Source: Telluria sp.
GTDB taxonomy: Bacteria; Pseudomonadota; Gammaproteobacteria; Burkholderiales; Burkholderiaceae_D
Length of the DNA: 64,000 bases
Direction: 5' to 3'
Assembly (NCBI GenBank): GCA_036386755.1
Contig: DASVVC010000015.1
Span: forward strand, 5,960 to 69,959
Shown piece after piece: positions 1 through 64,000 of this stretch. A program made the position numbers and the translations under genes. The first letter of the stretch is position 1. Every line of letters starts with the position of its first letter. The notes below the pieces were generated by a model, which worked only from the letters and a program-made list of their open reading frames with translations, did no database searches and was not told where the DNA came from.

Positions 1-409
1 GCAGGCGGCCGTCGGCCGCGCGCGGCAGCATCGGCGCCAGCGCCTGTCCATCTTGCCGGTCGACCAGCCGCGAGTGTGCCTCGCCGGCGGCGAACAGCTG
101 CTGCTCACCCCACTGGCGCAGCGCGACGATTACCGGGAACAGGCTCTCGCCTTTGGCGGTGAGGACGTATTCCTGATAGGCCGTGCCGTCCGCCGCCGGC
201 TGCACGGCCAGCACGCCTTGCTCGACCAGCACGCGCAGGCGGTCGGCCAGGATGTTGCGCGCCACCCCCAGGCGGCGCTGGAAATCGCCGAAGCGGCGCA
301 CGCCGTCGAAGGCGTCGCGCACCACCAGCAGGCACCAACGCTCGCCGATCGCATCGAGCGCGCGCGCCACCGGGCAGGCGTCGGTTTTCATGCTTTTACG
401 TTTGGCCAT
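1..409 (-). CDS. HxlR-family winged-helix transcriptional regulator (3' end runs off window)
   Basis: ATG at 409. Translation MAKRKSMKTDACPVARALDAIGERWCLLVVRDAFDGVRRFGDFQRRLGVARNILADRLRVLVEQGVL matches the HxlR signature. Divergent to the MFS gene. Absent from the ORF track because no stop lies in the window. Confidence 0.85.
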   Translation of the reverse strand, partial: MAKRKSMKTDACPVARALDAIGERWCLLVVRDAFDGVRRFGDFQRRLGVARNILADRLRVLVEQGVLAVQPAADGTAYQEYVLTAKGESLFPVIVALRQWGEQQLFAAGEAHSRLVDRQDGQALAPMLPRAADGRL

Positions 410-513
410 CGTCGCGGATTCTCTCTTTTACGGGTTGCATTCTAAAACACTGGTTGCATTTTAAAACCAGACTGCTTACACTTCAACCAGTTTTAATTTG
501 CAACCAGTTCAGG

Positions 514-1728
514 ATGAAGACGATGCAAGCTTTCCCAGGCGCCCTGGCGGCGCCGCGCGTGCCGCCCCGGCTGGTCGCGCTGTTCGCGTGCGGCAGCGGC
601 TTGAGCGTCGCCAATGTGTACTACGCGCAGCCGCTGCTCGGTACCCTCGCCCACGACTTCGCGATCAGCCCGGCGGCCATCGGCGGCGTGATCACGGCCA
701 CCCAGGCCGGCAGCATCGTGGCGCTGCTGATGCTGGTGCCGCTCGGCGACCGGCTCGACCGGCGCCGCCTGATGCTGGCCCAGGCCCTGCTGCTGGCGCT
801 TGCGCTGGCCTGCGTGGCGATGGCGCGCCAGACGGCGCTGCTGCTGGCCGGCATGCTGGCCGTCGGCCTGCTCGGCACCGCCATGACGCAGGGCTTGATC
901 GCGACCGCCGCCAGCGCGGCCGACGCGTCCGAACGCGGGCGCGTGGTCGGCGCGGCGCAAGGCGGCGTGGTCATCGGCCTGCTGCTGGCGCGCGTGCTGG
1001 CCGGGCTGGTGGCCGATGCGGCCGGCTGGCGCTGGGTCTACCTGCTGTCTGCGGGAACCATGCTGGCGCTGGCGGGCCTGCTGTGGACGGCGCTGCCGGC
1101 GCAGGCGCACGCGCAGCAACGCAGCACGTTGTCGTACGGCGCCCTGCTGCTGTCGATGCTCAGCTTGCTGCGGCACGAAAAGATGCTGCAAATCCGTGGC
1201 GTCATCGCCTTGCTGATGTTCGCGGCGTTCAGCATTTTCTGGAGTGCGCTGGTGTTGCCGCTGAGCGCGGCGCCGCATGCCATGTCGCACAGCGCCATCG
1301 GCGCCTTCGGACTGGTGGGCGTGGCCGGGGCGCTGGCGGCCGGCAAGGCGGGCAGCTGGGCCGACCGCGGACTCGGGCAGCGCGCCACCGGGATTGCGCT
1401 GGGCTTGCTGGTGCTGGCGTGGCTGCCGCTGGGTTTGCTGCACCGCTCCTTGTGGCTGCTCGGGCTGGGAATCGTGCTGCTCGATATTGGCGCGCAAGCA
1501 ATCCAGGTGCTTAACCAGAGCATGATTTTCCGCAGCCGCCCGGATGCGCACAGCCGCCTGGTGGGCTGCTACATGCTGTTCTATGCGGTCGGCAGCGGCG
1601 CCGGCGCGCTGGCGGCAAGCGCCACCTACGCCGCCGCCGGCTGGACCGGTGTGTGCGTGCTCGGCGCCGGCGTGAGCGCGCTGGCCGGGCTGTTCTGGGT
1701 GGTCAGTCTTCGCTGGACGCCGGCGTAA
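514..1728 (+). CDS. MFS transporter
   Basis: About 12 hydrophobic segments. MFS motif A-like LVPLGDRLDRRRLML. Start chosen at MKTMQ (ATG 514) inside ORF 454..1728. Confidence 0.85.
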   Translation: MKTMQAFPGALAAPRVPPRLVALFACGSGLSVANVYYAQPLLGTLAHDFAISPAAIGGVITATQAGSIVALLMLVPLGDRLDRRRLMLAQALLLALALACVAMARQTALLLAGMLAVGLLGTAMTQGLIATAASAADASERGRVVGAAQGGVVIGLLLARVLAGLVADAAGWRWVYLLSAGTMLALAGLLWTALPAQAHAQQRSTLSYGALLLSMLSLLRHEKMLQIRGVIALLMFAAFSIFWSALVLPLSAAPHAMSHSAIGAFGLVGVAGALAAGKAGSWADRGLGQRATGIALGLLVLAWLPLGLLHRSLWLLGLGIVLLDIGAQAIQVLNQSMIFRSRPDAHSRLVGCYMLFYAVGSGAGALAASATYAAAGWTGVCVLGAGVSALAGLFWVVSLRWTPA

Positions 1729-1790
1729 TTCCGCAGGCAAGGAAGATGACCTCCTTGCGGGCGTTTAGCGAAGGCTGGCCGCCGTCAAGG

Positions 1791-2201
1791 CTACTGGCCG
1801 TTCGGCCGGGCGTTGCTGGCTGCGCCAGTGCCGGTGCCGGTGCCGGTGCTGGTGCCGGTGCCGGTGCCAGTGGCATCGCCGCCACCCGTGGCACTTGTGC
1901 CAGCCGTGCCGCTGGTGCCGCTGCCGGTCGTGCCCGCCGCGCCGCTGGTGCCGGTTGCGCTGTTGCCGCCGCCGGTCGTGCCAGGCGTGGTCGCGGCAGC
2001 GCCATCATTGCCTGCCGTGGTCGAGGTCGCCGTGCCGCCAGTGGCGCCGGTCGGGCTGTTACCGGCGCCGCTGCCAGGCACGGTGGTCGATGTCGCCCCA
2101 CTGTCGGAGCCCGGCCCGGCCCCGTCGTTCTTGCACGCCGCAAGCGACATTGCTGCCAGCAAAATACACGCCACATTCTTTACCAGAGGAAGTTTGTTCA
2201 T
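1791..2201 (-). CDS. Gly/Thr/Ser-rich low-complexity lipoprotein
   Basis: MNKLPLVKNVACILLAAMSLAAC is a signal peptide with lipobox. The mature part is almost only G/T/S/A/N. Start is the ATG at 2201 inside ORF 1791..2402. Confidence 0.65.
   Translation of the reverse strand: MNKLPLVKNVACILLAAMSLAACKNDGAGPGSDSGATSTTVPGSGAGNSPTGATGGTATSTTAGNDGAAATTPGTTGGGNSATGTSGAAGTTGSGTSGTAGTSATGGGDATGTGTGTSTGTGTGTGAASNARPNGQ
1827..1874. repeat. Hexanucleotide tandem repeat (GGTGCC-like, about 8 units) inside the lipoprotein gene
   Basis: agtgcc ggtgcc ggtgcc ggtgct ggtgcc ggtgcc ggtgcc agtggc; encodes the (GT)n stretch TGTGTGTSTGTGTGTG. Confidence 0.9.
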
Positions 2202-2517
2202 TTCGTTGCTCCTTGCATGGTGGTGGATGGAGGCTGCGCGTGCCCATGACGGCATGCGCGCAGCCAGTGATGGGTATCGTAGCGCCCTGCCCGACACGGG
2301 CCCATCGGCGAACTTGCCCAGCGCGTGTAGGAACTGTCCGTCCCTTATCCGATTTGCAGCGCGTTTATTTGTTGGTGACGGCGGGAATCTCGCGCGTGGC
2401 ACGCGAACTTGCCCTTGAGGTCGCCCACCCCGCTTGCGGCCTGGCCATCCTGGCTGGACCGGCGCGGTCCATGCGCGTGGTGGCGTATGGATCGGGCGCC
2501 ACTCGCATCGAGGAAGC

Positions 2518-3225
2518 CTACTGCGGAAAACGCGGATTCGGCGTCCTCAGCATGGTATCCATGATCTCATCGACCTTCGCTTGGGCGAGTTTGATGCTGG
2601 TGGCGTCAGTGGGAAATTTGACGGCGCCGTATCCCTTCACGTTGGCTGCCTTGTCGCCAAACTTCTGCGAAATGAGGCTCCATGCGTGGGCATCGACCGG
2701 CTTTGCTTCTTCCTGATAACGCAGGGAAAGCAGTGTCGCTGCCCGCACGATTCCCATGGTCGCCGCTTTTTCCAGATATTTATTGCCTTCGGCTTTAGGC
2801 GATGCGCCTAGGTCGTAAGCCGGATCGTTTTCCAGCCCTTCGCTTTCGGAATAGAACTGCTCCGCAAGCTGCAAGGTCGCAAAGACGTCCCCGGTGTCCG
2901 CCATTTTCTTGAGTGTTTTCAGGTCGAATTTGTAGTACTTTTCCGGCGTAAAAAAACCCAGCTGTTTCATTTTTTCCTGCAACCTGGCCTGGCGTTGTTT
3001 TGGATCTTCCGCAGTGGGAGGCTTACCCGTGCCAAAAGGCGACATCGAGCCGGCGCCTGCCACCAACCGTGGGCCTGGCCCGCTGGCCGCATGAGCGCCC
3101 GCATCGGACGCCGCGGCGTTGTGCACGCTGCCCGCGCTGTTCACGGCATCGCCGCCCGGGACCAGATAGAGGTAAGAAAAGCCGAGTGCCGCGGCGGCAC
3201 ACGCTGCTACGAGAAGTTTGTTCAT
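2518..3225 (-). CDS. Secreted hypothetical protein, possible Sel1/TPR-like repeats
   Basis: N-terminal hydrophobic signal MNKLLVAACAAAALGF. C-terminal half is helical-repeat-like (LQLAEQFYSE...YLEKAATMGIVRAATLLSLRY). Confidence 0.6.
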   Translation of the reverse strand: MNKLLVAACAAAALGFSYLYLVPGGDAVNSAGSVHNAAASDAGAHAASGPGPRLVAGAGSMSPFGTGKPPTAEDPKQRQARLQEKMKQLGFFTPEKYYKFDLKTLKKMADTGDVFATLQLAEQFYSESEGLENDPAYDLGASPKAEGNKYLEKAATMGIVRAATLLSLRYQEEAKPVDAHAWSLISQKFGDKAANVKGYGAVKFPTDATSIKLAQAKVDEIMDTMLRTPNPRFPQ

Positions 3226-3243
3226 GGGTGCGAGGCAGGGAAT

Positions 3244-3301
3244 GAAATTACTGCGTGAAATTACTGCGTGAAATTACTGCGGGAAATCTTCCCGCAGTAA
3301 T
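3244..3301. repeat. 13-bp direct repeat x3 whose last copy forms a 12-13 bp perfect hairpin
   Basis: gaaattactgcgt gaaattactgcgt gaaattactgcgg, then attactgcggga-aatct-tcccgcagtaat. Lies between the lectin stop (3310) and the start of the next gene (3225). Confidence 0.9.
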
Positions 3302-3309
3302 CGGACCAT

Positions 3310-3915
3310 TTATTGGCAGGCGCCGGCATACCCGCCGTTTTGCACCGCATACGAATTGGCTTCAGCAGCGCTGCAGGCTTTCGTCATGGTACTCATGTTG
3401 TACGTGCAAACCGGATACAAGGACGGTGCCGCACCGCCGTCGCAACTCAAGACCCAGTTATCCCTGCCCGCACTCCACCAGATTGTCTGTTGAGTCGGCT
3501 GGTTCGGATACACCATGCCGGTCGTGCGGATGCGGCCATCGTCCGTCAGCCAGAGCCTGGTATCGGGGTCGAATACCGGGTGCGAAACACCAGTGCTCCA
3601 GACCGGCGCATAGTCAGGTCCATAGATGGCGAAACTATGATCCTTCTTCAACAGCGCGTACTTGCCGTTCCTGCCTTGCGATCCAGCACTCCATATGACT
3701 TTCATGTCGCTAAGCCGATAGATCACCAGATTGCCGTCCTGCTGAAACAAGGCCCAGTATTTATTGTTGTCGGAGAGCATGCTATCTCCGGGAAACAAGT
3801 AAAGATCTTGCGCCGCATTTGTCGAGACACCCGAAATATAGGTAGTTTTGGCAGATGCCGATCCAGCAAATAATGCTGCCATGGAGATGGCGATTGCACT
3901 GAGAGCGAGTTTCAT
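3310..3915 (-). CDS. Secreted bulb-type (B-)lectin / monocot mannose-binding-lectin-like protein with Cys-containing C-terminal extension
   Basis: Signal peptide MKLALSAIAISMAALFAGSASA. Canonical QxDxNxVxY motif (FQQDGNLVIY) plus two degenerate copies (KKDHSFAIY, LTDDGRIRT), consistent with a beta-prism II fold. AAGGAA SD lies before ATG 3915. Confidence 0.8.
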   Translation of the reverse strand: MKLALSAIAISMAALFAGSASAKTTYISGVSTNAAQDLYLFPGDSMLSDNNKYWALFQQDGNLVIYRLSDMKVIWSAGSQGRNGKYALLKKDHSFAIYGPDYAPVWSTGVSHPVFDPDTRLWLTDDGRIRTTGMVYPNQPTQQTIWWSAGRDNWVLSCDGGAAPSLYPVCTYNMSTMTKACSAAEANSYAVQNGGYAGACQ

Positions 3916-4230
3916 TAGGTTCCTTAAGGATGGGCGAGGGTTTTTCCTCAAAGAACATTTTACTTTTTGTAAACGTTAGCTTTCTATCAAATTGTAACAA
4001 TGTTAACTTTGTTTTGCCCTTGCTCCCAGGTTGAGCGGTGCAGCAGCGGATCGGGGCCAAGCGGCCGGAAGAGCGCGCGGAATACGCGCGTCGGCGCGAC
4101 ATGCGGCTTTGGCGCATCCCTTCAGATTGGGAGGGGCAAAACAGGGAAAAGAAAAGGCCAGCGCAGCGGCTGGCCTCGGCAAGGCAGGTGGAAGGGAGTG
4201 CGGGCAGCGAGCGCCGCGCCTCCCCGCAGG

Positions 4231-5304
4231 TTATCCCTTGGCGACCTTGACCAGTTCGACGCGGCGGTTTTTCGACCGGCCATCTTCGTTGCCGTTGTCG
4301 GCAATCGGCTTGGCGGCGCCGTGTCCGGCAGCGCTCAGGCGCACGCCGTCGATACCATCGCTGATCAGGGCTTGCACGACCGCCTGCGCCCGTTCGCGCG
4401 ACAAGGTCTTGTTGCGCGCCTGGTCGCCGACGTTGTCGGTGTGGCCTTCGACCGACAGGTGCAGCGCGGTTTGCTTCTTCATCAGCGCGGCGATTTCGTC
4501 GACCGCCGGCTTGCCGTCCGCACGGATGGCGGCCTTGTCGGTGTCGAAGTTGATGTACAGCGCGATGTGGCCCTTGCTCTCGAGTTCGGACTGCATGACG
4601 GCCGAGGTCACGATATTGACTGACGAACCAGTCTGCTTTTCTTCGATGGAGATGATGCGTACGCCGCCGTCGTTGACCATCACCACCAGCCACTTGCGGC
4701 CCGTGGGGGTCGGCAAAAAGTACACGTCATAGCTGCTGGAGTTGCCGTGAAACTTCAATTTCTTATCCAGGTTATAGCTGTCGCCGCCATGTGCCGCCAC
4801 GAAATTGTCGTCGCCCGGCGTGACGGTATTGACCTTGACGCCGCCCATGTCCAACGCCGCTCTGGTGTAGTCGCGCTCGGCCTGGAATTTTGAAATTTTC
4901 GCCTGCGACAGATCGAATCCGATCAGGCGGAAGCGTCCCTCGATGGTATGCATCTTGTTACCGACAATCACGTGCAACTGGTCGAAGTCCGATTCCGTGG
5001 TTCCCTGAAAAGCCTCACCGACGGTGGTCGGGTAATTGATGAACGGAAAAGGCGGCAGCGGCTTGCTGATGACCGCGATTTTATCGAGATCGGCGCCGGC
5101 GGACGTCGCGCCAGGCGCCACCGTTGGCGCAGGCGTTGGCGTCGCCGCCACCGGCGCTTGGGCCGGCGCCACGGGCGCCACCACGGCAGGCGCGCTGGCG
5201 ACAGGTGCTTCCACCGGCGCTGCCGCGGGTTTCGGCTTGCATCCCGTCAGGGCGAAGGCAAGCGAGATCGACAGGCAAAGGGCGGCGTTGAGTTGTTTGG
5301 TCAT
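4231..5304 (-). CDS. OmpA-domain lipoprotein (paralog 1)
   Basis: MTKQLNAALCLSISLAFALTGC lipobox, Ala/Pro linker, and a C-terminal OmpA peptidoglycan-binding motif (SVEGHTDNVGDQARNKTLSRERAQAV...NRRVELV). Confidence 0.85.
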   Translation of the reverse strand: MTKQLNAALCLSISLAFALTGCKPKPAAAPVEAPVASAPAVVAPVAPAQAPVAATPTPAPTVAPGATSAGADLDKIAVISKPLPPFPFINYPTTVGEAFQGTTESDFDQLHVIVGNKMHTIEGRFRLIGFDLSQAKISKFQAERDYTRAALDMGGVKVNTVTPGDDNFVAAHGGDSYNLDKKLKFHGNSSSYDVYFLPTPTGRKWLVVMVNDGGVRIISIEEKQTGSSVNIVTSAVMQSELESKGHIALYINFDTDKAAIRADGKPAVDEIAALMKKQTALHLSVEGHTDNVGDQARNKTLSRERAQAVVQALISDGIDGVRLSAAGHGAAKPIADNGNEDGRSKNRRVELVKVAKG

Positions 5305-5443
5305 GGCGGTCAATCGGAACAAAAAAGGTTGGCCTGCGGTGCAGGAAAATATGACGATTACATAAAAGCAAGACAATCATACAATGCGGCTGAGGCATCG
5401 CAACCGGTAATCGCGGCGGCGTTTTACCGTTTTACCTTGGCGC

Positions 5444-6514
5444 TCAGCCTTTGACGACCTTGACCAGCTCGACGCGGCGGTTTTTTGCGCGGCCTTCTTC
5501 GCTGCCGTTGTCGGTAAGCGGCTTGTCCGAGCCGTGGCCGGCGGCATTGAGGCGGGCGCCGTCGATGCCGTCGCCCACCAGCGCCTGCACCACCGCCTGG
5601 GCACGCTCACGCGACAGGGTGGCGTTGCGGGCCTTGTCGCCCACGTTGTCGGTGTGGCCTTCGACGGACAGGTGCAGCGCCGTTTCTTTCTTCATCAGCG
5701 CGGCGATCTCGTCGACCGCCGGCTTGCCGTCGGCACGGATCGCCGCCTTGTCGGTATCGAAGTTAATGTACAGCGCGACGTGGCCCTTGCTGTCGAGTTC
5801 GGACTTCATGACGGCGGCGGTCACCATCTTGACCACCGATGCCGTCTGTTTTTCTTCGATCGAGGTGACGCGCACGCTGTTTTCGCTGGCCATGATCAGC
5901 ATCCATTTGCGGCCGGTCGGCGTTGGGAAAAAGTAGGTGTCGTAGCTGTAGTTTTCGTTCGGGTAATCCAGCGTCTTGGCCATGGCATCGGTGTACACGC
6001 CGCTGGCCTTCTCGAACGCGGCGTCCTTCGGCTTGCTGGTGTTGACCTTGACGCCGCCCATGTCCGTTGCCGCCCTGGCGTAATCGCGTTGCGCCTGAAA
6101 GCGTGAAATGCCGGCATCGGCCAGGTCGAAGGCCAGCCGCCGGAAACGCCCTTCCACCGCATGGATCCGGTTACCGACGATCAGGTGCAGCTGGTCGAAG
6201 TCGGACGTCTTGGTCTGCTGCTTCTCCTTGGCGATATTTTCGGGGTAATCGACGAACGGGAACGGCGGCATCGGCGTGCCGATGACCGCGATGTTGTCGA
6301 GGTCGGCGTCGGCCCCGGCGCTGGGGGCGACCGGCGAGGTTGCGCTTGCCGGGGCCGGCACGGCGGCGGCGCTTGGGACGGCCACCGAAGCGGGAGCGCT
6401 TGCCACGGGCGCCTGCACGGGCGGCGGCGGCACCGGTTCGTTCGGCTTGCATCCGGAAATGGCAAAGGCGAGCGAGAGCGACAGGCAAAGGGCGGCGTTC
6501 AATTGTTTGGTCAT
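5444..6514 (-). CDS. OmpA-domain lipoprotein (paralog 2, tandem duplicate)
   Basis: MTKQLNAALCLSLSLAFAISGC lipobox and the same architecture as 4231..5304. The ORF-track extension to 7078 was rejected. Confidence 0.85.
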   Translation of the reverse strand: MTKQLNAALCLSLSLAFAISGCKPNEPVPPPPVQAPVASAPASVAVPSAAAVPAPASATSPVAPSAGADADLDNIAVIGTPMPPFPFVDYPENIAKEKQQTKTSDFDQLHLIVGNRIHAVEGRFRRLAFDLADAGISRFQAQRDYARAATDMGGVKVNTSKPKDAAFEKASGVYTDAMAKTLDYPNENYSYDTYFFPTPTGRKWMLIMASENSVRVTSIEEKQTASVVKMVTAAVMKSELDSKGHVALYINFDTDKAAIRADGKPAVDEIAALMKKETALHLSVEGHTDNVGDKARNATLSRERAQAVVQALVGDGIDGARLNAAGHGSDKPLTDNGSEEGRAKNRRVELVKVVKG

Positions 6515-6751
6515 GGCGGCAAGTCTGGCAAAAAAGGATTGGCCTGGCGGCGCAGGGAAAAGATTACATAAAGACAAGCCGATCATACACGCGGGCTGAT
6601 CCATCGCAACCGGTAATAGCGGCGGGGTTTTACCGCTCTGGCTGGTCGCGGCGTCAGGGGCAGGCGGGCGTCCGGCGTGGGTGCCGGTCGATGGTATGAT
6701 GACGCCCCGAACGCGCGGCCGCCGGCCCGCTCCCACCCTCACACGACAAAC

Positions 6752-7120
6752 ATGGATCCGTACAAAGTTCTCGAAGAAGCCCGGCCGATGCTCGATGCAG
6801 TGCTGACCCAGACCGGGCTGCAGGCGCCGGGCGAGCCGCTCGACCTGGAGTCGCTGCGCGCGCCGTTCAGCCAGTGGCTGCAAGCGCAGGCGGTCGGACG
6901 CGAGGACCTGGGGTTCTTCGTCGGGCTGGTGGGTGCCTTCATTTCGCAGTATCTGCTCGACATGGCCAATGCGTCGGTGCAGGTCGACGGCGAGCGCATC
7001 AGCGTGCGCGTGCCGCTGCCGGGCGACAGGGAGCGGCGTTTCGATCCGTACGCGGCCGCCTCCGCGCTCATTTTGCAAAAAGGCAGCGTGGCCGATTTTC
7101 TGGCCGGCGTCTGCGCGTAA
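6752..7120 (+). CDS. Hypothetical protein
   Basis: ORF with start MDPYKVLEEA at ATG 6752. Composition is ordinary for this genome. No recognisable motif. Confidence 0.5.
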   Translation: MDPYKVLEEARPMLDAVLTQTGLQAPGEPLDLESLRAPFSQWLQAQAVGREDLGFFVGLVGAFISQYLLDMANASVQVDGERISVRVPLPGDRERRFDPYAAASALILQKGSVADFLAGVCA

Positions 7121-7335
7121 GCCGGGCCGGACTGGCCGTTACCGGCCGTCGCACCGTTCAAGCGCGGCTTTTCATCAGGTCGTGATGTCGTCATTGAAGT
7201 ACCCACTCAAATTTTCCGCAATAAAATTGCAATATCGCAATACATCAAAACCAAGCATTGTGTTTAATGATTCTTCGGTGTGTGTTCTGAGGCGCCCCTC
7301 TTAATTGGTGCCTTTGTACTTCTACGGAGAGAATA

Positions 7336-7938
7336 ATGGTGGCAATCTTAAATGCAAATTCGCGTCGATTAAGTGGGCCGCATTGGGTCGCCCAATTTTC
7401 TGGAAGTAAGGAAATTCGTTCTCTCGATATGCCGTTTCGGCACTACGCGCAGGCGTTCATTGACGCGCTTCGACATGCCGGTGCAAAAGTGACGATTGCC
7501 GCCACCCATAGACCCGTTGAAAGAGCTCATCTCATGCATTGGTCGTGGCGTATTGCCAGAGAGAACGTTGATCCGCAAGCGATCCCAGCTCTCGGAGGAG
7601 TCGACATCGTATGGGCGCACCAAGATCCCGCTGGAAAGTTTTCGTCGTCCAAAAGCCAAGCTGCCGCCAAGGAGATGTGCATTGCTTTTGGAATGAGCAA
7701 TCTGGAAACGCGGCCATCGCTTCAGTCCAGGCATACAGCCGGCAGGGGCATCGATATGGCGATCTCGTGGAAGGGCACGTTGTCGATCGTTGATGCCACG
7801 GGCGCAGCGGTAGTGATCACTACAAGCCCAAGAAACGGCTTGAACAAAGCACTGCGCGCGGTTGGTGCAACCTACGGCGTCATCAAATACCGAGGTCCTA
7901 AACGCGACGATCCACACTGGTCCGACACGGGGTTCTGA
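7336..7938 (+). CDS. LAS/M15-type zinc peptidase-like protein (VanY / L-Ala-D-Glu peptidase-like), no signal peptide
   Basis: GGAGAG SD. Motifs SRHTAGRGIDMAI (SxHxxGxAxD) and DDPHWS (terminal His). Lower-GC islet. Confidence 0.6.
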   Translation: MVAILNANSRRLSGPHWVAQFSGSKEIRSLDMPFRHYAQAFIDALRHAGAKVTIAATHRPVERAHLMHWSWRIARENVDPQAIPALGGVDIVWAHQDPAGKFSSSKSQAAAKEMCIAFGMSNLETRPSLQSRHTAGRGIDMAISWKGTLSIVDATGAAVVITTSPRNGLNKALRAVGATYGVIKYRGPKRDDPHWSDTGF

Positions 7939-7941
7939 TCC

Positions 7942-8247
7942 ATGAAAAATGTACTCTTTATTTGCCTGCTCGCTGCCTCGGCAGCCTGCCCGGCACGAGA
8001 CACGACGCATTTCCCGAAAGACGTCATGACATTCATCGAGCGACGCGACGCATGTGATCACTTCAGGGGCGAGATCGCAAGTGCGGACGAGAAAAAGCGA
8101 TTAGAAGAAGTCATCAGGAAAGCGAATATTCTTTGCCGCGGCACTGACAAGCAGCTGGCGAAACTGCGCACCAAATATGCGCGACGCGTCGCCATCATTG
8201 AGAGCTTGAAGCACTACGAGGATGTGATCAATGCGTCGGCCAAGTGA
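7942..8247 (+). CDS. Small exported protein, candidate cognate immunity protein
   Basis: Starts 4 nt after the peptidase stop. Signal MKNVLFICLLAASAAC. Helical, charged mature part. Confidence 0.5.
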   Translation: MKNVLFICLLAASAACPARDTTHFPKDVMTFIERRDACDHFRGEIASADEKKRLEEVIRKANILCRGTDKQLAKLRTKYARRVAIIESLKHYEDVINASAK

Positions 8248-8319
8248 TAGTGGACGAGAGCGCGACATCCTCCGGCCATAATTACGCTCTGTTACGGCTA
8301 TTGCGAAATGAGGAATGCT

Positions 8320-9030
8320 TTACCGAATCTGGCTCAGCCATTGTTGTACCAGCATCGGAACAATACTGGTGGCTTTACCAGGCATGAACGTAAATCCGAA
8401 CGGAACGCGTTTCATGTCAAGGCAATTGACAACCTTTTCCGCGCGCCCGCGTGCCGCCTTGACCAGGGAAGCTGCAGGAAAAACCGACAGTGACGTACCG
8501 ACAACGAGCACCCTGGCGGCGCTGGCGACGTGCCGGCGGGCCTCGTCCATGTGCTGCACGTCCTCACCGAACCAGACGATATCGGGACGAAGCTGTGTTC
8601 CATCTTCGCACAGCTGGCCAAGAGAAACCGGCGCGGCACCGATACGATAGCGCTTGGGTACGGGCGACGTCCCTCGCACCCAGGCAAGTTGACCGTGCAA
8701 ATGGATCACCGTCCTGGATCCCGCGCGTTCGTGCAAATCGTCCACGTTCTGGGTGATGATGACGACCTCGTAAGCATCATCGAGCGCCGCGATTGCCTCA
8801 TGCGCCGCGTTGGGTGCGGCCTGGGACGCACTCAAACGCCGCTCGTTGTAAAAAGCGAGAACGGCTTCGGGGTTCGCGTTCCACCCTTGTGGCGTTGCAA
8901 CGTCCTGCAAGGAGTAATTATTCCAGAGTCCGTTTGAATCCCGAAACGTCGGCAGGCCACTCTCCGCACTGATCCCTGCACCGGACAGGATGACGATCTT
9001 GTTTGGCTGGACCTCTGGTTTCATACGCAT
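8320..9030 (-). CDS. Sir2-family NAD-dependent protein deacylase (sirtuin) lacking the zinc-ribbon cysteines
   Basis: GAGISAESGLPTFR, QNVDDLHERAG, HLHG and VVGTS motifs. The usual CxxC...CxxC is replaced by RGTSP...CEDG. Confidence 0.8.
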   Translation of the reverse strand: MRMKPEVQPNKIVILSGAGISAESGLPTFRDSNGLWNNYSLQDVATPQGWNANPEAVLAFYNERRLSASQAAPNAAHEAIAALDDAYEVVIITQNVDDLHERAGSRTVIHLHGQLAWVRGTSPVPKRYRIGAAPVSLGQLCEDGTQLRPDIVWFGEDVQHMDEARRHVASAARVLVVGTSLSVFPAASLVKAARGRAEKVVNCLDMKRVPFGFTFMPGKATSIVPMLVQQWLSQIR

Positions 9031-9423
9031 TCACATAAACACTCCTGGCCGCAGAGTCTAGCAGAAGAATGTCGGGATGTTGCCGCTGCCTCCACCGTCC
9101 GTCACCCGCGCTCGGGTCGACAGGATCACCTATCCCGACCACGACCGGGTGTGCCAGCGCGACCGCTCGCTGACTGACGGCATCTCGCTGAACGCTGCGG
9201 GAGCACCCGCGTCGAGCCCCTATTGACGATGCCTCCTGCCCGGCGACGGCGTTCCCCGGCAGCCCGCTCGAGCGCCGCCGCGTAACATTCCGTAACTCAT
9301 CCATGCGCCCTAGCCTGACTGCATACGCTATGATGATAAATTGTTATCAGCAGTCATCGTTCGTGGCTGGCTGGTGTCGACCGATGCGCAGCTTGCGCGG
9401 TCGCGCTTTTGGAAGAGGTTTGC

Positions 9424-10554
9424 ATGGCTGTCGTAGTAGAAAAAAAAGCCGGGGCGAAGGCAAGCGCCCCCGCGCAGTTCGGACTCATTAATCTGTTAAA
9501 AGTCGTCGCGGCGCAATTGATTGTGCTGCACCACCTGGCCTTCTACGGCCCCATGGCCGACTATGCGCGGCCCCTGATGCCGGACGTCATCGATTGGCTG
9601 GGTTCCTTCGCGCGCATCGCGGTGCAGGTTTTCCTGGTGATCGGCGGATTCTTGGTCGCCAAATCCTTGTTCCCGCACGGCCAGCCGGGCTTGATCAATC
9701 CGCTCGGAACCGTGTGGCGCCGCTATGCCAAGCTGGTGCCGCCGTTTATGGTGGCGATGCTGTGCGCCGTTGCGGCGTCGGCCCTGGCGAACCGCTGGAT
9801 GACGCACGATTCCATCTCCGCCCCGCCCGATCTGATGCAACTGGCGGCGCATGCGCTGCTGCTGCAGGGCGTGCTCGGTTACGATTCCTTGTCGGCAGGC
9901 GCGTGGTACGTCGCGATCGATTTCCAGTTGTATGCCGTGGTGGCCTTGCTGGTCTGGCTGTGCGGGCGTGTTTCCGGCGGCGGCTTGCGGCGCTGGCTGA
10001 TGCCTGCCGTGGTTGTCGTCGGGATCAGCACGTCCCTGTTGTACTTCAATCGCGATCCGAACTGGGATGAGTGGGCGCCCTACTTTTTTGGCAGCTATGG
10101 ACTCGGCATCATGGCCTGGCTGGCGAGCGATCCGAAACGGCGGCCGCGCGCGGTGGCGCTGCTGGTGGCGATGATCCTGGTGCCGACCCTGGTCGCGCTG
10201 GCGCTGGACTTTCGCCTGCGTATTGCGGTGGCGCTGACGGTGGCCTGCGTGCTGTTTCTGTTCGGCCGTAAGCGCACCGGATCGTGTTCCTACTGGGGCA
10301 TGTCGGCGGTCAATCGCCTGGCGCAGATTTCCTATTCGGTCTTTCTGATCCACTTTCCGGTCTGCCTGGTGACGAATGCGGCGTTTGCGCACTTCGTGCC
10401 GCCTGAACCGCACTATCAGGCGCTGGGCATGCTGACTGCCTGGGCAGCGAGCCTGATGGCCGGTGCGCTCTTTTACCGCTGCGTGGAAGTGCCGCTGGGA
10501 CGGGTTTTGCAGGCCGTCACCGAGGCGCGTGCGTCGCGCACCGTCTTCATTTAA
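9424..10554 (+). CDS. Acyltransferase family 3 (OafA/YrhL-like) integral membrane protein
   Basis: About 10 TM segments. N-terminal LKVVAAQLIVLHHLAFYGP is typical of acyltransferase_3. ATG 9424 chosen over TTG 9409. Confidence 0.75.
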   Translation: MAVVVEKKAGAKASAPAQFGLINLLKVVAAQLIVLHHLAFYGPMADYARPLMPDVIDWLGSFARIAVQVFLVIGGFLVAKSLFPHGQPGLINPLGTVWRRYAKLVPPFMVAMLCAVAASALANRWMTHDSISAPPDLMQLAAHALLLQGVLGYDSLSAGAWYVAIDFQLYAVVALLVWLCGRVSGGGLRRWLMPAVVVVGISTSLLYFNRDPNWDEWAPYFFGSYGLGIMAWLASDPKRRPRAVALLVAMILVPTLVALALDFRLRIAVALTVACVLFLFGRKRTGSCSYWGMSAVNRLAQISYSVFLIHFPVCLVTNAAFAHFVPPEPHYQALGMLTAWAASLMAGALFYRCVEVPLGRVLQAVTEARASRTVFI

Positions 10555-10578
10555 ACCCAGTTCATTTAAGCGAGCGCA

Positions 10579-11064
10579 TCACGCGGGAGCACGCAGCGCC
10601 CGTTCGATCGTGGCGATATCGATCTTTTTCATCGTCATCATCGCATCGAAGGCGCGCTTGGCTGCGGCGCGGTCGGGGCCGAACACGGCCGAGGTAAGAA
10701 CGCGCGGGCTGATCTGCCAGGACAAGCCCCAGCGGTCCTTGCACCAGCCGCATTCGCTTTCCTGGCCCCCGTTGCTGACGATGGCATGCCACAAGCGGTC
10801 GGTTTCTTCCTGGTCGTCGGTGGCGATCTGGAATGAAAAAGCTTCGCTGTGCTTGAAGTGCGGGCCGCCGTTCAGGCCGATGCACGGTATGCCGGCCACG
10901 GTGAATTCCACCGTGAGGACATCGCCTTCTTTGCCATCGGGATAATCGCCCGGTGCGCGGTGGATGGCGTGGACTGCGCTGTCGGGGAAGGTGTCTGCAT
11001 AAAAGTTTGCGGCCTCGACAGCGTCGCCGTCGTACCACAGGCAGATCGTGTTTTTGCTGATCAT
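10579..11064 (-). CDS. VOC-family protein (PhnB-like / 3-demethylubiquinone-9 3-methyltransferase-domain)
   Basis: ICLWYDGDAVEAANFY...GGPHFKHSEAFSFQI...CGWCKDRWGLSWQI matches this family's pattern. Confidence 0.75.
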   Translation of the reverse strand: MISKNTICLWYDGDAVEAANFYADTFPDSAVHAIHRAPGDYPDGKEGDVLTVEFTVAGIPCIGLNGGPHFKHSEAFSFQIATDDQEETDRLWHAIVSNGGQESECGWCKDRWGLSWQISPRVLTSAVFGPDRAAAKRAFDAMMTMKKIDIATIERALRAPA

Positions 11065-11299
11065 TGCGTGCCTCCTGAAGAGTTAAAACCCGGCAGCCGT
11101 CGCCGCGAAAAACCAAAGCCGCATGGGCCGATGTTGGCCTGTCGGGTGACACTAATGGCATTATCGGATTTCGTCAATCGCGCACACGCGCAGCACCTGC
11201 CCACTTGGGCACTGCGGGCAAGACCGGGCAACAGCGATGTGTTTCCGGGTGGGATACTGACAAGGAACAGCCGCACATCCAGCACTCGCCGCAAGCAGG

Positions 11300-11740
11300 A
11301 TGACGCACGGCGTTGACAAGTTGACAGATAGGCCTAATGATAGCCCGATGACAGACCTCACCCGCCAGGAAATGGACGCGAAGCTTGCCGGCAGCGAGGC
11401 CAAGATGGATGCGCGCCTGGCGAACTTCGATACCAGCATGAAAACCGGCTTCGCGGAGCTGCGGACAGACTTCGCGCAGTTACGTGGCGACATGGCCAGG
11501 CAGACAAGCGAGATGCGCGCAGAGATGGAGAAAATGCGCGCCGATATGCATAAGGGAATGGTGGACATCGTCAAGTGGGTGATCGGCGTTGGCCTTGCAA
11601 GCATTGGCACCATATTTACCGTGTCCAAGATGACAGAGAAACCTCCCGCTCAGGCTGCGGCGCAGCCGGCACCTATTATCATTACTGTTCCGCAAGCCGC
11701 CGCGCCGCCCGCCGCTCCTGTACCCGCGCCGACAAAATAG
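11300..11740 (+). CDS. Coiled-coil protein with C-terminal TM segment and Pro/Ala tail
   Basis: Heptad-like MDAKLAGSEAKMDARLANFD..., TM VIGVGLASIGTIFTV. Alternative start ATG 11348. Confidence 0.5.
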   Translation: MTHGVDKLTDRPNDSPMTDLTRQEMDAKLAGSEAKMDARLANFDTSMKTGFAELRTDFAQLRGDMARQTSEMRAEMEKMRADMHKGMVDIVKWVIGVGLASIGTIFTVSKMTEKPPAQAAAQPAPIIITVPQAAAPPAAPVPAPTK

Positions 11741-11822
11741 TATGTCCGCGCCCTACCGTCCCGCCTTCATGTGGGATCATCCGCTCCCTGTCGGATCGGC
11801 CGCGGTTCCGGTATCATTCGGC

Positions 11823-12464
11823 ATGAACAAGATTTCTTTCCAACCTTTTATCATCGGTGTCGCTGGCGGAAGCGGCAGTGGCAAGTCAACGGTGTCCCAG
11901 CAAGTGCTCGCTTCGTTCGGCGCTGAGATGGTCTCGGTCGTGATGCAGGACGATTACTATTGCGACCAAACCCATCTCACCCCTGAAGCGCGCCGCCAGC
12001 AGAACTACGACCATCCGCAGGCTTTCGACTGGCCATTGCTGGTGCAGCACGTGCAAGCCTTGCGCAATGGCGAAACGATCGAGATGCCGGAGTACGACTT
12101 TACGATCGATAACCGCTCGAACAGGACCATTCCAGTCAAGCCAGCCCCGGTGATCGTGATCGAAGGCCTGTTTGCCTTGTATGACCCGGATTTGTGCAAC
12201 ATGATGTCGCTCAAGATTTTTGTCGACACCGCCTCCGACATCCGCTTCATCCGCCGTATGCAAAGAGATATTACCGAACGCAGCCGCTCGGTGGAAAGCG
12301 TCGTCGGTCAGTATCTGGACACCGTGCGCCCGATGCACAAGCAATTCATCGAGCCGACCAAGCGCTACGCCGATGTCATTATTCCGCACGGCGCAAATGG
12401 CCCGGCAGTCGATATGATTACCACCAAGGTGGCGAGCGTGATCGGCCAGTTGAAGCGGTCCTGA
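11823..12464 (+). CDS. udk: Uridine kinase
   Basis: P-loop IIGVAGGSGSGKST, DDYY, NYDHPQAFD and VIVIEGLFAL motifs. Start MNKISF at ATG 11823. Confidence 0.9.
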   Translation: MNKISFQPFIIGVAGGSGSGKSTVSQQVLASFGAEMVSVVMQDDYYCDQTHLTPEARRQQNYDHPQAFDWPLLVQHVQALRNGETIEMPEYDFTIDNRSNRTIPVKPAPVIVIEGLFALYDPDLCNMMSLKIFVDTASDIRFIRRMQRDITERSRSVESVVGQYLDTVRPMHKQFIEPTKRYADVIIPHGANGPAVDMITTKVASVIGQLKRS

Positions 12465-12672
12465 TTTTATCGGGGCGCGTCCTTGGCAAGGTGCTGTGGT
12501 CAAGTAATTTCGGACACCGGGATAGGTTCGCGTGCTGCTATTTTTCATTCGTAGACAGCGTTGATCGCATCCCGCTCCCGGTAGGGCGCAGTGTGGAGCG
12601 GTGCCCCATGCCCCGCCACAGCGCCTGAAGTTACCAACGGCGTGACCGTGGCACTGCCGTATTTATCCACGA

Positions 12673-13050
12673 TCATCGTTTATTCACGATCATCGCGCCG
12701 CCGCCCTCGCCACTGGCGTACACCACATCCGGCGTCTGGTAGTTCAACGACTGGTGCGGCCGCTCCTCGTTGTAGATAGCGAAGTAGCGCGTCAGCCTAA
12801 CCGTCAGGTCACCATCGTCGCGTACCCGTTCAGGTACACGTCTTCGTGTTTGACGTTGCGCCACAGGCGCTCGACGAAGATGTTGTCCCGCGCCCGGCCC
12901 CGGCCATCCATGCTGATCGCCACGCCTTCCCGCAGCAGCACGCCGGTGAACGCCAGGCTCGTGAACTGCACGCCCTGGTCCGTGTTGAAGATGTCCGGCT
13001 TGCCGTGACTGATCAACGCCTATTCCAGGCAGTCCTCGCAGACCTCTTAG
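12673..13050 (-). pseudogene. IS3-family (IS407-like) transposase remnant, frameshifted with an in-frame stop
   Basis: rve-core pieces sit in two frames: HGKPDIFNTDQGVQFTS...SMDGRGRARDNIFVERLWRNVKHEDVYL, then YFAIYNEERPHQSLNYQTPDVVY. No N-terminal half. Confidence 0.8.
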
Positions 13051-13489
13051 CCGTCCGCCCCGCTGGTTAATGCTGCCTCCATGTAGCGCGTGTTTTACAG
13101 CACGATTATGTCGAGCACCAGGCCGAGCGCACCGAGCAGCGTACCCCCGATGGGCTTGGTCGAGGGCCAGCACCCAAGCCGGGGACGGTGGCGACGACAG
13201 CTCCAGAGGCAAGCCGGTGCGCAGCACCAATGTCGATGTTGCCTCCATGCTTGCTCCCGTTCAGATTGAAACGGCAAGCGTGCGGAACCCGGCAGTCAAG
13301 TCACAAAACTGTGGTCTTTGTAACGATTGCCTTAACCGAACGCTACTGATTCTGTAAATACAATTGACGCTCGTCAGGAACCAGAACACTGTCAATGGAG
13401 GGCGCAATCATCTGGACGTGGTTTGGATTTGCGCCTGCGAGAGGAGGCCGTCCATAGGTGGCTTTCTGCGGAAATTAAAGGGAGAAAAA

Positions 13490-14230
13490 ATGATCAAGAA
13501 ATTAGCAACTACGTCCATGTTTGGAATCGCCATGCTACTTGGCGTCTCTTCGGCATGGGCTCAGATGTCACTGGCGGCGGCGCCCAAACTTGGCGCGGCG
13601 GCTAAATTCTCCCTTCTGGGAGGCACGAACGTCACCTGTACTGCCGGGTCCGTAGTGACTGGAAACATCGGTGTCTACCCGGGCAGCTTTACAAATACCG
13701 GCTGCACAACAGCAGGTGAGATTCCTCCTGCGACCAATGCGACCGCGGCTACGGCACAGGGCGACTTTCTCAGAGCACAATCTTCTCTCCAGTCTACTCC
13801 CTGCACGCAAACTATCTCGATCGCTGCTTTCACCGGTAATCTGCCGGTGCTCGGGCCGCTTGCGCCGGGCGTCTACTGTTTCCCCGCCGGTGTGACGTTT
13901 ACGGACACGACATTGAGGCTCAGTGGGCCAGCGAAAGGAATTTGGATTTTCAAAGTCGGGGCAGCACTGACGGGTACCAATTTCTCGGTAGTCATGACCG
14001 ATGGCGGGCAACCGTGCAATGTGTTTTGGTCGATCGGCGCCGGGGTGACGTTGACCACGTCGACTTTCAAAGGCAATATCCTCGCGGGCAACCCCATTGA
14101 CGGGTCCATCACCTTGACCGGGGGATCCATTGCCGGGCGTGCCTTGGCGAAAGTCGCCGTGACCAGCACGGGTACCAGCGTGGTTGGCTGCAATGCGCTC
14201 GCAGCGGTGGGCGCTGAATGGATCAACTGA
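13490..14230 (+). CDS. Secreted ice-binding protein (DUF3494 / IBP-1 family)
   Basis: Signal MIKKLATTSMFGIAMLLGVSSAWA. Family motifs AAKFSLLGGTNVTCTAGSVVTGNIGVYPGS, PGVYCFPAGVTF, IWIFKVGAALT and CNVFWSIGAGVTL...GNILA...ITLTGGSIAGRALA. Confidence 0.8.
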   Translation: MIKKLATTSMFGIAMLLGVSSAWAQMSLAAAPKLGAAAKFSLLGGTNVTCTAGSVVTGNIGVYPGSFTNTGCTTAGEIPPATNATAATAQGDFLRAQSSLQSTPCTQTISIAAFTGNLPVLGPLAPGVYCFPAGVTFTDTTLRLSGPAKGIWIFKVGAALTGTNFSVVMTDGGQPCNVFWSIGAGVTLTTSTFKGNILAGNPIDGSITLTGGSIAGRALAKVAVTSTGTSVVGCNALAAVGAEWIN

Positions 14231-14359
14231 TGGCCGGTATTTGAAAAACTTGGAAATGAGGTGGCGCGCTCCTGAACGGTAAATTGAGGAAAAAACTCCT
14301 ATTAAGGGGCAACGATGGCATTACGATAAGGACTTTTCTAATCGTCCGCGCTGAGGTCC

Positions 14360-14540
14360 TTGCGTCATCGTGCCACAGCTAATTTCATCCACACGCCGGA
14401 CAGCAAGCACGACTTGCCTGTCGCCGCCAACGTGCTCAACCGGCAGTTCAATCCGGTGGCACCAAACATGGCATATGTTTCAGACATCACGTACATCCGG
14501 ACCGGTACCGGATGGCTGTACCTGGCCGTCGTAGTGGACC
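14360..14540 (+). pseudogene. Second, unrelated IS3-family transposase fragment
   Basis: NRQFNPVAPNMAYVSDITYIRTGTGWLYLAVVVDL is the region entering the rve core. It is truncated on both sides. Confidence 0.75.
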
Positions 14541-14939
14541 TGGGCGATAGCGCCGAGCATCCCCAGCCAAGCTGGTCTGTGACGCCGTGACCATGGCGAT
14601 CTAGCAGCCTGCATCATTTTGTTGTGCTCGGCCCTTTTCAGAGAAACCTTGTTGATGCGGTCGCGATACTTTAATCTCGTTTTGAACTAGAACCTTCGCT
14701 TGGGCCTTGCCGATGGCGGCCGTGTGCGCCGCTTGGGCGGTGGCTCACTTCCGAGTAGGCAAATTGATTGAAAGAATAGTGTTTATGGGAATTTTGCGTG
14801 CGCTACGCGCGGCGCCTCCGGCGCGCCACCGCGTAGCGGTGGCAGTTGGACGATTCGGAGAGGGCCGGGCGAGTACGCCCAGCCCTTCGAATCCCCGCCG
14901 AAGATCCCGCAGGGGATCTTCTTCTCTCCGCCAGGAAAC

Positions 14940-14970
14940 AAAAAAGCCACCCGAGGGTGGCTTTCTTTTG
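14940..14970. terminator. Bidirectional rho-independent terminator downstream of the tRNA 3' end
   Basis: aaaaaa-GCCACC-cgag-GGTGGC-tttctttt; run of A on one side and T on the other. Confidence 0.75.
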
Positions 14971-14976
14971 TGTTCC

Positions 14977-15020
14977 TGGCGGAGAGACGGGGATTCGAAC
15001 CCCGGATAGGCTATGAACCT
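14977..15020 (-). other. 3' fragment of a tRNA-Ser-like gene (T-arm + acceptor 3' strand + GCCA), the prophage att half-site
   Basis: Reverse complement reads ...CGGGGTTCGAATCCCCG TCTCTCC G CCA. No matching 5' GGAGAGA strand, D-arm or anticodon arm follows, so the gene is truncated. The extent of the fragment is approximate. Confidence 0.7.
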
Positions 15021-15264
15021 GTAACGATGGGGTTTCAGGGTGGTAGAGGGGTGGAGCATCATAGTGATAGTGCCCCTACGCAACCCTACAATCTGGCGCA
15101 AATTCCCCGGGAATTTCCCCGACCACTTGCCAGCATGATCCCGCAGGACGGTAGCGCGGCTTTTGTGCGGCTTCGCGAAAGACTTGCGCCGCCATCCATC
15201 ACAAAGATAGCTTGCATCGCATGACTTAATGTCATATTATAAGGTTAATCATAACGGAGGCTGT

Positions 15265-15948
15265 ATGTCCAAAAAACTTGAAGCCGTGGCCGGCGAGCGT
15301 TACGGAAACCTTCTCGTCATAGGAAGTGCTCCGCGCAATGAAATTGGCGGAACAATGGCTTTGTGTTTGTGTGATTGCGGAGTTGAAAAAGCATTTTATC
15401 TATCCGGCATGAGGCGAGGCAAAATCAAGAGCTGCGGGTGCATCAATAGAGACCCCGAGAAAATCAAGCGAGGCGCTGACTCTTTGAAAAGAAAATGGGC
15501 AAGTGGCACAAGAAAGGCACCCCCTCCCGAGATGTATAAAAAATTGGCCGATAGCCGCAGAGGCAAGCCCAACCCACCGGGGCGATGCTCGAAAGATATT
15601 GATAATTGGGCTGCGAAATATTGGTATTTAATCGGCCCAAATATGGTGGTACTTGAAGGTATTAATTTATGCAACCTTGTTCGCGACAACTCCCACCTTT
15701 TCCATCCACGTCACTTGCAATGGAAGGACGGCCTGTGCAGGGCAGTCAAGGGACTGTACAGCTTATTCGAAATTGGCCGGGATGGAGAGCCACGGACCAG
15801 TAGCTGGATGGGGTGGCGAATAGGTGATCGAATGACTAGAGAGCAATATAATGACGGCCAAAATATCAGCGGAAATGCGGGAAGCGTTACGTCTTGTGAC
15901 GACAGGGATATCCGGTCGGGAAGCTGCGAAGCAAGCCGGAGTTCGTGA
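15265..15948 (+). CDS. Phage cargo protein with N-terminal Cys-cluster (Zn-ribbon-like) and NUMOD3-like basic repeats; homing-endonuclease-derived DNA binder?
   Basis: GGAGG SD. GERYGNLLVIG...CLCDCG...KIKSCGC, then KRKWASGTRK / KLADSRRGKP repeats. The 3' end overlaps the next small ORF. Confidence 0.5.
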   Translation: MSKKLEAVAGERYGNLLVIGSAPRNEIGGTMALCLCDCGVEKAFYLSGMRRGKIKSCGCINRDPEKIKRGADSLKRKWASGTRKAPPPEMYKKLADSRRGKPNPPGRCSKDIDNWAAKYWYLIGPNMVVLEGINLCNLVRDNSHLFHPRHLQWKDGLCRAVKGLYSLFEIGRDGEPRTSSWMGWRIGDRMTREQYNDGQNISGNAGSVTSCDDRDIRSGSCEASRSS

Positions 15949-16015
15949 GGAATCGCTCTACCGCAAGCCAGAGTACAAGGCTTGGCGGGATGCGCAGAAG
16001 CAAGCGAAAGTTTAA
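15851..16015 (+). CDS. Small HTH protein (54 aa, below ORF-track cutoff)
   Basis: MTAKISAEMREALRLVTTGISGREAAKQAGVREESLYRKPEYKAWRDAQKQAKV is an HTH-like pattern. It overlaps the tail of the previous ORF in another frame. Confidence 0.4.
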   Translation: MTAKISAEMREALRLVTTGISGREAAKQAGVREESLYRKPEYKAWRDAQKQAKV

Positions 16016-16142
16016 TTCTGTGGAAGCGAGCCTAGTTTGCGGCAATATTCCGCGCCACAATTCTGACGCGCCCGCGCGTACCTGATGCGCCTCAACACTA
16101 CTTCACCACGCTCGCACTACAGTCGCGGCAGGAGGATCTGCC

Positions 16143-16328
16143 ATGACCGATCGACGCCAGGACCAGAAGACCGCCGACCTCATCCGTGAGGCGCTGCGCA
16201 TGAAGCGAGCATTTGACGAAGGCGCTGGGCTGACGCTGTTGCGCCGGCAGCACGTGCCCGACGAGTTGGCCAAAGCCGCGCTAGCTGGACAGTATGAGCG
16301 ACGGCAGCATTATGACGGCGGCCGATGA
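16143..16328 (+). CDS. Hypothetical small protein
   Basis: GGAGGA SD 7 nt upstream of the ATG; 61 aa; helical and charged. Confidence 0.45.
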   Translation: MTDRRQDQKTADLIREALRMKRAFDEGAGLTLLRRQHVPDELAKAALAGQYERRQHYDGGR

Positions 16329-16678
16329 GACTGCTGCGCCACCCCCGGCTGCGGTTCGGTCACGATCTGGACTGACCACTCTTGCAATATCGTCGCTGAG
16401 TTCGGATCGCCTTGGGCGCCCTGACGCTCCATCCCTCGAAACAGCATCTTGCTCCCGTGCATCACGACTAGAACCGGGTCAATAAGCACCGGTATCAACG
16501 GCTCCGGACGCGCATCAGTCCCCGATGCATACAGCTTCAGCTCGGTCCATCCCTCAACCCGGCACATCGTCAGCTGCCCTGCCGCGCCAGGGTCGGCGAA
16601 GATGTCTCGGTCTGGCCGGCGCGCTCCCCGGACTCTCAATCTTTTCACGATACTGTACATGCGTACAGTATATCGCAT
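16310..16678 (-). CDS. Hypothetical protein
   Basis: 122-aa ORF convergent with 16143..16328; globular-looking sequence; start uncertain. Confidence 0.4.
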   Translation of the reverse strand: MRYTVRMYSIVKRLRVRGARRPDRDIFADPGAAGQLTMCRVEGWTELKLYASGTDARPEPLIPVLIDPVLVVMHGSKMLFRGMERQGAQGDPNSATILQEWSVQIVTEPQPGVAQQSHRPPS

Positions 16679-17065
16679 CCTCGACGCTTTCAGGCCTACG
16701 TGAAATCGACCGCGACACGGCCCCGCCCGAACGCCAGGGAACTCCCCAGCGGAACCCCCGTCTAACTGTAATCCCAGCCGAGTAAATCTTTGTAATAGCT
16801 AGGGTAAGCAAATTCTATTTGATGTGCTTGCTAGCGCATACTCGCTTCACGCCAAACAAAGAAAGCAATATATACTCGCGCATGTTAACTCGGAAAGCTT
16901 CCTCATTGAAATCTAATTGCTGAAAGTTTTTAGTAGGTGAGTGCGATTGACTTTTGATAAACCTTCACTCGACGGGTCATATAAACTTTACCTGTCAATA
17001 TTCCATTGATAGGCGCTGCGCAAATCAATCGCAGCAGTTTAATAAATTCAATTCTGGGTACAAAC

Positions 17066-18079
17066 ATGCGCTTACATCTTTCAGTTATTCCATTAATTTT
17101 CGCCGGCATGAATTTTATGCCGATATTTTCCAATGCTGCGGAACTCGCTACTGGGAAGACGCAGCCCGAGATCAAGGCGTTTAAGCCGGCCAAACAGATC
17201 GCGTGGAGCGCCGGGCGAGAGATATTGATCTGTGACGAAGGCTCTCGATCCGGTGTAACGTGCCAAACAGCGCTACTTCCAGAAGCGCTAGGCGAGGTTA
17301 GCGGTGTAATTCAAGCGAACTTTATTCCGGGGCGCAGTAGTTTTTTGGTTCAATCGCAAAAGGGGTCAACAATTTGCGCCTCGCGCGAAGGCCAGACATC
17401 GGTGGTTTGCGAGCCAGTTAAGGCCCGCTTCCCAGTCGGGGTCTCTATAAGCGCCAAGGTTCTCGCGGGGCGAATAGACGTCCTCCAGTTTGTTGGCTCC
17501 GACGACGCAAAATCGAAAAATTCCGACGAACTTCATCGTGACGTAGCCCAGTTTTCATCGGCAGTAAGCGCGGCGACGGCGGCGCTGAAAGCTAAGATGA
17601 ATCGTCCGCCAACGCACTATTCATGGGGCTGCGACTTTGATGACCGTCTGCCTCAGAAAAACGACTGTGGTAGCAACGACGGTGGCGGCGGCGGTTGGGA
17701 TTGGACGCCTGGAGGTAATGATGGAAGTTATGAATCCAGATATAGCTGCACGGTAGGCCCGATTGTTGTCTGCACCATTACCGAGCGCTGGCCGAATCCG
17801 GGCGCATCCCCAAACGATGGCGGTTTGTCGCCAATGGGTCCGGCTACTCCGACGATCTGCGGTATGACGGGGTTTTTCTGCGCCGTCCCTGGAGACGTTC
17901 CGCTCCCTCCGCCCGAAACCGTCGAGGAACGAAAGCAAGGGTGCGATCGGAAATTAGACCGGGATATGGACGAGTGCAAAGCGTACTCGCGAGCAATGGA
18001 TCAACGCTCATTCAGGGCGTGTAGAGAAAGAGCAGCGCAATACCACGCGGATTGCCTTCGCGCTGCCGAGCTTCCATAA
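17066..18079 (+). CDS. Secreted cysteine-rich protein (prophage cargo)
   Basis: AT-rich upstream region. Signal MRLHLSVIPLIFAGMNFMPIFSNA. About 14 Cys, a Gly-rich GGGGGWDWTPGGNDG stretch, and a helical Cys-containing C-terminus. Confidence 0.65.
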   Translation: MRLHLSVIPLIFAGMNFMPIFSNAAELATGKTQPEIKAFKPAKQIAWSAGREILICDEGSRSGVTCQTALLPEALGEVSGVIQANFIPGRSSFLVQSQKGSTICASREGQTSVVCEPVKARFPVGVSISAKVLAGRIDVLQFVGSDDAKSKNSDELHRDVAQFSSAVSAATAALKAKMNRPPTHYSWGCDFDDRLPQKNDCGSNDGGGGGWDWTPGGNDGSYESRYSCTVGPIVVCTITERWPNPGASPNDGGLSPMGPATPTICGMTGFFCAVPGDVPLPPPETVEERKQGCDRKLDRDMDECKAYSRAMDQRSFRACRERAAQYHADCLRAAELP

Positions 18080-18136
18080 GCATCATTAGAACGCCAGGCA
18101 AGCTGTCCTACAGTTTGCCTGTTTTAAGGACTAAAA

Positions 18137-18550
18137 ATGAGACTTCCTCGCATCGAGATTTATATAAATGAAAAATCTGACATTTCAGTTGCTCACGTGA
18201 AGGATGATCGTGAGACTTTTATTTTCGATTTCTCGCTTGATCAATTTCTAGCAAAAGGCGAAGACAACGCAGCGCTTACCCTGGGCGAATCGGTTCTGAC
18301 AGTGTTGAAACTATGGCATCCGAATATTCTTAAAGACGTTCCGACGCCCCCGCCTATTTCCAGCGCGGAGGTCAAGGCATCACTAGCTCAAGACTTGATC
18401 GGCGTATCGATGTCGGAGCGCACTAACCGGTATATAGACGCCATCGATAACCTATTAAATGAATCGAGCCTCGAACTCGGCACTGAATTTATTCGAAGCT
18501 CCTGGCCAGTCTTACGAGCGCGGCTTGAAACGTTCAAGAATACTGGCTAG
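18137..18550 (+). CDS. Hypothetical cytoplasmic protein (partner of the secreted protein?)
   Basis: 137-aa ORF 57 nt downstream with the same lower GC; no signal peptide. Confidence 0.55.
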   Translation: MRLPRIEIYINEKSDISVAHVKDDRETFIFDFSLDQFLAKGEDNAALTLGESVLTVLKLWHPNILKDVPTPPPISSAEVKASLAQDLIGVSMSERTNRYIDAIDNLLNESSLELGTEFIRSSWPVLRARLETFKNTG

Positions 18551-18888
18551 CTAACTGCCAGCCATCCTCTGCTGCCTGGATCATCTTGGCCGGCCCTCCG
18601 CTTTGCGCACATGAGCGTGGTGCCGTGAGCACGTTCTGCGACCGCGGGCGCAGCCTTGAGCGCGATCAGCTCGGCCTCGCAGCGCCGGTAATACGCCAGC
18701 AGCTCGGCGCTCACCAGTTGCAGCGGCGAGGTGCTGTCGTCCACCACGGTCATTTCGAACAGCAGCGTGCCGAGTGGGTCATGCTCATCTGTCGGCGTTG
18801 GCAACTGCTGCAATTTTTGCAGTTGTTCATTTTGATGGGGTTGCGGGAGGTCGTCGGTCCCGATATGTGAATTCCCATATCGGGTCAT
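18547..18888 (-). CDS. Hypothetical protein, last gene of the lysis operon
   Basis: The ATG overlaps the o-spanin stop (ATGA). Start MTRYGNSH inside ORF 18547..19149. Confidence 0.45.
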   Translation of the reverse strand: MTRYGNSHIGTDDLPQPHQNEQLQKLQQLPTPTDEHDPLGTLLFEMTVVDDSTSPLQLVSAELLAYYRRCEAELIALKAAPAVAERAHGTTLMCAKRRAGQDDPGSRGWLAVS

Positions 18889-19250
18889 AAGCACCCCGCG
18901 ATCACGGCTTCGAGCTGCGCCTCGTACTTGAGGTGCACGGGCAGGTCGCGCGCCAGGGCCAGGATCTTCTCGCCGTTGCTGGCATCCGGCGCCAGGGTGC
19001 GCGTGCCGAACGTCGGCCTGGCCGGAACCTCCGTCACGCAGGAGCGGTACACCGGAATCTTGACCTCTTGCACAAGTGGTGGCGAGCTCGTGCAACCGGG
19101 CGTCAATAGCATGAAGATGGCCAGTAGCAGGCCGGGCAAGAGTGAGCATCCATGCGGGTTCTGAGCGTTTTCACCGCCGCCAGCAGGCCAGCGCAGGAAT
19201 CGGCGAAAAAATTGCGAAAAATCGAAATTTCGAAATTTCGAAAGTTTCAT
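18885..19250 (-). CDS. o-spanin (Rz1-like outer-membrane lipoprotein)
   Basis: Lipobox LLTPGC, Pro-rich mature part with C-terminal Cys. Start overlaps the i-spanin stop. The true start may be internal. Confidence 0.65.
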   Translation of the reverse strand: MKLSKFRNFDFSQFFRRFLRWPAGGGENAQNPHGCSLLPGLLLAIFMLLTPGCTSSPPLVQEVKIPVYRSCVTEVPARPTFGTRTLAPDASNGEKILALARDLPVHLKYEAQLEAVIAGCL

Positions 19251-19642
19251 CGGGTAGCCTCCAGGATCAGGTTCACGGTCGGCATGGCCTCGTCGCAGGT
19301 GGTCGCGCGCGCGCCGGCGACCTTGGCCAGCGCAGCGTCGAAGCGCCGGCCGGCGGCGGCGGCCACCTGCTGGGCGTCCTGGCCGCGCGCCTCGGCAACC
19401 AGCTTGGCGGCGCCGGCTGCTTCCACCACGCTGTTCTGCAACGCGATGCCGGCGCGCAGTTCGGCGTTCGCGCTGCGCTCGGCGACCAGGTCGGCCCGGA
19501 CGGCGTCACGGTCGCGCGCCGCCAGGAACCAGCCGCCACCGGCCCAGGCGCCCACCACCAGCAGGGCCGCCAGCAGCACCACGGCGATGATCTTCCAGAT
19601 GCCACCGGTGACGCCGGCGGCAATAGTGTTAAATGCGCTCAT
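19247..19642 (-). CDS. i-spanin (Rz-like)
   Basis: N-terminal TM IWKIIAVVLLAALLVVGAWA followed by a coiled-coil periplasmic domain. ATGA coupling at both ends. Confidence 0.7.
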   Translation of the reverse strand: MSAFNTIAAGVTGGIWKIIAVVLLAALLVVGAWAGGGWFLAARDRDAVRADLVAERSANAELRAGIALQNSVVEAAGAAKLVAEARGQDAQQVAAAAGRRFDAALAKVAGARATTCDEAMPTVNLILEATR

Positions 19643-19995
19643 GGCGTCGTTTTCTCCACAGATTCGATTTTGGTAATGGTCGTTGTTCCGGCCGACGTCG
19701 GCGCCTCGGATTTGTTGAAGACGACCTTGGCCACCAGCGGGATTACCCACATTGAGCCGTACATTGTGAAATAGCCTTCAGTAAGCTTGCCCTTGATGGT
19801 CAGGTCGACCACGATCCACGTTGTCACGGCCAGGACGAGCATGAAGGCCAGCGCGATCTTACTGACCTTCCCGTCCTCCATGATCAAGTCGAAGGCGTTG
19901 AACGAAATGCCTGATGCCCGGTGCGCGCGCCAGATCGACAGCGCGATCAGCGCAGCCGCGGCGGCCAGGATGACCAGCATCCAATCGATCATCAT
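19639..19995 (-). CDS. Holin-like membrane protein (2-3 TM)
   Basis: MMIDWMLVILAAAAALIALSIW, IALAFMLVLAVTTWIVVDL, YGSMWVIPLVAKVVF. Start overlaps the endolysin stop. Confidence 0.55.
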   Translation of the reverse strand: MMIDWMLVILAAAAALIALSIWRAHRASGISFNAFDLIMEDGKVSKIALAFMLVLAVTTWIVVDLTIKGKLTEGYFTMYGSMWVIPLVAKVVFNKSEAPTSAGTTTITKIESVEKTTP

Positions 19996-20513
19996 GCGAG
20001 CACCTGTGCAGCGACTGCAAACAGGGCCAGCCGGTCCGCGAGTCCGTTCGTGCCGCCGTTGATCCTCTTCGTTACCTTGACCTGGTCGCCAGCGTCGGCC
20101 AGCTCGTTCAGGCCGTGCGACTTCCAGAACCAGGCAGCGGACCTGCAGGCGTTGACCGGCTGCTCGAGCAATTCTGGACTGGCCAGCAGATCCAGCCGGA
20201 GCGCCAGCCCGCACGCGCTGTAGTTGGCCCGGCCCGTAATCTGGACCAAGCCGCGCCCCCGGTACCGCCGCCCGTCGCCGGGGTTGGTATTGCCCAGGTC
20301 GCGGCGACCCTCGTAGGCTTCGCCGCTGGCGATCTCGCGCACGTAGAGCAACTGGCCAGACTCGTGTCCGATCTGCGAAAGAAACGATGCGCGCCGGGCC
20401 GGGCTGCTGATGCCGAATTCTGCCATCGCCGCATTGAGCGGTGCGCAGAACACGTCCGCCCGCTTGCCCGCGCGCGGCATGATCTTCTTGAGTTGTTCCA
20501 GTGTCACGCTCAT
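19992..20513 (-). CDS. Endolysin, glycoside hydrolase family 19 (chitinase-like)
   Basis: FLSQIGHESG, GRGLVQITGRANY, AAWFWK and INGGTNGLADR motifs. Start MSVTLEQL at 20513. Confidence 0.85.
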   Translation of the reverse strand: MSVTLEQLKKIMPRAGKRADVFCAPLNAAMAEFGISSPARRASFLSQIGHESGQLLYVREIASGEAYEGRRDLGNTNPGDGRRYRGRGLVQITGRANYSACGLALRLDLLASPELLEQPVNACRSAAWFWKSHGLNELADAGDQVKVTKRINGGTNGLADRLALFAVAAQVLA

Positions 20514-20824
20514 TTTCCACTCCAGAATCCGCCGCCCTTGGCGCCAGTTGCGCCGGTATCGCCCTGCTTTCCTTTGGCGCCAGTGCCTCCGGTTTTTCCT
20601 GTATCGCCGTCGGCACCAGCCGGGCCGCGCCGCCCGGGGTCGCCCTTCTCGCCTACGCCGTCGGCGCCGGTTGCGCCAGTAGCGCCCACCGCGCCGGCCG
20701 GCCCCGGCGCGCCGCGCAGGATCGGACTCGGGTAGACGATGGCCACCACGACCACGCCGGCCGCGACCATCACGGCGAAGCGCAGCATCCAATAAAACGC
20801 AGTATCCAATTTGCCCTTTACCAT
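20510..20824 (-). CDS. Membrane-anchored collagen-like (Gly-X-Y) mini-protein
   Basis: TM FYWMLRFAVMVAAGVVVVAIVY, then about 20 G-X-Y triplets (GAPGPAGAVGATGATGAD...GDTGATGAKG). ATGA-type coupling at both ends. Confidence 0.6.
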   Translation of the reverse strand: MVKGKLDTAFYWMLRFAVMVAAGVVVVAIVYPSPILRGAPGPAGAVGATGATGADGVGEKGDPGRRGPAGADGDTGKTGGTGAKGKQGDTGATGAKGGGFWSGK

Positions 20825-21099
20825 TTGATGCCTCCTGTAAACAGTTTCGTAAGAATCCAACTCCCCATCAGAAGCACGGCCGCGCCCAGCGTCGATATGC
20901 CCCAAATCAGAGCCTTTGTTCGCTCGGCTTCAATTGCAGCGATGCGGGCGGCATTGGCGCGCTCGCCGGCGTCAGCCTTCTCCTGTACGCGCTTGAGGTC
21001 GACCTCGGCCTCGCGCTTGTTCTCTTCAATTTCGCGCTGCAAGAGCGCTTGCCCATGGATGAGCAGGGCGATCTGTACTTCGGTGGATGCTTGTGTCAT
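20818..21099 (-). CDS. Coiled-coil protein with C-terminal TM (candidate holin/antiholin or lysis regulator)
   Basis: Charged helix EIEENKREAEVDLKRVQEKADAGER..., then ALIWGISTLGAAVLLMGSWILTKLF. First gene after the terminator. Confidence 0.45.
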   Translation of the reverse strand: MTQASTEVQIALLIHGQALLQREIEENKREAEVDLKRVQEKADAGERANAARIAAIEAERTKALIWGISTLGAAVLLMGSWILTKLFTGGIKW

Positions 21100-21120
21100 T
21101 AGGGTCTCTGGCCGGCCAAT

Positions 21121-21143
21121 AAAAAAACCGCCCGAAGGCGGCT
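21121..21143 (-). terminator. Rho-independent terminator between the fibre module and the lysis cassette
   Basis: Minus strand: CCGCC-ttcg-GGCGG followed by TTTTTTT. Confidence 0.7.
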
Positions 21144-21162
21144 TAGAGGATGTTGCGCGTGA

Positions 21163-21525
21163 TCAGTCGATCGCTGCGGCGGTGATGAACAGTTCGTCGA
21201 TGTCAGCCGGGCCCAGCCCCAGCACCTGGCGAATGCCCTCGACCAGCCAGTGGTCGCGCCGCACGTTCTGCGCGTATTCGAGGTACGCGCGCGCCTGCTC
21301 GCCGTCAACGCCTGGCATCGCGTCGACGAAGACCTTCACTGCAGCCATGTGGCCGGCGGCGATCAAGGCCAGGCGCGCGTTCAGCATCGGCACAGATGCC
21401 GGCACCACCGGCACGGCAGCGGCTGCGATATCGAACTCCCGTTGCGTCACTTCATCGCTGGTCATATCCCGCTGTTTTTGGACGCCTTCAGCCACATCCC
21501 AATAATCTATTTTCAAGGGTTCCAT
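21163..21525 (-). CDS. Hypothetical protein downstream of the tail fibre (possible fibre assembly chaperone)
   Basis: Start MEPLKIDYW at 21525. The functional suggestion rests on position only. Confidence 0.45.
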   Translation of the reverse strand: MEPLKIDYWDVAEGVQKQRDMTSDEVTQREFDIAAAAVPVVPASVPMLNARLALIAAGHMAAVKVFVDAMPGVDGEQARAYLEYAQNVRRDHWLVEGIRQVLGLGPADIDELFITAAAID

Positions 21526-21532
21526 ATTTTCC

Positions 21533-22519
21533 TTATGCGCTTTTCCAACCGTAGACACGAACGGAGCCACCTGCGGCAAAGTTAGCTCCGGTGGCCCAAT
21601 ACAGTCGGAAGCCAGATATCGCATTGGCGCCGGTGTACAGGCCCCAAAACTGCTGAATCTGGTAACTGACTGCCGGCGACGTGTTGCCAATCGCCCGAAT
21701 GAAGACTGTTTTCGAACCAGTAACCGAGTTCGCATTGCGGATTTGAATTTCGATATTCCCGGCCTGGACGTCTTGGCCCCTGATACTCGGGCCTGTGATT
21801 GTGCCAACAAGCGAGCCGAACCCGGCACCGACAGCGCCCCCAGCATAGAAATTGCCAGTGTCTACGGTGCCGGCATTTGCGACGCGCAAGCACAGTGAAT
21901 CGCTATTCGCTGCAAACACAGGCTGAATACGATTAAGAATGATGTCGTAATTATCGAAGTTACCCGCACCAGCACTGAATAACGTGAGGAAGTCAACGTA
22001 CGGTACGGCAGTTGTCGCGAGCGGCCCGGCAACAAGTGCTGAGCCCATATCGCTCGTCAGGGCCATAGTTCCATCTTTATCAGGCAACAGGTAATCACGA
22101 ATAGTCGCAGCAGTGATTAACGTTGCTTTGAACCGCCCTTGCTTCGTATTGACCGTGGCGTTTTTTACCATCGGATTTGCATCCGAGAAGGCCGCCGTGG
22201 TGCCGATGGTGGTGGCGCTTGCTGCAGCTGCTACCGCCCATCCCTGCGTTTGATCCCGATAACCGACCGCCGCATCAGCTGCAAAATTGGCTGTGTCTCG
22301 GAAGCCTTGCGCGGCAGTTGCGTAGCCACTGGCTGATCCTTCCTTCGCGTTGACGTTGGTTTCCAGCGCGTTCGCCTGGATGCGCCAAGTGTTAATCTCC
22401 GGCACCATCAACTGCTGCTGCGCGACGAAAGCCGCTGCCTTCTCGCTGAACACTGCCGGCGGGTCCGTGGCCGGATTTGGCGCCACTGGCAGTGGGGTGA
22501 TAACCTGCGTTATTGTCAT
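21533..22519 (-). CDS. Tail fibre / receptor-binding protein
   Basis: N-terminus PLPVAPNPATDPPAVFSEKAAAFV is typical of fibre anchors. Gly/Ala/Thr-rich beta-type C-terminus. Lies after the tape-measure module. Confidence 0.6.
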   Translation of the reverse strand: MTITQVITPLPVAPNPATDPPAVFSEKAAAFVAQQQLMVPEINTWRIQANALETNVNAKEGSASGYATAAQGFRDTANFAADAAVGYRDQTQGWAVAAAASATTIGTTAAFSDANPMVKNATVNTKQGRFKATLITAATIRDYLLPDKDGTMALTSDMGSALVAGPLATTAVPYVDFLTLFSAGAGNFDNYDIILNRIQPVFAANSDSLCLRVANAGTVDTGNFYAGGAVGAGFGSLVGTITGPSIRGQDVQAGNIEIQIRNANSVTGSKTVFIRAIGNTSPAVSYQIQQFWGLYTGANAISGFRLYWATGANFAAGGSVRVYGWKSA

Positions 22520-23565
22520 ATCAGTCCTCGTACTTCGATTGGTGCGGCCCGGCCGCTATTTGAGATTGGGACTTCCCACTGGCCAAGATAGCCGTAGGCG
22601 ATGGTCATGGAGTAGTCCGACGATGCGATGAAGACCATTTCAACGTCCGTGTATTCGGTGAGCAAGCGGAAAGCCTCACTCTCGAACCCCTCCGGGATGC
22701 GCACGTCAAAGTTCATCCGCTTTGCGTTCGCCCGCTTCACCATCGTCGTGTTACCAAACGTGTCGGTCGTGGTGGTGGAGTAGCTGAGCACGCCGGCCGT
22801 CAGCTCCCATTGGGTGAGGCCGATCGTTCGGGACTTTCCGACGAAGCAGCCACCAATGGCAGCGTCCAGCCCAGCGTTGTCGACCGTGATGGTGATTTCA
22901 GCAGCTGCGTAGGGCGGAATGCCGTCGAAAACGACATCGCCAGACCGGATCGGCTCCTCGTAAAAAAAGTCGTACCAGCTCAGCACCTCGTGTCGAACCA
23001 GACTCTTGATGAGCGAATAGCCGCTGATCGTTTGCGAGATCGATGCCTGCGCGCCCTCGACGTTCAACAGGGTGATGGTGTTCACCACCACCCCTGGCTT
23101 GATCACGACGGTGACGGCGTTCGGCGCCACCGTTTGCGAGTTGATCGCCTTGTCGAACATGTTCCAGCGATTCGTCGCGCTGCGCCGCAACCACTTGGTG
23201 GGATTCCCTGCCAGCGATTGACCGACATTGCTCGCGATCTGCGACTCATACAGTTCATGGACGTCGGCACCAACGCTCGATACGAGATCTCCCTTGGCGT
23301 ACGTCGTCCCGGCCGAGTATGGCGCGTACACCGTGCCCAGCAGCTTCCACCATGTGGGCGAACTGGCGGGAACGTGCCCACCGTTACTCGCTTGCAGGCC
23401 TTGATAAACGACCTGCTGTGTGCCAGTTGTAACCCCGACCACAGCGCCGAGAATGTACGTGGTGGCACCTGCGTACTCCTGCACCAGTGCCTCCGGAACG
23501 GTACTGCTGATCAATCGCACATCTGTCACTGCGACCGGCCGGATCATGCGGAAATCCGCGCTCAT
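22516..23565 (-). CDS. Distal tail / tip protein
   Basis: Immediately follows the tape measure with ATGA overlap; 349 aa; no recognisable enzymatic motif. Confidence 0.45.
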   Translation of the reverse strand: MSADFRMIRPVAVTDVRLISSTVPEALVQEYAGATTYILGAVVGVTTGTQQVVYQGLQASNGGHVPASSPTWWKLLGTVYAPYSAGTTYAKGDLVSSVGADVHELYESQIASNVGQSLAGNPTKWLRRSATNRWNMFDKAINSQTVAPNAVTVVIKPGVVVNTITLLNVEGAQASISQTISGYSLIKSLVRHEVLSWYDFFYEEPIRSGDVVFDGIPPYAAAEITITVDNAGLDAAIGGCFVGKSRTIGLTQWELTAGVLSYSTTTTDTFGNTTMVKRANAKRMNFDVRIPEGFESEAFRLLTEYTDVEMVFIASSDYSMTIAYGYLGQWEVPISNSGRAAPIEVRGLI

Positions 23566-26500
23566 GCTTGCTCCTTCGTGCGCATGGCATTATTCCCATC
23601 GGTTACAGTTTCAAAGGCGTCGGCCAAGCGCTTGGTGTTCGTCGCCGTCTTGTCGAGCGCTTCCTGCTGACGCTCGATCGCGACCTGCTGCCGGGCGACA
23701 GTCGCCGTCAGCCGGCGAACTTCCTCCAGCAACTCCGGGTTGCCGCCGCTCAGCATCGAGCGGGTCTGTCCAGCGTTGAAAATTCGGGCTGGCCCGGTTG
23801 CCTCAAGCTCAGGACCGTTCTCGCCGACCAGGCGCATGCCGCCGCCGAAGTCGCCACCGGTGGCATACCCTGGCACCCCGTGCGAACGAAGGAACTCGGC
23901 CCAATTGCCGTTTCGCTTGGCATCGAGCTCAGGCTGAGCATTTTTGATAAAGTCAGCCTTCTCGCCTCCATCAACCGTTTCGCCGTATGCCTTCTTCCAA
24001 AAGTCGACGCCCGCCTTTTCGCCGTCGCGGCCGAGAACCTGTTGGTACAGGCCCTCAACCGACAGTCCACTCGGCGCTTCCTTCACACCTTTGATTGCTG
24101 CGGCGAACTCCTTGAGGGCGTCAGCCAAGCTCCTCACTGACGTATCCACACCGGTCACGGCATCAAGCTCTTTCTGGCCATTCGTGACGATGGCATCCAG
24201 GCGGGCCAGGTCATTGATGTGTTGATCGCTGAGCAGCTTGAGTTGAGCGTTCGACGCTGCATCGATAGTCTTGGACGTAGCTTCGAGCCCTTCGACGGTC
24301 AACTGACCGAAATCGAGCTCCTTCTTCGCGTTCAACTGCAGCGCCTCAAGCGAGGCTTTTGCCCGATTCTGGTCCCGGGCGTAGTCCTCGAAGGTCGCGA
24401 ACATATCCTCGCTCGGCTTCGAAATCGCATCGAGAGCTTCGTCCAGCCCTGCGATATTTCCGGTGCCACCGCCGCGCGTGAAAACGGCAGCCTGCGCCAG
24501 AAGATCTTGGGCAGCACGCCGGCGCGCCGCGTCCATCGCGGTCGACTGAATCTCAGTCGATTCAAGCGCAGAAGCAAGCTTGTCGAACACAGACTTAACG
24601 GCATCAGTCAGTTTCTTCGCCGCGTCGATCTGGCCTTTGTAGGTGTCCGCTGTCGGTGCTGAATCCTTAATAGCTTTGACCTGCGCGTCGTATTGCTGGT
24701 TGAGGATGTCTTTTTGCGAGCCTACCGAGTTCTTCAGCCCGGTAAGGGCCGTGTTTGCCGTGCCGACGGCCAGCGCAGCCGCAGCCGCCTGGTCCTGAAG
24801 AGCGTGACCATTTTTGATGAGCGCCGCAGTCGACGCGTCCAGCCCGACCACTTCCTCGGCCCGGGATGCAGCCAAGGCGGCCGATTTGTTCCCCACCAGC
24901 TCCATGTTCCGGATCTCAATGCCGCGATTTTTCGTCGCCAAGGCTGCGGCCGTGTTCGCATCCTCCAATGCGTTGCGCCGTTTGACGAGCTCGGCTGTTA
25001 CCGGATCAAGGCTTTTGATTTCGTCGGCGCGCGTGGCGGCCAAGGCGCCCAACTTATCGCCAGCCAATTCCATGTTCTGAATTTCCAGCCCACGGAGTTT
25101 GTTCGCCAACTCCAAGCCGGCTACCTCGTCGTAGACGTCCCAGTTCGACTTGTCGACTTTGTTCCGGCTCTTCGTTGCCAGTTGCTCCGGCGTCATCTTG
25201 AGATCGTCGCGTCGGTCAATCAGACTTTCACGCTCGCTCAGCTTCTCGGCTGCCGTCTTCGTTTTTTCGAGCGATGGCACCACGGCAGCAAAAGCACCTT
25301 CGATCGCCATGAGGCCGCTGAACAGTTCAGCACCCGCCGCGGTGGCGAGCTGGCCGCCTTCAGAAAGGCCCAGCACTGCGGCCTTGAAGTCGTCGCGGGT
25401 TTTGATGCCGGCCCGACCAAGGCGCGCAAGCTCCTCGTTCACATACTTCTGTACCGGTGCCAGACGTTCGGCCTCGGTCAGGAAGTTGTCGGCGAAGCTG
25501 CTGGTCTGCTCGGCGAATTTATCAATGCCACCCGCAGCGGCGATCAAATCCTCGCGCGCACGCAGGCTGCTGATACCCGTAGCGCCGAATGTCACACCGA
25601 TCGAGGTCAGCGCGTTATCCAGAGTGGCGTAGTTCGAGGCCAGGCGGACGATGGTTTCGGTGTAGCCCTCGCCGACCTGACGGAAGGCGTCCATCTCCGG
25701 AAACACTGCGGCCGACATGTCGTCCATCGTCTTCGACAGCACAGCGTTGAGCGCTGCCGTCAACTCATCACCCTTCAGTCCCTTGAGGGAAATCTTGGTG
25801 ACGTCGATGGTCAGATCATCGAGCGACTTCTTGACGTGGTCAGCGCCAACGCCGAGCACTGCTGCCGCCTCCGTCAGGGCGCCTTCCACGCCCTTGAACA
25901 CGAGACCGAATTGCGCTGGAAGTTCCCCTTCCAGCCCGGCCGTTTGCACAGCGTTGCTCGTCTTCTTGCTCAGGCCGAAGAAACTCGACTTCGTGGTGTC
26001 CACGCTGGCGTACTGGTCATAGCCCTTCCCGCCTTGCAGATCCCGCACGCTGCCGCCGAACTGGATGCCGCTGTCCACGATCGACTGCTTTGTCTTGCCC
26101 CACAGGTTGTTGACGAAGCTCGCGATCTTGTCGCCAAGGCCAGGGCCAAACAGCCCTTTTGTAACCTCGGTCATGACGGTAGAAATCCCGTCGACCGGCT
26201 TGCCGATGTTGAGCTGGCCAGTCTTTATCCCGAGGTTGCTGCCTTCGGTGATGCCCGGCGCGCGCACGATGAGGTTCGTCAGCCCCTTCATCGACGCCTC
26301 GATCGAACGCAACGCGGCGAGCATGCCCCGATTGATCGGGATCAAGCTACCGCTGTGGTCCTCCAAGATTGCCAGCGAGCGGCTGATCGATTCTGACTGC
26401 TGTGCATACAGGGTCGAACCGTCTGCCTGCTTCGTTCCGATATCGCCAAACACGCCACCGGTGCCCTGCGACTTCTGCACATCAGCAGCGCTCTTGCCGC

Positions 26501-29500
26501 CACTGCTGCCACCGCCGAGTCCGCCACTGAGAGCAACACCGAGCCCGGTGACAATTGCAGCCATGGCGGCCATGCGGGCAAATGCCGAGTATTGGTCTCC
26601 CCCACCCTGCGTTAGCACCGCGTTGACGCCCTTGACCAGGCTTAGCGCCACTTCGGCCGCGCGCATAACGCCGACCGCAGCGGTCATGGCTTGGTAGCCA
26701 CGGGAATTTTCATTGAAATAGGTCTTCGCGGCTTCGCCCATGTCCGCGTAGGATTTAAGCTGTGCCTGAGCCCCGGAGAGCTGGGCGCTCTGTATTGCCT
26801 GAATCTTCTCCGGGTTGTCGTCGGTTAGCTTTTTAGCTGCTGCCAGTTCTTTCTCGGCACGCAACTGTCCAGCCACACCGGTCGAGTAAGCCTTGAACAT
26901 TCCCCCAATGGCCTTACCGCCTTTGCCAAAAGCATTCGAGAGGCTATCCGCGATCGAATTCCCGGCGCGCTCCCAGTCTTGAATAGCGCGATCGGCTGCT
27001 TTCTTGTGATACTGGTCAGTATCCTTCTGTTCCAGCCCGACCGCGATCCGCTCACGCTTCGCACGCAGGTCTTCCAGGTATTTAAGGGTGGCGGGCGCCT
27101 GCGCCAATTCCTCGGCAGTTGCCCCGCCGAGCGCTTGCTCAGCCATGAATTGCTGCTGGTACGCGATGGCGAGGTTCAAGCGTGCAACCTCCTCGCGCTC
27201 CACTGAAGCTAGAGAGACCTCGCGCCCAGCATTGGCGGCTTCCAGCTTCTCGGCCTCGCGGTCCAAGCCCGAGAGATATGCATTCATCGCATTATCGGAT
27301 GCAGATTCGACGGCAGCCTGTCGAAGGATTTCTTCTTGAGCCAACTCGTTCCGCTCGTATTGCGCCGCCAGTTCGGCTTTGCTCCGTTTACCGAGAAGGT
27401 CGTTGATCTCCTTGGTGTGCTTTGCCTCCTCTGCCTTTGTCGCGCTATGGTGCTCGCGCAGAATTGCGATTTTTGAGCTGTAGCCGGCAATCTCATCCGC
27501 TGCGTTGGCCTCGGCGTATGCCCTCTTGTTCTGGTAGAACTCCGCCTCGCTCATGAGGCCGGCCTTGTGTCGCATGTCATCGATTTTAGACAGGTGTTGC
27601 GACAATAACTTTTCCGCATCGACCGCATCCTGGATGCGAGCCATGCGATCGGTCATTTCGGTATTCTCCGCGCGATCTACCTTGGGCTTCGGCTCCCGGC
27701 CTTCGGTGTCACGGTAGGTCGGAGTGCCCTCGTAGATCGTGCGGTGCATTTCCACAACTTTTTTGCGGGCTGCTTCCTGTGCTACGGCACCCCCGTCCTT
27801 GGCCTTCATAAGCACTTCGGTGGCCGCTTTGGCGTAATCCGCATCCATCTTCAGACGGGCGTCTAACTCAGCTTTGTCCTTCGCCCGATTTGATGCGCGG
27901 CGCTCGCCTAGAGCTGCGTCGAAACGATTCAGCTGCCCTGATAGTTGGGCAATAGTCTCCTCATATGCCTTTTCAGTCTCCGAATTCCCCTGCGCGGTAC
28001 TTGCGCCGAACAGTGAGAACCATTTTTTGCTAAGGCTCTTACCAAGCGAATCATCGGGAGACGGCGCGGCGAAACCTTTCCCTCCGCCTGCACCCACGGC
28101 GTGTGCTGCCTCGACAGCAGCGAGCTTAGTCATGACGATGACGTTGCTGATGGAGTTGGCGATGCCAACAAAAACATCGGTCAGATTCTCGCCCCAGCGC
28201 TTCAGATCTCCATTCTCGGACATGCCCTTCATTTCAGAGTTGGCGTCCTTGAAGCCTTTACCTACAGCCATTACCGATACCGTCAGCAATTCCAGGCCGA
28301 CTTCACCAACGACCGTTTTCAAGTCGGTGATATAGCGCTGCATCGACGTAATCTGCTTGCTGGCGGTGCCCATTGCGGCCTCGTAGGTACCGGCGATATC
28401 TGCACCACGCCCCAGCACCGCATTCAGACGAGCTTGCACACGCTCGTTTTCTGTCAGCTCCTTGGTCGACTTTCCAAGCTCTTCGGCCATCTGCCGGTAC
28501 GCACTTTGAAGATTGACGTTGATACCGATATTCCGCAAAATCAGTACGTTGCCTCGAGCGATACCGTTCACCAAACGATCGAAGGCATCGCTGGAATTCA
28601 TGTGACCGATAACGGCCGCGTCCTGTGCGATGCGCGCCAGCGCGGTCGCATGCTTCAGGTCCACGTGAGCCTGTACCAGCTTTACAGCCGACTCACGCGA
28701 TTCGACCATCGTGATACCCTGCGCGGCAATCGCCTGGGTCGCCGTCATCATTTGGGTTTTGGTGTAGCCGGCATTCCGACCAACCACTTCCATCACCACC
28801 CCGAGGGTTTCGTAGCGGGCCGCGAGCAGAGCTGACTCCTTCACATACTCGCCGATCTTCAGGGCGCCATACGCAGCTGATAGCAAGCCCAGTGCACCGG
28901 TCAGCGAGATTGCGGACTTCTCCTGCTGCCCCTTCGCAGCCGCAGCCGCCTTACTGGCCTCAGTCGCGGCTTTCGTGGCGTCTTCGAACTGCTTCATCCT
29001 GTTGATGAGATCTTGCGTTTGCGTGGTAACGCCTAGCTGAGCGGCTTGATACTGCATCAGCTGCGTGCGGCTCATTCCCAGCACAGCGACTTGCTCGCGC
29101 ATCCTGTCGATAAATGCGCTTTGACCTACTGTCAGCCGGTCCGTCGACTGCCCCAAAGCCGCATTCGCCTGGGCGGTCTGACGCGCTTGGTCGGCCTGAG
29201 CCTGCATGATCTTGGCCGTGTCGTTCATCTGACCATTACTGACGGCCGTGCGCTGCCCTGTTCGCTGACTGGCCTCACCTAACGAATCGATGCTCTTGGT
29301 CGCCTCTGTGCCACGGCGCCATACATTGATGCTTGACGTGCTCAGTTCATCAACCGCCTTAGTTACGCCGACCACCCTCGGCTCCACTTTGACTGAAGCC
29401 TCGCCAAGCGCATCAACGACTTTTGTCGCGTCAACCCCGGTGCGCCCAACTTTCGAACTGGCGTCACTCAGACCATCCACCGCCTTTGTGGTGTTAATGA

Positions 29501-29609
29501 CCTTAGGCTCAACCCGAACCGCGGCATCGCCCATTGCGTCCATCGCTTTCGCACCCTCATTCATGGGTGCGCTGTTGACGACAATTCCCAGTTCAACGAG
29601 GTCGGTCAT
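23562..29609 (-). CDS. Tail tape measure protein (2015 aa)
   Basis: Very long, alpha-helical and Ala/Glu/Lys-rich. Positioned after the G/G-T chaperones. C-terminal LVGENGPELE motif. LYQQVLGRDGEKAGVDFW is a DUF4214-like motif. Confidence 0.85.
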   Translation of the reverse strand: MTDLVELGIVVNSAPMNEGAKAMDAMGDAAVRVEPKVINTTKAVDGLSDASSKVGRTGVDATKVVDALGEASVKVEPRVVGVTKAVDELSTSSINVWRRGTEATKSIDSLGEASQRTGQRTAVSNGQMNDTAKIMQAQADQARQTAQANAALGQSTDRLTVGQSAFIDRMREQVAVLGMSRTQLMQYQAAQLGVTTQTQDLINRMKQFEDATKAATEASKAAAAAKGQQEKSAISLTGALGLLSAAYGALKIGEYVKESALLAARYETLGVVMEVVGRNAGYTKTQMMTATQAIAAQGITMVESRESAVKLVQAHVDLKHATALARIAQDAAVIGHMNSSDAFDRLVNGIARGNVLILRNIGINVNLQSAYRQMAEELGKSTKELTENERVQARLNAVLGRGADIAGTYEAAMGTASKQITSMQRYITDLKTVVGEVGLELLTVSVMAVGKGFKDANSEMKGMSENGDLKRWGENLTDVFVGIANSISNVIVMTKLAAVEAAHAVGAGGGKGFAAPSPDDSLGKSLSKKWFSLFGASTAQGNSETEKAYEETIAQLSGQLNRFDAALGERRASNRAKDKAELDARLKMDADYAKAATEVLMKAKDGGAVAQEAARKKVVEMHRTIYEGTPTYRDTEGREPKPKVDRAENTEMTDRMARIQDAVDAEKLLSQHLSKIDDMRHKAGLMSEAEFYQNKRAYAEANAADEIAGYSSKIAILREHHSATKAEEAKHTKEINDLLGKRSKAELAAQYERNELAQEEILRQAAVESASDNAMNAYLSGLDREAEKLEAANAGREVSLASVEREEVARLNLAIAYQQQFMAEQALGGATAEELAQAPATLKYLEDLRAKRERIAVGLEQKDTDQYHKKAADRAIQDWERAGNSIADSLSNAFGKGGKAIGGMFKAYSTGVAGQLRAEKELAAAKKLTDDNPEKIQAIQSAQLSGAQAQLKSYADMGEAAKTYFNENSRGYQAMTAAVGVMRAAEVALSLVKGVNAVLTQGGGDQYSAFARMAAMAAIVTGLGVALSGGLGGGSSGGKSAADVQKSQGTGGVFGDIGTKQADGSTLYAQQSESISRSLAILEDHSGSLIPINRGMLAALRSIEASMKGLTNLIVRAPGITEGSNLGIKTGQLNIGKPVDGISTVMTEVTKGLFGPGLGDKIASFVNNLWGKTKQSIVDSGIQFGGSVRDLQGGKGYDQYASVDTTKSSFFGLSKKTSNAVQTAGLEGELPAQFGLVFKGVEGALTEAAAVLGVGADHVKKSLDDLTIDVTKISLKGLKGDELTAALNAVLSKTMDDMSAAVFPEMDAFRQVGEGYTETIVRLASNYATLDNALTSIGVTFGATGISSLRAREDLIAAAGGIDKFAEQTSSFADNFLTEAERLAPVQKYVNEELARLGRAGIKTRDDFKAAVLGLSEGGQLATAAGAELFSGLMAIEGAFAAVVPSLEKTKTAAEKLSERESLIDRRDDLKMTPEQLATKSRNKVDKSNWDVYDEVAGLELANKLRGLEIQNMELAGDKLGALAATRADEIKSLDPVTAELVKRRNALEDANTAAALATKNRGIEIRNMELVGNKSAALAASRAEEVVGLDASTAALIKNGHALQDQAAAAALAVGTANTALTGLKNSVGSQKDILNQQYDAQVKAIKDSAPTADTYKGQIDAAKKLTDAVKSVFDKLASALESTEIQSTAMDAARRRAAQDLLAQAAVFTRGGGTGNIAGLDEALDAISKPSEDMFATFEDYARDQNRAKASLEALQLNAKKELDFGQLTVEGLEATSKTIDAASNAQLKLLSDQHINDLARLDAIVTNGQKELDAVTGVDTSVRSLADALKEFAAAIKGVKEAPSGLSVEGLYQQVLGRDGEKAGVDFWKKAYGETVDGGEKADFIKNAQPELDAKRNGNWAEFLRSHGVPGYATGGDFGGGMRLVGENGPELEATGPARIFNAGQTRSMLSGGNPELLEEVRRLTATVARQQVAIERQQEALDKTATNTKRLADAFETVTDGNNAMRTKEQA

Positions 29610-30427
29610 TTAGTCTTCTTTCTTGTGGTGGTGGTACAGGAACAGATCGTCCAGGCGGTCAATGACTTCCTGCTCGAACGGGTCCATCGCGATCTGGTGC
29701 CGGGCTTGCCAAGCCAGAATCTCCTGGCTCGACAGCGGATTGACGTCCATGCCGTTCTGACGCCTCTTGTTCAAGCGCGTGAACCAGGTCCAGATGTATT
29801 CGAGCTCAGGCGGCAGCTGCGGCACCGGTGGCGCGGCGGCTGCCTTGTAGAACGGATTGGCGCGCGCGGCGTCGAGGTGATCGCCTTTGGCGCTGCCGTC
29901 CCCTGCCTTCTTTAGTCGGCCGAACTGGTGGCCGGCGTAGGCAAGGAGGCTTGCGACGAGACTTTCAAAAAATTGGCGTCGTCCTCCATGGCGATCTGCA
30001 CGCGCTCCTGCCAGGTTGGGTATTTATTGAAAGCCGCCTCGACCAGCGCCTTGTTGAAAGGAGCTGGCGCGCCTGCGCTGGTGAAGCCATACCAACCGAC
30101 CACCACAGCAACGGCCAGGCGCTTGTTGTTGCTATCGATGAGGCTGACCAGCTTTTCGGCGCCCTCGATCTTCGTTTCGTCGATCGCAGTGCGACGATTG
30201 GCCGAGCGTTGACGGCCTTCTGCGCGCACGGCAGCCCATTCGTTGCGGTGCTCGTCGCTGTTCTTGCCGACGATGATGAAGCCGTGGGTGGGCTCGCCGT
30301 CGTCGTCGAACATGACTGGCACCTTGAAGGTGACTTGGGCGGCGGGCGCGGTGAAGTTCGAGATGTCGAAGCCGACCGAAGCGATGGTTTGAGCGGTGTT
30401 CAGTGCAGTGTTTTGTGCGCTAGTCAT
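29610..30427 (-). CDS. Tail assembly chaperone G-T fusion via -1 programmed frameshift
   Basis: The -1 frame is open from the slippery site through 29610 (...NFF|ESLVASLLAYAGHQFGRLKK...PQLPPELEYIWTWF...). The T stop abuts the tape-measure ATG. Confidence 0.65.
29912..30427 (-). CDS. Tail assembly chaperone (gpG-like)
   Basis: Lies between the tube and tape-measure genes. Contains a slippery site near its 3' end. Start MTSAQN at 30427. Confidence 0.7.
   Translation of the reverse strand: MTSAQNTALNTAQTIASVGFDISNFTAPAAQVTFKVPVMFDDDGEPTHGFIIVGKNSDEHRNEWAAVRAEGRQRSANRRTAIDETKIEGAEKLVSLIDSNNKRLAVAVVVGWYGFTSAGAPAPFNKALVEAAFNKYPTWQERVQIAMEDDANFLKVSSQASLPTPATSSAD
29966..29972 (-). promoter_or_regulatory. 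-1 ribosomal frameshift slippery heptamer T TTT TTG
   Basis: Minus-strand AAT TTT TTG AAA in the G frame. A -1 shift enters the open T frame. Confidence 0.6.
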
Positions 30428-30453
30428 GGTTTTGAGCTTTCTGTTTTGGGAAT

Positions 30454-30480
30454 AAAAAAGGCCCACGTCTGAGGTGGGCC
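30454..30480 (-). terminator. Rho-independent terminator after the HNH gene
   Basis: Minus strand: GGCCCACC-tcagac-GTGGGCC followed by TTTTTT. Confidence 0.7.
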
Positions 30481-30507
30481 AAGCACAGGGCGCGTAGCCC
30501 TGATCGG

Positions 30508-31056
30508 TTACACGTACGACCAGAGAAAGCCGTACGCCTGTTTCAATTTGCCGTTGGCCGCGCTGGAAATGTTGCCGCCCTTGTTCTTGTTGCCAAGTGC
30601 TAATGCAGCGGCGGCGGTTGACTCGTACTCGACCTGCTCCCCAGTCTCAATTGACTTGGAGAGGATGCGCATACGTCGGCTGACCAGTCCTATGTCGATG
30701 GCGTGAGCCACATTCTCTTTTCGGGTCATCCATTCAAGATTTGTAGCCGCATTGCAGGCCTTGTCGCCATTGATGTGGTTCACGTCGTTACAACCTGTCC
30801 GGGTAGCACAGAATGCAAAGGCAACGATCCTGTGCACATTGATCGCCTCGCGGCGGCCGTCCCCGCAGATGTAGACAACGGCATAGCCGTTACAGTCAAA
30901 CCAAGTCCTCAAGACGCGCCCACGCTGCAGCCGCTTCATTGGCGTCCTGGTCTTGCTGAACGTGCTCACCATCCGATCCAGCGATCGGACGGCGCCCAAG
31001 CTGCTGACTTCGTAGGCACCCTCGGCACCTCCGACAGACTTCCATTCCTCGATCAT
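30508..31056 (-). CDS. Free-standing HNH homing endonuclease (NUMOD4 + HNH_3 + C-terminal DNA-binding motif)
   Basis: EEWKSVGGAEGAYEVSSLGAVRS (NUMOD4), HRIVAFAF...VNHINGDKACNAATNLEWMTRKEN (HNH), SAANGKLKQAYGFLWSY. Lower GC. Confidence 0.85.
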   Translation of the reverse strand: MIEEWKSVGGAEGAYEVSSLGAVRSLDRMVSTFSKTRTPMKRLQRGRVLRTWFDCNGYAVVYICGDGRREAINVHRIVAFAFCATRTGCNDVNHINGDKACNAATNLEWMTRKENVAHAIDIGLVSRRMRILSKSIETGEQVEYESTAAAALALGNKNKGGNISSAANGKLKQAYGFLWSYV

Positions 31057-31058
31057 GG

Positions 31059-32264
31059 TCAGAGGGTGGAGTCTTGAATACTTAACGTACTGCCTTCGTG
31101 TTGTGCATCAGCCCCCACATACCTGAGTACATCGAACGAACACGTGATGATCTTGTTCGTCTCGCCGTCCGAGACCTTTGCCGAGGTGATCTTGATGCGG
31201 CCCATCGCCAGGGTCATGACGTTGGCCAGCGGCGAGCTGTCGGACGCCATGCCGTAGGCCACGGACACTTCGGTCTCGGCCTTGAAGTAGTCGATATACA
31301 CTGCGTCTTGCATCAGCACCGTGAACTGGCCGGTACCCATCACCTTCCCGCGCGAGGCGGCAGTCGCGTACTTATTGCCGATGACCGGATCGATCTTTAC
31401 CTGACCGTCGATCGAGAGCGACATGCCCGTGCAGATCTGCGACGGAATGCCGTTGACGGACAGCAGAGCGGTGGCGCCGGAGAACTTGCCGTTTGTTGGC
31501 GCGGCGGCCGGGGTGGTGAAGTACGCGGCCGGCGTGGTTGGCCCTTCGAGCTTGCCCATGAACGAGATGTCGCAGCTGGTCATGCCGTTCGGCTGAACCG
31601 CCATATCCATTTTGCTGACCATGAGGTCGATGAAGGCGCGGTTGACCGAGATCGTCGGGTCTTGCACTTCGACGGTGAACCAGTCTTTCGTGTGGCCCAG
31701 GAGCGGCGTGAACGTGCGCTTACCTGGCGCGGTGACGGTGACCGTGTCGCCAGCGGCCTTGACCGTCATTGCCGAGGCGTCCATGAACTGGCCCGTCAGC
31801 ACCAGGGCGGTGACTCCGGTGACGAAAAAGTTCTTGCCGTTGTTTGCGGCGCCAGTGGTGGCAAAGCCAGTGATGCGCACGACGGTACCGGCGCGGTGCC
31901 CATCCGCCAGCCAGGAGCCGGCCGAACGGGTCAGGCCGCCTGCAGCCGACGAGATGGTGATCTGCGCGGTGGTGACGCCGCCGACGGTGAAGTCGCGGCG
32001 CAGTAGCGCGGCCATCAGCAACGAATAGGCGCCGCAGGATGCTTCGCCCTTGATGTCGCCGCTGACGCGAAAATTGCCCAGCCTGGTGTCCGTCATTTGC
32101 TGCGACGGATCGATCTCGTTCGAGCTGTACTTGTCGGCGTCGGTATCGAAGGTGCCGGTCACGCGCGGGTAGAAGCGTCCGTTGGGAGCCAGGGCCTTGA
32201 CGCCCTCGGCCGACTGTTTGCCGATGACGACTAAGGTGTCGATGCCGTTTGCGGTTGTTGCCAT
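31059..32264 (-). CDS. Major tail (tube) protein
   Basis: 401 aa, beta-rich, between the tail terminator and the chaperones. Preceded by a terminator with read-through arrangement. Confidence 0.65.
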   Translation of the reverse strand: MATTANGIDTLVVIGKQSAEGVKALAPNGRFYPRVTGTFDTDADKYSSNEIDPSQQMTDTRLGNFRVSGDIKGEASCGAYSLLMAALLRRDFTVGGVTTAQITISSAAGGLTRSAGSWLADGHRAGTVVRITGFATTGAANNGKNFFVTGVTALVLTGQFMDASAMTVKAAGDTVTVTAPGKRTFTPLLGHTKDWFTVEVQDPTISVNRAFIDLMVSKMDMAVQPNGMTSCDISFMGKLEGPTTPAAYFTTPAAAPTNGKFSGATALLSVNGIPSQICTGMSLSIDGQVKIDPVIGNKYATAASRGKVMGTGQFTVLMQDAVYIDYFKAETEVSVAYGMASDSSPLANVMTLAMGRIKITSAKVSDGETNKIITCSFDVLRYVGADAQHEGSTLSIQDSTL

Positions 32265-32288
32265 GATGGGATTGCCTTTCTTTGGTCG

Positions 32289-32313
32289 AAAAAAAAGACC
32301 GCCGAGGCGATCT
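32289..32313 (-). terminator. Hairpin + T8 upstream of the major tail gene
   Basis: Minus strand: AGATCGCC-tc-GGCGGTCT followed by TTTTTTTT. Confidence 0.6.
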
Positions 32314-32330
32314 GTGTTGGGTGGTTCTTG

Positions 32331-32732
32331 TTACAGGTTGCAGAAGTACCGGATGCGTACGGGCAGCATCCAGCGCCCGTTGTCCTCGCGGCCCTCACCA
32401 ATCTCTGGCGTGCGTTCGACCTGGACCGTGATGCCATCCTTCGTGAAGCTGGCGCCGCGGTGAAATAGGGCCCGGATCGTTTCGGCGCGCGCGCCGGCGG
32501 CGGTCGGCCCCTGCCCTGTTGGGTATTGCAGGCTGATCTGGAAGATGCCGCGCTCTTGCCGCGACGCGTCGCCCATGGCCCAGTTGTTCGGCTGCGCAGG
32601 CAGCAGGTAGACGGCCTGATACGGCTGCCCGGTCACCGGCGTGTAAGGGAAGTTCTGATTCGCGGTGTCGATGGGCGGCACGATGCTGGCCAGCGCCGTT
32701 TCCAGCGCGGCCCGGATTTTTATCTGGCTCAT
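32331..32732 (-). CDS. Tail terminator-like protein (DUF4128-type)
   Basis: 133 aa. Position and the pattern GIFQISLQYPTGQG...WMLPVRIRY. Confidence 0.55.
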   Translation of the reverse strand: MSQIKIRAALETALASIVPPIDTANQNFPYTPVTGQPYQAVYLLPAQPNNWAMGDASRQERGIFQISLQYPTGQGPTAAGARAETIRALFHRGASFTKDGITVQVERTPEIGEGREDNGRWMLPVRIRYFCNL

Positions 32733-33226
32733 GAGTAGGTCGAGAATCCTTGTGAGAAGTCCTGGGCGCTTGTGCCGGCGCGCACGCCGTTCACCGCGTC
32801 ATCCACGATCGTGCGGAACTCCACCACGGTCAAGGCTACCAAGCCGACGGGCGCCTGGCGGGACCAGCCCTCCTCGATTCGCTTGGCGTACGGGAGGTTG
32901 TTCACCAGGTAGAAGACTTGGCCAGCCTTGGCGGTGCCGATGGTGCCGGCGTGCGCAGCCAAGGTCGCGCTGCCGGTCTTGTCCACCAGGTCGACCGGTC
33001 CGGACGCTGGCGATCCGATGGATAGTTGCCAGTTGCCACGAAAACGGCCACCGGTGTAGCCCTTCGGTGGCGCGTGCTGCCAATAGGTGGCGTCACCCAC
33101 CGGCGAGCGCTGGACCAGCCGGCCGTCGATCTTCATCAGGATGGCGCGCACTGCCAGGTCCTGATTCGCTTTGGTCTTCGCGATGAACGCCGCGATCTGG
33201 AGCGAGAACGATTTGCCGGCCATCAA
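32729..33226 (-). CDS. HK97 gp10-like tail completion/neck protein
   Basis: RSPVGDATYW...GGRFRGNWQ...VNNLPYAKRIEEGWSRQAP pattern. Confidence 0.6.
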   Translation of the reverse strand: MMAGKSFSLQIAAFIAKTKANQDLAVRAILMKIDGRLVQRSPVGDATYWQHAPPKGYTGGRFRGNWQLSIGSPASGPVDLVDKTGSATLAAHAGTIGTAKAGQVFYLVNNLPYAKRIEEGWSRQAPVGLVALTVVEFRTIVDDAVNGVRAGTSAQDFSQGFSTYS

Positions 33227-33600
33227 ACACCTCGCAGCTGCAGCGTGAACAGCACAGGCACGTCAGTCGGCTCGACCTCACCGTTTGATTCAATGGTGTA
33301 GGTCTTCGGTCCGATCAGCATTAGGTCCGAGGTCGAGGGCTTTGGCATCGGCATTCCGTTACGCTGGAGCGGAGACAGCAAAAGCTGCTGATCGCCGGCC
33401 TTGATCAGCGTGCCATCGATATCCTCAGCCTTGTAGCCGAACTTAACGCCGGTGCCGTCGTAGTCGATGGTGCTGGCGTCGGTGCCGGTACCGGTGCTCG
33501 GATCGTAAGTCCCAGCCAGCACCCGGCGCAGCACCACGGTGCCGCCCTTGCGGCGCAGCGACTGGTCAGCGCGCGCGGCGGTCTTGGTGTAGTCGGTCAT
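33223..33600 (-). CDS. Head-closure / head-tail joining protein
   Basis: Start MTDYTKT with ATGA coupling; 125 aa; assigned by position in the connector block. Confidence 0.45.
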   Translation of the reverse strand: MTDYTKTAARADQSLRRKGGTVVLRRVLAGTYDPSTGTGTDASTIDYDGTGVKFGYKAEDIDGTLIKAGDQQLLLSPLQRNGMPMPKPSTSDLMLIGPKTYTIESNGEVEPTDVPVLFTLQLRGV

Positions 33601-34076
33601 TTCCAGATCCCCATGCCATAGCCGAAGCCAATGATTTGCTTGTGTAGTACGCCGATCGCATAGCACAACACCTCTTCACCATCCATCGTCGACAAGTTGG
33701 CCTTGCAAAGGCGGGCCCACGCCATTCCAGCGTGCCCGCATTCGTGCGCAATGATTTCATTCGCGTTATGGCGCAGATCGGAGGCATTCAGGAACATATC
33801 GGCAACAACGTGCCGCGGGCGCACAACGTAACGCCCGGTCACCTTGCTCATGTAGTGCCGCACCATCCCATGAAAATCTTCCGGATCTGGAAAGCCGGTG
33901 ATGAACTCGGCGGCTTTTTGCATGTGGCGCCTGGTCGGCGAAATGTAGACGCGTACCTTAAATGGCAGGCCAATGACCGGGTAGGCGGTAAAGTGTCGAG
34001 CAATTGCAGATCGTGTGGGCGCATACTCACGCTTCGTGCGAACCCGGCGCACGGGCTTGCGCAATGGATGTTTCAT
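33597..34076 (-). CDS. HExxH-motif protein (putative zinc metallopeptidase) inside the connector block
   Basis: NEIIAHECGHAGMAW contains HECGH. 159 aa with a basic N-terminus. Coupled on both sides. Confidence 0.5.
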   Translation of the reverse strand: MKHPLRKPVRRVRTKREYAPTRSAIARHFTAYPVIGLPFKVRVYISPTRRHMQKAAEFITGFPDPEDFHGMVRHYMSKVTGRYVVRPRHVVADMFLNASDLRHNANEIIAHECGHAGMAWARLCKANLSTMDGEEVLCYAIGVLHKQIIGFGYGMGIWK

Positions 34077-34588
34077 CCCCGTACCAGCTTGATTGAGTTC
34101 GAACCGCTGGCCGTGCCCAGGTACGGCGCCAGGAGCGCGTCGACGGCGACGAAGCGCTCGCGCACATCCGTGGTGTTCTGGAAGTACTCTGTTTCCAGAG
34201 GTCCGGTTTTGTCCTTCTTGATCACGTTCGAGCCCAGGTCGAGGTCAGGCATCAGATCCTCGCCGGCGCTAGAGCGCGCGGCCAAATCAATGCATGCCTT
34301 CACGACGTCGACCGGCACTACGGTACTGAGCACCGGGAAGCCGTCGACCACCACGCCGTAGCGCGGCCAGTCCAGCGCCTGGTGCTGATACATCCGGCGG
34401 CCGGCCCAGCGCGTGCGATAGATTCCCAAGAAGATCGCCGCCTTCCGCAGCGCGATCTCCTTGTTCGCCACCGTCAGCGCTACCCAGTCAGCGTTACCGA
34501 GGCCACCGAGCCGCGCATCCGCTGCGACAACGCTGGCATACGACTCAGCGCCGGCCAGGCCGGTACCGTCTTCAACGATCAAGCTCAT
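34073..34588 (-). CDS. Head-tail connector/adaptor protein
   Basis: Start MSLIVEDGTGLAGAESY is typical of gp6-like adaptor N-termini. 171 aa. Confidence 0.55.
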   Translation of the reverse strand: MSLIVEDGTGLAGAESYASVVAADARLGGLGNADWVALTVANKEIALRKAAIFLGIYRTRWAGRRMYQHQALDWPRYGVVVDGFPVLSTVVPVDVVKACIDLAARSSAGEDLMPDLDLGSNVIKKDKTGPLETEYFQNTTDVRERFVAVDALLAPYLGTASGSNSIKLVRG

Positions 34589-34614
34589 GTGCGTCTTTCG
34601 AATTTCGATGTTGA

Positions 34615-36486
34615 TTAGGCGTACACCGGCGCGGCGCACTTCTCGAAGCGGAACTTGCGGATTCCCACCTTGCCCGTGCCTGCGCTCGCGCCGGCGGCAC
34701 CCGCTCGCACCCGCATGGCGAAGGAGGTCACCCCTGGAAGAATCTCCATCGGCTCCGACCGATGGTGCAGAACCGGCGCTTCCGTGGTGAAGTTTGCGAC
34801 GTTCTGGGACGTCTGCAGCAGATACGCCGACTGAAGATTTCCATTGGTAACCGCGTACACGTTGAAGATATTGAGCCCAGCCCCGGACGTGGTCAGCACC
34901 ACCGTCTCGCAAGCAAACTGCACGTAATCGCCTACGGCGACGCCGGCAGGCAACGGCACGCTCTGCGAAAGCTCGTTGTAATCGCCTGCGGTCGCGCCAG
35001 ATACATCCATCGTCCAGAAATCGATGCCGCCGTCAGCCGCCGCAACAAATGCGGTGGTGCACAGCTGCGTTGACCCGGCGCGATTGAGCGACCAGCTATC
35101 GGGCGCTGTGCCGGTGATGCCGGTGCCCGGAACTGCGCCGGCAGTGCCACGCAGGGTCGGGTTCAAATTCAGCGAGCCCAGCTGCAGCGTCGAATCCCAC
35201 GTGGCCACCGTACCCCGGTCGCCAGGCTCGATTGCATAATCCTTTGCGATGGCGTCGGCGATCCCCTTTCCTGCCCAATACGCGCCGAATGGCTTGAGGT
35301 GCAGGTTGTCGGCTTGGTACGCACCCGGCCTGCCACCCGCGCCGCTACCGATAACATATGCATTGGGCGCGATCAGCTTGTCGAACGAGCTGACGAACCG
35401 GACGTTTTTCTTCGTTGCGCAGTATTTTTTGATCGCCTCCGACACCAAGGCCAGATTGCGAACAATGGCCGGCGTGGCAAGGATGTCCGGGAAAATTTCG
35501 TTTACATAGACGAAGCGCGCTTTGCTGGCCGCGAAATCGATGATGCTCTTGAGGTTGGCGATCGTTGCGACACATGCTGCGCTCGTTGTCGGCAGATCGT
35601 TCACGCCAGCAGTGATGACGGCGACCTCCGTGCCCAGCTGGAACGCCTGGGGCAAAAACTTAAGAATATCCCCTGTAGTCGCGCCGGCAATTGCGCATGC
35701 TTCGTAGCTGCTGAACGTATCGCCCAGCATGCCAGCGATGTATGCGGCAAAACCGGTCAGATTGTAGTCGTTGATCACAGGCGTTCCAGCCGTCTGCACG
35801 GCGCTGCTGGCGTTGAGCACTGGCGCCGTAGCGCCTCGCACAACAACAGTGATGCCGTGGCGTGTCAGCGTCCCGCTCTCTAGGTAGAACCACCCACCGG
35901 TGCTCACATCGACAGCTGGCCCTGCGGTATCGCCTGCAAACGCCCATGAAAGACGTCCTTGTGCATCACTCGCCAGCGTGCCTGCGTTCGCGAGGGCGAC
36001 CCCACCGTTGGCCCGGCCATCAACCATTCCGTAGGCGATCCAGGTCAGGCCGCCGAAATTCGCAGGCGTCGTGACCGTGGTTGTAGCGAATTGGAACTGG
36101 GCATTCCGGTCACAGCGCCCCGGCTGTCCATGAAGGCTGAGCGAATCCCCGCATACTACGAGGCGCCCACGCGGGATTATCCTACCCAGAGTCAAGGGCG
36201 TGAATAGCGGGCCCGACGCATCATAGGTGACAGCAGCCGGGGCATCCACAGTGGCCAGGATTGCCCCTACAGAGCAAGTGATCAAGAATTTTTCCGAGTT
36301 CGGGAATGGGCCAATTGGCTCACTCGGACTAGAACTGATCTGATACGACTGGACCGAGTTCGTGCCCCCCAGAATTTGATTCAAGCGATATGCCACGCCG
36401 CTGGCGCCAACCATCCCGACAATGGAAATTACTTGCCCCTTTGGTACTAAAATCGTGCTCTGCTGGCCGGCGGCGATTGTGGTCAT
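34615..36486 (-). CDS. Virion-module protein with central SGNH/GDSL hydrolase domain
   Basis: Block I VVCGDSLS, block III ITAGVNDL, block V ADNLHL. Beta-rich N- and C-terminal domains. Its own upstream terminator. Confidence 0.7.
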   Translation of the reverse strand: MTTIAAGQQSTILVPKGQVISIVGMVGASGVAYRLNQILGGTNSVQSYQISSSPSEPIGPFPNSEKFLITCSVGAILATVDAPAAVTYDASGPLFTPLTLGRIIPRGRLVVCGDSLSLHGQPGRCDRNAQFQFATTTVTTPANFGGLTWIAYGMVDGRANGGVALANAGTLASDAQGRLSWAFAGDTAGPAVDVSTGGWFYLESGTLTRHGITVVVRGATAPVLNASSAVQTAGTPVINDYNLTGFAAYIAGMLGDTFSSYEACAIAGATTGDILKFLPQAFQLGTEVAVITAGVNDLPTTSAACVATIANLKSIIDFAASKARFVYVNEIFPDILATPAIVRNLALVSEAIKKYCATKKNVRFVSSFDKLIAPNAYVIGSGAGGRPGAYQADNLHLKPFGAYWAGKGIADAIAKDYAIEPGDRGTVATWDSTLQLGSLNLNPTLRGTAGAVPGTGITGTAPDSWSLNRAGSTQLCTTAFVAAADGGIDFWTMDVSGATAGDYNELSQSVPLPAGVAVGDYVQFACETVVLTTSGAGLNIFNVYAVTNGNLQSAYLLQTSQNVANFTTEAPVLHHRSEPMEILPGVTSFAMRVRAGAAGASAGTGKVGIRKFRFEKCAAPVYA

Positions 36487-36506
36487 GTTTTACCTTGTAT
36501 GGACGT

Positions 36507-36529
36507 AAAAAAGCCCGCGCACGGCGGGC
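36507..36529 (-). terminator. Rho-independent terminator
   Basis: Minus strand: GCCCGCC-gtgc-GCGGGC followed by TTTTTT. Confidence 0.7.
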
Positions 36530-36555
36530 AGGTACTGGTGCTGACGTGAATCGTG

Positions 36556-36936
36556 TTACTCGTGTTTGCTGGCCTTCATCCTCATTGGGGCGGCGCCTTC
36601 GGCCTGCTTTGCGGCTTCAGCGCGCAGGCGCTGTGCTTCGATTTCCTGGGCTGCGGCCTGCTTATCCAGGTTGGCGGCTTTGGCATCGAGGTCGGCTTGC
36701 AGCTTCTGGATGTGAGTCAACTGATCCGCCGCATTGCGCGCATCGGTAGCGGCACGGCGTTCCAGCTCTTCGTGCGCCGCCAGCAGTTCTTCCTTGGTGG
36801 GGACGCGCTCGCCCAGCGCTGCTTGGTCGTTGTCGTCGCCGTACAGCTCATGCACTTGCGGATTGAAGTCGGCACGGTTGATCACGACGAACGGGCCTTG
36901 GCTGCGCGGGTCGGTCGATTTGATTTTGAAGGTCAT
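36556..36936 (-). CDS. Hypothetical coiled-coil protein after the coat gene (decoration/accessory?)
   Basis: Start MTFKIKSTDPRSQGPF. C-terminal half is a charged coiled coil. Confidence 0.5.
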   Translation of the reverse strand: MTFKIKSTDPRSQGPFVVINRADFNPQVHELYGDDNDQAALGERVPTKEELLAAHEELERRAATDARNAADQLTHIQKLQADLDAKAANLDKQAAAQEIEAQRLRAEAAKQAEGAAPMRMKASKHE

Positions 36937-36996
36937 GGTGTTCTCGTGGTATAGCCCGGGCACGCCGAAGCGCGCGCCGGGCCGGGTTCAGTTCGA

Positions 36997-38328
36997 TTAG
37001 CCCAGCAGGATGCCGATGTGCTCGTCTTTCGCAGCGCCGACGCCCCAGACCAGCGCGACTTCGAGCTGCACCTGGCGGTACTGCATGTACATGCTGATCT
37101 CGAACGACAGGCCCGAGACCGGGTCAGTCACGATGGTGCGGTCGACCGCCGAATCGCCTTGCGCCGGCAGCGCCGGTACACGGGTCGCCAGCACGATGGA
37201 CGAGCGAGCGAAGAACATGTTGCGGTTGCCGACGTTCGCCACGGCGATGGCGGTAGCTGCGGCCGGGATGGCTTGCATCAGGCCAGGTGCCGCGATGGTA
37301 ATGGTGCCGGCATCAGCCGTGCTGGCATCGCCGCTCGACACCACGTACTGGTTGGTGTCGCCTGCGAACGTGATGACATCGCCAGCGATCAGCGAACCGG
37401 TACCGGCTGCAGCCAGGGTGATTACCGTTGCACCGAAGGCGTAGCCCGCCGCGTTGGTGGTCGCGCCGGCCGCAGTGCCTTTCGCTGGGCGCTTGATCTG
37501 TCCGGACTGGCGCAGCGCGAAGTTCTGCAGGCGATCGGTGATGCCGTTGCGCAGCATGTCTTCACGGCCGGACTCGTTCACCTTGAACAGGCCCGACTGC
37601 TTGCCGCGCATGTTCTGCATCGCGGCGCTGCCCAGAACCAACTGGAAGTCCAGGCCGGCGGCGCCGTTGTCTTCGAGGATGCGCAATGCGCCAGCGGTGT
37701 CGCTCAGGTCGTTTGCGGTGCCGAACGGCGCGGTGCCGGGCGTACCGTAAGCGCGCGATGCTTTGACGTGCAGGCCAGCCAGGTCGGACTCGACTTCGTT
37801 GCACAGCGTGCGCATCGCTTGGGCGATCTGGTCGCGCAGGATGACGTTGTAGCTGGCGCCATTGTTGTCGAGGGCGAGCTTTTCTTCGCCGTTCCAGCGG
37901 ATCGGAACGCGGCGCGCCTTGGTGATCGTCACCGACTTGTTGCCGATGTTCTGGTCGCCATCATTCGGCGGCGTCACGGCTGGGGTAATGTCCGAGGCGG
38001 TTGCTGCTGGCGCGACTGGCGACGTCACGACCTGGCCGACGGCCGCACGGGCGAAAGTCATGTCGGAAGTCACCGCCGGGATCATGCCAACCTGCTCGCG
38101 CGACACGACGTCCATCGCGTTGTAGATCGAGGTGATCAGGCCGGTCAGGGTGTTCGCGCCCAGCGCCATGCCGGTGCTGACCGAATAGCTCCACAGGTGG
38201 GCGAGCACGAAATCCGCCGCGCTACGGGTGACGTGCTCGGCTTTGCAGGCCACGGCGGTCGCCGCTTGGACTGCCGAGCTGGTAGCCATGGCGGCGAGTG
38301 CCAGGACGATCATGAAAATCTTTTTCAT
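36997..38328 (-). CDS. Major capsid protein, P22-coat-like; possible alternative start at 38169
   Basis: AGDVITFAGDTNQYVV and NRNMFFARSSIVLATRVPALP resemble P22-type coat proteins. In-frame N-terminal extension MKKIFMIVLALAAMATSSAVQA. Confidence 0.7.
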   Translation of the reverse strand: MKKIFMIVLALAAMATSSAVQAATAVACKAEHVTRSAADFVLAHLWSYSVSTGMALGANTLTGLITSIYNAMDVVSREQVGMIPAVTSDMTFARAAVGQVVTSPVAPAATASDITPAVTPPNDGDQNIGNKSVTITKARRVPIRWNGEEKLALDNNGASYNVILRDQIAQAMRTLCNEVESDLAGLHVKASRAYGTPGTAPFGTANDLSDTAGALRILEDNGAAGLDFQLVLGSAAMQNMRGKQSGLFKVNESGREDMLRNGITDRLQNFALRQSGQIKRPAKGTAAGATTNAAGYAFGATVITLAAAGTGSLIAGDVITFAGDTNQYVVSSGDASTADAGTITIAAPGLMQAIPAAATAIAVANVGNRNMFFARSSIVLATRVPALPAQGDSAVDRTIVTDPVSGLSFEISMYMQYRQVQLEVALVWGVGAAKDEHIGILLG

Positions 38329-38441
38329 TTGGGTATTGCCTTTTAAGTGAGTGATTTGAGTTTTCGAACAGACAGGCCATCCAGCCCAAAGCACCACTTC
38401 CCATCCAGGTTGCGGCTATTGCGATACGGTGAAACGGATAC

Positions 38442-38464
38442 AAAAAAGCCCGCACGCGGCGGGC
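38442..38464 (-). terminator. Rho-independent terminator between scaffold and coat
   Basis: Minus strand: GCCCGCC-gcgt-GCGGGC followed by TTTTTT. Confidence 0.7.
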
Positions 38465-38485
38465 TTCATACGGTGTTGCAGGTAA

Positions 38486-39298
38486 TCAGTCGACGAGTAC
38501 GGCGCCGCCGCTCATCAGTCCGGCGCGCGCGGAAGGGTCGGCCGCATCGAACTGGGCGCGAGTGACTTGCTTGGTGCCAGCAGCACCGCCGCTACCGCCC
38601 TGGGCGCCGCCGCCGGAAGCGCCGGAGCTCGCCAGGATCTTTTCCTTGAATGGGCAAGCGGCTACCAACTGCGCCAAACCCTCGTCGAAGTCAGCGATCT
38701 CGCCTGGGCGGGTAGGCGAAAAGATTTTGTTGCCGGCCGCATCATACGGAACCATCTTGCCGTCCTCGACCTTGAAGTTGTTGCCGAAGTACGCGCGCGC
38801 CATTTCCGGTGGGATCGCCAAGCGGCTTGGGTGCTTAGCTTCTTCGGAGAACAGTTTCGAACTCGTGAAGCCTCCGCCGATCATGTGGTTGTTCAGTTCC
38901 TGCGTGCGCTTTTCCAGCTGGGCGGTCAGATCCTGCAGTTGGGTCGCACTGGTCTTCGCTTGCGCGGCAACCTGGTCCTGGGCAGTCTTCGCCGCAGCAT
39001 CCTGGATTTCCTTGACCTGAGCGGCGGTCTTGAGCTCGCCCGAGCTGAGGCTCTTCACGGTGTTCAACGCCGCCAGCGCAGCGACGCCATCATCAATGCC
39101 TTCGAAGGTCTTCAGCTTTGCTTCGGCAGCCTCCTTACCTTCGCGGTGCGTCTTCGCCTCGCCGTTCAGCCGTGTGATCGTGCCCAGCGTGGTATCTGCG
39201 TCAAATGGCGCTTCAGTACCGTTGGGGTGGATGAAAATCGGCAACTTCTTATCGGCGTCGATTGCGATGGTTCCGTCTGCATTGAATTTGAATGGCAT
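38486..39298 (-). CDS. Scaffolding protein
   Basis: Start MPFKFNADGT. Long central coiled coil and a Gly-rich C-terminus. Immediately upstream of the coat gene. Confidence 0.6.
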   Translation of the reverse strand: MPFKFNADGTIAIDADKKLPIFIHPNGTEAPFDADTTLGTITRLNGEAKTHREGKEAAEAKLKTFEGIDDGVAALAALNTVKSLSSGELKTAAQVKEIQDAAAKTAQDQVAAQAKTSATQLQDLTAQLEKRTQELNNHMIGGGFTSSKLFSEEAKHPSRLAIPPEMARAYFGNNFKVEDGKMVPYDAAGNKIFSPTRPGEIADFDEGLAQLVAACPFKEKILASSGASGGGAQGGSGGAAGTKQVTRAQFDAADPSARAGLMSGGAVLVD

Positions 39299-39432
39299 GG
39301 TCTGGACTTTCTGGGCATCCGCCCGTTTAAATGGCCTTCCGGCCGTGCGCCGCGTCGCGTCCGCTAGCGGCAATGAAAAAGGCCACCTAGTCGCCCGGGT
39401 GTCCTCGTGAAATTGTTGCCCGGCGTGCCGGG

Positions 39433-39843
39433 TCAGGGATATAGGTTGCGCAGGCGCTCGGCCCGCTCGATGTCCAGCCGGTGGGCCGACATCTTGTCGA
39501 GTGCCGAGGCCAGGGCCGGCGCATGCCCACCGCGCGCGGCGTAGTCGTCTGCCTCGAACTCCAGCCGGCGGTGACGTGCGACGCTGATCGACACGAAGCA
39601 GCAGGTCAGCGCCAGGTTGGTCCAGATATGCAGGTGGCGCCGGTGTCCGCGCTCATGTTCGAGCACTGCGACGACTTCTGCCGGCGTCAGCACTTGGCCC
39701 AGCCAGGCCGGCATCACTATCTTGAAGCCGTTGAAGCACGGTTGGTTCGGGCGTACAAGCAGTGCAGCCAGGATCAAGGCGGCCAAGTTGGCGCCCGCCC
39801 AGGCGGCCCACGCAACGGCGAGTATGGTCAGCACATAGGGCAT
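39433..39843 (-). CDS. Minimal membrane-anchored M48/M56-like zinc metalloprotease
   Basis: N-terminal TM. VVAVLEHERGHRRHLH (HExxH) and downstream EFEADDYAA are the family pattern. Preceded by its own terminator. Confidence 0.65.
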   Translation of the reverse strand: MPYVLTILAVAWAAWAGANLAALILAALLVRPNQPCFNGFKIVMPAWLGQVLTPAEVVAVLEHERGHRRHLHIWTNLALTCCFVSISVARHRRLEFEADDYAARGGHAPALASALDKMSAHRLDIERAERLRNLYP

Positions 39844-39860
39844 TCAGCTACTCCGGGCGT

Positions 39861-39884
39861 AAAAAAAGCCCGCCGAAGCGAGCT
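39861..39884 (-). terminator. Rho-independent terminator
   Basis: Minus strand: AGCTCGC-ttcg-GCGGGCT followed by TTTTTTT. Confidence 0.7.
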
Positions 39885-39911
39885 AGAATAATTTTGGGAA
39901 TAATTTGTCGT

Positions 39912-40127
39912 CTATTTATGCGTTACGACAAAATGCGCCGGCACCTCGCCATGTGCCACCAGATCAACCACAGTTACCGCCCGCCCGTCAGGCAGCGCAA
40001 CCAGCGCGCCACCCATGCCGATCGCTGATATCTGCGCCAGCTTGGCTGCCAGGTCGTCGATGGTCATGGGTTTAGGTGGCGCCAGCGGCGTCGGCGATTT
40101 CAGCAGGGATTTCGGATCGAAGGTCAT
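39912..40127 (-). CDS. Hypothetical small protein
   Basis: 71-aa ORF in the operon. Confidence 0.45.
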   Translation of the reverse strand: MTFDPKSLLKSPTPLAPPKPMTIDDLAAKLAQISAIGMGGALVALPDGRAVTVVDLVAHGEVPAHFVVTHK

Positions 40128-40141
40128 TCGCCGATTCTACC

Positions 40142-41197
40142 CTACTGCGAATACATCTCCTTGAGGGCAGACAGCTTCAGCGGCCGACCGTCCATGTTGA
40201 CCAGGTCGCGCGGCGTCAGCTTGCCCTCGCGGAACAGCGCAGCGCGGCCCGGGCCAAGCACCTCGTTCTGGTAGTCGGCGCCCTTCATGGTCAGGTACTC
40301 GGCAAACGTCGTCTTGGCTGAAATCGGCCCGCTTGACGATGCACGCGTGCCCTCTGCCGGCTCGTCCAGGTCGATGCCCATCTCGCGGAACGTCTTCATC
40401 ACCGCGATTTCGGTCGACCTGCAGTTGAAGTGCCGGGGCACGCCACCGTTGTACGGAAGATCGTTCTCGCCCATCGGCTCGTAGTCCAGATCCCACTGCG
40501 CGCCGCTGTAGGCGATGCACATCGGGCTGGTGTGCCCGTCCATCGTCGATACCTGCTCAATGCCCGTCATCAGGTCTGCATTCAGCTGGAACGTGGCGCG
40601 GCGCGCCTCGGCGGCCACGGTCTGCATGCTGGTCTGGACGATCGCCGCTACGTTCGCGCGGGCTTTGGATATCACGCCGGGGAACTCGTCGGTGCCGATC
40701 ACGCGCGCAACGATCTGCGCGTTCGTTTCGCCCTGCGCGGCACCGATGCGTATCTGGGTCGCCAACTTGAACGCGGTGTCCTGCTGCTGGCGCAACCACC
40801 AAGCCTTCGCCGGCGAGCCCTGCACCAGGGTGTCGCTGACCAGCGTGCGCAAGTAGCCCTCGGTCGGCATGCCCACGCCAAGACGGCCTTCGATCACGGT
40901 CGACAGCGCGGACCGCACGCCAAGCGCCTCGACCTCGGCAACCGCGCCCAGGTCGACCACCAGCTGGGCCCGGCCGTAGTAGTCAGCGATCAACACATTT
41001 GATTCGCGCAGCAAGGCATTCTTGCCCGCCTTGCCCAGCTCGGACAGCGCTGGCGCATTGGCCAGCACGCCGACCACGTCCTTCTGCAGCAGGATCAGCA
41101 GCGCGAGCACCTTGGCCTTGATTCGAGCCTCGGCGCGCAGCATCAGGACGTTGTGCTCGATGAGCAAGTCCATCAACCACTGCTCAAGCGCGCTCAT
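40142..41197 (-). CDS. Head morphogenesis protein (SPP1 gp7 / Mu F-like)
   Basis: DGHTSPMCIAYSGAQWD...GGVPRHFNCRSTE motif. Follows the portal with ATGA overlap. Confidence 0.8.
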   Translation of the reverse strand: MSALEQWLMDLLIEHNVLMLRAEARIKAKVLALLILLQKDVVGVLANAPALSELGKAGKNALLRESNVLIADYYGRAQLVVDLGAVAEVEALGVRSALSTVIEGRLGVGMPTEGYLRTLVSDTLVQGSPAKAWWLRQQQDTAFKLATQIRIGAAQGETNAQIVARVIGTDEFPGVISKARANVAAIVQTSMQTVAAEARRATFQLNADLMTGIEQVSTMDGHTSPMCIAYSGAQWDLDYEPMGENDLPYNGGVPRHFNCRSTEIAVMKTFREMGIDLDEPAEGTRASSSGPISAKTTFAEYLTMKGADYQNEVLGPGRAALFREGKLTPRDLVNMDGRPLKLSALKEMYSQ

Positions 41198-42636
41198 GCT
41201 GGCGGTACCGGATTAGGCTTGGTGCCCGGCTTCGTCGGCGCGGCTGGCATCAGGACATCGAACTCTGGCTTGTCGGCCTTCGCCTTGTCCTCCTCGATGC
41301 GCTTCTGCTCCTCGTCCCAGTCAAGATCGGGGGAGATGATGCCGCGGCGCTGCAGTTCGTTGAAATAGCTTTCGGCGGACAGCTTGCCCGACGTCGCACT
41401 CTTGAACAGCAGCTCTGCGCTGGCCTCAGCAAGGGTGGCGGCGCCGAAGTCTTTATAGATCGTGATGTGCCCGCCCTGGGCTTCGCTCCCCAACTCCGCC
41501 ACGTGCTGCAAGGCACGATCGCCGCTGTCCTCGATGTTCTGGGCGACCTTCTGCAGCGCGCACGCGCCTTGCTCGTTGTCGGCCAGGGTCTGCGATTCGG
41601 TCGTATTGCCAGGCTTGATCACCAGCAATTCGGCGCCGGCTTGGCGCATGCGATCTTCCAAGTCGAGGATGGATACCCGACCGGCCTCGATGGCCGCGCC
41701 GCTGTGCTCAACGAATTTCATATCGCCATCGGGACATTCCGACTTGACAGCGCTGCCGGCCCCGACAGTGATGGGGCTCTCGCCCAGCATCTTCGCAAAC
41801 AAGATCGGCACCCGCGCGACGTGCAGGATGTTCTGCTGATCCGACTTCGATTGCCAATGCTCGACGTTGGCATATGCCAGTTCGAGCAGCGCCGGTCGCG
41901 CCCGCATGAAGCCGAGACGATTGCCATAGACAGGCGTGAATGGGATTTCGGCCAGGGTGATAAGACCCTTTGCAAACGACACCCATTCTTTTTTCCCGCC
42001 GGCCTCGCGCTGGCGCCAGGTCTCCCAGCCGCCCCGACGCAGCACACGCACCTGCTCGACATCCTTTTTGGCGAACTCGCCATCCGGCACAGAGACCGAC
42101 TCCAGCAACCGCAGCTGCGTCAGGCCCGCAGCGTCGCTGAGCCAGCCGAGGATATTGCGCGGGTGAATATGCACCATGTACGGCCGCACGCCGGCTTTAT
42201 CTTCGTCCGCCTTGGTCACATAGAGTGGACGCCCCTCTTCGTCGCGCGTCGGCGGATAGTCCACCAAGATGCCACTGAAGCCGTAGCCCAGCGCCTCCTG
42301 CCCTACCTCAGCCAGGAAGGAATGCAGGTTGCGGCCCGCGCGGTCGATGTCCTCGCACCAGAGTTTCACACGCGCTGGAACGTCCTCGCCCAAGGTGACA
42401 GGCTTCGAGAATGGCTTGGCGCCCAGCACTTCGACGGTGCGAGCATAGGCAGGGAACAGCGTGGCCACAGCGAGGCGCAGCCTGTAGCTCTCATCATCCT
42501 CGTTGGGCCACTGAGGCATATAAGTCTTGCCGGCTGCCCGCATAGCGCAGGTGCCGCCCAGGAGTGCATCAATCAGGTCGCAATGCTGGTGCAGCGCAGC
42601 CGCCTCGTCAGAAATCTTGCGTACGGCGTCGGTCAT
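41194..42636 (-). CDS. Portal protein
   Basis: 480 aa directly after the large terminase. Start MTDAVRKISDEAAALHQH at 42636. Confidence 0.75.
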   Translation of the reverse strand: MTDAVRKISDEAAALHQHCDLIDALLGGTCAMRAAGKTYMPQWPNEDDESYRLRLAVATLFPAYARTVEVLGAKPFSKPVTLGEDVPARVKLWCEDIDRAGRNLHSFLAEVGQEALGYGFSGILVDYPPTRDEEGRPLYVTKADEDKAGVRPYMVHIHPRNILGWLSDAAGLTQLRLLESVSVPDGEFAKKDVEQVRVLRRGGWETWRQREAGGKKEWVSFAKGLITLAEIPFTPVYGNRLGFMRARPALLELAYANVEHWQSKSDQQNILHVARVPILFAKMLGESPITVGAGSAVKSECPDGDMKFVEHSGAAIEAGRVSILDLEDRMRQAGAELLVIKPGNTTESQTLADNEQGACALQKVAQNIEDSGDRALQHVAELGSEAQGGHITIYKDFGAATLAEASAELLFKSATSGKLSAESYFNELQRRGIISPDLDWDEEQKRIEEDKAKADKPEFDVLMPAAPTKPGTKPNPVPPA

Positions 42637-42650
42637 GGAAATCCTCGTTA

Positions 42651-44015
42651 TTACATGCGCAGCGGCGCTACTGTGGCGGCAGTCTTCGCCGACGGCCATT
42701 CGACATCGATGCAATAGCCGATCGCAGTGGTGATGTGCTGATACTTATTGGTTTGGTCTTCTTGAAAAGTCGAGCCCTTTTGCAGTTGGACGGTGGCTAA
42801 GCCCTTGTCGCACCATTTGGCGGTGGAAGGGTTCACGAACAGGGTTCGCGTGCCGTCGGCGGTGCAAACCTTGGCGCGCACCGCGTTCTGGCGGTCCTTG
42901 ATGGCGGGAGCCGCGTGCTTCACCTTGCGAGTAAAGGCCCATCCGCTCGCCTTGAGCACGCCCTCGATGTCGGTATAGTCCGATGCGTGCGCGTGCTTCT
43001 CGCCGGCTCGACCAGCGGGATCGCCGTAGATCAGGACATGCTTGTTTTTGTGTTCCTTGTACTTCTCGACAAACTCCATTGCCGACTGCTTCGATACCGC
43101 GCTGGTCAGCACGATCTCGTCCAGCAGGTAGAGGTCATGCAACACGGCGGCGCCGATCGCGCGCTCTTGCTGCGTCTGCTCGCGCACGCGCCGCACTGCA
43201 ATCGCCGACGACAGTGGCGTAAAGTTCTGATCGTGCATCCACATCAGCTGCTCGTGCGGCTCAATCGTCGCGTTCGTGTGATTGTTGAGGTCGTAGTCCT
43301 CGTAAATTCGCCCGGTGGCGCCCTCGAAGCTAGCCTCGTATTCCTGTTTGTACTGCTTGGCCGACATTTGGCGCTTCGCCGCGGCAATGGTCGACGCCGG
43401 CAGGATTTCCGAACTCTTCCAGTGGAAAACCTGCCAATCCGGGTCGTTTGCCGACTCGGCGTATTTGGCCATGTCGTAATAGTGGTTCAGACCATCCGGC
43501 ACGCCGATCAGCCAGCACCATGCGCGATAATCTGGCCGGGTCGGGTTGAACGTGTCCAGGGCCGGCCTGATGTTCGCCTCCCATGCTTCAGCCTTGATGT
43601 CGGCGATCTCGTCGATCACGCCACCCGACCAGAACACGCCCTCGATGCGTTGCGGCCGGTCCAGTCCGATCAAGTGGATCTCGGTGCCGTTGTCCATGAA
43701 GATGATCAGATCGGTCTCGGACGGCGCCTTGCTCTGCAAGCTGCACAGGCAAAGCTGCTTCATGTCCGCCCAATACATCTTCTTGACCTGGGTGTGCGTC
43801 GGTGCCGCAATGAAGTACCGCTCGGAGGCGTTCTTCATGGCCATCTTGGCGACAAAGCGCTTGGCGCGCTCAGTCTTGCCTGATCGACGCCCGGCAGGCA
43901 CCACCGGGAAGCGCACCCCATTAGCGACAGCGGCGACCAATGCGAGCTGCACCGGATGATCGACCAACTTATACCAGCGGGCCAACTCTCGCTGAGTTTG
44001 CAGACTGAGCGCCAT
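42651..44015 (-). CDS. Terminase large subunit
   Basis: Walker-A-like VPAGRRSGKT. Nuclease half with conserved acidic residues. Position after the small subunit. Confidence 0.85.
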   Translation of the reverse strand: MALSLQTQRELARWYKLVDHPVQLALVAAVANGVRFPVVPAGRRSGKTERAKRFVAKMAMKNASERYFIAAPTHTQVKKMYWADMKQLCLCSLQSKAPSETDLIIFMDNGTEIHLIGLDRPQRIEGVFWSGGVIDEIADIKAEAWEANIRPALDTFNPTRPDYRAWCWLIGVPDGLNHYYDMAKYAESANDPDWQVFHWKSSEILPASTIAAAKRQMSAKQYKQEYEASFEGATGRIYEDYDLNNHTNATIEPHEQLMWMHDQNFTPLSSAIAVRRVREQTQQERAIGAAVLHDLYLLDEIVLTSAVSKQSAMEFVEKYKEHKNKHVLIYGDPAGRAGEKHAHASDYTDIEGVLKASGWAFTRKVKHAAPAIKDRQNAVRAKVCTADGTRTLFVNPSTAKWCDKGLATVQLQKGSTFQEDQTNKYQHITTAIGYCIDVEWPSAKTAATVAPLRM

Positions 44016-44635
44016 CAGTCTGGCAGGCAGGATGCAATTTCCCGCAGCAGCGACGCGCTGTCCGTATCCGATGGCTTCATGACCTCACCTATGTTGTAGG
44101 CCTCGCGCTCAAGCCCGATCAGCGTTTTCAGCGTCTCAGCGAGCTTCTTCATGCTGTCGACGCGGGATGCGCCGGTGATCACCTTGCGGTAGATGTCGTT
44201 GCGCTTGTCCTGCCCCTTGTCGTCCTCGCTGCGCAGTAACTCGCCCAGCTCCTCGAACAGGTCCAGGCTTTCGGTCTCAATCTCGATCTCGCGCAGCAGG
44301 CTTCGCGCCAGTCGACGGAAGCGTGCAATGTCTCCTCGGTGCGAGATACGCACAGCGGCGATTGCCTCAGCGTTCGCCTCTACGACAAAGGCATCGGTAT
44401 CGGCGCGCTCGATGCGTACCGCATTGCGTACTGCTTCCTTGCGTACCAGATCATCGGACTTCGATTTGATCTTGGCCGCGAGGTCGCGCGTCCATGCGTC
44501 GCGCTTTGCTCTCTTGCGGACCGCCCCCTCGGTGATGCCTTGGGGTGCGGCGATTTCCCGGACGGACAGCAGCCCGGCCCGGTAATCAGACTCAATGCGC
44601 TCCCAGTCCGGCGTAGCCTTGTCGGTCTGCGCCAT
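44015..44635 (-). CDS. Terminase small subunit
   Basis: N-terminal HTH (LSVREIAAPQGITEGAVRKRAKRDAW), helical oligomerisation part, 1-nt overlap with terL. Confidence 0.7.
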   Translation of the reverse strand: MAQTDKATPDWERIESDYRAGLLSVREIAAPQGITEGAVRKRAKRDAWTRDLAAKIKSKSDDLVRKEAVRNAVRIERADTDAFVVEANAEAIAAVRISHRGDIARFRRLARSLLREIEIETESLDLFEELGELLRSEDDKGQDKRNDIYRKVITGASRVDSMKKLAETLKTLIGLEREAYNIGEVMKPSDTDSASLLREIASCLPD

Positions 44636-44662
44636 TGGTGCCTTAGTTAATTTGTATTTCTG

Positions 44663-44908
44663 TCAGTTGCCAACGCACAGCGCTACAGGCGGCATCGAGT
44701 GCCCAATCACCCACAACGCGACAGCTTCGCCGGCATTCAGCGCGACCAACTCTTCGGCGGTCGGGCGCCAGTACGACACGATGGCGGGCTGTCCTTCGCA
44801 CTCAGTGCGGGTGATCGGCAAGGCGCTACACGGAAGCTCTGCCTGGTTCCAACCGGCTGGTGCGCCGAGGACGCCGTTGTTTGATGGGTGCTGCATTTTG
44901 TTCATCAT
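44663..44908 (-). CDS. Hypothetical phage protein
   Basis: 81-aa ORF upstream of the terminase. Confidence 0.5.
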   Translation of the reverse strand: MMNKMQHPSNNGVLGAPAGWNQAELPCSALPITRTECEGQPAIVSYWRPTAEELVALNAGEAVALWVIGHSMPPVALCVGN

Positions 44909-45060
44909 GCCCTTCCTTCTATCCCCGCCCGCGCCACACCGGGACCGCGGTGAGCTGCGGCAGGAGCCTTGTGGCTTTGGTTCGTCGGGGACTGCGCCCG
45001 CTTCCTGTCTCCTGCCGCTGGAGTGCGCTGGCAGGCCGCCTGAACCACAGGCGGAGCGAA

Positions 45061-45252
45061 TTACTTTTGGGTCTTGGCGCGCCGGGCTTGCGGCGTCTCA
45101 GGCACGTGGCCTGCGAAATACTGGCGCGCAAGTTGCGACGGGCCCCCGAGGCGATCATCGCGAATCAAATACTCCACCATGGCGCTAAGGTAAATTCGCC
45201 GGAAGTGCAGAACAGCAGCCCCCGCATAGAGCGATTGCAACGTCTCGATCAT
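45061..45252 (-). CDS. Hypothetical small protein
   Basis: ATGA coupling to the upstream gene. Confidence 0.35.
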   Translation of the reverse strand: MIETLQSLYAGAAVLHFRRIYLSAMVEYLIRDDRLGGPSQLARQYFAGHVPETPQARRAKTQK

Positions 45253-45602
45253 GGCTGGTAAGCCTGACCACCGGCGCTGTGCTGCGCCATGTAAGCGGCG
45301 TGGGCCGAATCGGTGCGAGTGCGCATCCAGGCGTCGAAGTCTTGGTTTGCTTCGGTGCGCTTGGCTCGCGTCATGATCTCGACATTGCCAAAATTATCAA
45401 TCGCTCGCGGCACTAATTCGTATCCCGCGAACACGGCACCCAGTGCAGCAATGCGACCATCGTCAGCGACAGGATGGTACTTGCAGTCAACAGTTACAAT
45501 GCCGCCAGCGCGTACGTGAAGGTCGAATGCGATCACATGATCGGGCAGGCCGAGCAGCTTTTGCAGCGCCGGGTACAGCGCGTCCGCAGTTTGAATCTTC
45601 AT
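45249..45602 (-). CDS. Hypothetical phage protein
   Basis: 117-aa ORF with globular composition. Confidence 0.5.
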   Translation of the reverse strand: MKIQTADALYPALQKLLGLPDHVIAFDLHVRAGGIVTVDCKYHPVADDGRIAALGAVFAGYELVPRAIDNFGNVEIMTRAKRTEANQDFDAWMRTRTDSAHAAYMAQHSAGGQAYQP

Positions 45603-45645
45603 GACATTCCTTTGCGTTGCGCACTAGGCGCGGGTGAGGTTTGAC

Positions 45646-45969
45646 TTACCGGCGCACCGAGATATCGAGCACGACCGACTGGATGCGGCCGACCTGGCGC
45701 GTGGCGTCGACCGTCTCACTGCGCAGCATGTTCACGGTCAGCGCGTCGACCGCCATGCCCGTCGCATCAATGAATGCACCGAGCTCGGTGTTGATCATCG
45801 CTTGCAGGCGCCGCTCAAGGTCGCGGCGCATCTTGGCGATCTCGCTGACCGCGCGCTTGGTCTCGCTCACCGCCGGCCCTGTGCCGCTGGCCGGGGCTTG
45901 CAGATCGAGCGCGGTTGCGTACGTCATATCGACCCATGGCAAAGCGTCGAGGTTCTGGATGCCGTTCAT
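45646..45969 (-). CDS. Hypothetical phage protein
   Basis: 107-aa ORF, coupled to the upstream gene. Confidence 0.5.
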   Translation of the reverse strand: MNGIQNLDALPWVDMTYATALDLQAPASGTGPAVSETKRAVSEIAKMRRDLERRLQAMINTELGAFIDATGMAVDALTVNMLRSETVDATRQVGRIQSVVLDISVRR

Positions 45970-46163
45970 TCGCGCCCCATCATGTGCGGCACCTGGGCGG
46001 CGACTGCTGCAATGCCCTGCCCCAATGTGCCGTATCCCTTAGCGTGCAGGATCTCGTTGGCCTTCGCGCACTCGGACAGGTGCTGGGCCAGGGAGTTGAT
46101 CGTCGTCTCGTCCTTGGCCTCTACGGCGCGGACAATCAGGCTGTACCAGTGGCGGGGAATCAT
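45966..46163 (-). CDS. Hypothetical small protein
   Basis: Start MIPRHWYSL at 46163, overlapping the upstream stop. Confidence 0.45.
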   Translation of the reverse strand: MIPRHWYSLIVRAVEAKDETTINSLAQHLSECAKANEILHAKGYGTLGQGIAAVAAQVPHMMGRE

Positions 46164-46399
46164 GGAGTTTCCTTGATGGTGGTCGATAGTGCGTGCGCCA
46201 TGTGCCGCGCGTAAGTTGATACAGCACGCCAATACGCCGCCATCGGACCTTTCCTGCGGCGCCATGCGTTCTCTGCTTCGGTGTTGGCCTGGTCACGCAG
46301 GTCGCGCATTACTGCCTCAACTCTCTTACGGTCTTCGGCGGGAAGCTGTAGCAGCGCGCGCCCAGCAGGTAAATTCAGTAGCGGATTTAGGTAGCCCAT
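46160..46399 (-). CDS. Hypothetical small protein (first late gene)
   Basis: 79-aa ORF, helical. Confidence 0.45.
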   Translation of the reverse strand: MGYLNPLLNLPAGRALLQLPAEDRKRVEAVMRDLRDQANTEAENAWRRRKGPMAAYWRAVSTYARHMAHALSTTIKETP

Positions 46400-47126
46400 A
46401 ATTCCTTCGTCAGTGGCCGTCGTTGAAATGGGTGCGCAGAAGCAGTGACGAACTGCCCTTCGGGTTGCAACCCTATCTGCGCGTTGAAACGAAAAAGCCC
46501 CGGCCGGCTAGGGTCGAGGCTTCGAATAAGAAGAGCCGCAGTCGCGTATGCGCAGCGGCGAAGAGCGCTGGGAAGCGCCCTGAGGGAGATTGGTGCCGGC
46601 GATGATCCCGGCTTGACCTAAACTATCAGGCCATGGCGCGGCCCGAAGCGGGTCCGGTGCCCGCTGCCTTCCAGCCCGATGGCTGGTGTTCTTTATCCGG
46701 TGTCGATTTCTCGCGGGTCACCCCGCTGCCTTCGTCGCGCATCATCACTGCGCATTTGTTGATGGCCGGCGCGACCCGGCTGTGATATTGGCTTTCGCCT
46801 TGGGGCAGGCCCATCCAACGAGCCGGGAACCAGCACTGACCTATGCGCATTCTCGGTCAGCACATCCTCGTCGAGTCGCATCACGACAGACTAGCTTTGC
46901 GTCGCGCCAGCTAGGCGCATTCATCAACACGGATGACGATTGCTCGGGTTATTAGTCCGGTGCTGGTGCGCATTTAAGCGCGGCTTTGCAATCATCATGC
47001 GTGTTGCCCCTCGTTTCGTGAGGGAGTCGGCTGCTTCGTCGCGCGCGCGTCCGCGAGCTCGGTCAGCAGCACCTGGGTGGTTGCTCAACCCGGCGCGCGT
47101 CGCTATCGGCGCGGCGGGTACGAAAG

Positions 47127-47215
47127 TGGCGGAAGATGGGTAGATTCGAACTCCCGAGGCTGTTACACCTGCTGGTTTTCAAGACCAGTGCCTTCGACCA
47201 CTCGGCCAATCTTCC
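47127..47215 (-). tRNA. tRNA-Ser (anticodon UGA), phage-encoded
   Basis: Reverse complement GGAAGAT...CTGGT-CTTGAAA-ACCAG...long variable arm...GGGAG-TTCGAAT-CTACC-ATCTTCC-G-CCA. One G.A mismatch in the T stem. Confidence 0.85.
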
Positions 47216-47221
47216 TTGAAC

Positions 47222-47309
47222 TGGCGGTAGCACCAGGATTCGAACCTGGGCGGCCTTTCGACCGTGCGGCTTAGCAAGCCGTTGCTTTCGGCCTCTCAGC
47301 CATGCTACC
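47222..47309 (-). tRNA. tRNA-Ser (anticodon GCU), phage-encoded
   Basis: Reverse complement GGTAGCA...CGGC-TTGCTAA-GCCG...long variable arm...CCAGG-TTCGAAT-CCTGG-TGCTACC-G-CCA. Confidence 0.85.
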
Positions 47310-47621
47310 TAAAACTGGTGCCGGTTACAGCGTCCGGCGTCGTGGAACGCAACAACCCATATGGGGCGCATTCCGGGGCAGCGCCGCTGTCAGGCGGACG
47401 CTCGACTGTTTCCTGCGTATAAACTTCGACGTTGGTCGGCCTGATCGATGACGGGTCGCATCTGGCGGCCTATTTTGCCCGTACTACAGCAACCGGAGAT
47501 CAACCCGACTGGCCTCTTGCGAGGGCTTCATTGCGGTGGAACGTGGAGCTACGTCATGGCGCACCTCCTTCGCCAGCTAATCGACGCGGTATGTGCACGC
47601 GGTCGCTTCGCCAGCATTTCA

Positions 47622-47846
47622 TTATGCGTTCAGATCAACGCGTCCGGACCGGGCGCGCTTGGCGTAGAACTCATCCAGCAACCACTCTTGCACGGCGCTC
47701 AGCATGTACCCGAGCTTGCGCTTAGCATCGATCCAGCAATCCGCATCGATATCCCGAATGACGCGATCGCCTTGCACATCGGCGCGTGCAACAAGATCGG
47801 CGCAGATAATCGTGCGCCCATCGAAAACCTGTTCGTAGAAGCGCAT
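47622..47846 (-). CDS. Hypothetical small protein
   Basis: Start MRFYEQVF at 47846. The longer ORF start would include the terminator hairpin. Confidence 0.4.
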   Translation of the reverse strand: MRFYEQVFDGRTIICADLVARADVQGDRVIRDIDADCWIDAKRKLGYMLSAVQEWLLDEFYAKRARSGRVDLNA

Positions 47847-47864
47847 AAAATCCTTGCTAAATGC

Positions 47865-47886
47865 AAAAAGCCACCTCAAGGGTGGC
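47865..47886 (-). terminator. Rho-independent terminator downstream of the Q-like gene
   Basis: Minus strand: GCCACC-cttga-GGTGGC followed by TTTTT. Nearly identical stem to the terminator at 14946. Confidence 0.7.
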
Positions 47887-48087
47887 TTCCGGGTTCGTCC
47901 CCGCTATCTGCGGGGTACTACGTGCGACGGCAACTCGTAAATTTCAGTGCGAGCGAAACCGTTGGTAGGCTTGCACTATATGTGTCTCAGGGGTCGTTGT
48001 CGCTTTCGCGTCTGGCACAAGCCTGAGAGAAATTTACGTTACGTCGAGAACTTCAATTCTACACGAAATACTGTTCGTATACACAGT

Positions 48088-48645
48088 TCATGCGATTTCT
48101 TCCGCCGTCAGGTCGCGCTTACGCAACAGTGCGCTTGCGATGGCTGCGTGCGTCGATTCGATGGCGCCCAGCTCAGACACCATGTCGAGCACCAGCTTTG
48201 CCTCGTAGCCGCTCAGGCCGGTCAATTCGATCTGCCCTGAGCCCTTGCAAGGAATGCACGCGCGCTTGCTCTCGGCGACGCCGGTGCCGTGGCACTGCAC
48301 GCATTTGCCGTCCAAGAAGTGAGCCAGGGAGGCGTTGGCCACGCGGCGAAACGTGATCGGGGCGATTGCAATGTCCTCGGGCTTGACCCAGCGGCGCGCG
48401 GTGCCCTTCTCCGTCACGATGGCGAGCCATTCGCGCAACAGGGCGGCCAAGTTCTGGGCATTGCCCTCGAACTGCTTGCCGAGCGTCCCGTCTGCGTACT
48501 TGACGCGCGAAAGCAGCGACCCGATGTTGCGCGCAGACTTGTCGGCACGCGCAGCCGCTTGCAGCGCATCGGTTTGATGATGGAAGCAGTCATCCATGAG
48601 ATTGGATGAGCCGAGCGATTGAAGGTGTTTTTCAGCGAATCCCAT
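48088..48645 (-). CDS. Putative late-gene regulator (Q-like antiterminator) with double CxxCxGxG zinc finger
   Basis: GKCVQCHGTGVAESKRACIPCKGSGQIE. GGGGA SD. Sits just upstream of the terminator, tRNAs and late operon. Confidence 0.45.
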   Translation of the reverse strand: MGFAEKHLQSLGSSNLMDDCFHHQTDALQAAARADKSARNIGSLLSRVKYADGTLGKQFEGNAQNLAALLREWLAIVTEKGTARRWVKPEDIAIAPITFRRVANASLAHFLDGKCVQCHGTGVAESKRACIPCKGSGQIELTGLSGYEAKLVLDMVSELGAIESTHAAIASALLRKRDLTAEEIA

Positions 48646-48760
48646 AGTTTCCCCACAAGAAGACCTTCCCACCTTACCATATTGCTGCAAGTTTACAAGA
48701 GTCCAATGGGAACTATTTTTCTTCGCTGCAATGCCCAAATCGCTTGACGAACTCGCCCAT

Positions 48761-49189
48761 TCATACTCGCAAGCACCCCAGTCGGTCGAACTCCGCCAGG
48801 GCGGCTGCCGAAGCGCGCGATATCTCGACGTTCGGCACCGTCCGTAGGTAGTCCATAGTCCGACCGACGCCTTCACGCAGCACGGCCAATTCGCCCGCAG
48901 TGCATTCGGTTTTTTCCGTCTCCTGCGCGCGGTGCTGGATCTCGGCTATGGCCAGAACCATGGCCTTTGCGATCGGCAGGATGGGATGTCCGTCCGGGGC
49001 GATCCGGCGCGTCAAGTCGGCGTTGCTCAACAGGTCGTAGACGTGCCGCTCGCAGAAGTGCGGCAGGCCGAGCGCCAAGGAGGCAACATAGCCCGGCATT
49101 TCCATCATCAAGGCTTGGCGCATCCCGAGCGGCTTCACGCATGGCTTGGGATGGTAGGCCTTCGTGCGCTTGGGCTTAGGGCGGCTCAT
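48761..49189 (-). CDS. Hypothetical phage protein
   Basis: 142-aa ORF coupled to rusA. Confidence 0.5.
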   Translation of the reverse strand: MSRPKPKRTKAYHPKPCVKPLGMRQALMMEMPGYVASLALGLPHFCERHVYDLLSNADLTRRIAPDGHPILPIAKAMVLAIAEIQHRAQETEKTECTAGELAVLREGVGRTMDYLRTVPNVEISRASAAALAEFDRLGCLRV

Positions 49190-49614
49190 GCCGAGACCTT
49201 TTCGCTTTCAGTGATGATCACGATGGCGCATGGCGAATCTGCGTAGACCTTGGCCAAGCCAATCCGCACGACCTGAGCATCGTCCCGCCACACAATTCCG
49301 TTGCACCCGTCCTTGATTCCCTTCAGCACGTTGTCGGCGTCTGGCTTCTTCGTTGGCAAAACCTCCCCCAACACCGCCAGCGCGCGGCGTTTGGCCGACC
49401 AGCTTGCGGGAATTTGCATGCGCAGCTCGATGCTCATGTATATCGGAGCGCCGCTCGGGGCCAGGCCTCCCATCGCCTCAGTCGCCGCCATCTTGACCAA
49501 GTTCTCATAGCTGGCGGTCTTCTCCGGCGTGTAGGCGACGACATGGGCGCCACGGCGCGCGAACTTCGGGCGGCCCTTGGCAACCGGCTGGCCGGGGATA
49601 GTGAAGGTGATCAT
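49186..49614 (-). CDS. rusA: RusA-family Holliday junction resolvase
   Basis: GQPVAKGRPKF...PTKKPDADNVLKGIKDGCNGIVWRDDAQVV. Confidence 0.85.
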   Translation of the reverse strand: MITFTIPGQPVAKGRPKFARRGAHVVAYTPEKTASYENLVKMAATEAMGGLAPSGAPIYMSIELRMQIPASWSAKRRALAVLGEVLPTKKPDADNVLKGIKDGCNGIVWRDDAQVVRIGLAKVYADSPCAIVIITESEKVSA

Positions 49615-49865
49615 TTTCCAGCCTCCATGCGCGCGGCAACGGCTTGTGCCATGCTGTGCAATTTGGCGTTAAACCATCGTCGGATGCAGTACGATCGCAC
49701 AACGCTGATGATTGTGTAGAGCATGCCCAGGACGAAGTTTGCGCCCGGCGTAATGTGAAATCCGAAAAGCGGGAAAATGAACATATTGGCTGTGAAGTTG
49801 ATCCCGAAGCCGATGCAAGTATTGATGACCGCTTCGATCAATGATCCGAGTCGCGTCTGATTCAT
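49611..49865 (-). CDS. Small membrane protein
   Basis: Start MNQTRLGSLIEAVIN; two hydrophobic helices. Confidence 0.5.
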   Translation of the reverse strand: MNQTRLGSLIEAVINTCIGFGINFTANMFIFPLFGFHITPGANFVLGMLYTIISVVRSYCIRRWFNAKLHSMAQAVAARMEAGK

Positions 49866-50251
49866 GGCTGCAACTCCTTGGTTGGACGGTCGTCGCCCTG
49901 TTGATAGTTGGACGCGTACAACGTGAGCATGCGTAAATTGCACATCGCGTGGGCCAAGTGCGGCAGCCCGGACTCTGGGTCGCATTCTTCCCCGCGCTGC
50001 CACGCTGCCATGTGCCGCATTGCGCAGGCGAATGGAACGGACCAGGGCATGCCCTTGGTCCAGTTCCAGGCGGCGTACTTCGCCTTCCCATACATCCAGA
50101 CGCGCGCCTCATCTTCGAGCGTGGACATCGGTATCAGCGAAAAATCCGGCTTCCCTCCGTTGAAGCGCGCGCCGCTGCCCTTCTCCTTGCTGTTGACATC
50201 GCCAATACTTTCGATTGCGCCAAATGTCAGCATTTCGTGTTCGCCCATCAT
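49862..50251 (-). CDS. DUF5664-like protein (dATP/dGTP diphosphohydrolase N-terminal-like domain)
   Basis: RFNGGKPDFSLIP...YGKAKYAAWNWTKG...MRHMAAW...DPESGLPHLAHAMCNLRML matches my memory of this family. Confidence 0.5.
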   Translation of the reverse strand: MMGEHEMLTFGAIESIGDVNSKEKGSGARFNGGKPDFSLIPMSTLEDEARVWMYGKAKYAAWNWTKGMPWSVPFACAMRHMAAWQRGEECDPESGLPHLAHAMCNLRMLTLYASNYQQGDDRPTKELQP

Positions 50252-51012
50252 GTTTGCCCTTCCAGTTGTTGTTCCGCCAGGCGCTGCTGCACCTGGTCAT
50301 TCGTTACGCGCTTGAACTCCTCGTCCGCCAAGCGCACGCGCTCCACCTCCGCCAGGCGCTTGCGTTCGCGCTCTTCGGCGCCGTCCTTGATCATCTGCTT
50401 CACCTTGGCCAGCTGCGCGCGGGCTTCGGCATCGGGCGTTGGGTCGCCGGCCGGTCCTTCGAGAAGCGCCGCGGCTGCAGGCGCAGGCAGGCGCCCGGCG
50501 TTGACAGCGCCCTTGATTACCGTCGTGTGCTGCCGCTTGTCCCAGCCGATCGACGCGACCCATTCCGCCGGTCGGTGTGCAGCGCGCGCCTCGGCAACCA
50601 GCCGGGTGTACGCCTCAAGGAACGACTTCCGCGCGCTGATCGCACCGCTCGAGTCGAGCACCGGGCGGCAGATGAACAGCGCAGCTGCAGTCTCCGCCGT
50701 CCATACCACTGTCGATTCTTCATCCCGCCCCGTCAACGCAATCGCCCAAGCCTCCTCGGCACCCGGGCGGCCGTCGCCTTCCGCCATCAGCGCAATTTGC
50801 TCATTGATGTGCGCCGGCTGCGGAACGAACTTCCCGTCCTTGCCCATGATGTGAGCGTGCAGCGCGGCGCGGAACACTTCCAACGGATACTTGGCGACGG
50901 CGCGGAAGAACATCGCCCTGGCATCGGCGCTGAGCACCTTAGTGCCGCAGCTGATCATGTCGTAGGCGTCGTCCAGCAGCTTCGCGAAGGCGTCGTAGTC
51001 ACCTTGGCGCAT
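50248..51012 (-). CDS. Hypothetical early protein (replication-associated?)
   Basis: Start MRQGDYDAF; 254 aa; charged C-terminal coil. Confidence 0.5.
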   Translation of the reverse strand: MRQGDYDAFAKLLDDAYDMISCGTKVLSADARAMFFRAVAKYPLEVFRAALHAHIMGKDGKFVPQPAHINEQIALMAEGDGRPGAEEAWAIALTGRDEESTVVWTAETAAALFICRPVLDSSGAISARKSFLEAYTRLVAEARAAHRPAEWVASIGWDKRQHTTVIKGAVNAGRLPAPAAAALLEGPAGDPTPDAEARAQLAKVKQMIKDGAEERERKRLAEVERVRLADEEFKRVTNDQVQQRLAEQQLEGQT

Positions 51013-51442
51013 CCAGGCCTCCGAACTCGTCATAGCCCCCAAACAGCCGGCGCTTGGCCTCGTCGTTCAGTGACTGGCGCCCCGCGCCGCCGCGCTTGGA
51101 AGCCCAGGGCAGCAAGAAATGCTCGTCGGGTCCGAAGAACGTCGCCGGCTGCTTGATAAAGCGGTCCTCGGTGCGCTCGCTCTTCACGTAGTCGGCGTAG
51201 CGATTCACGCCGGCCAGAATTTCCGCTGGCTTGGCACCACCCTTGACGCGCGCGCCCCAGGCTTTGAATGAACTGACCTTGTTCGCGCCGGAGCGCTGCG
51301 GATAGGCTGCCCAGACCTCCTCAAACTCGTCCGGGTAATCGTTCTTCTTTGCCGGCTTGACCTTGGCCAGCGCGCGTAGTGCGATGACCTCGGCGCGCAA
51401 CACCTCCACCTCGTCAAGCAATTCTTCGTATGTCGGATTCAT
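50999..51442 (-). CDS. Hypothetical early protein
   Basis: 147 aa; FEEVWAAYPQRSGANKVSSFKAW pattern is common in phage early regions. Confidence 0.5.
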   Translation of the reverse strand: MNPTYEELLDEVEVLRAEVIALRALAKVKPAKKNDYPDEFEEVWAAYPQRSGANKVSSFKAWGARVKGGAKPAEILAGVNRYADYVKSERTEDRFIKQPATFFGPDEHFLLPWASKRGGAGRQSLNDEAKRRLFGGYDEFGGLDAPR

Positions 51443-51819
51443 GCGGCACCTCCAAGAATGTTCAGCCAGGTATTCGGTGTCTTAGCCACCCTGTCAGCCG
51501 TAGTTCGAGCGCGACGCCGAGCGTTGTAAATCTCGCAGTTCTCAGGGTGCTTCTTCCTGCTGCGCGCGCTGTAGCAGGCACCTCCCATCGGCTTGAGATT
51601 GCAAGGCGCATCCGGCCCAGGCCCGTAGGAATAGACGCGCTTGATTGGGCCATTCCCGCCCGTGCGCTTCCATCCACTGACGTGGCATACGTTCTCGTCG
51701 CGCATGATTCGGAGCCAGCGGATCACGGACGATTTCGTGAGGCCTGATTTTTCTATTAACTCGGACAGTGCGCCTGGTAGAGCTGCGATTACGACATGGC
51801 GGAATCCTGGGGCGGGCAT
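51439..51819 (-). CDS. Winged-helix DNA-binding protein
   Basis: LSELIEKSGLTKSSVIRWLRIMRDENV is HTH-like. Confidence 0.5.
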   Translation of the reverse strand: MPAPGFRHVVIAALPGALSELIEKSGLTKSSVIRWLRIMRDENVCHVSGWKRTGGNGPIKRVYSYGPGPDAPCNLKPMGGACYSARSRKKHPENCEIYNARRRARTTADRVAKTPNTWLNILGGAA

Positions 51820-53486
51820 TATGCGACCTCCGCTGCAAACATATCCAACTGTGGGGCTGGGGTGGCAGCCAACTCAGCTGCCGCGGTCGCCTTTGCGAGC
51901 TCGTGCTCGATGCGCGCCCTGGCGATCGGCAGGTATTCCGCCGTCATGTCGATGCCGACGAACCGGAATCCCTCACGCATGCACGCCTTGCCCGTGCTTC
52001 CGCTGCCCATGAACGGATCCAGCACCAGGCCGCCCGGCGGCGTGACCAGGCGCACCAGGTAGGCCATGAGGTCGGTCGGTTTCACGGTCGGGTGATGGTT
52101 CCCGTTGCGTTCAGGCCAGTCAGCGTTCTCGCGCTCGCGCATGGTCGCTTCGGTGGCCACAGCCGGCGCGGCGCCGCTTGGCAGCCCGGCATTGCGGTCG
52201 GCGCGGCTGGCCTTAGCGCAGTAGAAGAAGCGGGCGGCGCTGCCGGCGCTCGCCTCAATCGCCGGGCCGCCGTCGCCTTTGGCGTTGCTGCCAAACCCGA
52301 TGCCCTTGCGCACGCCAGCCACGCGCGATCCGCTTGTCGATTCAGGAAATAGCGCCACCACCTCGGCGCTGCCGTCGTGGATGATGTTGGCGGGCCACCG
52401 CCCAGCGGCGTCACCCCCACGCGGGCCTGGCAGCATGGCGAACCTAGCATCGCCGCCGACGCTGTACCGGCGCTCTACGCTGCCCTCGCCATCGCGCGCC
52501 GAGCTCTCGTTTCCAGGCACCCGGCACGCATCGATATTGATCGCGCCGGTGCCGTGCGCCAGCACATTGGCCGCCACGGTCGCGCCCTTAGCCAGCGGCT
52601 TGCGCGCCATGCAGCACGGCTCGTGCGCCGGCTTGAGGGCGGTGCCCCAGCCTTCCCATTGGCGGGCGGCGTCGGTAACCGCCCCCGCGTCAAACTTCTG
52701 TGTGGCACCGTCGGCATGCCCGCCGAAAGCGACACCGTTGTGCCCGATCCCGGACGCTGGCCGCTCGCTCAGAATTTCGCGCTCGTTTCCTGGCGTGCCT
52801 TTGCGGCCGTTGAGCCGCCACACTTCGGCGTCCATTTCGTCGCCAAAACCGATAAAGGCCTTGAGCTGTAGCCATTGGTCCCATTTCGGCACCTTGCCCA
52901 ACGTTTCCCAGTTCGCAACGCAGCCGGTAAGCCCGCCAGTAACCGAAGGCCACAGTGCAGCAACATCTTTTTGCTTGAGCCCGCGCCCTTCGCGCTGATC
53001 CTTAAGCCACGCGCCTACAGCCCTCCCTTCAGTGCTGTCGTCACGCGCCTTGTCGATCGCCTTGCTCACGTTCATACTTTTCGGAAAGCCCGACCCGTAA
53101 ATCCAGGGGATGCTGTCCCTGATCTCGAACCCTGCGTCCTCGATCGCGCACACCATGCGATGCGACGTGCGCGTTCCACTGAAGGCCAGCAGATGGCCGC
53201 CCGGCTTGAGCACGCGCAGGGCTTCGGTCGCCCATGCCTCGCACCACTCTTGGAACAGCCGACCAGCACGATATTCCGGCGCCTTCTTCGACATGCGGCC
53301 GAACGTGTTGTCGCGGCCAGCATCGGCAGCGTTCAGCGATCGGCGGAACCCGTCGGCGCCGTCCCACTCCTTGCCCATAAATTCGAGGCCGTACGGCGGA
53401 TCGCAGACGATCGCGTCGACGCTGTTCTCCGGCAGCTTGGCCATCTCGGTGATGCAGTCGCCGTGAATGAGGGTGTAGGGCTTCAT
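51819..53486 (-). CDS. DNA methyltransferase, DPPY type (N6-adenine or N4-cytosine), with large insertion
   Basis: N-terminal SVDAIVCDPPYG and C-terminal VLDPFMGSGSTGKAC (AdoMet motif). 555 aa. Confidence 0.85.
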   Translation of the reverse strand: MKPYTLIHGDCITEMAKLPENSVDAIVCDPPYGLEFMGKEWDGADGFRRSLNAADAGRDNTFGRMSKKAPEYRAGRLFQEWCEAWATEALRVLKPGGHLLAFSGTRTSHRMVCAIEDAGFEIRDSIPWIYGSGFPKSMNVSKAIDKARDDSTEGRAVGAWLKDQREGRGLKQKDVAALWPSVTGGLTGCVANWETLGKVPKWDQWLQLKAFIGFGDEMDAEVWRLNGRKGTPGNEREILSERPASGIGHNGVAFGGHADGATQKFDAGAVTDAARQWEGWGTALKPAHEPCCMARKPLAKGATVAANVLAHGTGAINIDACRVPGNESSARDGEGSVERRYSVGGDARFAMLPGPRGGDAAGRWPANIIHDGSAEVVALFPESTSGSRVAGVRKGIGFGSNAKGDGGPAIEASAGSAARFFYCAKASRADRNAGLPSGAAPAVATEATMRERENADWPERNGNHHPTVKPTDLMAYLVRLVTPPGGLVLDPFMGSGSTGKACMREGFRFVGIDMTAEYLPIARARIEHELAKATAAAELAATPAPQLDMFAAEVA

Positions 53487-54022
53487 GATTCCACCCACGT
53501 GCTAACATTCGTTTTAGTCAAGATAGTGCCCCTAGGTATTGTTTGATCAGAGTCCGTGCCGGCTGCAACCGATGCGGACTCGCTTTTCTTGCTTGATAAA
53601 AGGTGCTGGCACAGCGCCATCAATTCGACCTGGCTGCCGTAGCGCGCCTCGAACCTGGCTTTCCACGGGTGCACGGCGATCGCGCCCGAGCCGTCGTCCT
53701 GGTGGTGCGGTCCGCACAGCGGGAGCACAAGCTTGTGGCATCCCGGCTTCGTCCGGCCGTCGACGTGATGGATGCTGACGTGCGGGTTGTAGTGCCCGTC
53801 CTTCATGCATGCCACGCAGCCCAGCTGGGCTAGCCGATCCCACATCAGCTTTTCGTCGGCGCTCACGGCGCGCTGCTTCGACTTCATCGCCGCTTTTCTG
53901 GCCGGGGCCTTGCGCTCCGCCGCGGCGACGCGCAGGGTCCCGGTGCTGGTCGACGGCGCCTTCTGCTTGAACGCCGTGCGCTTCAGGCCTACCCCTTGTT
54001 TCATCGGTGCGCGGCGCATCAT
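53483..54022 (-). CDS. Ref-like (P1 recombination enhancement) HNH nuclease
   Basis: LGCVACMKDG...SIHHVDG...LPLCGPHHQD...HPWKARFEARYGSQVEL. Confidence 0.7.
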   Translation of the reverse strand: MMRRAPMKQGVGLKRTAFKQKAPSTSTGTLRVAAAERKAPARKAAMKSKQRAVSADEKLMWDRLAQLGCVACMKDGHYNPHVSIHHVDGRTKPGCHKLVLPLCGPHHQDDGSGAIAVHPWKARFEARYGSQVELMALCQHLLSSKKSESASVAAGTDSDQTIPRGTILTKTNVSTWVES

Positions 54023-54057
54023 GGTAGGATTCCATTTCGATAATTTATGGAGCGGTC

Positions 54058-54285
54058 ATGAACCTTCCGACTTTTGCGCACCGCGGGTACATTGCCGTTG
54101 GTCACCCGCACGTCTTGCCAAGCGGTAAATTTAACGGTGCCTATTCCATTCACGAAGAGACCCCTTTCGGTCGAATGGTCTACCGAACTGATGGCCCGCT
54201 CGAATTTGGAACCGTCGAACTCGCCATCGAAAACATGAATTCGTCTGCCAAAGCTTTGATTGATACCAAAGTGGACGAGCGATAG
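54058..54285 (+). CDS. Hypothetical small protein on the opposite strand (a competing antisense ORF exists)
   Basis: GGAG SD 5 nt before the ATG. MNLPTFAHRGYIAVGHPHVLPSGKFNGAYSIHEE... A codon-aligned minus-strand ORF 54019..54291 is equally open. Confidence 0.4.
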   Translation: MNLPTFAHRGYIAVGHPHVLPSGKFNGAYSIHEETPFGRMVYRTDGPLEFGTVELAIENMNSSAKALIDTKVDER

Positions 54286-54287
54286 AG

Positions 54288-54605
54288 TCACGGCGCCACC
54301 CCAGCGAACATGTCGATGGTCTTGGTGTCACGAACTACCTCGGGCGGCGCTAGGTCGAGCCATTGACCAATCGTGTGCTGAACCTTGGTCCCGTATGGCA
54401 AACATTCCTCATCCCAACCAGGAGGCAAGTCGGCGGCATTTTTAACCTCGCAGTCGGTCCAAACGTCGCCGCTGTAGTCGCTGAGAATTTCGCTCTGCGC
54501 GCTTCTGAATGCACTCTCAGCGCTGCGCTCACTCGTCGCGAGAATTACCGCGGTGACCGTCACCGTGACCGAATAGAGCTTTTGGATTTCTTTTGTCGTG
54601 CTCAT
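54288..54605 (-). CDS. Hypothetical early protein
   Basis: Start MSTTKEIQKLYSV at 54605; 105 aa. Confidence 0.5.
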   Translation of the reverse strand: MSTTKEIQKLYSVTVTVTAVILATSERSAESAFRSAQSEILSDYSGDVWTDCEVKNAADLPPGWDEECLPYGTKVQHTIGQWLDLAPPEVVRDTKTIDMFAGVAP

Positions 54606-54606
54606 G

Positions 54607-55215
54607 TCAAGCCCCGATAGGATGGTTGCGGCTAGCCTGGCGCTCGACCATCGGCCATTCGTAGTCGAAGAGGTAGTTGTGTGCGTTGCCAATGAGGTTG
54701 TATTGATGGCGCGACACGGAAACCTTCACGAAGGTACGGTAGCCTTCGCTCACCGGCTGAGCGGCACGGTGAACAATCGTGCTATCGAGTTGCAGTAGAG
54801 AGCCCGGCGCATACGTGCGAAAGTTCTCTGGCGACGCTTGCTGCGCCATCTGAGCCAAGGAAATGTCGTGGTCGTCGGACAGATCGAATCGCTGCCCAAC
54901 ACAGAACTCAGTGGGGAGCGTATCGGACCAGATGTAGTTGATGTCGTCGGTGCCGAAGCCGTCTGTGTGCCACCCAGGCCGATTGCCAAGGCAGTGCGGC
55001 CCGACGAAAAGGCGTTTGGCCGTCAGGTAGATGTACTGCTCATCCGAAGCGCGGCATTCCGCTTGCTCTATCAATCCTGCAAAACACCACAGGTTTTTCG
55101 GGATTCGAAGTTCAGTTCCGGGCATAGCGATCGGCATGTACTGCACGAACATAAGTTCGGGGCAATCGATGACAAATCGACCCAAAAACAAGGGTTCGCG
55201 GCTAAACATTTGCAT
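54607..55215 (-). CDS. Putative Fe(II)/2-oxoglutarate dioxygenase-like (double-stranded beta-helix) protein
   Basis: RPGWHTDGFGTDD (HxD), distal STIVHRAA His, and basic GYRTFVKVSVSR. 202 aa. Confidence 0.45.
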   Translation of the reverse strand: MQMFSREPLFLGRFVIDCPELMFVQYMPIAMPGTELRIPKNLWCFAGLIEQAECRASDEQYIYLTAKRLFVGPHCLGNRPGWHTDGFGTDDINYIWSDTLPTEFCVGQRFDLSDDHDISLAQMAQQASPENFRTYAPGSLLQLDSTIVHRAAQPVSEGYRTFVKVSVSRHQYNLIGNAHNYLFDYEWPMVERQASRNHPIGA

Positions 55216-55483
55216 CCTCCCATACGTACATCATCAATTCCATCTGGACGAAGATTCCCCCGCAGCCCAGGTAGCAGTGCGTTTGCAAAATGTCGGCCGG
55301 CATTGACGCACCAGTTTTGAACAGCAGAAAGTCCCGCTTGATCATTGGTGCATCGGTGTCGACTACCGCCCAGAGCCAAAGGAAGCCATCGATGCCATCA
55401 ACGCGGATCACAACAGCGCCCTCTGGCATCATCACGCTCGCTTGCTCGGCCATGCCCAGTTGATATTTGTGTATCGCTTTCAT
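55202..55483 (-). CDS. Hypothetical early protein
   Basis: 93-aa ORF; recurrent phage-type sequence MKAIHKYQL... Confidence 0.5.
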   Translation of the reverse strand: MKAIHKYQLGMAEQASVMMPEGAVVIRVDGIDGFLWLWAVVDTDAPMIKRDFLLFKTGASMPADILQTHCYLGCGGIFVQMELMMYVWEDANV

Positions 55484-55484
55484 G

Positions 55485-55676
55485 TCAAATCCCTCCCCTT
55501 CTCCAGCCTGCTGGCTGTGGATTGCACTTCACACACACGTCCTGACCTACTGGGAACTGGCCAATCGACTTGAAATTTTTACAGCACGAGCACGTCATGC
55601 GCTTCGATGTGCTCACCGGGATAATCTGCTGCGTCGCCGCGCGGTAGCGGTCGTTAGGGGCGTGGCCTAGTGACAT
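55485..55676 (-). CDS. Small zinc-ribbon-like protein
   Basis: CSCCKNF...CVKC; 63 aa. Confidence 0.45.
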   Translation of the reverse strand: MSLGHAPNDRYRAATQQIIPVSTSKRMTCSCCKNFKSIGQFPVGQDVCVKCNPQPAGWRRGGI

Positions 55677-55705
55677 GGTAGGATTCCTGTTTGATAAGGG
55701 CTGAT

Positions 55706-56302
55706 ATGCAAATTCGCCGAAGCATCCAATACTCGTTGGTTGCAGCAGTGCTGATAGCCACGAGCAATACCGGATTGATGTTTGGTTTGAACGCTGGCGA
55801 GTGGGCCAGCTGGGTTCAGGCGATCGGCTCCATGGCTGCCATTGGTGGGGCGTTTGCGATTGCGAATGGACAGCATGTGAACGAACGCAATGCAGAAAAC
55901 GCTAGGCGTGCGGCGGACGAGCGGCAGCGCTTCAAGATCGTTCTTGCGATTCTCACCAAAACCGAAACGACGATCAGCAATTTGGCCGCAGCGCGTGCCA
56001 ACAATGTCTTTCAAATGCCTCCCGAGAATTTCGAGACACTGCTGAACGACTGCGAAAAATTGCTCGGCTCGGTAGCCCCTGTTGACATGCCCCACGAAGA
56101 TCTGGTCCTGATTTGCCATGGGCTTCAGCAAGAAATTCCGACAATCTCCTTGGGATATGGCCTGTGGCGGCAACAGATTGAAGCCCCCAGGCAAAATATT
56201 GATACCCGCAGCGCTGCAACCAATACGGCCGTTGACGACGCGCTGAAGCTTGCGAAAGATGGCTCTGACCTTTGCATTGCGCAAATAGCAAGTAGATGCT
56301 GA
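55706..56302 (+). CDS. Opposite-strand two-TM membrane protein (moron; candidate exclusion/abortive-infection factor)
   Basis: AAGGG SD. TM helices YSLVAAVLIATSNTGLMFGL and WVQAIGSMAAIGGAFAIA, then a helical domain. Lower GC. Confidence 0.6.
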   Translation: MQIRRSIQYSLVAAVLIATSNTGLMFGLNAGEWASWVQAIGSMAAIGGAFAIANGQHVNERNAENARRAADERQRFKIVLAILTKTETTISNLAAARANNVFQMPPENFETLLNDCEKLLGSVAPVDMPHEDLVLICHGLQQEIPTISLGYGLWRQQIEAPRQNIDTRSAATNTAVDDALKLAKDGSDLCIAQIASRC

Positions 56303-56304
56303 TT

Positions 56305-57387
56305 TCATACGCCCTCCATCACGGCTTCGATCCAGACGCGAGCCGCTTCAGCATTGATAGCGTTTCCGTAGGCGCGCAGTCGTCCCACGCGGCTGGCAGC
56401 CCCATGAGCCAGCGGGAATGTGCCGGGTTCAACTGGCCGCCACTTTCCATCTGTGCATGCGAGCCAGTCAGCATCTCGCCAGAGGCCGTTAGTCGGACCG
56501 GCCCGCTCAGTTCGTAGAACGCCAGTTTCGTCGCGGCCGACAGGTCCATCGTTATCTTCGAGCCGTCCGGCATGCGCCCAGTCATCGATACCCCTGGCCG
56601 GAAACCCTTGCCCCCGTTCCCGTCGCTCGCACTCGGCGTCGGCCACCCGGCCAGGTAGAACGCTACGTCCGCCAGCCCGATCTGCGGGTCCGTTGGCTTT
56701 CGGCTCCCAATGATCGGTGGTTGTGGCTTGTGATCCACTAACGCCGCCCCCGGCGTAGGCCAGCCCGCCAGCGCTGCCACCCCGTTCAACGTCACCTGCG
56801 ACTTGGTCCCGTCCGGTCGCCGTCCGGTCGCCGAGCAATGCCCCATTGTTTGCCCGCCGTCCCCGTTTGCCTTCGACGGCGTCGGCCATGGTGCCCGCCC
56901 AGTACAGCCGGTCTCGGATGTGCGGCGCACCGATGCCCGCAGACGGGAACGGGATTGCCCCGAAGGTGTAACCCATGCCTTCCAGGTCAGCGTGTACAAG
57001 GTCGATCCAAGCGTCGACGTGGCTGCTCGCAACCTGCTCTCCAAGGACCGCTGAAGGGCGCAGCTCTTTGGTGAGGTGGTGGAAGGCAGGCCACAGGTGC
57101 CGCTCGTCAGCAAACCCAGCGCCTTCGCCTGCCTGGCTGAAAGGTTGGCAAGGACAGGAACCGGTCCAAACAGGTCGATCATCACCCCACCCCGTGGCGC
57201 GGAGGGCATGCGACCAAACGCCGACGCCGGCAAAGAAATGGCACTGGGTGAACTCTCGCAGGTCGTCGGGCTGTACATCTTCAATGCTCCTGGTGTCGAC
57301 CACGCCGTCAGCGATGTGCCCGGCGGTGATCAGGTTGCGCAGCCATTGGGCGGCGTACGGGTCGATTTCGTTGTAGTAGGCGGTCAC
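56305..57387 (-). CDS. DNA (cytosine-5) methyltransferase, catalytic frame (frame A); the 3' about 190 codons are doubtful
   Basis: [31 protein letters not shown] (motif IV), GEQV (VI) and [10 protein letters not shown] (VIII). After about 56890 the frame becomes G/R/D low-complexity with low GC3. Confidence 0.7.
56319..57284 (-). CDS. Same-strand overlapping frame (frame B): WPTP-repeat domain + LNPxxSRWLMGxPxxW motif; likely the real 3' coding frame of the methyltransferase locus
   Basis: Three WPTP repeats (56877, 56751, 56634). [23 protein letters not shown]3 about 82 percent versus about 57 percent for frame A over 56461-56700 (hand count). Confidence 0.55.
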
Positions 57388-57470
57388 GGCAGCACCTCAT
57401 CAGGCAGCACGAGCTGGCGCGGGTCGGTACTGAAACCGCCAGCCCCGGCGAAAAGGTCGATTGCTTTCAT
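57384..57470 (-). CDS. 28-codon ORF encoding C5-MTase motif I (MKAIDLFAGAGGFS...), same phase as frame B
   Basis: The ATG overlaps the stop of the upstream hydrolase gene (ATGA). It ends at a TGA that overlaps the GTG of frame A. Confidence 0.5.
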   Translation of the reverse strand: MKAIDLFAGAGGFSTDPRQLVLPDEVLP

Positions 57471-58024
57471 TGCTCACCCCACTGCGCCACCGCGGCGCGG
57501 ATAACATCCAGCGCCTCGGCATTCAAAAGAACCTCGGTATGAGTCGTGGCGACGCGCACGATCCGCATGTCGCTCCGGCTCTCGGCCGAGATGCGCGATA
57601 CGATCCGGTCCTCGGTTGCGACAATCTGCGTCCACGGGCAGCGCAATTTGATCGCGCGGCCCCGGCTGATAGGCAGGCTGCGCGGGTGGATGTCGCGCAT
57701 CAGCTGCGGGTGGTAGAGCGGCGCGAGGAACGGCAGGATTGCCGCCGCCGCGCTTCCGCCGAACGGGCTGCACATCGACACCGCGCCGCGAACTCGATCG
57801 CCCAGCCGGTCTGCCAGGGCCAGCGCCAGGTTGCCGCCCTGGCTGTGGGCGATAAGCCCGATCGGCCCGTCGACCGCAGCAAGCTCGGACGTGAGGCGCG
57901 TAGTGATGGCGTCGAAGCCTTCAGCAACGTCATAGCTAAGGTCGATTGTTTCGCCCAGGTGCGGGCGGATTGCGTTCCAGCTGTCGCGGGTGGCGTGGGC
58001 GCCGTGGAGGGTAACGGCGATCAT
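57467..58024 (-). CDS. Alpha/beta-hydrolase-fold protein (GxSxG nucleophile elbow AHSQGG)
   Basis: IAVTLHGAHAT..., LIAHSQGGNLAL and a late His (TTHTEVL). ATGA coupling at both ends. Confidence 0.6.
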   Translation of the reverse strand: MIAVTLHGAHATRDSWNAIRPHLGETIDLSYDVAEGFDAITTRLTSELAAVDGPIGLIAHSQGGNLALALADRLGDRVRGAVSMCSPFGGSAAAAILPFLAPLYHPQLMRDIHPRSLPISRGRAIKLRCPWTQIVATEDRIVSRISAESRSDMRIVRVATTHTEVLLNAEALDVIRAAVAQWGEQ

Positions 58025-58548
58025 GCGCATACCTCGCTGGCCAGCTGGAAACGGACGGTAGCCAGGGCCGCGAAGCCGGTCGGCTTGGCCGGCGCGCGCT
58101 CGATGCGCTCGGCGGGCGGCGCGAGATCGGCCGATGGCTTGAAGAACTTGGCCGGCAGGGCTAGCGGGTCGATCTTCGTGGTTTCTACGCGCGGCGTCGC
58201 GGCTCGCGCCTCCCGACGGACCCGGTCAGCGATCAGCCGCGCCTGACGAACAGCTGGCTTCTCCGGAACATCGAGGCTGGCGAGATACCACCGGATCTTT
58301 TGCTCGTTGGGCACAAGCACGTAGGCCGTGCGCTTGTACCCTCCCCGATTCATGACGTCCGCGCCAGCGAAAGCCGCAATACCATCGCGCTTCAGTTCGC
58401 ACAGGTATTTGCCTGCGTTCTCCGGCGAGACTTTCATCATTTCCGCAGCTTCGTACCGATTCATTCGCCCGTGGCGCAAAGCGGCAATCAAACGCTTCAT
58501 GTTCTCGCTACGTGATGGGCGAGGGATTGCTAATTTTGGCGCGGTCAT
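58021..58548 (-). CDS. HTH DNA-binding early protein
   Basis: MKRLIAALRHGRMNRYEAAEMMKVSPENAGKYLCELKRDG. Confidence 0.5.
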   Translation of the reverse strand: MTAPKLAIPRPSRSENMKRLIAALRHGRMNRYEAAEMMKVSPENAGKYLCELKRDGIAAFAGADVMNRGGYKRTAYVLVPNEQKIRWYLASLDVPEKPAVRQARLIADRVRREARAATPRVETTKIDPLALPAKFFKPSADLAPPAERIERAPAKPTGFAALATVRFQLASEVCA

Positions 58549-58781
58549 GGGTGCCCCTTTGCGATCAGGGAATCAGCAACCTCGCGCAGCGCATAGCGCG
58601 CATCGGGCTCGTCATCGACCAGATCCTGGAACTTGGTGCCCGGCGCTTTCTCGATCTTGGCCAGGTCCGCCAAGCGCCATGCGATCAGCTTCTTGTCCCG
58701 CCCGGAGTGCTCTTGCGCAAACGCGTGAGAAATCTCGCGGATGAGTACCTTGCCCTGGTGATGGATGCATGGGTTCGTCAT
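58545..58781 (-). CDS. Hypothetical small protein
   Basis: Coupled 78-aa ORF. Confidence 0.45.
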   Translation of the reverse strand: MTNPCIHHQGKVLIREISHAFAQEHSGRDKKLIAWRLADLAKIEKAPGTKFQDLVDDEPDARYALREVADSLIAKGHP

Positions 58782-59197
58782 ACATTCCCCACTTTCCGGC
58801 AGGCGTTTTCCAGGCGGCGCTTAATGTTGTAGGCCTTGCGCTTAGCCTCAAGCAGCGCGGCGAACTGGAGTTGCGTGTAGTTGCGGATTGCCTTGTACTT
58901 CGGGTCGACCGGGTCAATCCTGCCTTCGACATGCCCGTAAATCTCTTCGAACTTGCGAATGCGGGCGTAGTAGCGGCCCTTCGCCGATTGGATCGCGGCG
59001 ACCGCATAGTGCGCGTCTACGGCAAGCGCGCCGACCTTGATTAAGGGACCGCCTTTCTTGTCAACGGCGCCTGGCATAACCAGATCGATAGGGACAAATC
59101 CAGTGCTGCTGGTGCAATACCAACCAACGGGAAGGATTGGCCCGTTAGGGGACTTTCCGCCAGAGTGGAAGAAAACAGTTGTTCGGGCGGCAGTCAT
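58778..59197 (-). CDS. Hypothetical early protein
   Basis: Coupled 139-aa ORF. Confidence 0.5.
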   Translation of the reverse strand: MTAARTTVFFHSGGKSPNGPILPVGWYCTSSTGFVPIDLVMPGAVDKKGGPLIKVGALAVDAHYAVAAIQSAKGRYYARIRKFEEIYGHVEGRIDPVDPKYKAIRNYTQLQFAALLEAKRKAYNIKRRLENACRKVGNV

Positions 59198-59937
59198 GAT
59201 TCAATCCTTTCAACTTCGGCCATCAGGCCGGCAGAGTGGCGCAGCACGTACAGCTTGTGCAGTTCGGTCTTGCGTTGTTCGAAGTCGTAGCCCAGGTCGA
59301 TCATCGTGGCGTTGGCGCGCTGGAGGTGCTCGATGCAACGGATCTCCATCGGGGTCAGGTGATCGCGGATTGCCTCTGTTGACGTCATGCTGTGCGCTTC
59401 GCGGTAGGCCTTCGCCGACTTGCCCAGCGCGACCCGGTTGATCAGGTCGAACTCATTGGAAAAGTGGTAGTGCGCGGTCGGCTTGCCCAGCACCTTGCGG
59501 CGATGCTTGATGGCGTCAGTGAGATATGGCGCCTCCAGCCGGGCCGCTTGCCGGGACTGCGCGCGGATCTGGTCGTCCATGAACTTCTGCAGCGTTCCAT
59601 TCGCGGCGGCCTGGAAGGTCTGGTACACCTGGACTTCGAACGCGGGATCGATCCAAGCGGCGTAACGCATGACGATCAATTCGACGCCGTAACTACCTTG
59701 ACGTGTGCCGCCCTTGATTGTCTCGACCGGTGCTACATTCGTAGCATCGCTTAAAACTTGAGCAAACTTCACAACATCCGCCGTTTTTAGGAAGTTGCCG
59801 GGTCGATGTGATTCGGTCGCCTTCTTAGCTAGCATCGCCGCCTTGTGCAAATCGTTCAGGCAGTAGCGCCCCGCCTGATCCTGCGCAATAGCGACGCCGG
59901 CGACGTCAATATGCTTGTGGTGTACAATCTCGTTCAT
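59194..59937 (-). CDS. KilA-N domain protein (possible antirepressor/regulator)
   Basis: GRYCLNDLHKAA...RPGNFLKT...GTRQGSYGVELIVMRYAAWIDPAFEVQV. Start MNEIVHH. Confidence 0.7.
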   Translation of the reverse strand: MNEIVHHKHIDVAGVAIAQDQAGRYCLNDLHKAAMLAKKATESHRPGNFLKTADVVKFAQVLSDATNVAPVETIKGGTRQGSYGVELIVMRYAAWIDPAFEVQVYQTFQAAANGTLQKFMDDQIRAQSRQAARLEAPYLTDAIKHRRKVLGKPTAHYHFSNEFDLINRVALGKSAKAYREAHSMTSTEAIRDHLTPMEIRCIEHLQRANATMIDLGYDFEQRKTELHKLYVLRHSAGLMAEVERIES

Positions 59938-59972
59938 GCCTACTCCATAGGTAAGTTTCAAACTAAGCCCGG

Positions 59973-60203
59973 TTACAGCCGGGCTTTTTCATTTCCGACT
60001 ACTTCGCGCATCACCTTCCGGCGCTCCTCGCAGAACCGCGCATAGTCCGGCATGCGGACCTGCAGGTGGTCCGGCGTTATCAAAACGAGCTGGTGATAGC
60101 CCTCTGCCGCGTCGAAGCCGCAGTACTCGCAGCAGGCGTTGTTGTCGAGCGAGTGCGGCAGCGTGCGCTCGCGGCTCAGGGCGAAAGCTGGGGCGCCGAT
60201 CAT
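59973..60203 (-). CDS. Hypothetical small Cys-containing protein
   Basis: 76-aa ORF. Confidence 0.45.
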   Translation of the reverse strand: MIGAPAFALSRERTLPHSLDNNACCEYCGFDAAEGYHQLVLITPDHLQVRMPDYARFCEERRKVMREVVGNEKARL

Positions 60204-60532
60204 TGCGCCCGCCCGATCACGGCCGCAAGCCGCACAATGGCGTGCGCATCGTCGTCGCCGGCAGCATCCGAACCCCAGAACTCTTGGAGAATGCCGGTAG
60301 GTGTGCGCTTCCAGACGCGGCAGTCAGCGAACTCGATGTTCAGGCCGAGCGTGCGCGCTAGGCGGTAGCGGTCGCCGGCATCAGTGAGTGGATTCCACAA
60401 CACTCTCCCGTTGGCCAGCAAAAAGCCGTAGTGCTTACCATAGGCGCGCCATGCGTCACCTTGCGGCCACAGTGCGACGCCACCCGCCTTGGCGGCCTGC
60501 TCCAGCAGCTTGCGGTCGGTTGGCGCGCTCAT
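60200..60532 (-). CDS. Hypothetical early protein (NinX/DUF2591-like?)
   Basis: Start MSAPTDRKLLEQAAKAGGV at 60532. Confidence 0.45.
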   Translation of the reverse strand: MSAPTDRKLLEQAAKAGGVALWPQGDAWRAYGKHYGFLLANGRVLWNPLTDAGDRYRLARTLGLNIEFADCRVWKRTPTGILQEFWGSDAAGDDDAHAIVRLAAVIGRAQ

Positions 60533-60795
60533 GCCGACACCGGATTGATGTAGTAATTGCAAACCGCCGTCTTCTTGACCGCAAAGCCGCCGAGCCCACA
60601 ACGAGCGTTCTTCTCGACCGCGTCGTTCTCCAGCGTGTAAAGCGGCGCTGACCACCGCGCCTTTACACTGTTGGACTTGATCATCCATTCAGGCAGGACG
60701 AAATCGGACTTGAAGTGCCCGCACGTGGCGCACCGATTCGGCTCTGGCTTCGGGTCATAGCCCTGCGCGGCCTTGGCTTTGGATTGGGCGCTCAT
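60529..60795 (-). CDS. Hypothetical small protein
   Basis: Coupled 88-aa ORF with CATCGHF...C motifs. Confidence 0.45.
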   Translation of the reverse strand: MSAQSKAKAAQGYDPKPEPNRCATCGHFKSDFVLPEWMIKSNSVKARWSAPLYTLENDAVEKNARCGLGGFAVKKTAVCNYYINPVSA

Positions 60796-61067
60796 GCGTG
60801 AACTCCTTCGGCATCGACTTCATCAATTGAATAGCCGTCATCACTGGTCCACTCGCACCACTCGCCGTCGTCGAAGACTTCCAGGCCGGCCGCGTTGCAG
60901 TAATCCGGTTTGATGTTGTTCGCCAACTGGAACAGGTCATAGTCGGCGAGCGCACTCAGCACCAGCTTTGCGTCGCCGATGCTGGCGACGCGAACATGGA
61001 ACGGCTTCCCAGGAACTTGCGGGGCGTGCCAGACACGCAGGTCGCCGGTCACTGGTTGGGCGCTCAT
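60792..61067 (-). CDS. Hypothetical early protein
   Basis: RVWHAPQVPGKPFHVRV...DYDLFQLANNIKPDY is a recurrent phage family. Confidence 0.5.
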   Translation of the reverse strand: MSAQPVTGDLRVWHAPQVPGKPFHVRVASIGDAKLVLSALADYDLFQLANNIKPDYCNAAGLEVFDDGEWCEWTSDDGYSIDEVDAEGVHA

Positions 61068-61360
61068 GCGACACCTCGCGGCTGCTTCATGGCGATAAGG
61101 GCCGCCAGCTTCGCTTCGGCCTGCTTCAGTGCAGTGGCGGCATCGTCACGCTTTTCCTCCGCGTTGGCTCGCAAATACTCCCGAGCGTCGGACCAGCTAT
61201 CGTGGTATTGCGCAAATTCAGCGCGCTTCGCTTCGCGACGCTCAACCTTTTTCCCGCGACCAGCCAGGTACACGCACTTGTCGGTCTCGCGGGTGCACTC
61301 AACCTTTTCGATCGCATCACCGAGCCAGCCGGTGCGGTACTTGATCAGCGGCGCGGTCAT
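61064..61360 (-). CDS. Hypothetical early protein
   Basis: Start MTAPLIKYRTGW at 61360, coupled. Confidence 0.45.
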   Translation of the reverse strand: MTAPLIKYRTGWLGDAIEKVECTRETDKCVYLAGRGKKVERREAKRAEFAQYHDSWSDAREYLRANAEEKRDDAATALKQAEAKLAALIAMKQPRGVA

Positions 61361-61572
61361 GACTTCACCACGCAATTCCGCGCAAGCGCAGCGTCGTAGA
61401 TAGCGCCGCGCGTCCATCCGTCAGATGCGCCGACGACATCGATCTCACGGCTAGCTTCAACTTGCGCAGCCTCGCGCTGAGCCGCAGTGCACGCGTATTC
61501 GACTTTCGGGATATGCGGCTGACAGGCGCTGCACAGCGCGGCAGCAAGGCCGATGGTGATGGCGGTCGTCAT
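61357..61572 (-). CDS. Small lipoprotein-like protein
   Basis: MTTAITIGLAAALCSAC is a signal peptide with lipobox. Confidence 0.45.
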   Translation of the reverse strand: MTTAITIGLAAALCSACQPHIPKVEYACTAAQREAAQVEASREIDVVGASDGWTRGAIYDAALARNCVVKS

Positions 61573-61817
61573 GCGGCACCCACGTACGGCGAAGGCACGA
61601 ACGCGCGAACTTCCGCCAGCGTCATCTTGCCAATCTCCTGGCAGCGCACGACGAACGAATCGCCCAGCGGCAGGGTGTGGTGCCTCATCTTGCTAATTAC
61701 TGGCGGCGCGACGTCGATGAAGCGCGCCAGGGCGGCGTCGTTCTTGAGCCCGTGCCTGCTGATCAGGGCGTTAAGCAGGCCGTTCGGGTCGTACTTGACT
61801 TCTTCTTTTGCTGACAT
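61569..61817 (-). CDS. HTH regulator (CII-like position)
   Basis: LLNALISRHGLKNDAALARFIDVAPPVISKMRHH. Confidence 0.5.
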   Translation of the reverse strand: MSAKEEVKYDPNGLLNALISRHGLKNDAALARFIDVAPPVISKMRHHTLPLGDSFVVRCQEIGKMTLAEVRAFVPSPYVGAA

Positions 61818-61866
61818 TTCTCAACTCCCTCGTTGTGGTGCATCAGTCCTGCGGATTTCCTGCGGG

Positions 61867-62079
61867 TTATCGTGTATCTGTGGGAGGCGTTTTGACTGTC
61901 GCCCTGGGCAAAGCTCTAACTGCCTTGTCCAGGGCGCGCTCCTTTTCGTGCTTGGCGTCCCTGGCTGCGTCCTTCTGGCTTGGTGCTGCGCGCTTGTGAG
62001 CGTCACGCGCTCCAATGAATTCGATTGCGTAGTGGACGATCTGCTCTTCCGGCGTTGCGCCCACGTTGGTTTTCTGCAT
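61867..62079 (-). CDS. Hypothetical small protein
   Basis: 70-aa charged ORF. Confidence 0.4.
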   Translation of the reverse strand: MQKTNVGATPEEQIVHYAIEFIGARDAHKRAAPSQKDAARDAKHEKERALDKAVRALPRATVKTPPTDTR

Positions 62080-62132
62080 AAAGCCCCCCTCATTTCTCCG
62101 TCTGTTCTTACTGGCCCAGCACGCGGAAGCCT

Positions 62133-62396
62133 TTAAACCGACATCCGGGGCATCGGCGCGCCGCCTCGGTGCCTGCGCGAGTCCGTGGCGCGGCGGGCCC
62201 GGACTGGGACCAGAGTGGCCCTATCGTGGCGACCTGGCAGCCGGGTAATATGCGGTTCTCGCATCCACTGGTGCGCGGCCTGGTTGAGCGCCTGGCTCTG
62301 CGAGATGCCGAGCGCTGCGCATTTGTTGCGGTGCGCCTCGAATGAATCTGCTGTGGCGTACCACTTGACGGGGATGTTTTTAGCTGGTTGCGACAT
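62133..62396 (-). CDS. Hypothetical small protein
   Basis: 87-aa ORF; N-terminal half structured, tail basic. Confidence 0.4.
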   Translation of the reverse strand: MSQPAKNIPVKWYATADSFEAHRNKCAALGISQSQALNQAAHQWMREPHITRLPGRHDRATLVPVRARRATDSRRHRGGAPMPRMSV

Positions 62397-62524
62397 TGGT
62401 ATTGCTCCTATATATCGGACTACACGGAAAAGGTGGCGGGACTACGGTTTCAAAATGGGCGGGCATTGCCAAACGTGTTACTTTGTTAATTCCAAAAAAA
62501 CAATCAACACGAAAGGCAACCCCC

Positions 62525-62791
62525 ATGACTTGCAAACAAACGCTCCATCTAAAGTTCGGCGATATGACCGAATTCGAGGCGACATACGATTTCGGCTGGA
62601 TCAACATAAAAGTCGACGTAAAAATCCCAATCGAGAATCGCGACCCTCTCACTGCAAAGCAGTTGCGACAGACACCGATTAAGACGGCGATCAAGCAACT
62701 TCAGGATTTGCTTGCGGAGGAAGAATCACCCCAAGAACAGGGTCATAAACCCCTACTTCCTGGCGCTTCTGGCGCTCCCGACGCGGCATAG
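62525..62791 (+). CDS. Opposite-strand small protein in the immunity region
   Basis: GAAAGG SD. MTCKQTLHLKFGDMTEFEATYDFGWINIKVDVK... Lower GC. The 3' end overlaps a convergent ORF. Confidence 0.45.
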   Translation: MTCKQTLHLKFGDMTEFEATYDFGWINIKVDVKIPIENRDPLTAKQLRQTPIKTAIKQLQDLLAEEESPQEQGHKPLLPGASGAPDAA

Positions 62792-62963
62792 GCGAGGCAG
62801 TGCGGTTAGGCGCAAACCTCATCGCACCGTCAGCCAGAGTCGCGGCGTCATCCTGATGACGGCAAAGCGTGGTCAGCAGATCGGTGTGCTTGCGCAGCTC
62901 GGCCAGAATTGCGAGGCTGAGAGCCTTTTTCGAGAGTGCTGCGTCTTGCGAAGTGGTGTTCAT
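62691..62963 (-). CDS. Hypothetical early protein
   Basis: MNTTSQDAALSKKALSLAILAELRKHTDLLT...; the tail overlaps a plus-strand ORF. Confidence 0.4.
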   Translation of the reverse strand: MNTTSQDAALSKKALSLAILAELRKHTDLLTTLCRHQDDAATLADGAMRFAPNRTASPMPRRERQKRQEVGVYDPVLGVILPPQANPEVA

Positions 62964-63020
62964 GGCGAGTCCTGGGTTAGCGTGCTTTGAGATTGGTCAA
63001 CGAGCCGGGGCGGCGATGTG

Positions 63021-63287
63021 TCAGGGTGGTGGGCTTGCGCGACTTCGAGGCGGCTTGGCGGCGACGACAAGGCGCAGATACTCCCAGTCGACATCCGGGC
63101 GCATTTGCTCGCAGCGGACGCCTCGGGCAGTAAGCCGCTCGATTGCTGGGCAGTGCTCCGCAGGGATGCGGCGGCCTTCTTGCTTCCACTGGCTGATGGC
63201 CCCCTTGGTTACACCGAGGTGATCTGCCATGTTCTGCACGGTTCCAACGTAGGAAACTGCTTTATCAAGGGCTTCTTCGGGGGTCAT
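63021..63287 (-). CDS. Cro/YdaS-like HTH regulator
   Basis: VQNMADHLGVTKGAISQWKQEGRRIPAEHCPAIERLT. Divergent from the repressor. Confidence 0.7.
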   Translation of the reverse strand: MTPEEALDKAVSYVGTVQNMADHLGVTKGAISQWKQEGRRIPAEHCPAIERLTARGVRCEQMRPDVDWEYLRLVVAAKPPRSRASPPP

Positions 63288-63391
63288 TTTTAGGCCGTAA
63301 TTTGTTGAACTTGCCTAAGTATAGGAACTCTATACATAGATGTCAAGTTTTTCTACCCCAATTTTGTTCAGATTGGCTATACGATCCGGCT
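63288..63391. promoter_or_regulatory. Divergent promoter/operator region of the genetic switch
   Basis: AT-rich 104 bp. Palindrome GTATAG-gaact-CTATAC and a repeated AATTTGTTGAAC / AATTTTGTTCAGA. Confidence 0.5.
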
Positions 63392-63940
63392 ATGAAGCTA
63401 AAAGAAAAAATTGCGAAGTGGATCAGGGAGGCCCGAACGGAGGCCGACCTCTCCGGTGCCGAGCTGGGTACGAAGCTCGCGCTGGAGTTAGGGGAGTCGC
63501 GTGGCAACAGCAGAGCCAACATTTCCCATTGGGAAACCGAAAAGCACGAGCCGAGCCTTCAGCAGATTGTTGGAATTGTCAAAATAACAGGCAAGGGCTT
63601 GCCGGATGACGTGCTTGCTGATCTCGCTGGGAGGGGCGGACAAGCGGCGAAAGTGGAACTGGCTCCCTCAGGCTTAAACGAGGCGGCGAAAGTGGCGCCA
63701 TCTCCTCCGCGCTTAACCATGACCATCAAAAGTCCGGAAGCTGAAGTCGACGCTGAGCAGCACATTGGCGCAAGGCACGCTTTGACTTGGCTTGACCGCC
63801 TAGATGAGACTGAAGCTACTCTTATCGCGATATACCGAGAATCAGAAGGCGCTGACCGTGCCACCCTAATCGATCAAGCGAACCTACTTCCTGCCGCCCA
63901 AAACATTGGAAGCCTTCTATTTCGAAGGAACAAGCTGTAG
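63392..63940 (+). CDS. CI-like XRE-family repressor without recognisable S24 peptidase domain
   Basis: MKLKEKIAKWIREARTEADLSGAELGTKLA...ANISHWETEKHEPSLQQIV is an HTH. The C-terminus lacks the Ser/Lys LexA-type motifs. Confidence 0.7.
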   Translation: MKLKEKIAKWIREARTEADLSGAELGTKLALELGESRGNSRANISHWETEKHEPSLQQIVGIVKITGKGLPDDVLADLAGRGGQAAKVELAPSGLNEAAKVAPSPPRLTMTIKSPEAEVDAEQHIGARHALTWLDRLDETEATLIAIYRESEGADRATLIDQANLLPAAQNIGSLLFRRNKL

Positions 63941-64000
63941 CCGGGGCGACTCCACGGGGTAGTTGCGGCGATAGCTTCGTGACATGTCAATAAACATCTC

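Follow-up and report, generated by a model that had tools for sequence, protein, structure and literature searches.

An orphan prophage C5-cytosine methyltransferase locus that is likely to encode two polypeptides in two phases of one stretch of DNA

On the minus strand of prophage DNA in the window (the whole stretch of 64,000 nucleotides that was analysed), a 1.1-kb stretch is open in two phases, and parts that look like those of a single C5-cytosine methyltransferase are distributed between the two. The question raised by this locus is whether such a layout represents one broken gene, one chain whose reading phase changes, two proteins of unrelated function, or one enzyme made of two chains. 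The answer developed below, which we hold to be the likely one, is that an orphan prophage C5-cytosine methyltransferase is encoded here by an intact locus, as two polypeptides that share one DNA stretch in two phases. The features on which the argument depends are as follows.

56305..57387, minus strand: frame A, the putative alpha chain, a C5-cytosine methyltransferase of 360 aa, 38.5 kDa and pI 5.4 with a GTG start
56319..57278, minus strand: frame B, the proposed beta chain of 319 aa, 33.0 kDa and pI 9.9, in the +1 phase of A and wholly within A
57287..57291, minus strand: putative Shine-Dalgarno sequence AGGAG of frame B, with an 8-nt spacer to the ATG at 57278
56893..57089, minus strand: aa 64-128 of B, a helix and beta-hairpin, lying over motifs VI-VIII of A
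56604..56892, minus strand: aa 129-225 of B, three (A)GWPTP repeats at the target-recognition position
56385..56435, minus strand: motif IX in frame B (aa 282-298), which aligns with LAPAFSEWMMGWPAGW of ShiLan gp70
56356..56370, minus strand: motif X (YGNAI) in frame A, followed by a C-terminal helix
57384..57470, minus strand: a 28-codon ORF with a canonical motif I (MKAIDLFAGAGGFS) at its start, between the upstream gene and A

Initiation of frame B is placed at the ATG at 57278, 109 nt into frame A; an in-frame TTG lies at 57284 (321 codons when counted from the TTG). The elements listed in a preliminary description of this DNA, namely the methyltransferase motifs, the ATGA overlap, the GTG at 57387, the WPTP repeats (in frame B at aa 131, 173 and 212) and the 12-nt repeats cggcgt[c/a]ggcca (56877-56888, 56751-56762 and 56634-56645), are all present on the minus strand. 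Its hand-counted GC3 values also match the recomputed ones, which are 89.7% for frame A at 57301-57387, 65.0% for A versus 69.7% for B at 56941-57240, and 82.3% for B versus 57.5% for A at 56461-56700.

Judged from its sequence, frame A is an intact C5-cytosine methyltransferase gene. Its motifs occur in the order II (NEID, aa 6-9), III, an internal I-like motif, IV (PCQ, aa 79-81), VI (GEQV, aa 116-119), VIII (HIRDR, aa 156-160), a spacer and X (YGNAI, aa 340-344). The Pfam profile PF00145 matches aa 75-169 with 45.3 bits against a cut-off of 22, and profile matching with M.HhaI gave an E value of 6e-17. The catalytic motifs IV, VI and VIII (PCQ, GEQV and HIRDR) are invariant among the homologues of frame A, as are G341 and N342 of motif X in the homologue alignment. 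The I-like motif, FFAGVGVW, is located between III and IV and is not N-terminal; its alignment with the motif I of HhaI is weak (3.3 bits), and a strand and a helix of this region are modelled by AlphaFold. At the family level, phrog_363 covers aa 1-358 of frame A (E 1e-83), and at least 8000 protein clusters match it, those with names among the top matches being called 'DNA cytosine methyltransferase'. In a tblastn search against phage records, frame A gave single-piece matches with 99% coverage and 50-58% identity, the hosts of the matching phages including Pseudomonas, Burkholderia, Klebsiella, Salmonella (epsilon15), Erwinia, Bordetella and others. The full-length alignment with homologues (42-64% identity) is free of pseudogene breaks, and an identical A protein was assembled independently from one sequencing run. 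These end-to-end matches in phage homologues indicate that A does not change phase, and the switch of coding phase near 56890 that had been proposed for the locus is contradicted by the phrog_363 and one-piece tblastn alignments, which run past that point.

The intact frame A is, however, peculiar in what it holds between motifs VIII and X. The homologue alignment shows strong conservation at aa 1-165 and 298-360, whereas aa 166-297 form an unconserved, low-complexity, length-variable spacer rich in Gly, Ala and Arg. AlphaFold models aa 1-167 with confidence and also models the C-terminal helix at aa 331-359, with pLDDT <50 over aa 169-337; aa 298-335 are conserved, yet lack a confident model. 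Neither a recognition domain nor a motif IX was found within A between VIII and X, where aa 166-297 are unconserved and have pLDDT <50, and the DNA that encodes motif IX in frame B (56385-56435) is read in frame A as other residues.

Frame B is a member of a large family in its own right, and its pairing with A recurs in thousands of phages. It is matched by phrog_1008 (E 3e-40), shares 63% identity with P0001 at 100% coverage, and belongs to a family of 10,412 representatives at 50% identity, counted at a threshold of E <= 1e-3. With B as the tblastn query, 219 phage records gave matches of 43-50% identity, which coincide with the loci of A and lie in a different frame. Neither B alone nor its profile had a sequence match in Pfam, NCBIfam, PADLOC or the PDB. 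In alignments, the conserved parts of B-type proteins are the helix-hairpin, one to many (A)GWPTP repeats and the region of motif IX; the number of repeats varies from one to ~10 xPTP, and over the repeats it is B that is conserved and not A. The first ~60 residues of B are free of sequence constraint in the 20 loci retrieved through A. The AlphaFold model of frame B has a mean pLDDT of 60 and a pTM of 0.26, is best at aa 70-120 and 230-290, and includes the helix-hairpin among its better-modelled parts (pLDDT 74-80); a structure search with this weak model returned no significant match. An HNH domain is attached, in B's frame, to one B-type protein, and this points to translation of that frame.

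The identity of the parts found in frame B is suggested by phage enzymes that carry all of them in a single chain. With a motif I of actinophage enzymes as the probe, 670 phage records were matched, among them that of Mycobacterium phage ShiLan, whose gp70 (389 aa) contains a catalytic core, LLPTP repeats, motif IX and motif X in one frame. The core of gp70, PCQPFSAAG..DERHLWP, closely resembles that of A, and counterparts of the remaining parts follow it: LLPTPxAxDGxGG repeats, a motif IX reading LxPAFSEWMMGWPAGW, within which LAPAFSEWMMGWPAGW aligns with the motif IX of B, and a motif X reading GNGVVPQQ. Unlike the A/B pair, gp70 has its later repeats and motifs IX and X all in the catalytic frame; its motif I is N-terminal, whereas that of A is internal, and it has ~10 more residues between IX and X. 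Single-chain genes such as that of ShiLan also keep a +1 ORF over motif VIII, and this ORF holds the first repeat. A profile built from 28 single-chain actinophage enzymes matched 121 of 121 A proteins at profile positions 65-192, which contain motifs IV-VIII (median E 1e-15), and 121 of 121 B proteins at positions 246-397 (best E 5e-10, median 3e-3), the best E value among shuffled controls being 0.4. The part of the window's B covered by the single-chain profile is aa 132-298, and a profile-profile comparison agrees in relating A to the core and B to the repeats and motif IX. According to these matches, A carries the parts of the large domain (up to VIII, and then X) and B carries the parts at the recognition position together with motif IX. 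The methyltransferase parts do lie in two phases, as was noticed at the outset: motifs to VIII are in A, WPTP repeats and IX in B and X again in A, an order confirmed by the single-chain phage enzymes. With a median E of 3e-3, the kinship between B and the corresponding part of those enzymes (repeats and motif IX) is moderately supported.

This homology bears on the possibility that B is an independent overprinted protein of unrelated function, such as a regulator or an anti-defence factor, and that A works alone. Such a protein might be expected to look as B does, in that B is basic, partly disordered and devoid of matches in the four databases named above, and short A-type enzymes with few or no repeats do exist, for example Llama gp74/75. 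We nevertheless consider an unrelated function of B rather unlikely: its repeats and motif IX are homologous to the recognition region and motif IX of the single-chain enzymes and follow the same order, A by itself is without a conserved or folded region between VIII and X, and A is present in the -1 frame of every one of the 80 viral loci that were identified by way of B. As for the origin of B, de novo overprinting was considered and rejected for the repeats and motif IX, both being homologous to parts of single-chain enzymes, while it is a possible origin of the N-terminal helix-hairpin.

The openness of both frames exceeds chance. A served to retrieve 22 genome loci (GC 50-68%); in 20 of them the +1 frame is open inside A for 226-382 codons, and in none is the +2 frame open. 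Locus L003 is broken, and contig ends cut L017 and also L019, in which B is open up to the cut. In the viral loci, which were retrieved through two B peptide patterns, both ORFs are present in 80 of 80, with the A-type ORF in the -1 frame relative to B. Because these viral loci were chosen by B peptide patterns, conservation values at those patterns are biased; estimates of constraint rest on the 20 loci retrieved through A. Synonymous codons were permuted in the 20 loci with complete ORFs, with protein sequence and codon usage preserved. Shuffled A codons gave 2.3-7 expected stops per locus in B, and shuffled B codons gave 5.9-15.7 expected stops per locus in A, versus 0 observed in either frame of the 20 loci, while the third frame (+2) contains as many stops as expected. 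The probability of zero stops in these shuffles was 0-0.04 per locus for B and <=0.0005 for A. Summed log10 probabilities were -24 for B over the catalytic core of A and -36 for A over its spacer, values in which independence is overstated since the loci are related. It had been suggested that A stays open downstream only through the GC-rich third codon positions of B; this explanation fails, since shuffled B gives 1.2-7.8 A stops past ~56890 in each of the 20 loci and none is seen.

Substitution patterns agree with the stop counts in assigning constraint to both phases. The third-position divergence of A is 0.54 ahead of the overlap and 0.53-0.57 at aa 39-100, is lower at aa 101-165 (0.40-0.44) and at aa 321-340 (0.21), and is back to 0.58 in the last 15 codons (aa 341-355), which indicates that only A is constrained there. 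Over the repeats, the third codon position of B is its most variable one (0.62-0.65), and only B would accordingly be constrained in that part. In motif IX of B, divergence is 0.21 at the second codon position and 0.33 at the third. The map of constraint thus consists of A-only segments before the overlap and in the last 15 codons, doubly constrained segments at A aa 101-165 and 298-340, and a B-only segment over the repeats. Several synonymous codons of A are nearly fixed among 89 non-redundant homologues: E136 as GAA (88/89), V119 as GTT (88/89), P111 as CCT (87/89), P155 as CCG (86/89) and V334 as GTG (83/84). To judge by these patterns, both frames are under purifying selection.

The start of frame B is also written into codons of A. 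R33 (AGG) and S34 (AGC) supply the Shine-Dalgarno sequence of B, and D37 (GAT) and V38 (G..) supply its ATG. A +1 ATG is found at this conserved spot in 73 of 89 non-redundant homologues and is absent from it in 16; 56 of the 73 also have GGAG, GAGG or AGGA upstream. The D37 codon is GAT in 74 of 86 cases, versus 38% GAT across genes. Alignment of the homologues indicates that most of them have a conserved GGAG-N8-ATG start for B.

Constraint at the synonymous sites of A could have a source other than a second protein, with B untranslated and RNA structure or another nucleic-acid signal responsible. In favour of this, the N-terminal 60 codons of B are unconstrained. We regard an untranslated B as very unlikely, given that the constraint is periodic in B's codons, stops are absent over ~300 codons, indels leave both frames intact, the variable repeat number behaves like that of protein modules, the SD-ATG start is conserved and one relative has the HNH fusion in B's frame. 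The methyltransferase motifs in two phases might also be taken for a decaying pseudogene or for the result of two assembly indels that split one frame, both of which the preliminary description had listed, and RefSeq does annotate one related gene, from E. coli, in the form of two incomplete parts. Neither is credible in the face of a stop-free two-frame layout that recurs in ~100 independent loci from many taxa and assemblies, and this recurrence can be said to exclude both; purifying selection on both frames and the identical A protein from an independent assembly of a sequencing run are further points against them.

A different way of joining the parts would be a single chain produced through two programmed frameshifts, +1 near 56890 after motif VIII and -1 near 56380 between IX and X, with a product of the form A-B-A. 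The order of segments in such a product matches that of single-chain ShiLan gp70 exactly, and relatives place the same parts in different phases, Llama gp74/75 having them in three. The signals that such shifts would use are nevertheless missing: of 20 loci, 19 lack a conserved X_XXY_YYZ heptamer between motifs IX and X, and the sequence that follows motif VIII varies in both frames and shows no stop or rare-codon signal. Neither a slippery site nor closure of the zero frame downstream, the usual marks of a programmed frameshift, was found, as both frames are open throughout. A shifting ribosome would also leave unexplained why B is open over the core of A, why A is open over the repeats, and why B has a conserved SD-ATG start, and the experimentally studied analogue, M.EcoHK31I, consists of two chains (PMC2836561). 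We therefore consider the two frameshifts to be improbable; of the options first proposed, which included frameshifting, the split enzyme made from overlapping genes is the one favoured by the evidence.

In the two-subunit enzyme proposed here, alpha (frame A) would provide the AdoMet-binding and catalytic large domain with motifs II, III, internal I-like, IV, VI and VIII, and a spacer of ~130 residues, predicted to be disordered, would tether the motif X helix to the rest of alpha. This spacer would exist only because its DNA encodes B. Beta (frame B) would initiate at its own Shine-Dalgarno sequence and ATG and would comprise, in order, ~60 unconstrained residues, the helix-hairpin module, three WPTP repeats and motif IX, of which the repeats and motif IX would form the small domain of a C5-methyltransferase. 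The helix-hairpin at aa 64-128 is proposed to be the part of beta that binds alpha. Alpha and beta could then assemble non-covalently into the active enzyme, as the chains of M.EcoHK31I do. Three points of this reading are inferred, namely that frame B yields a protein, that this protein binds alpha, and that methylation requires the two together.

M.EcoHK31I, from E. coli HK31, has a beta chain that is encoded wholly within the alpha gene in another frame (PMC2836561, citing Lee, Kam and Shaw 1995). According to that paper, its motif IX resides in beta and motifs I-VIII and X in alpha, activity needs both chains, and stepwise N-terminal deletions of beta lead to weaker association with alpha. 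The architecture of the present locus is that of M.EcoHK31I, a likeness of arrangement. In both, a second ORF lies wholly inside the first gene on the same strand in another frame, and a large chain with the motifs to VIII and X is accompanied by a small chain with motif IX. The reported effect of N-terminal deletions in the beta chain of M.EcoHK31I parallels the presence of the constrained helix-hairpin in the N-terminal half of B. The two systems also differ. M.EcoHK31I is part of a restriction-modification system, whereas the gene here is an orphan prophage gene; its recognition domain is reportedly in alpha, whereas here the repeats at the recognition position are in beta and alpha has an unconserved spacer. 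Repeats in beta, overlap of nearly the whole gene and a very wide distribution are not among the features that PMC2836561 reports for EcoHK31I. The chains appear to be of similar size, insofar as the M.EcoHK31I expression plasmids mentioned in that source are named M38 and C23 and the predicted masses here are 38.5 and 33 kDa.

Two further systems offer partial parallels. M.AquI is a natural C5-methyltransferase whose two polypeptides are divided at a point in the variable region; one ORF follows the other with a short overlap, unlike the embedded B. The spanin genes Rz and Rz1 of phage lambda share a strand, with one of them nested in the other's +1 frame, and their products make up a single complex; their function is in lysis, and the embedded gene has ~60 codons versus 319 for B.

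The 28-codon ORF with the canonical motif I had been taken for the first part of the same enzyme. Its ATG overlaps the stop of the upstream gene (ATGA), its TGA overlaps the GTG of frame A (GTGA), and it shares its phase with frame B, from which it is 186 nt distant. None of 19 genome loci and none of 74 viral loci has a canonical motif I ORF upstream of A, and A has its own I-like motif, FFAGVGVW. The sole family match of the 28-codon ORF is a weak one, to phrog_5999 (E 0.004). A search of phage records returned no DNA similar to it, and in plasmid records the only match is to a short segment within A. This ORF does not belong to the family; it probably represents what is left of the 5' end of a different dcm gene and lies outside the conserved pair.

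In phage K1ind1, both ORFs are already annotated, as a 'C-specific methylase' and an embedded 'Mte8-like protein', and PHROGs labels both families (phrog_363 and phrog_1008) as DNA methyltransferase; our literature searches found no paper on the overlap in the A/B family. Pipelines call only A, as in the source of the window. They may label B 'hypothetical' or split an intact A into two pseudogene pieces, as in E. coli EC20, and B is without a Pfam family despite more than 10,000 cluster representatives. It is conceivable, and we put it forward as a tentative proposal that is somewhat more likely to need revision than to stand as worded, that these proteins make up a very large, unrecognised class of obligate two-subunit phage C5-methyltransferases in which the whole recognition subunit (repeats and motif IX) lies in the +1 frame of the catalytic gene. 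If this is true, few conserved same-strand overlaps in DNA phages and bacteria would be as long (~960 nt) or as widespread. Genes that overlap at length on one strand are rare in these genomes and often disputed; the A/B pair is backed by unusually strong comparative evidence and by an analogue that has been studied in experiments, so that it could be used as a test case.

The same modules occur in one, two or three phases depending on the lineage, as exemplified by ShiLan, the A/B family and Llama, the last having a short A-type enzyme with few or no repeats. If the parts do assemble non-covalently, indels that shift modules from one frame to another would be tolerated, and this could be a regular route by which such enzymes evolve and change specificity. 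If beta carries the specificity, predicting the methylation motifs of these widespread prophage enzymes, and putting the enzymes to use in evading restriction, would require both frames.

Two genes flank the pair formed by frame A (the C5-cytosine methyltransferase, proposed alpha chain) and frame B (the proposed beta chain, in the +1 phase inside A) in the window.

55691-56302, plus strand: 203-codon ORF, on the strand opposite to A
57467-58030, minus strand: alpha/beta-hydrolase-like gene, 187 aa, upstream of the 28-codon motif I mini-ORF

Within this section of the minus-strand block, the 203-codon ORF is the sole gene called on the plus strand; its end is separated from the stop codon of A by 3 nt. 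Its product possesses a hydrophobic N-terminal half and gave a weak match to phrog_33632, a family of unknown function, as its only match; the defence-system search with it returned none. The 187-aa protein matched Abhydrolase_6 (28.8 bits) and had no match in the phage-family search, and such a hydrolase-like gene is an unusual cargo beside a prophage methyltransferase.

The pair was also looked at in three homologous loci.

L188:2363-3532 (NZ_CP084900.1): A-type gene, Escherichia coli EC20 prophage
L023:1093-1785 (GU196279.1): embedded B-type ORF28, Escherichia phage K1ind1
L003:3001-4164: Pseudomonas saxonica locus, A interrupted and B intact

In RefSeq the A-type gene of EC20 is split into two pieces, each labelled as an "incomplete" pseudogene; A is open there over 390 codons and B, with four WxTP repeats, is open too, and the annotation pipeline seems to have been misled by the unconserved spacer of A. 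ORF28 of K1ind1 is annotated as a "putative Mte8-like protein", and this label may lead to a methyltransferase subunit that already has a name; the source of the name Mte8 was searched for and not found. In P. saxonica, frame B is uninterrupted and carries five WxTP repeats, and frame A contains one in-frame TGA at codon 17, where the homologues have Arg; this stop codon arose either by nonsense mutation in the recent past or through an error in sequencing. Among the proteins from the B family search, the B-type protein P0376 (577 aa) contains approximately ten WxTP repeats, and P0377, also of B type, is fused at its C terminus, in the frame of B, to an HNH nuclease domain (PF01844, 23.8 bits).

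Related arrangements were found in actinophages.

L024:1010-1769: Mycobacterium phage Llama gp74/gp75, methyltransferase in three phases
L105:538-1707: ShiLan gp70, "single-frame" actinophage methyltransferase

In Llama, gp74 comprises motifs I-VI and gp75 comprises motifs VIII and X; motif IX (NPVWIEWLMGFPPNW) is encoded, together with a WHTPTTND repeat, in the +1 frame of gp75. A +1 ORF spanning motif VIII is also present in the "single-frame" enzymes (ShiLan gp70 and L107-L162); these ORFs contain the B-like motif SETWPxSGMTRSG and a first repeat, LLPTPRATDGTKGGPNQRGSSGDLMLPSAV, near-identical across several of the loci, and matched the B profile with E-values of 4e-5 to 0.1; the best of the shuffled controls reached 0.04. 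From the motif, the repeat and the profile matches, dual coding may be general in this methyltransferase superfamily.
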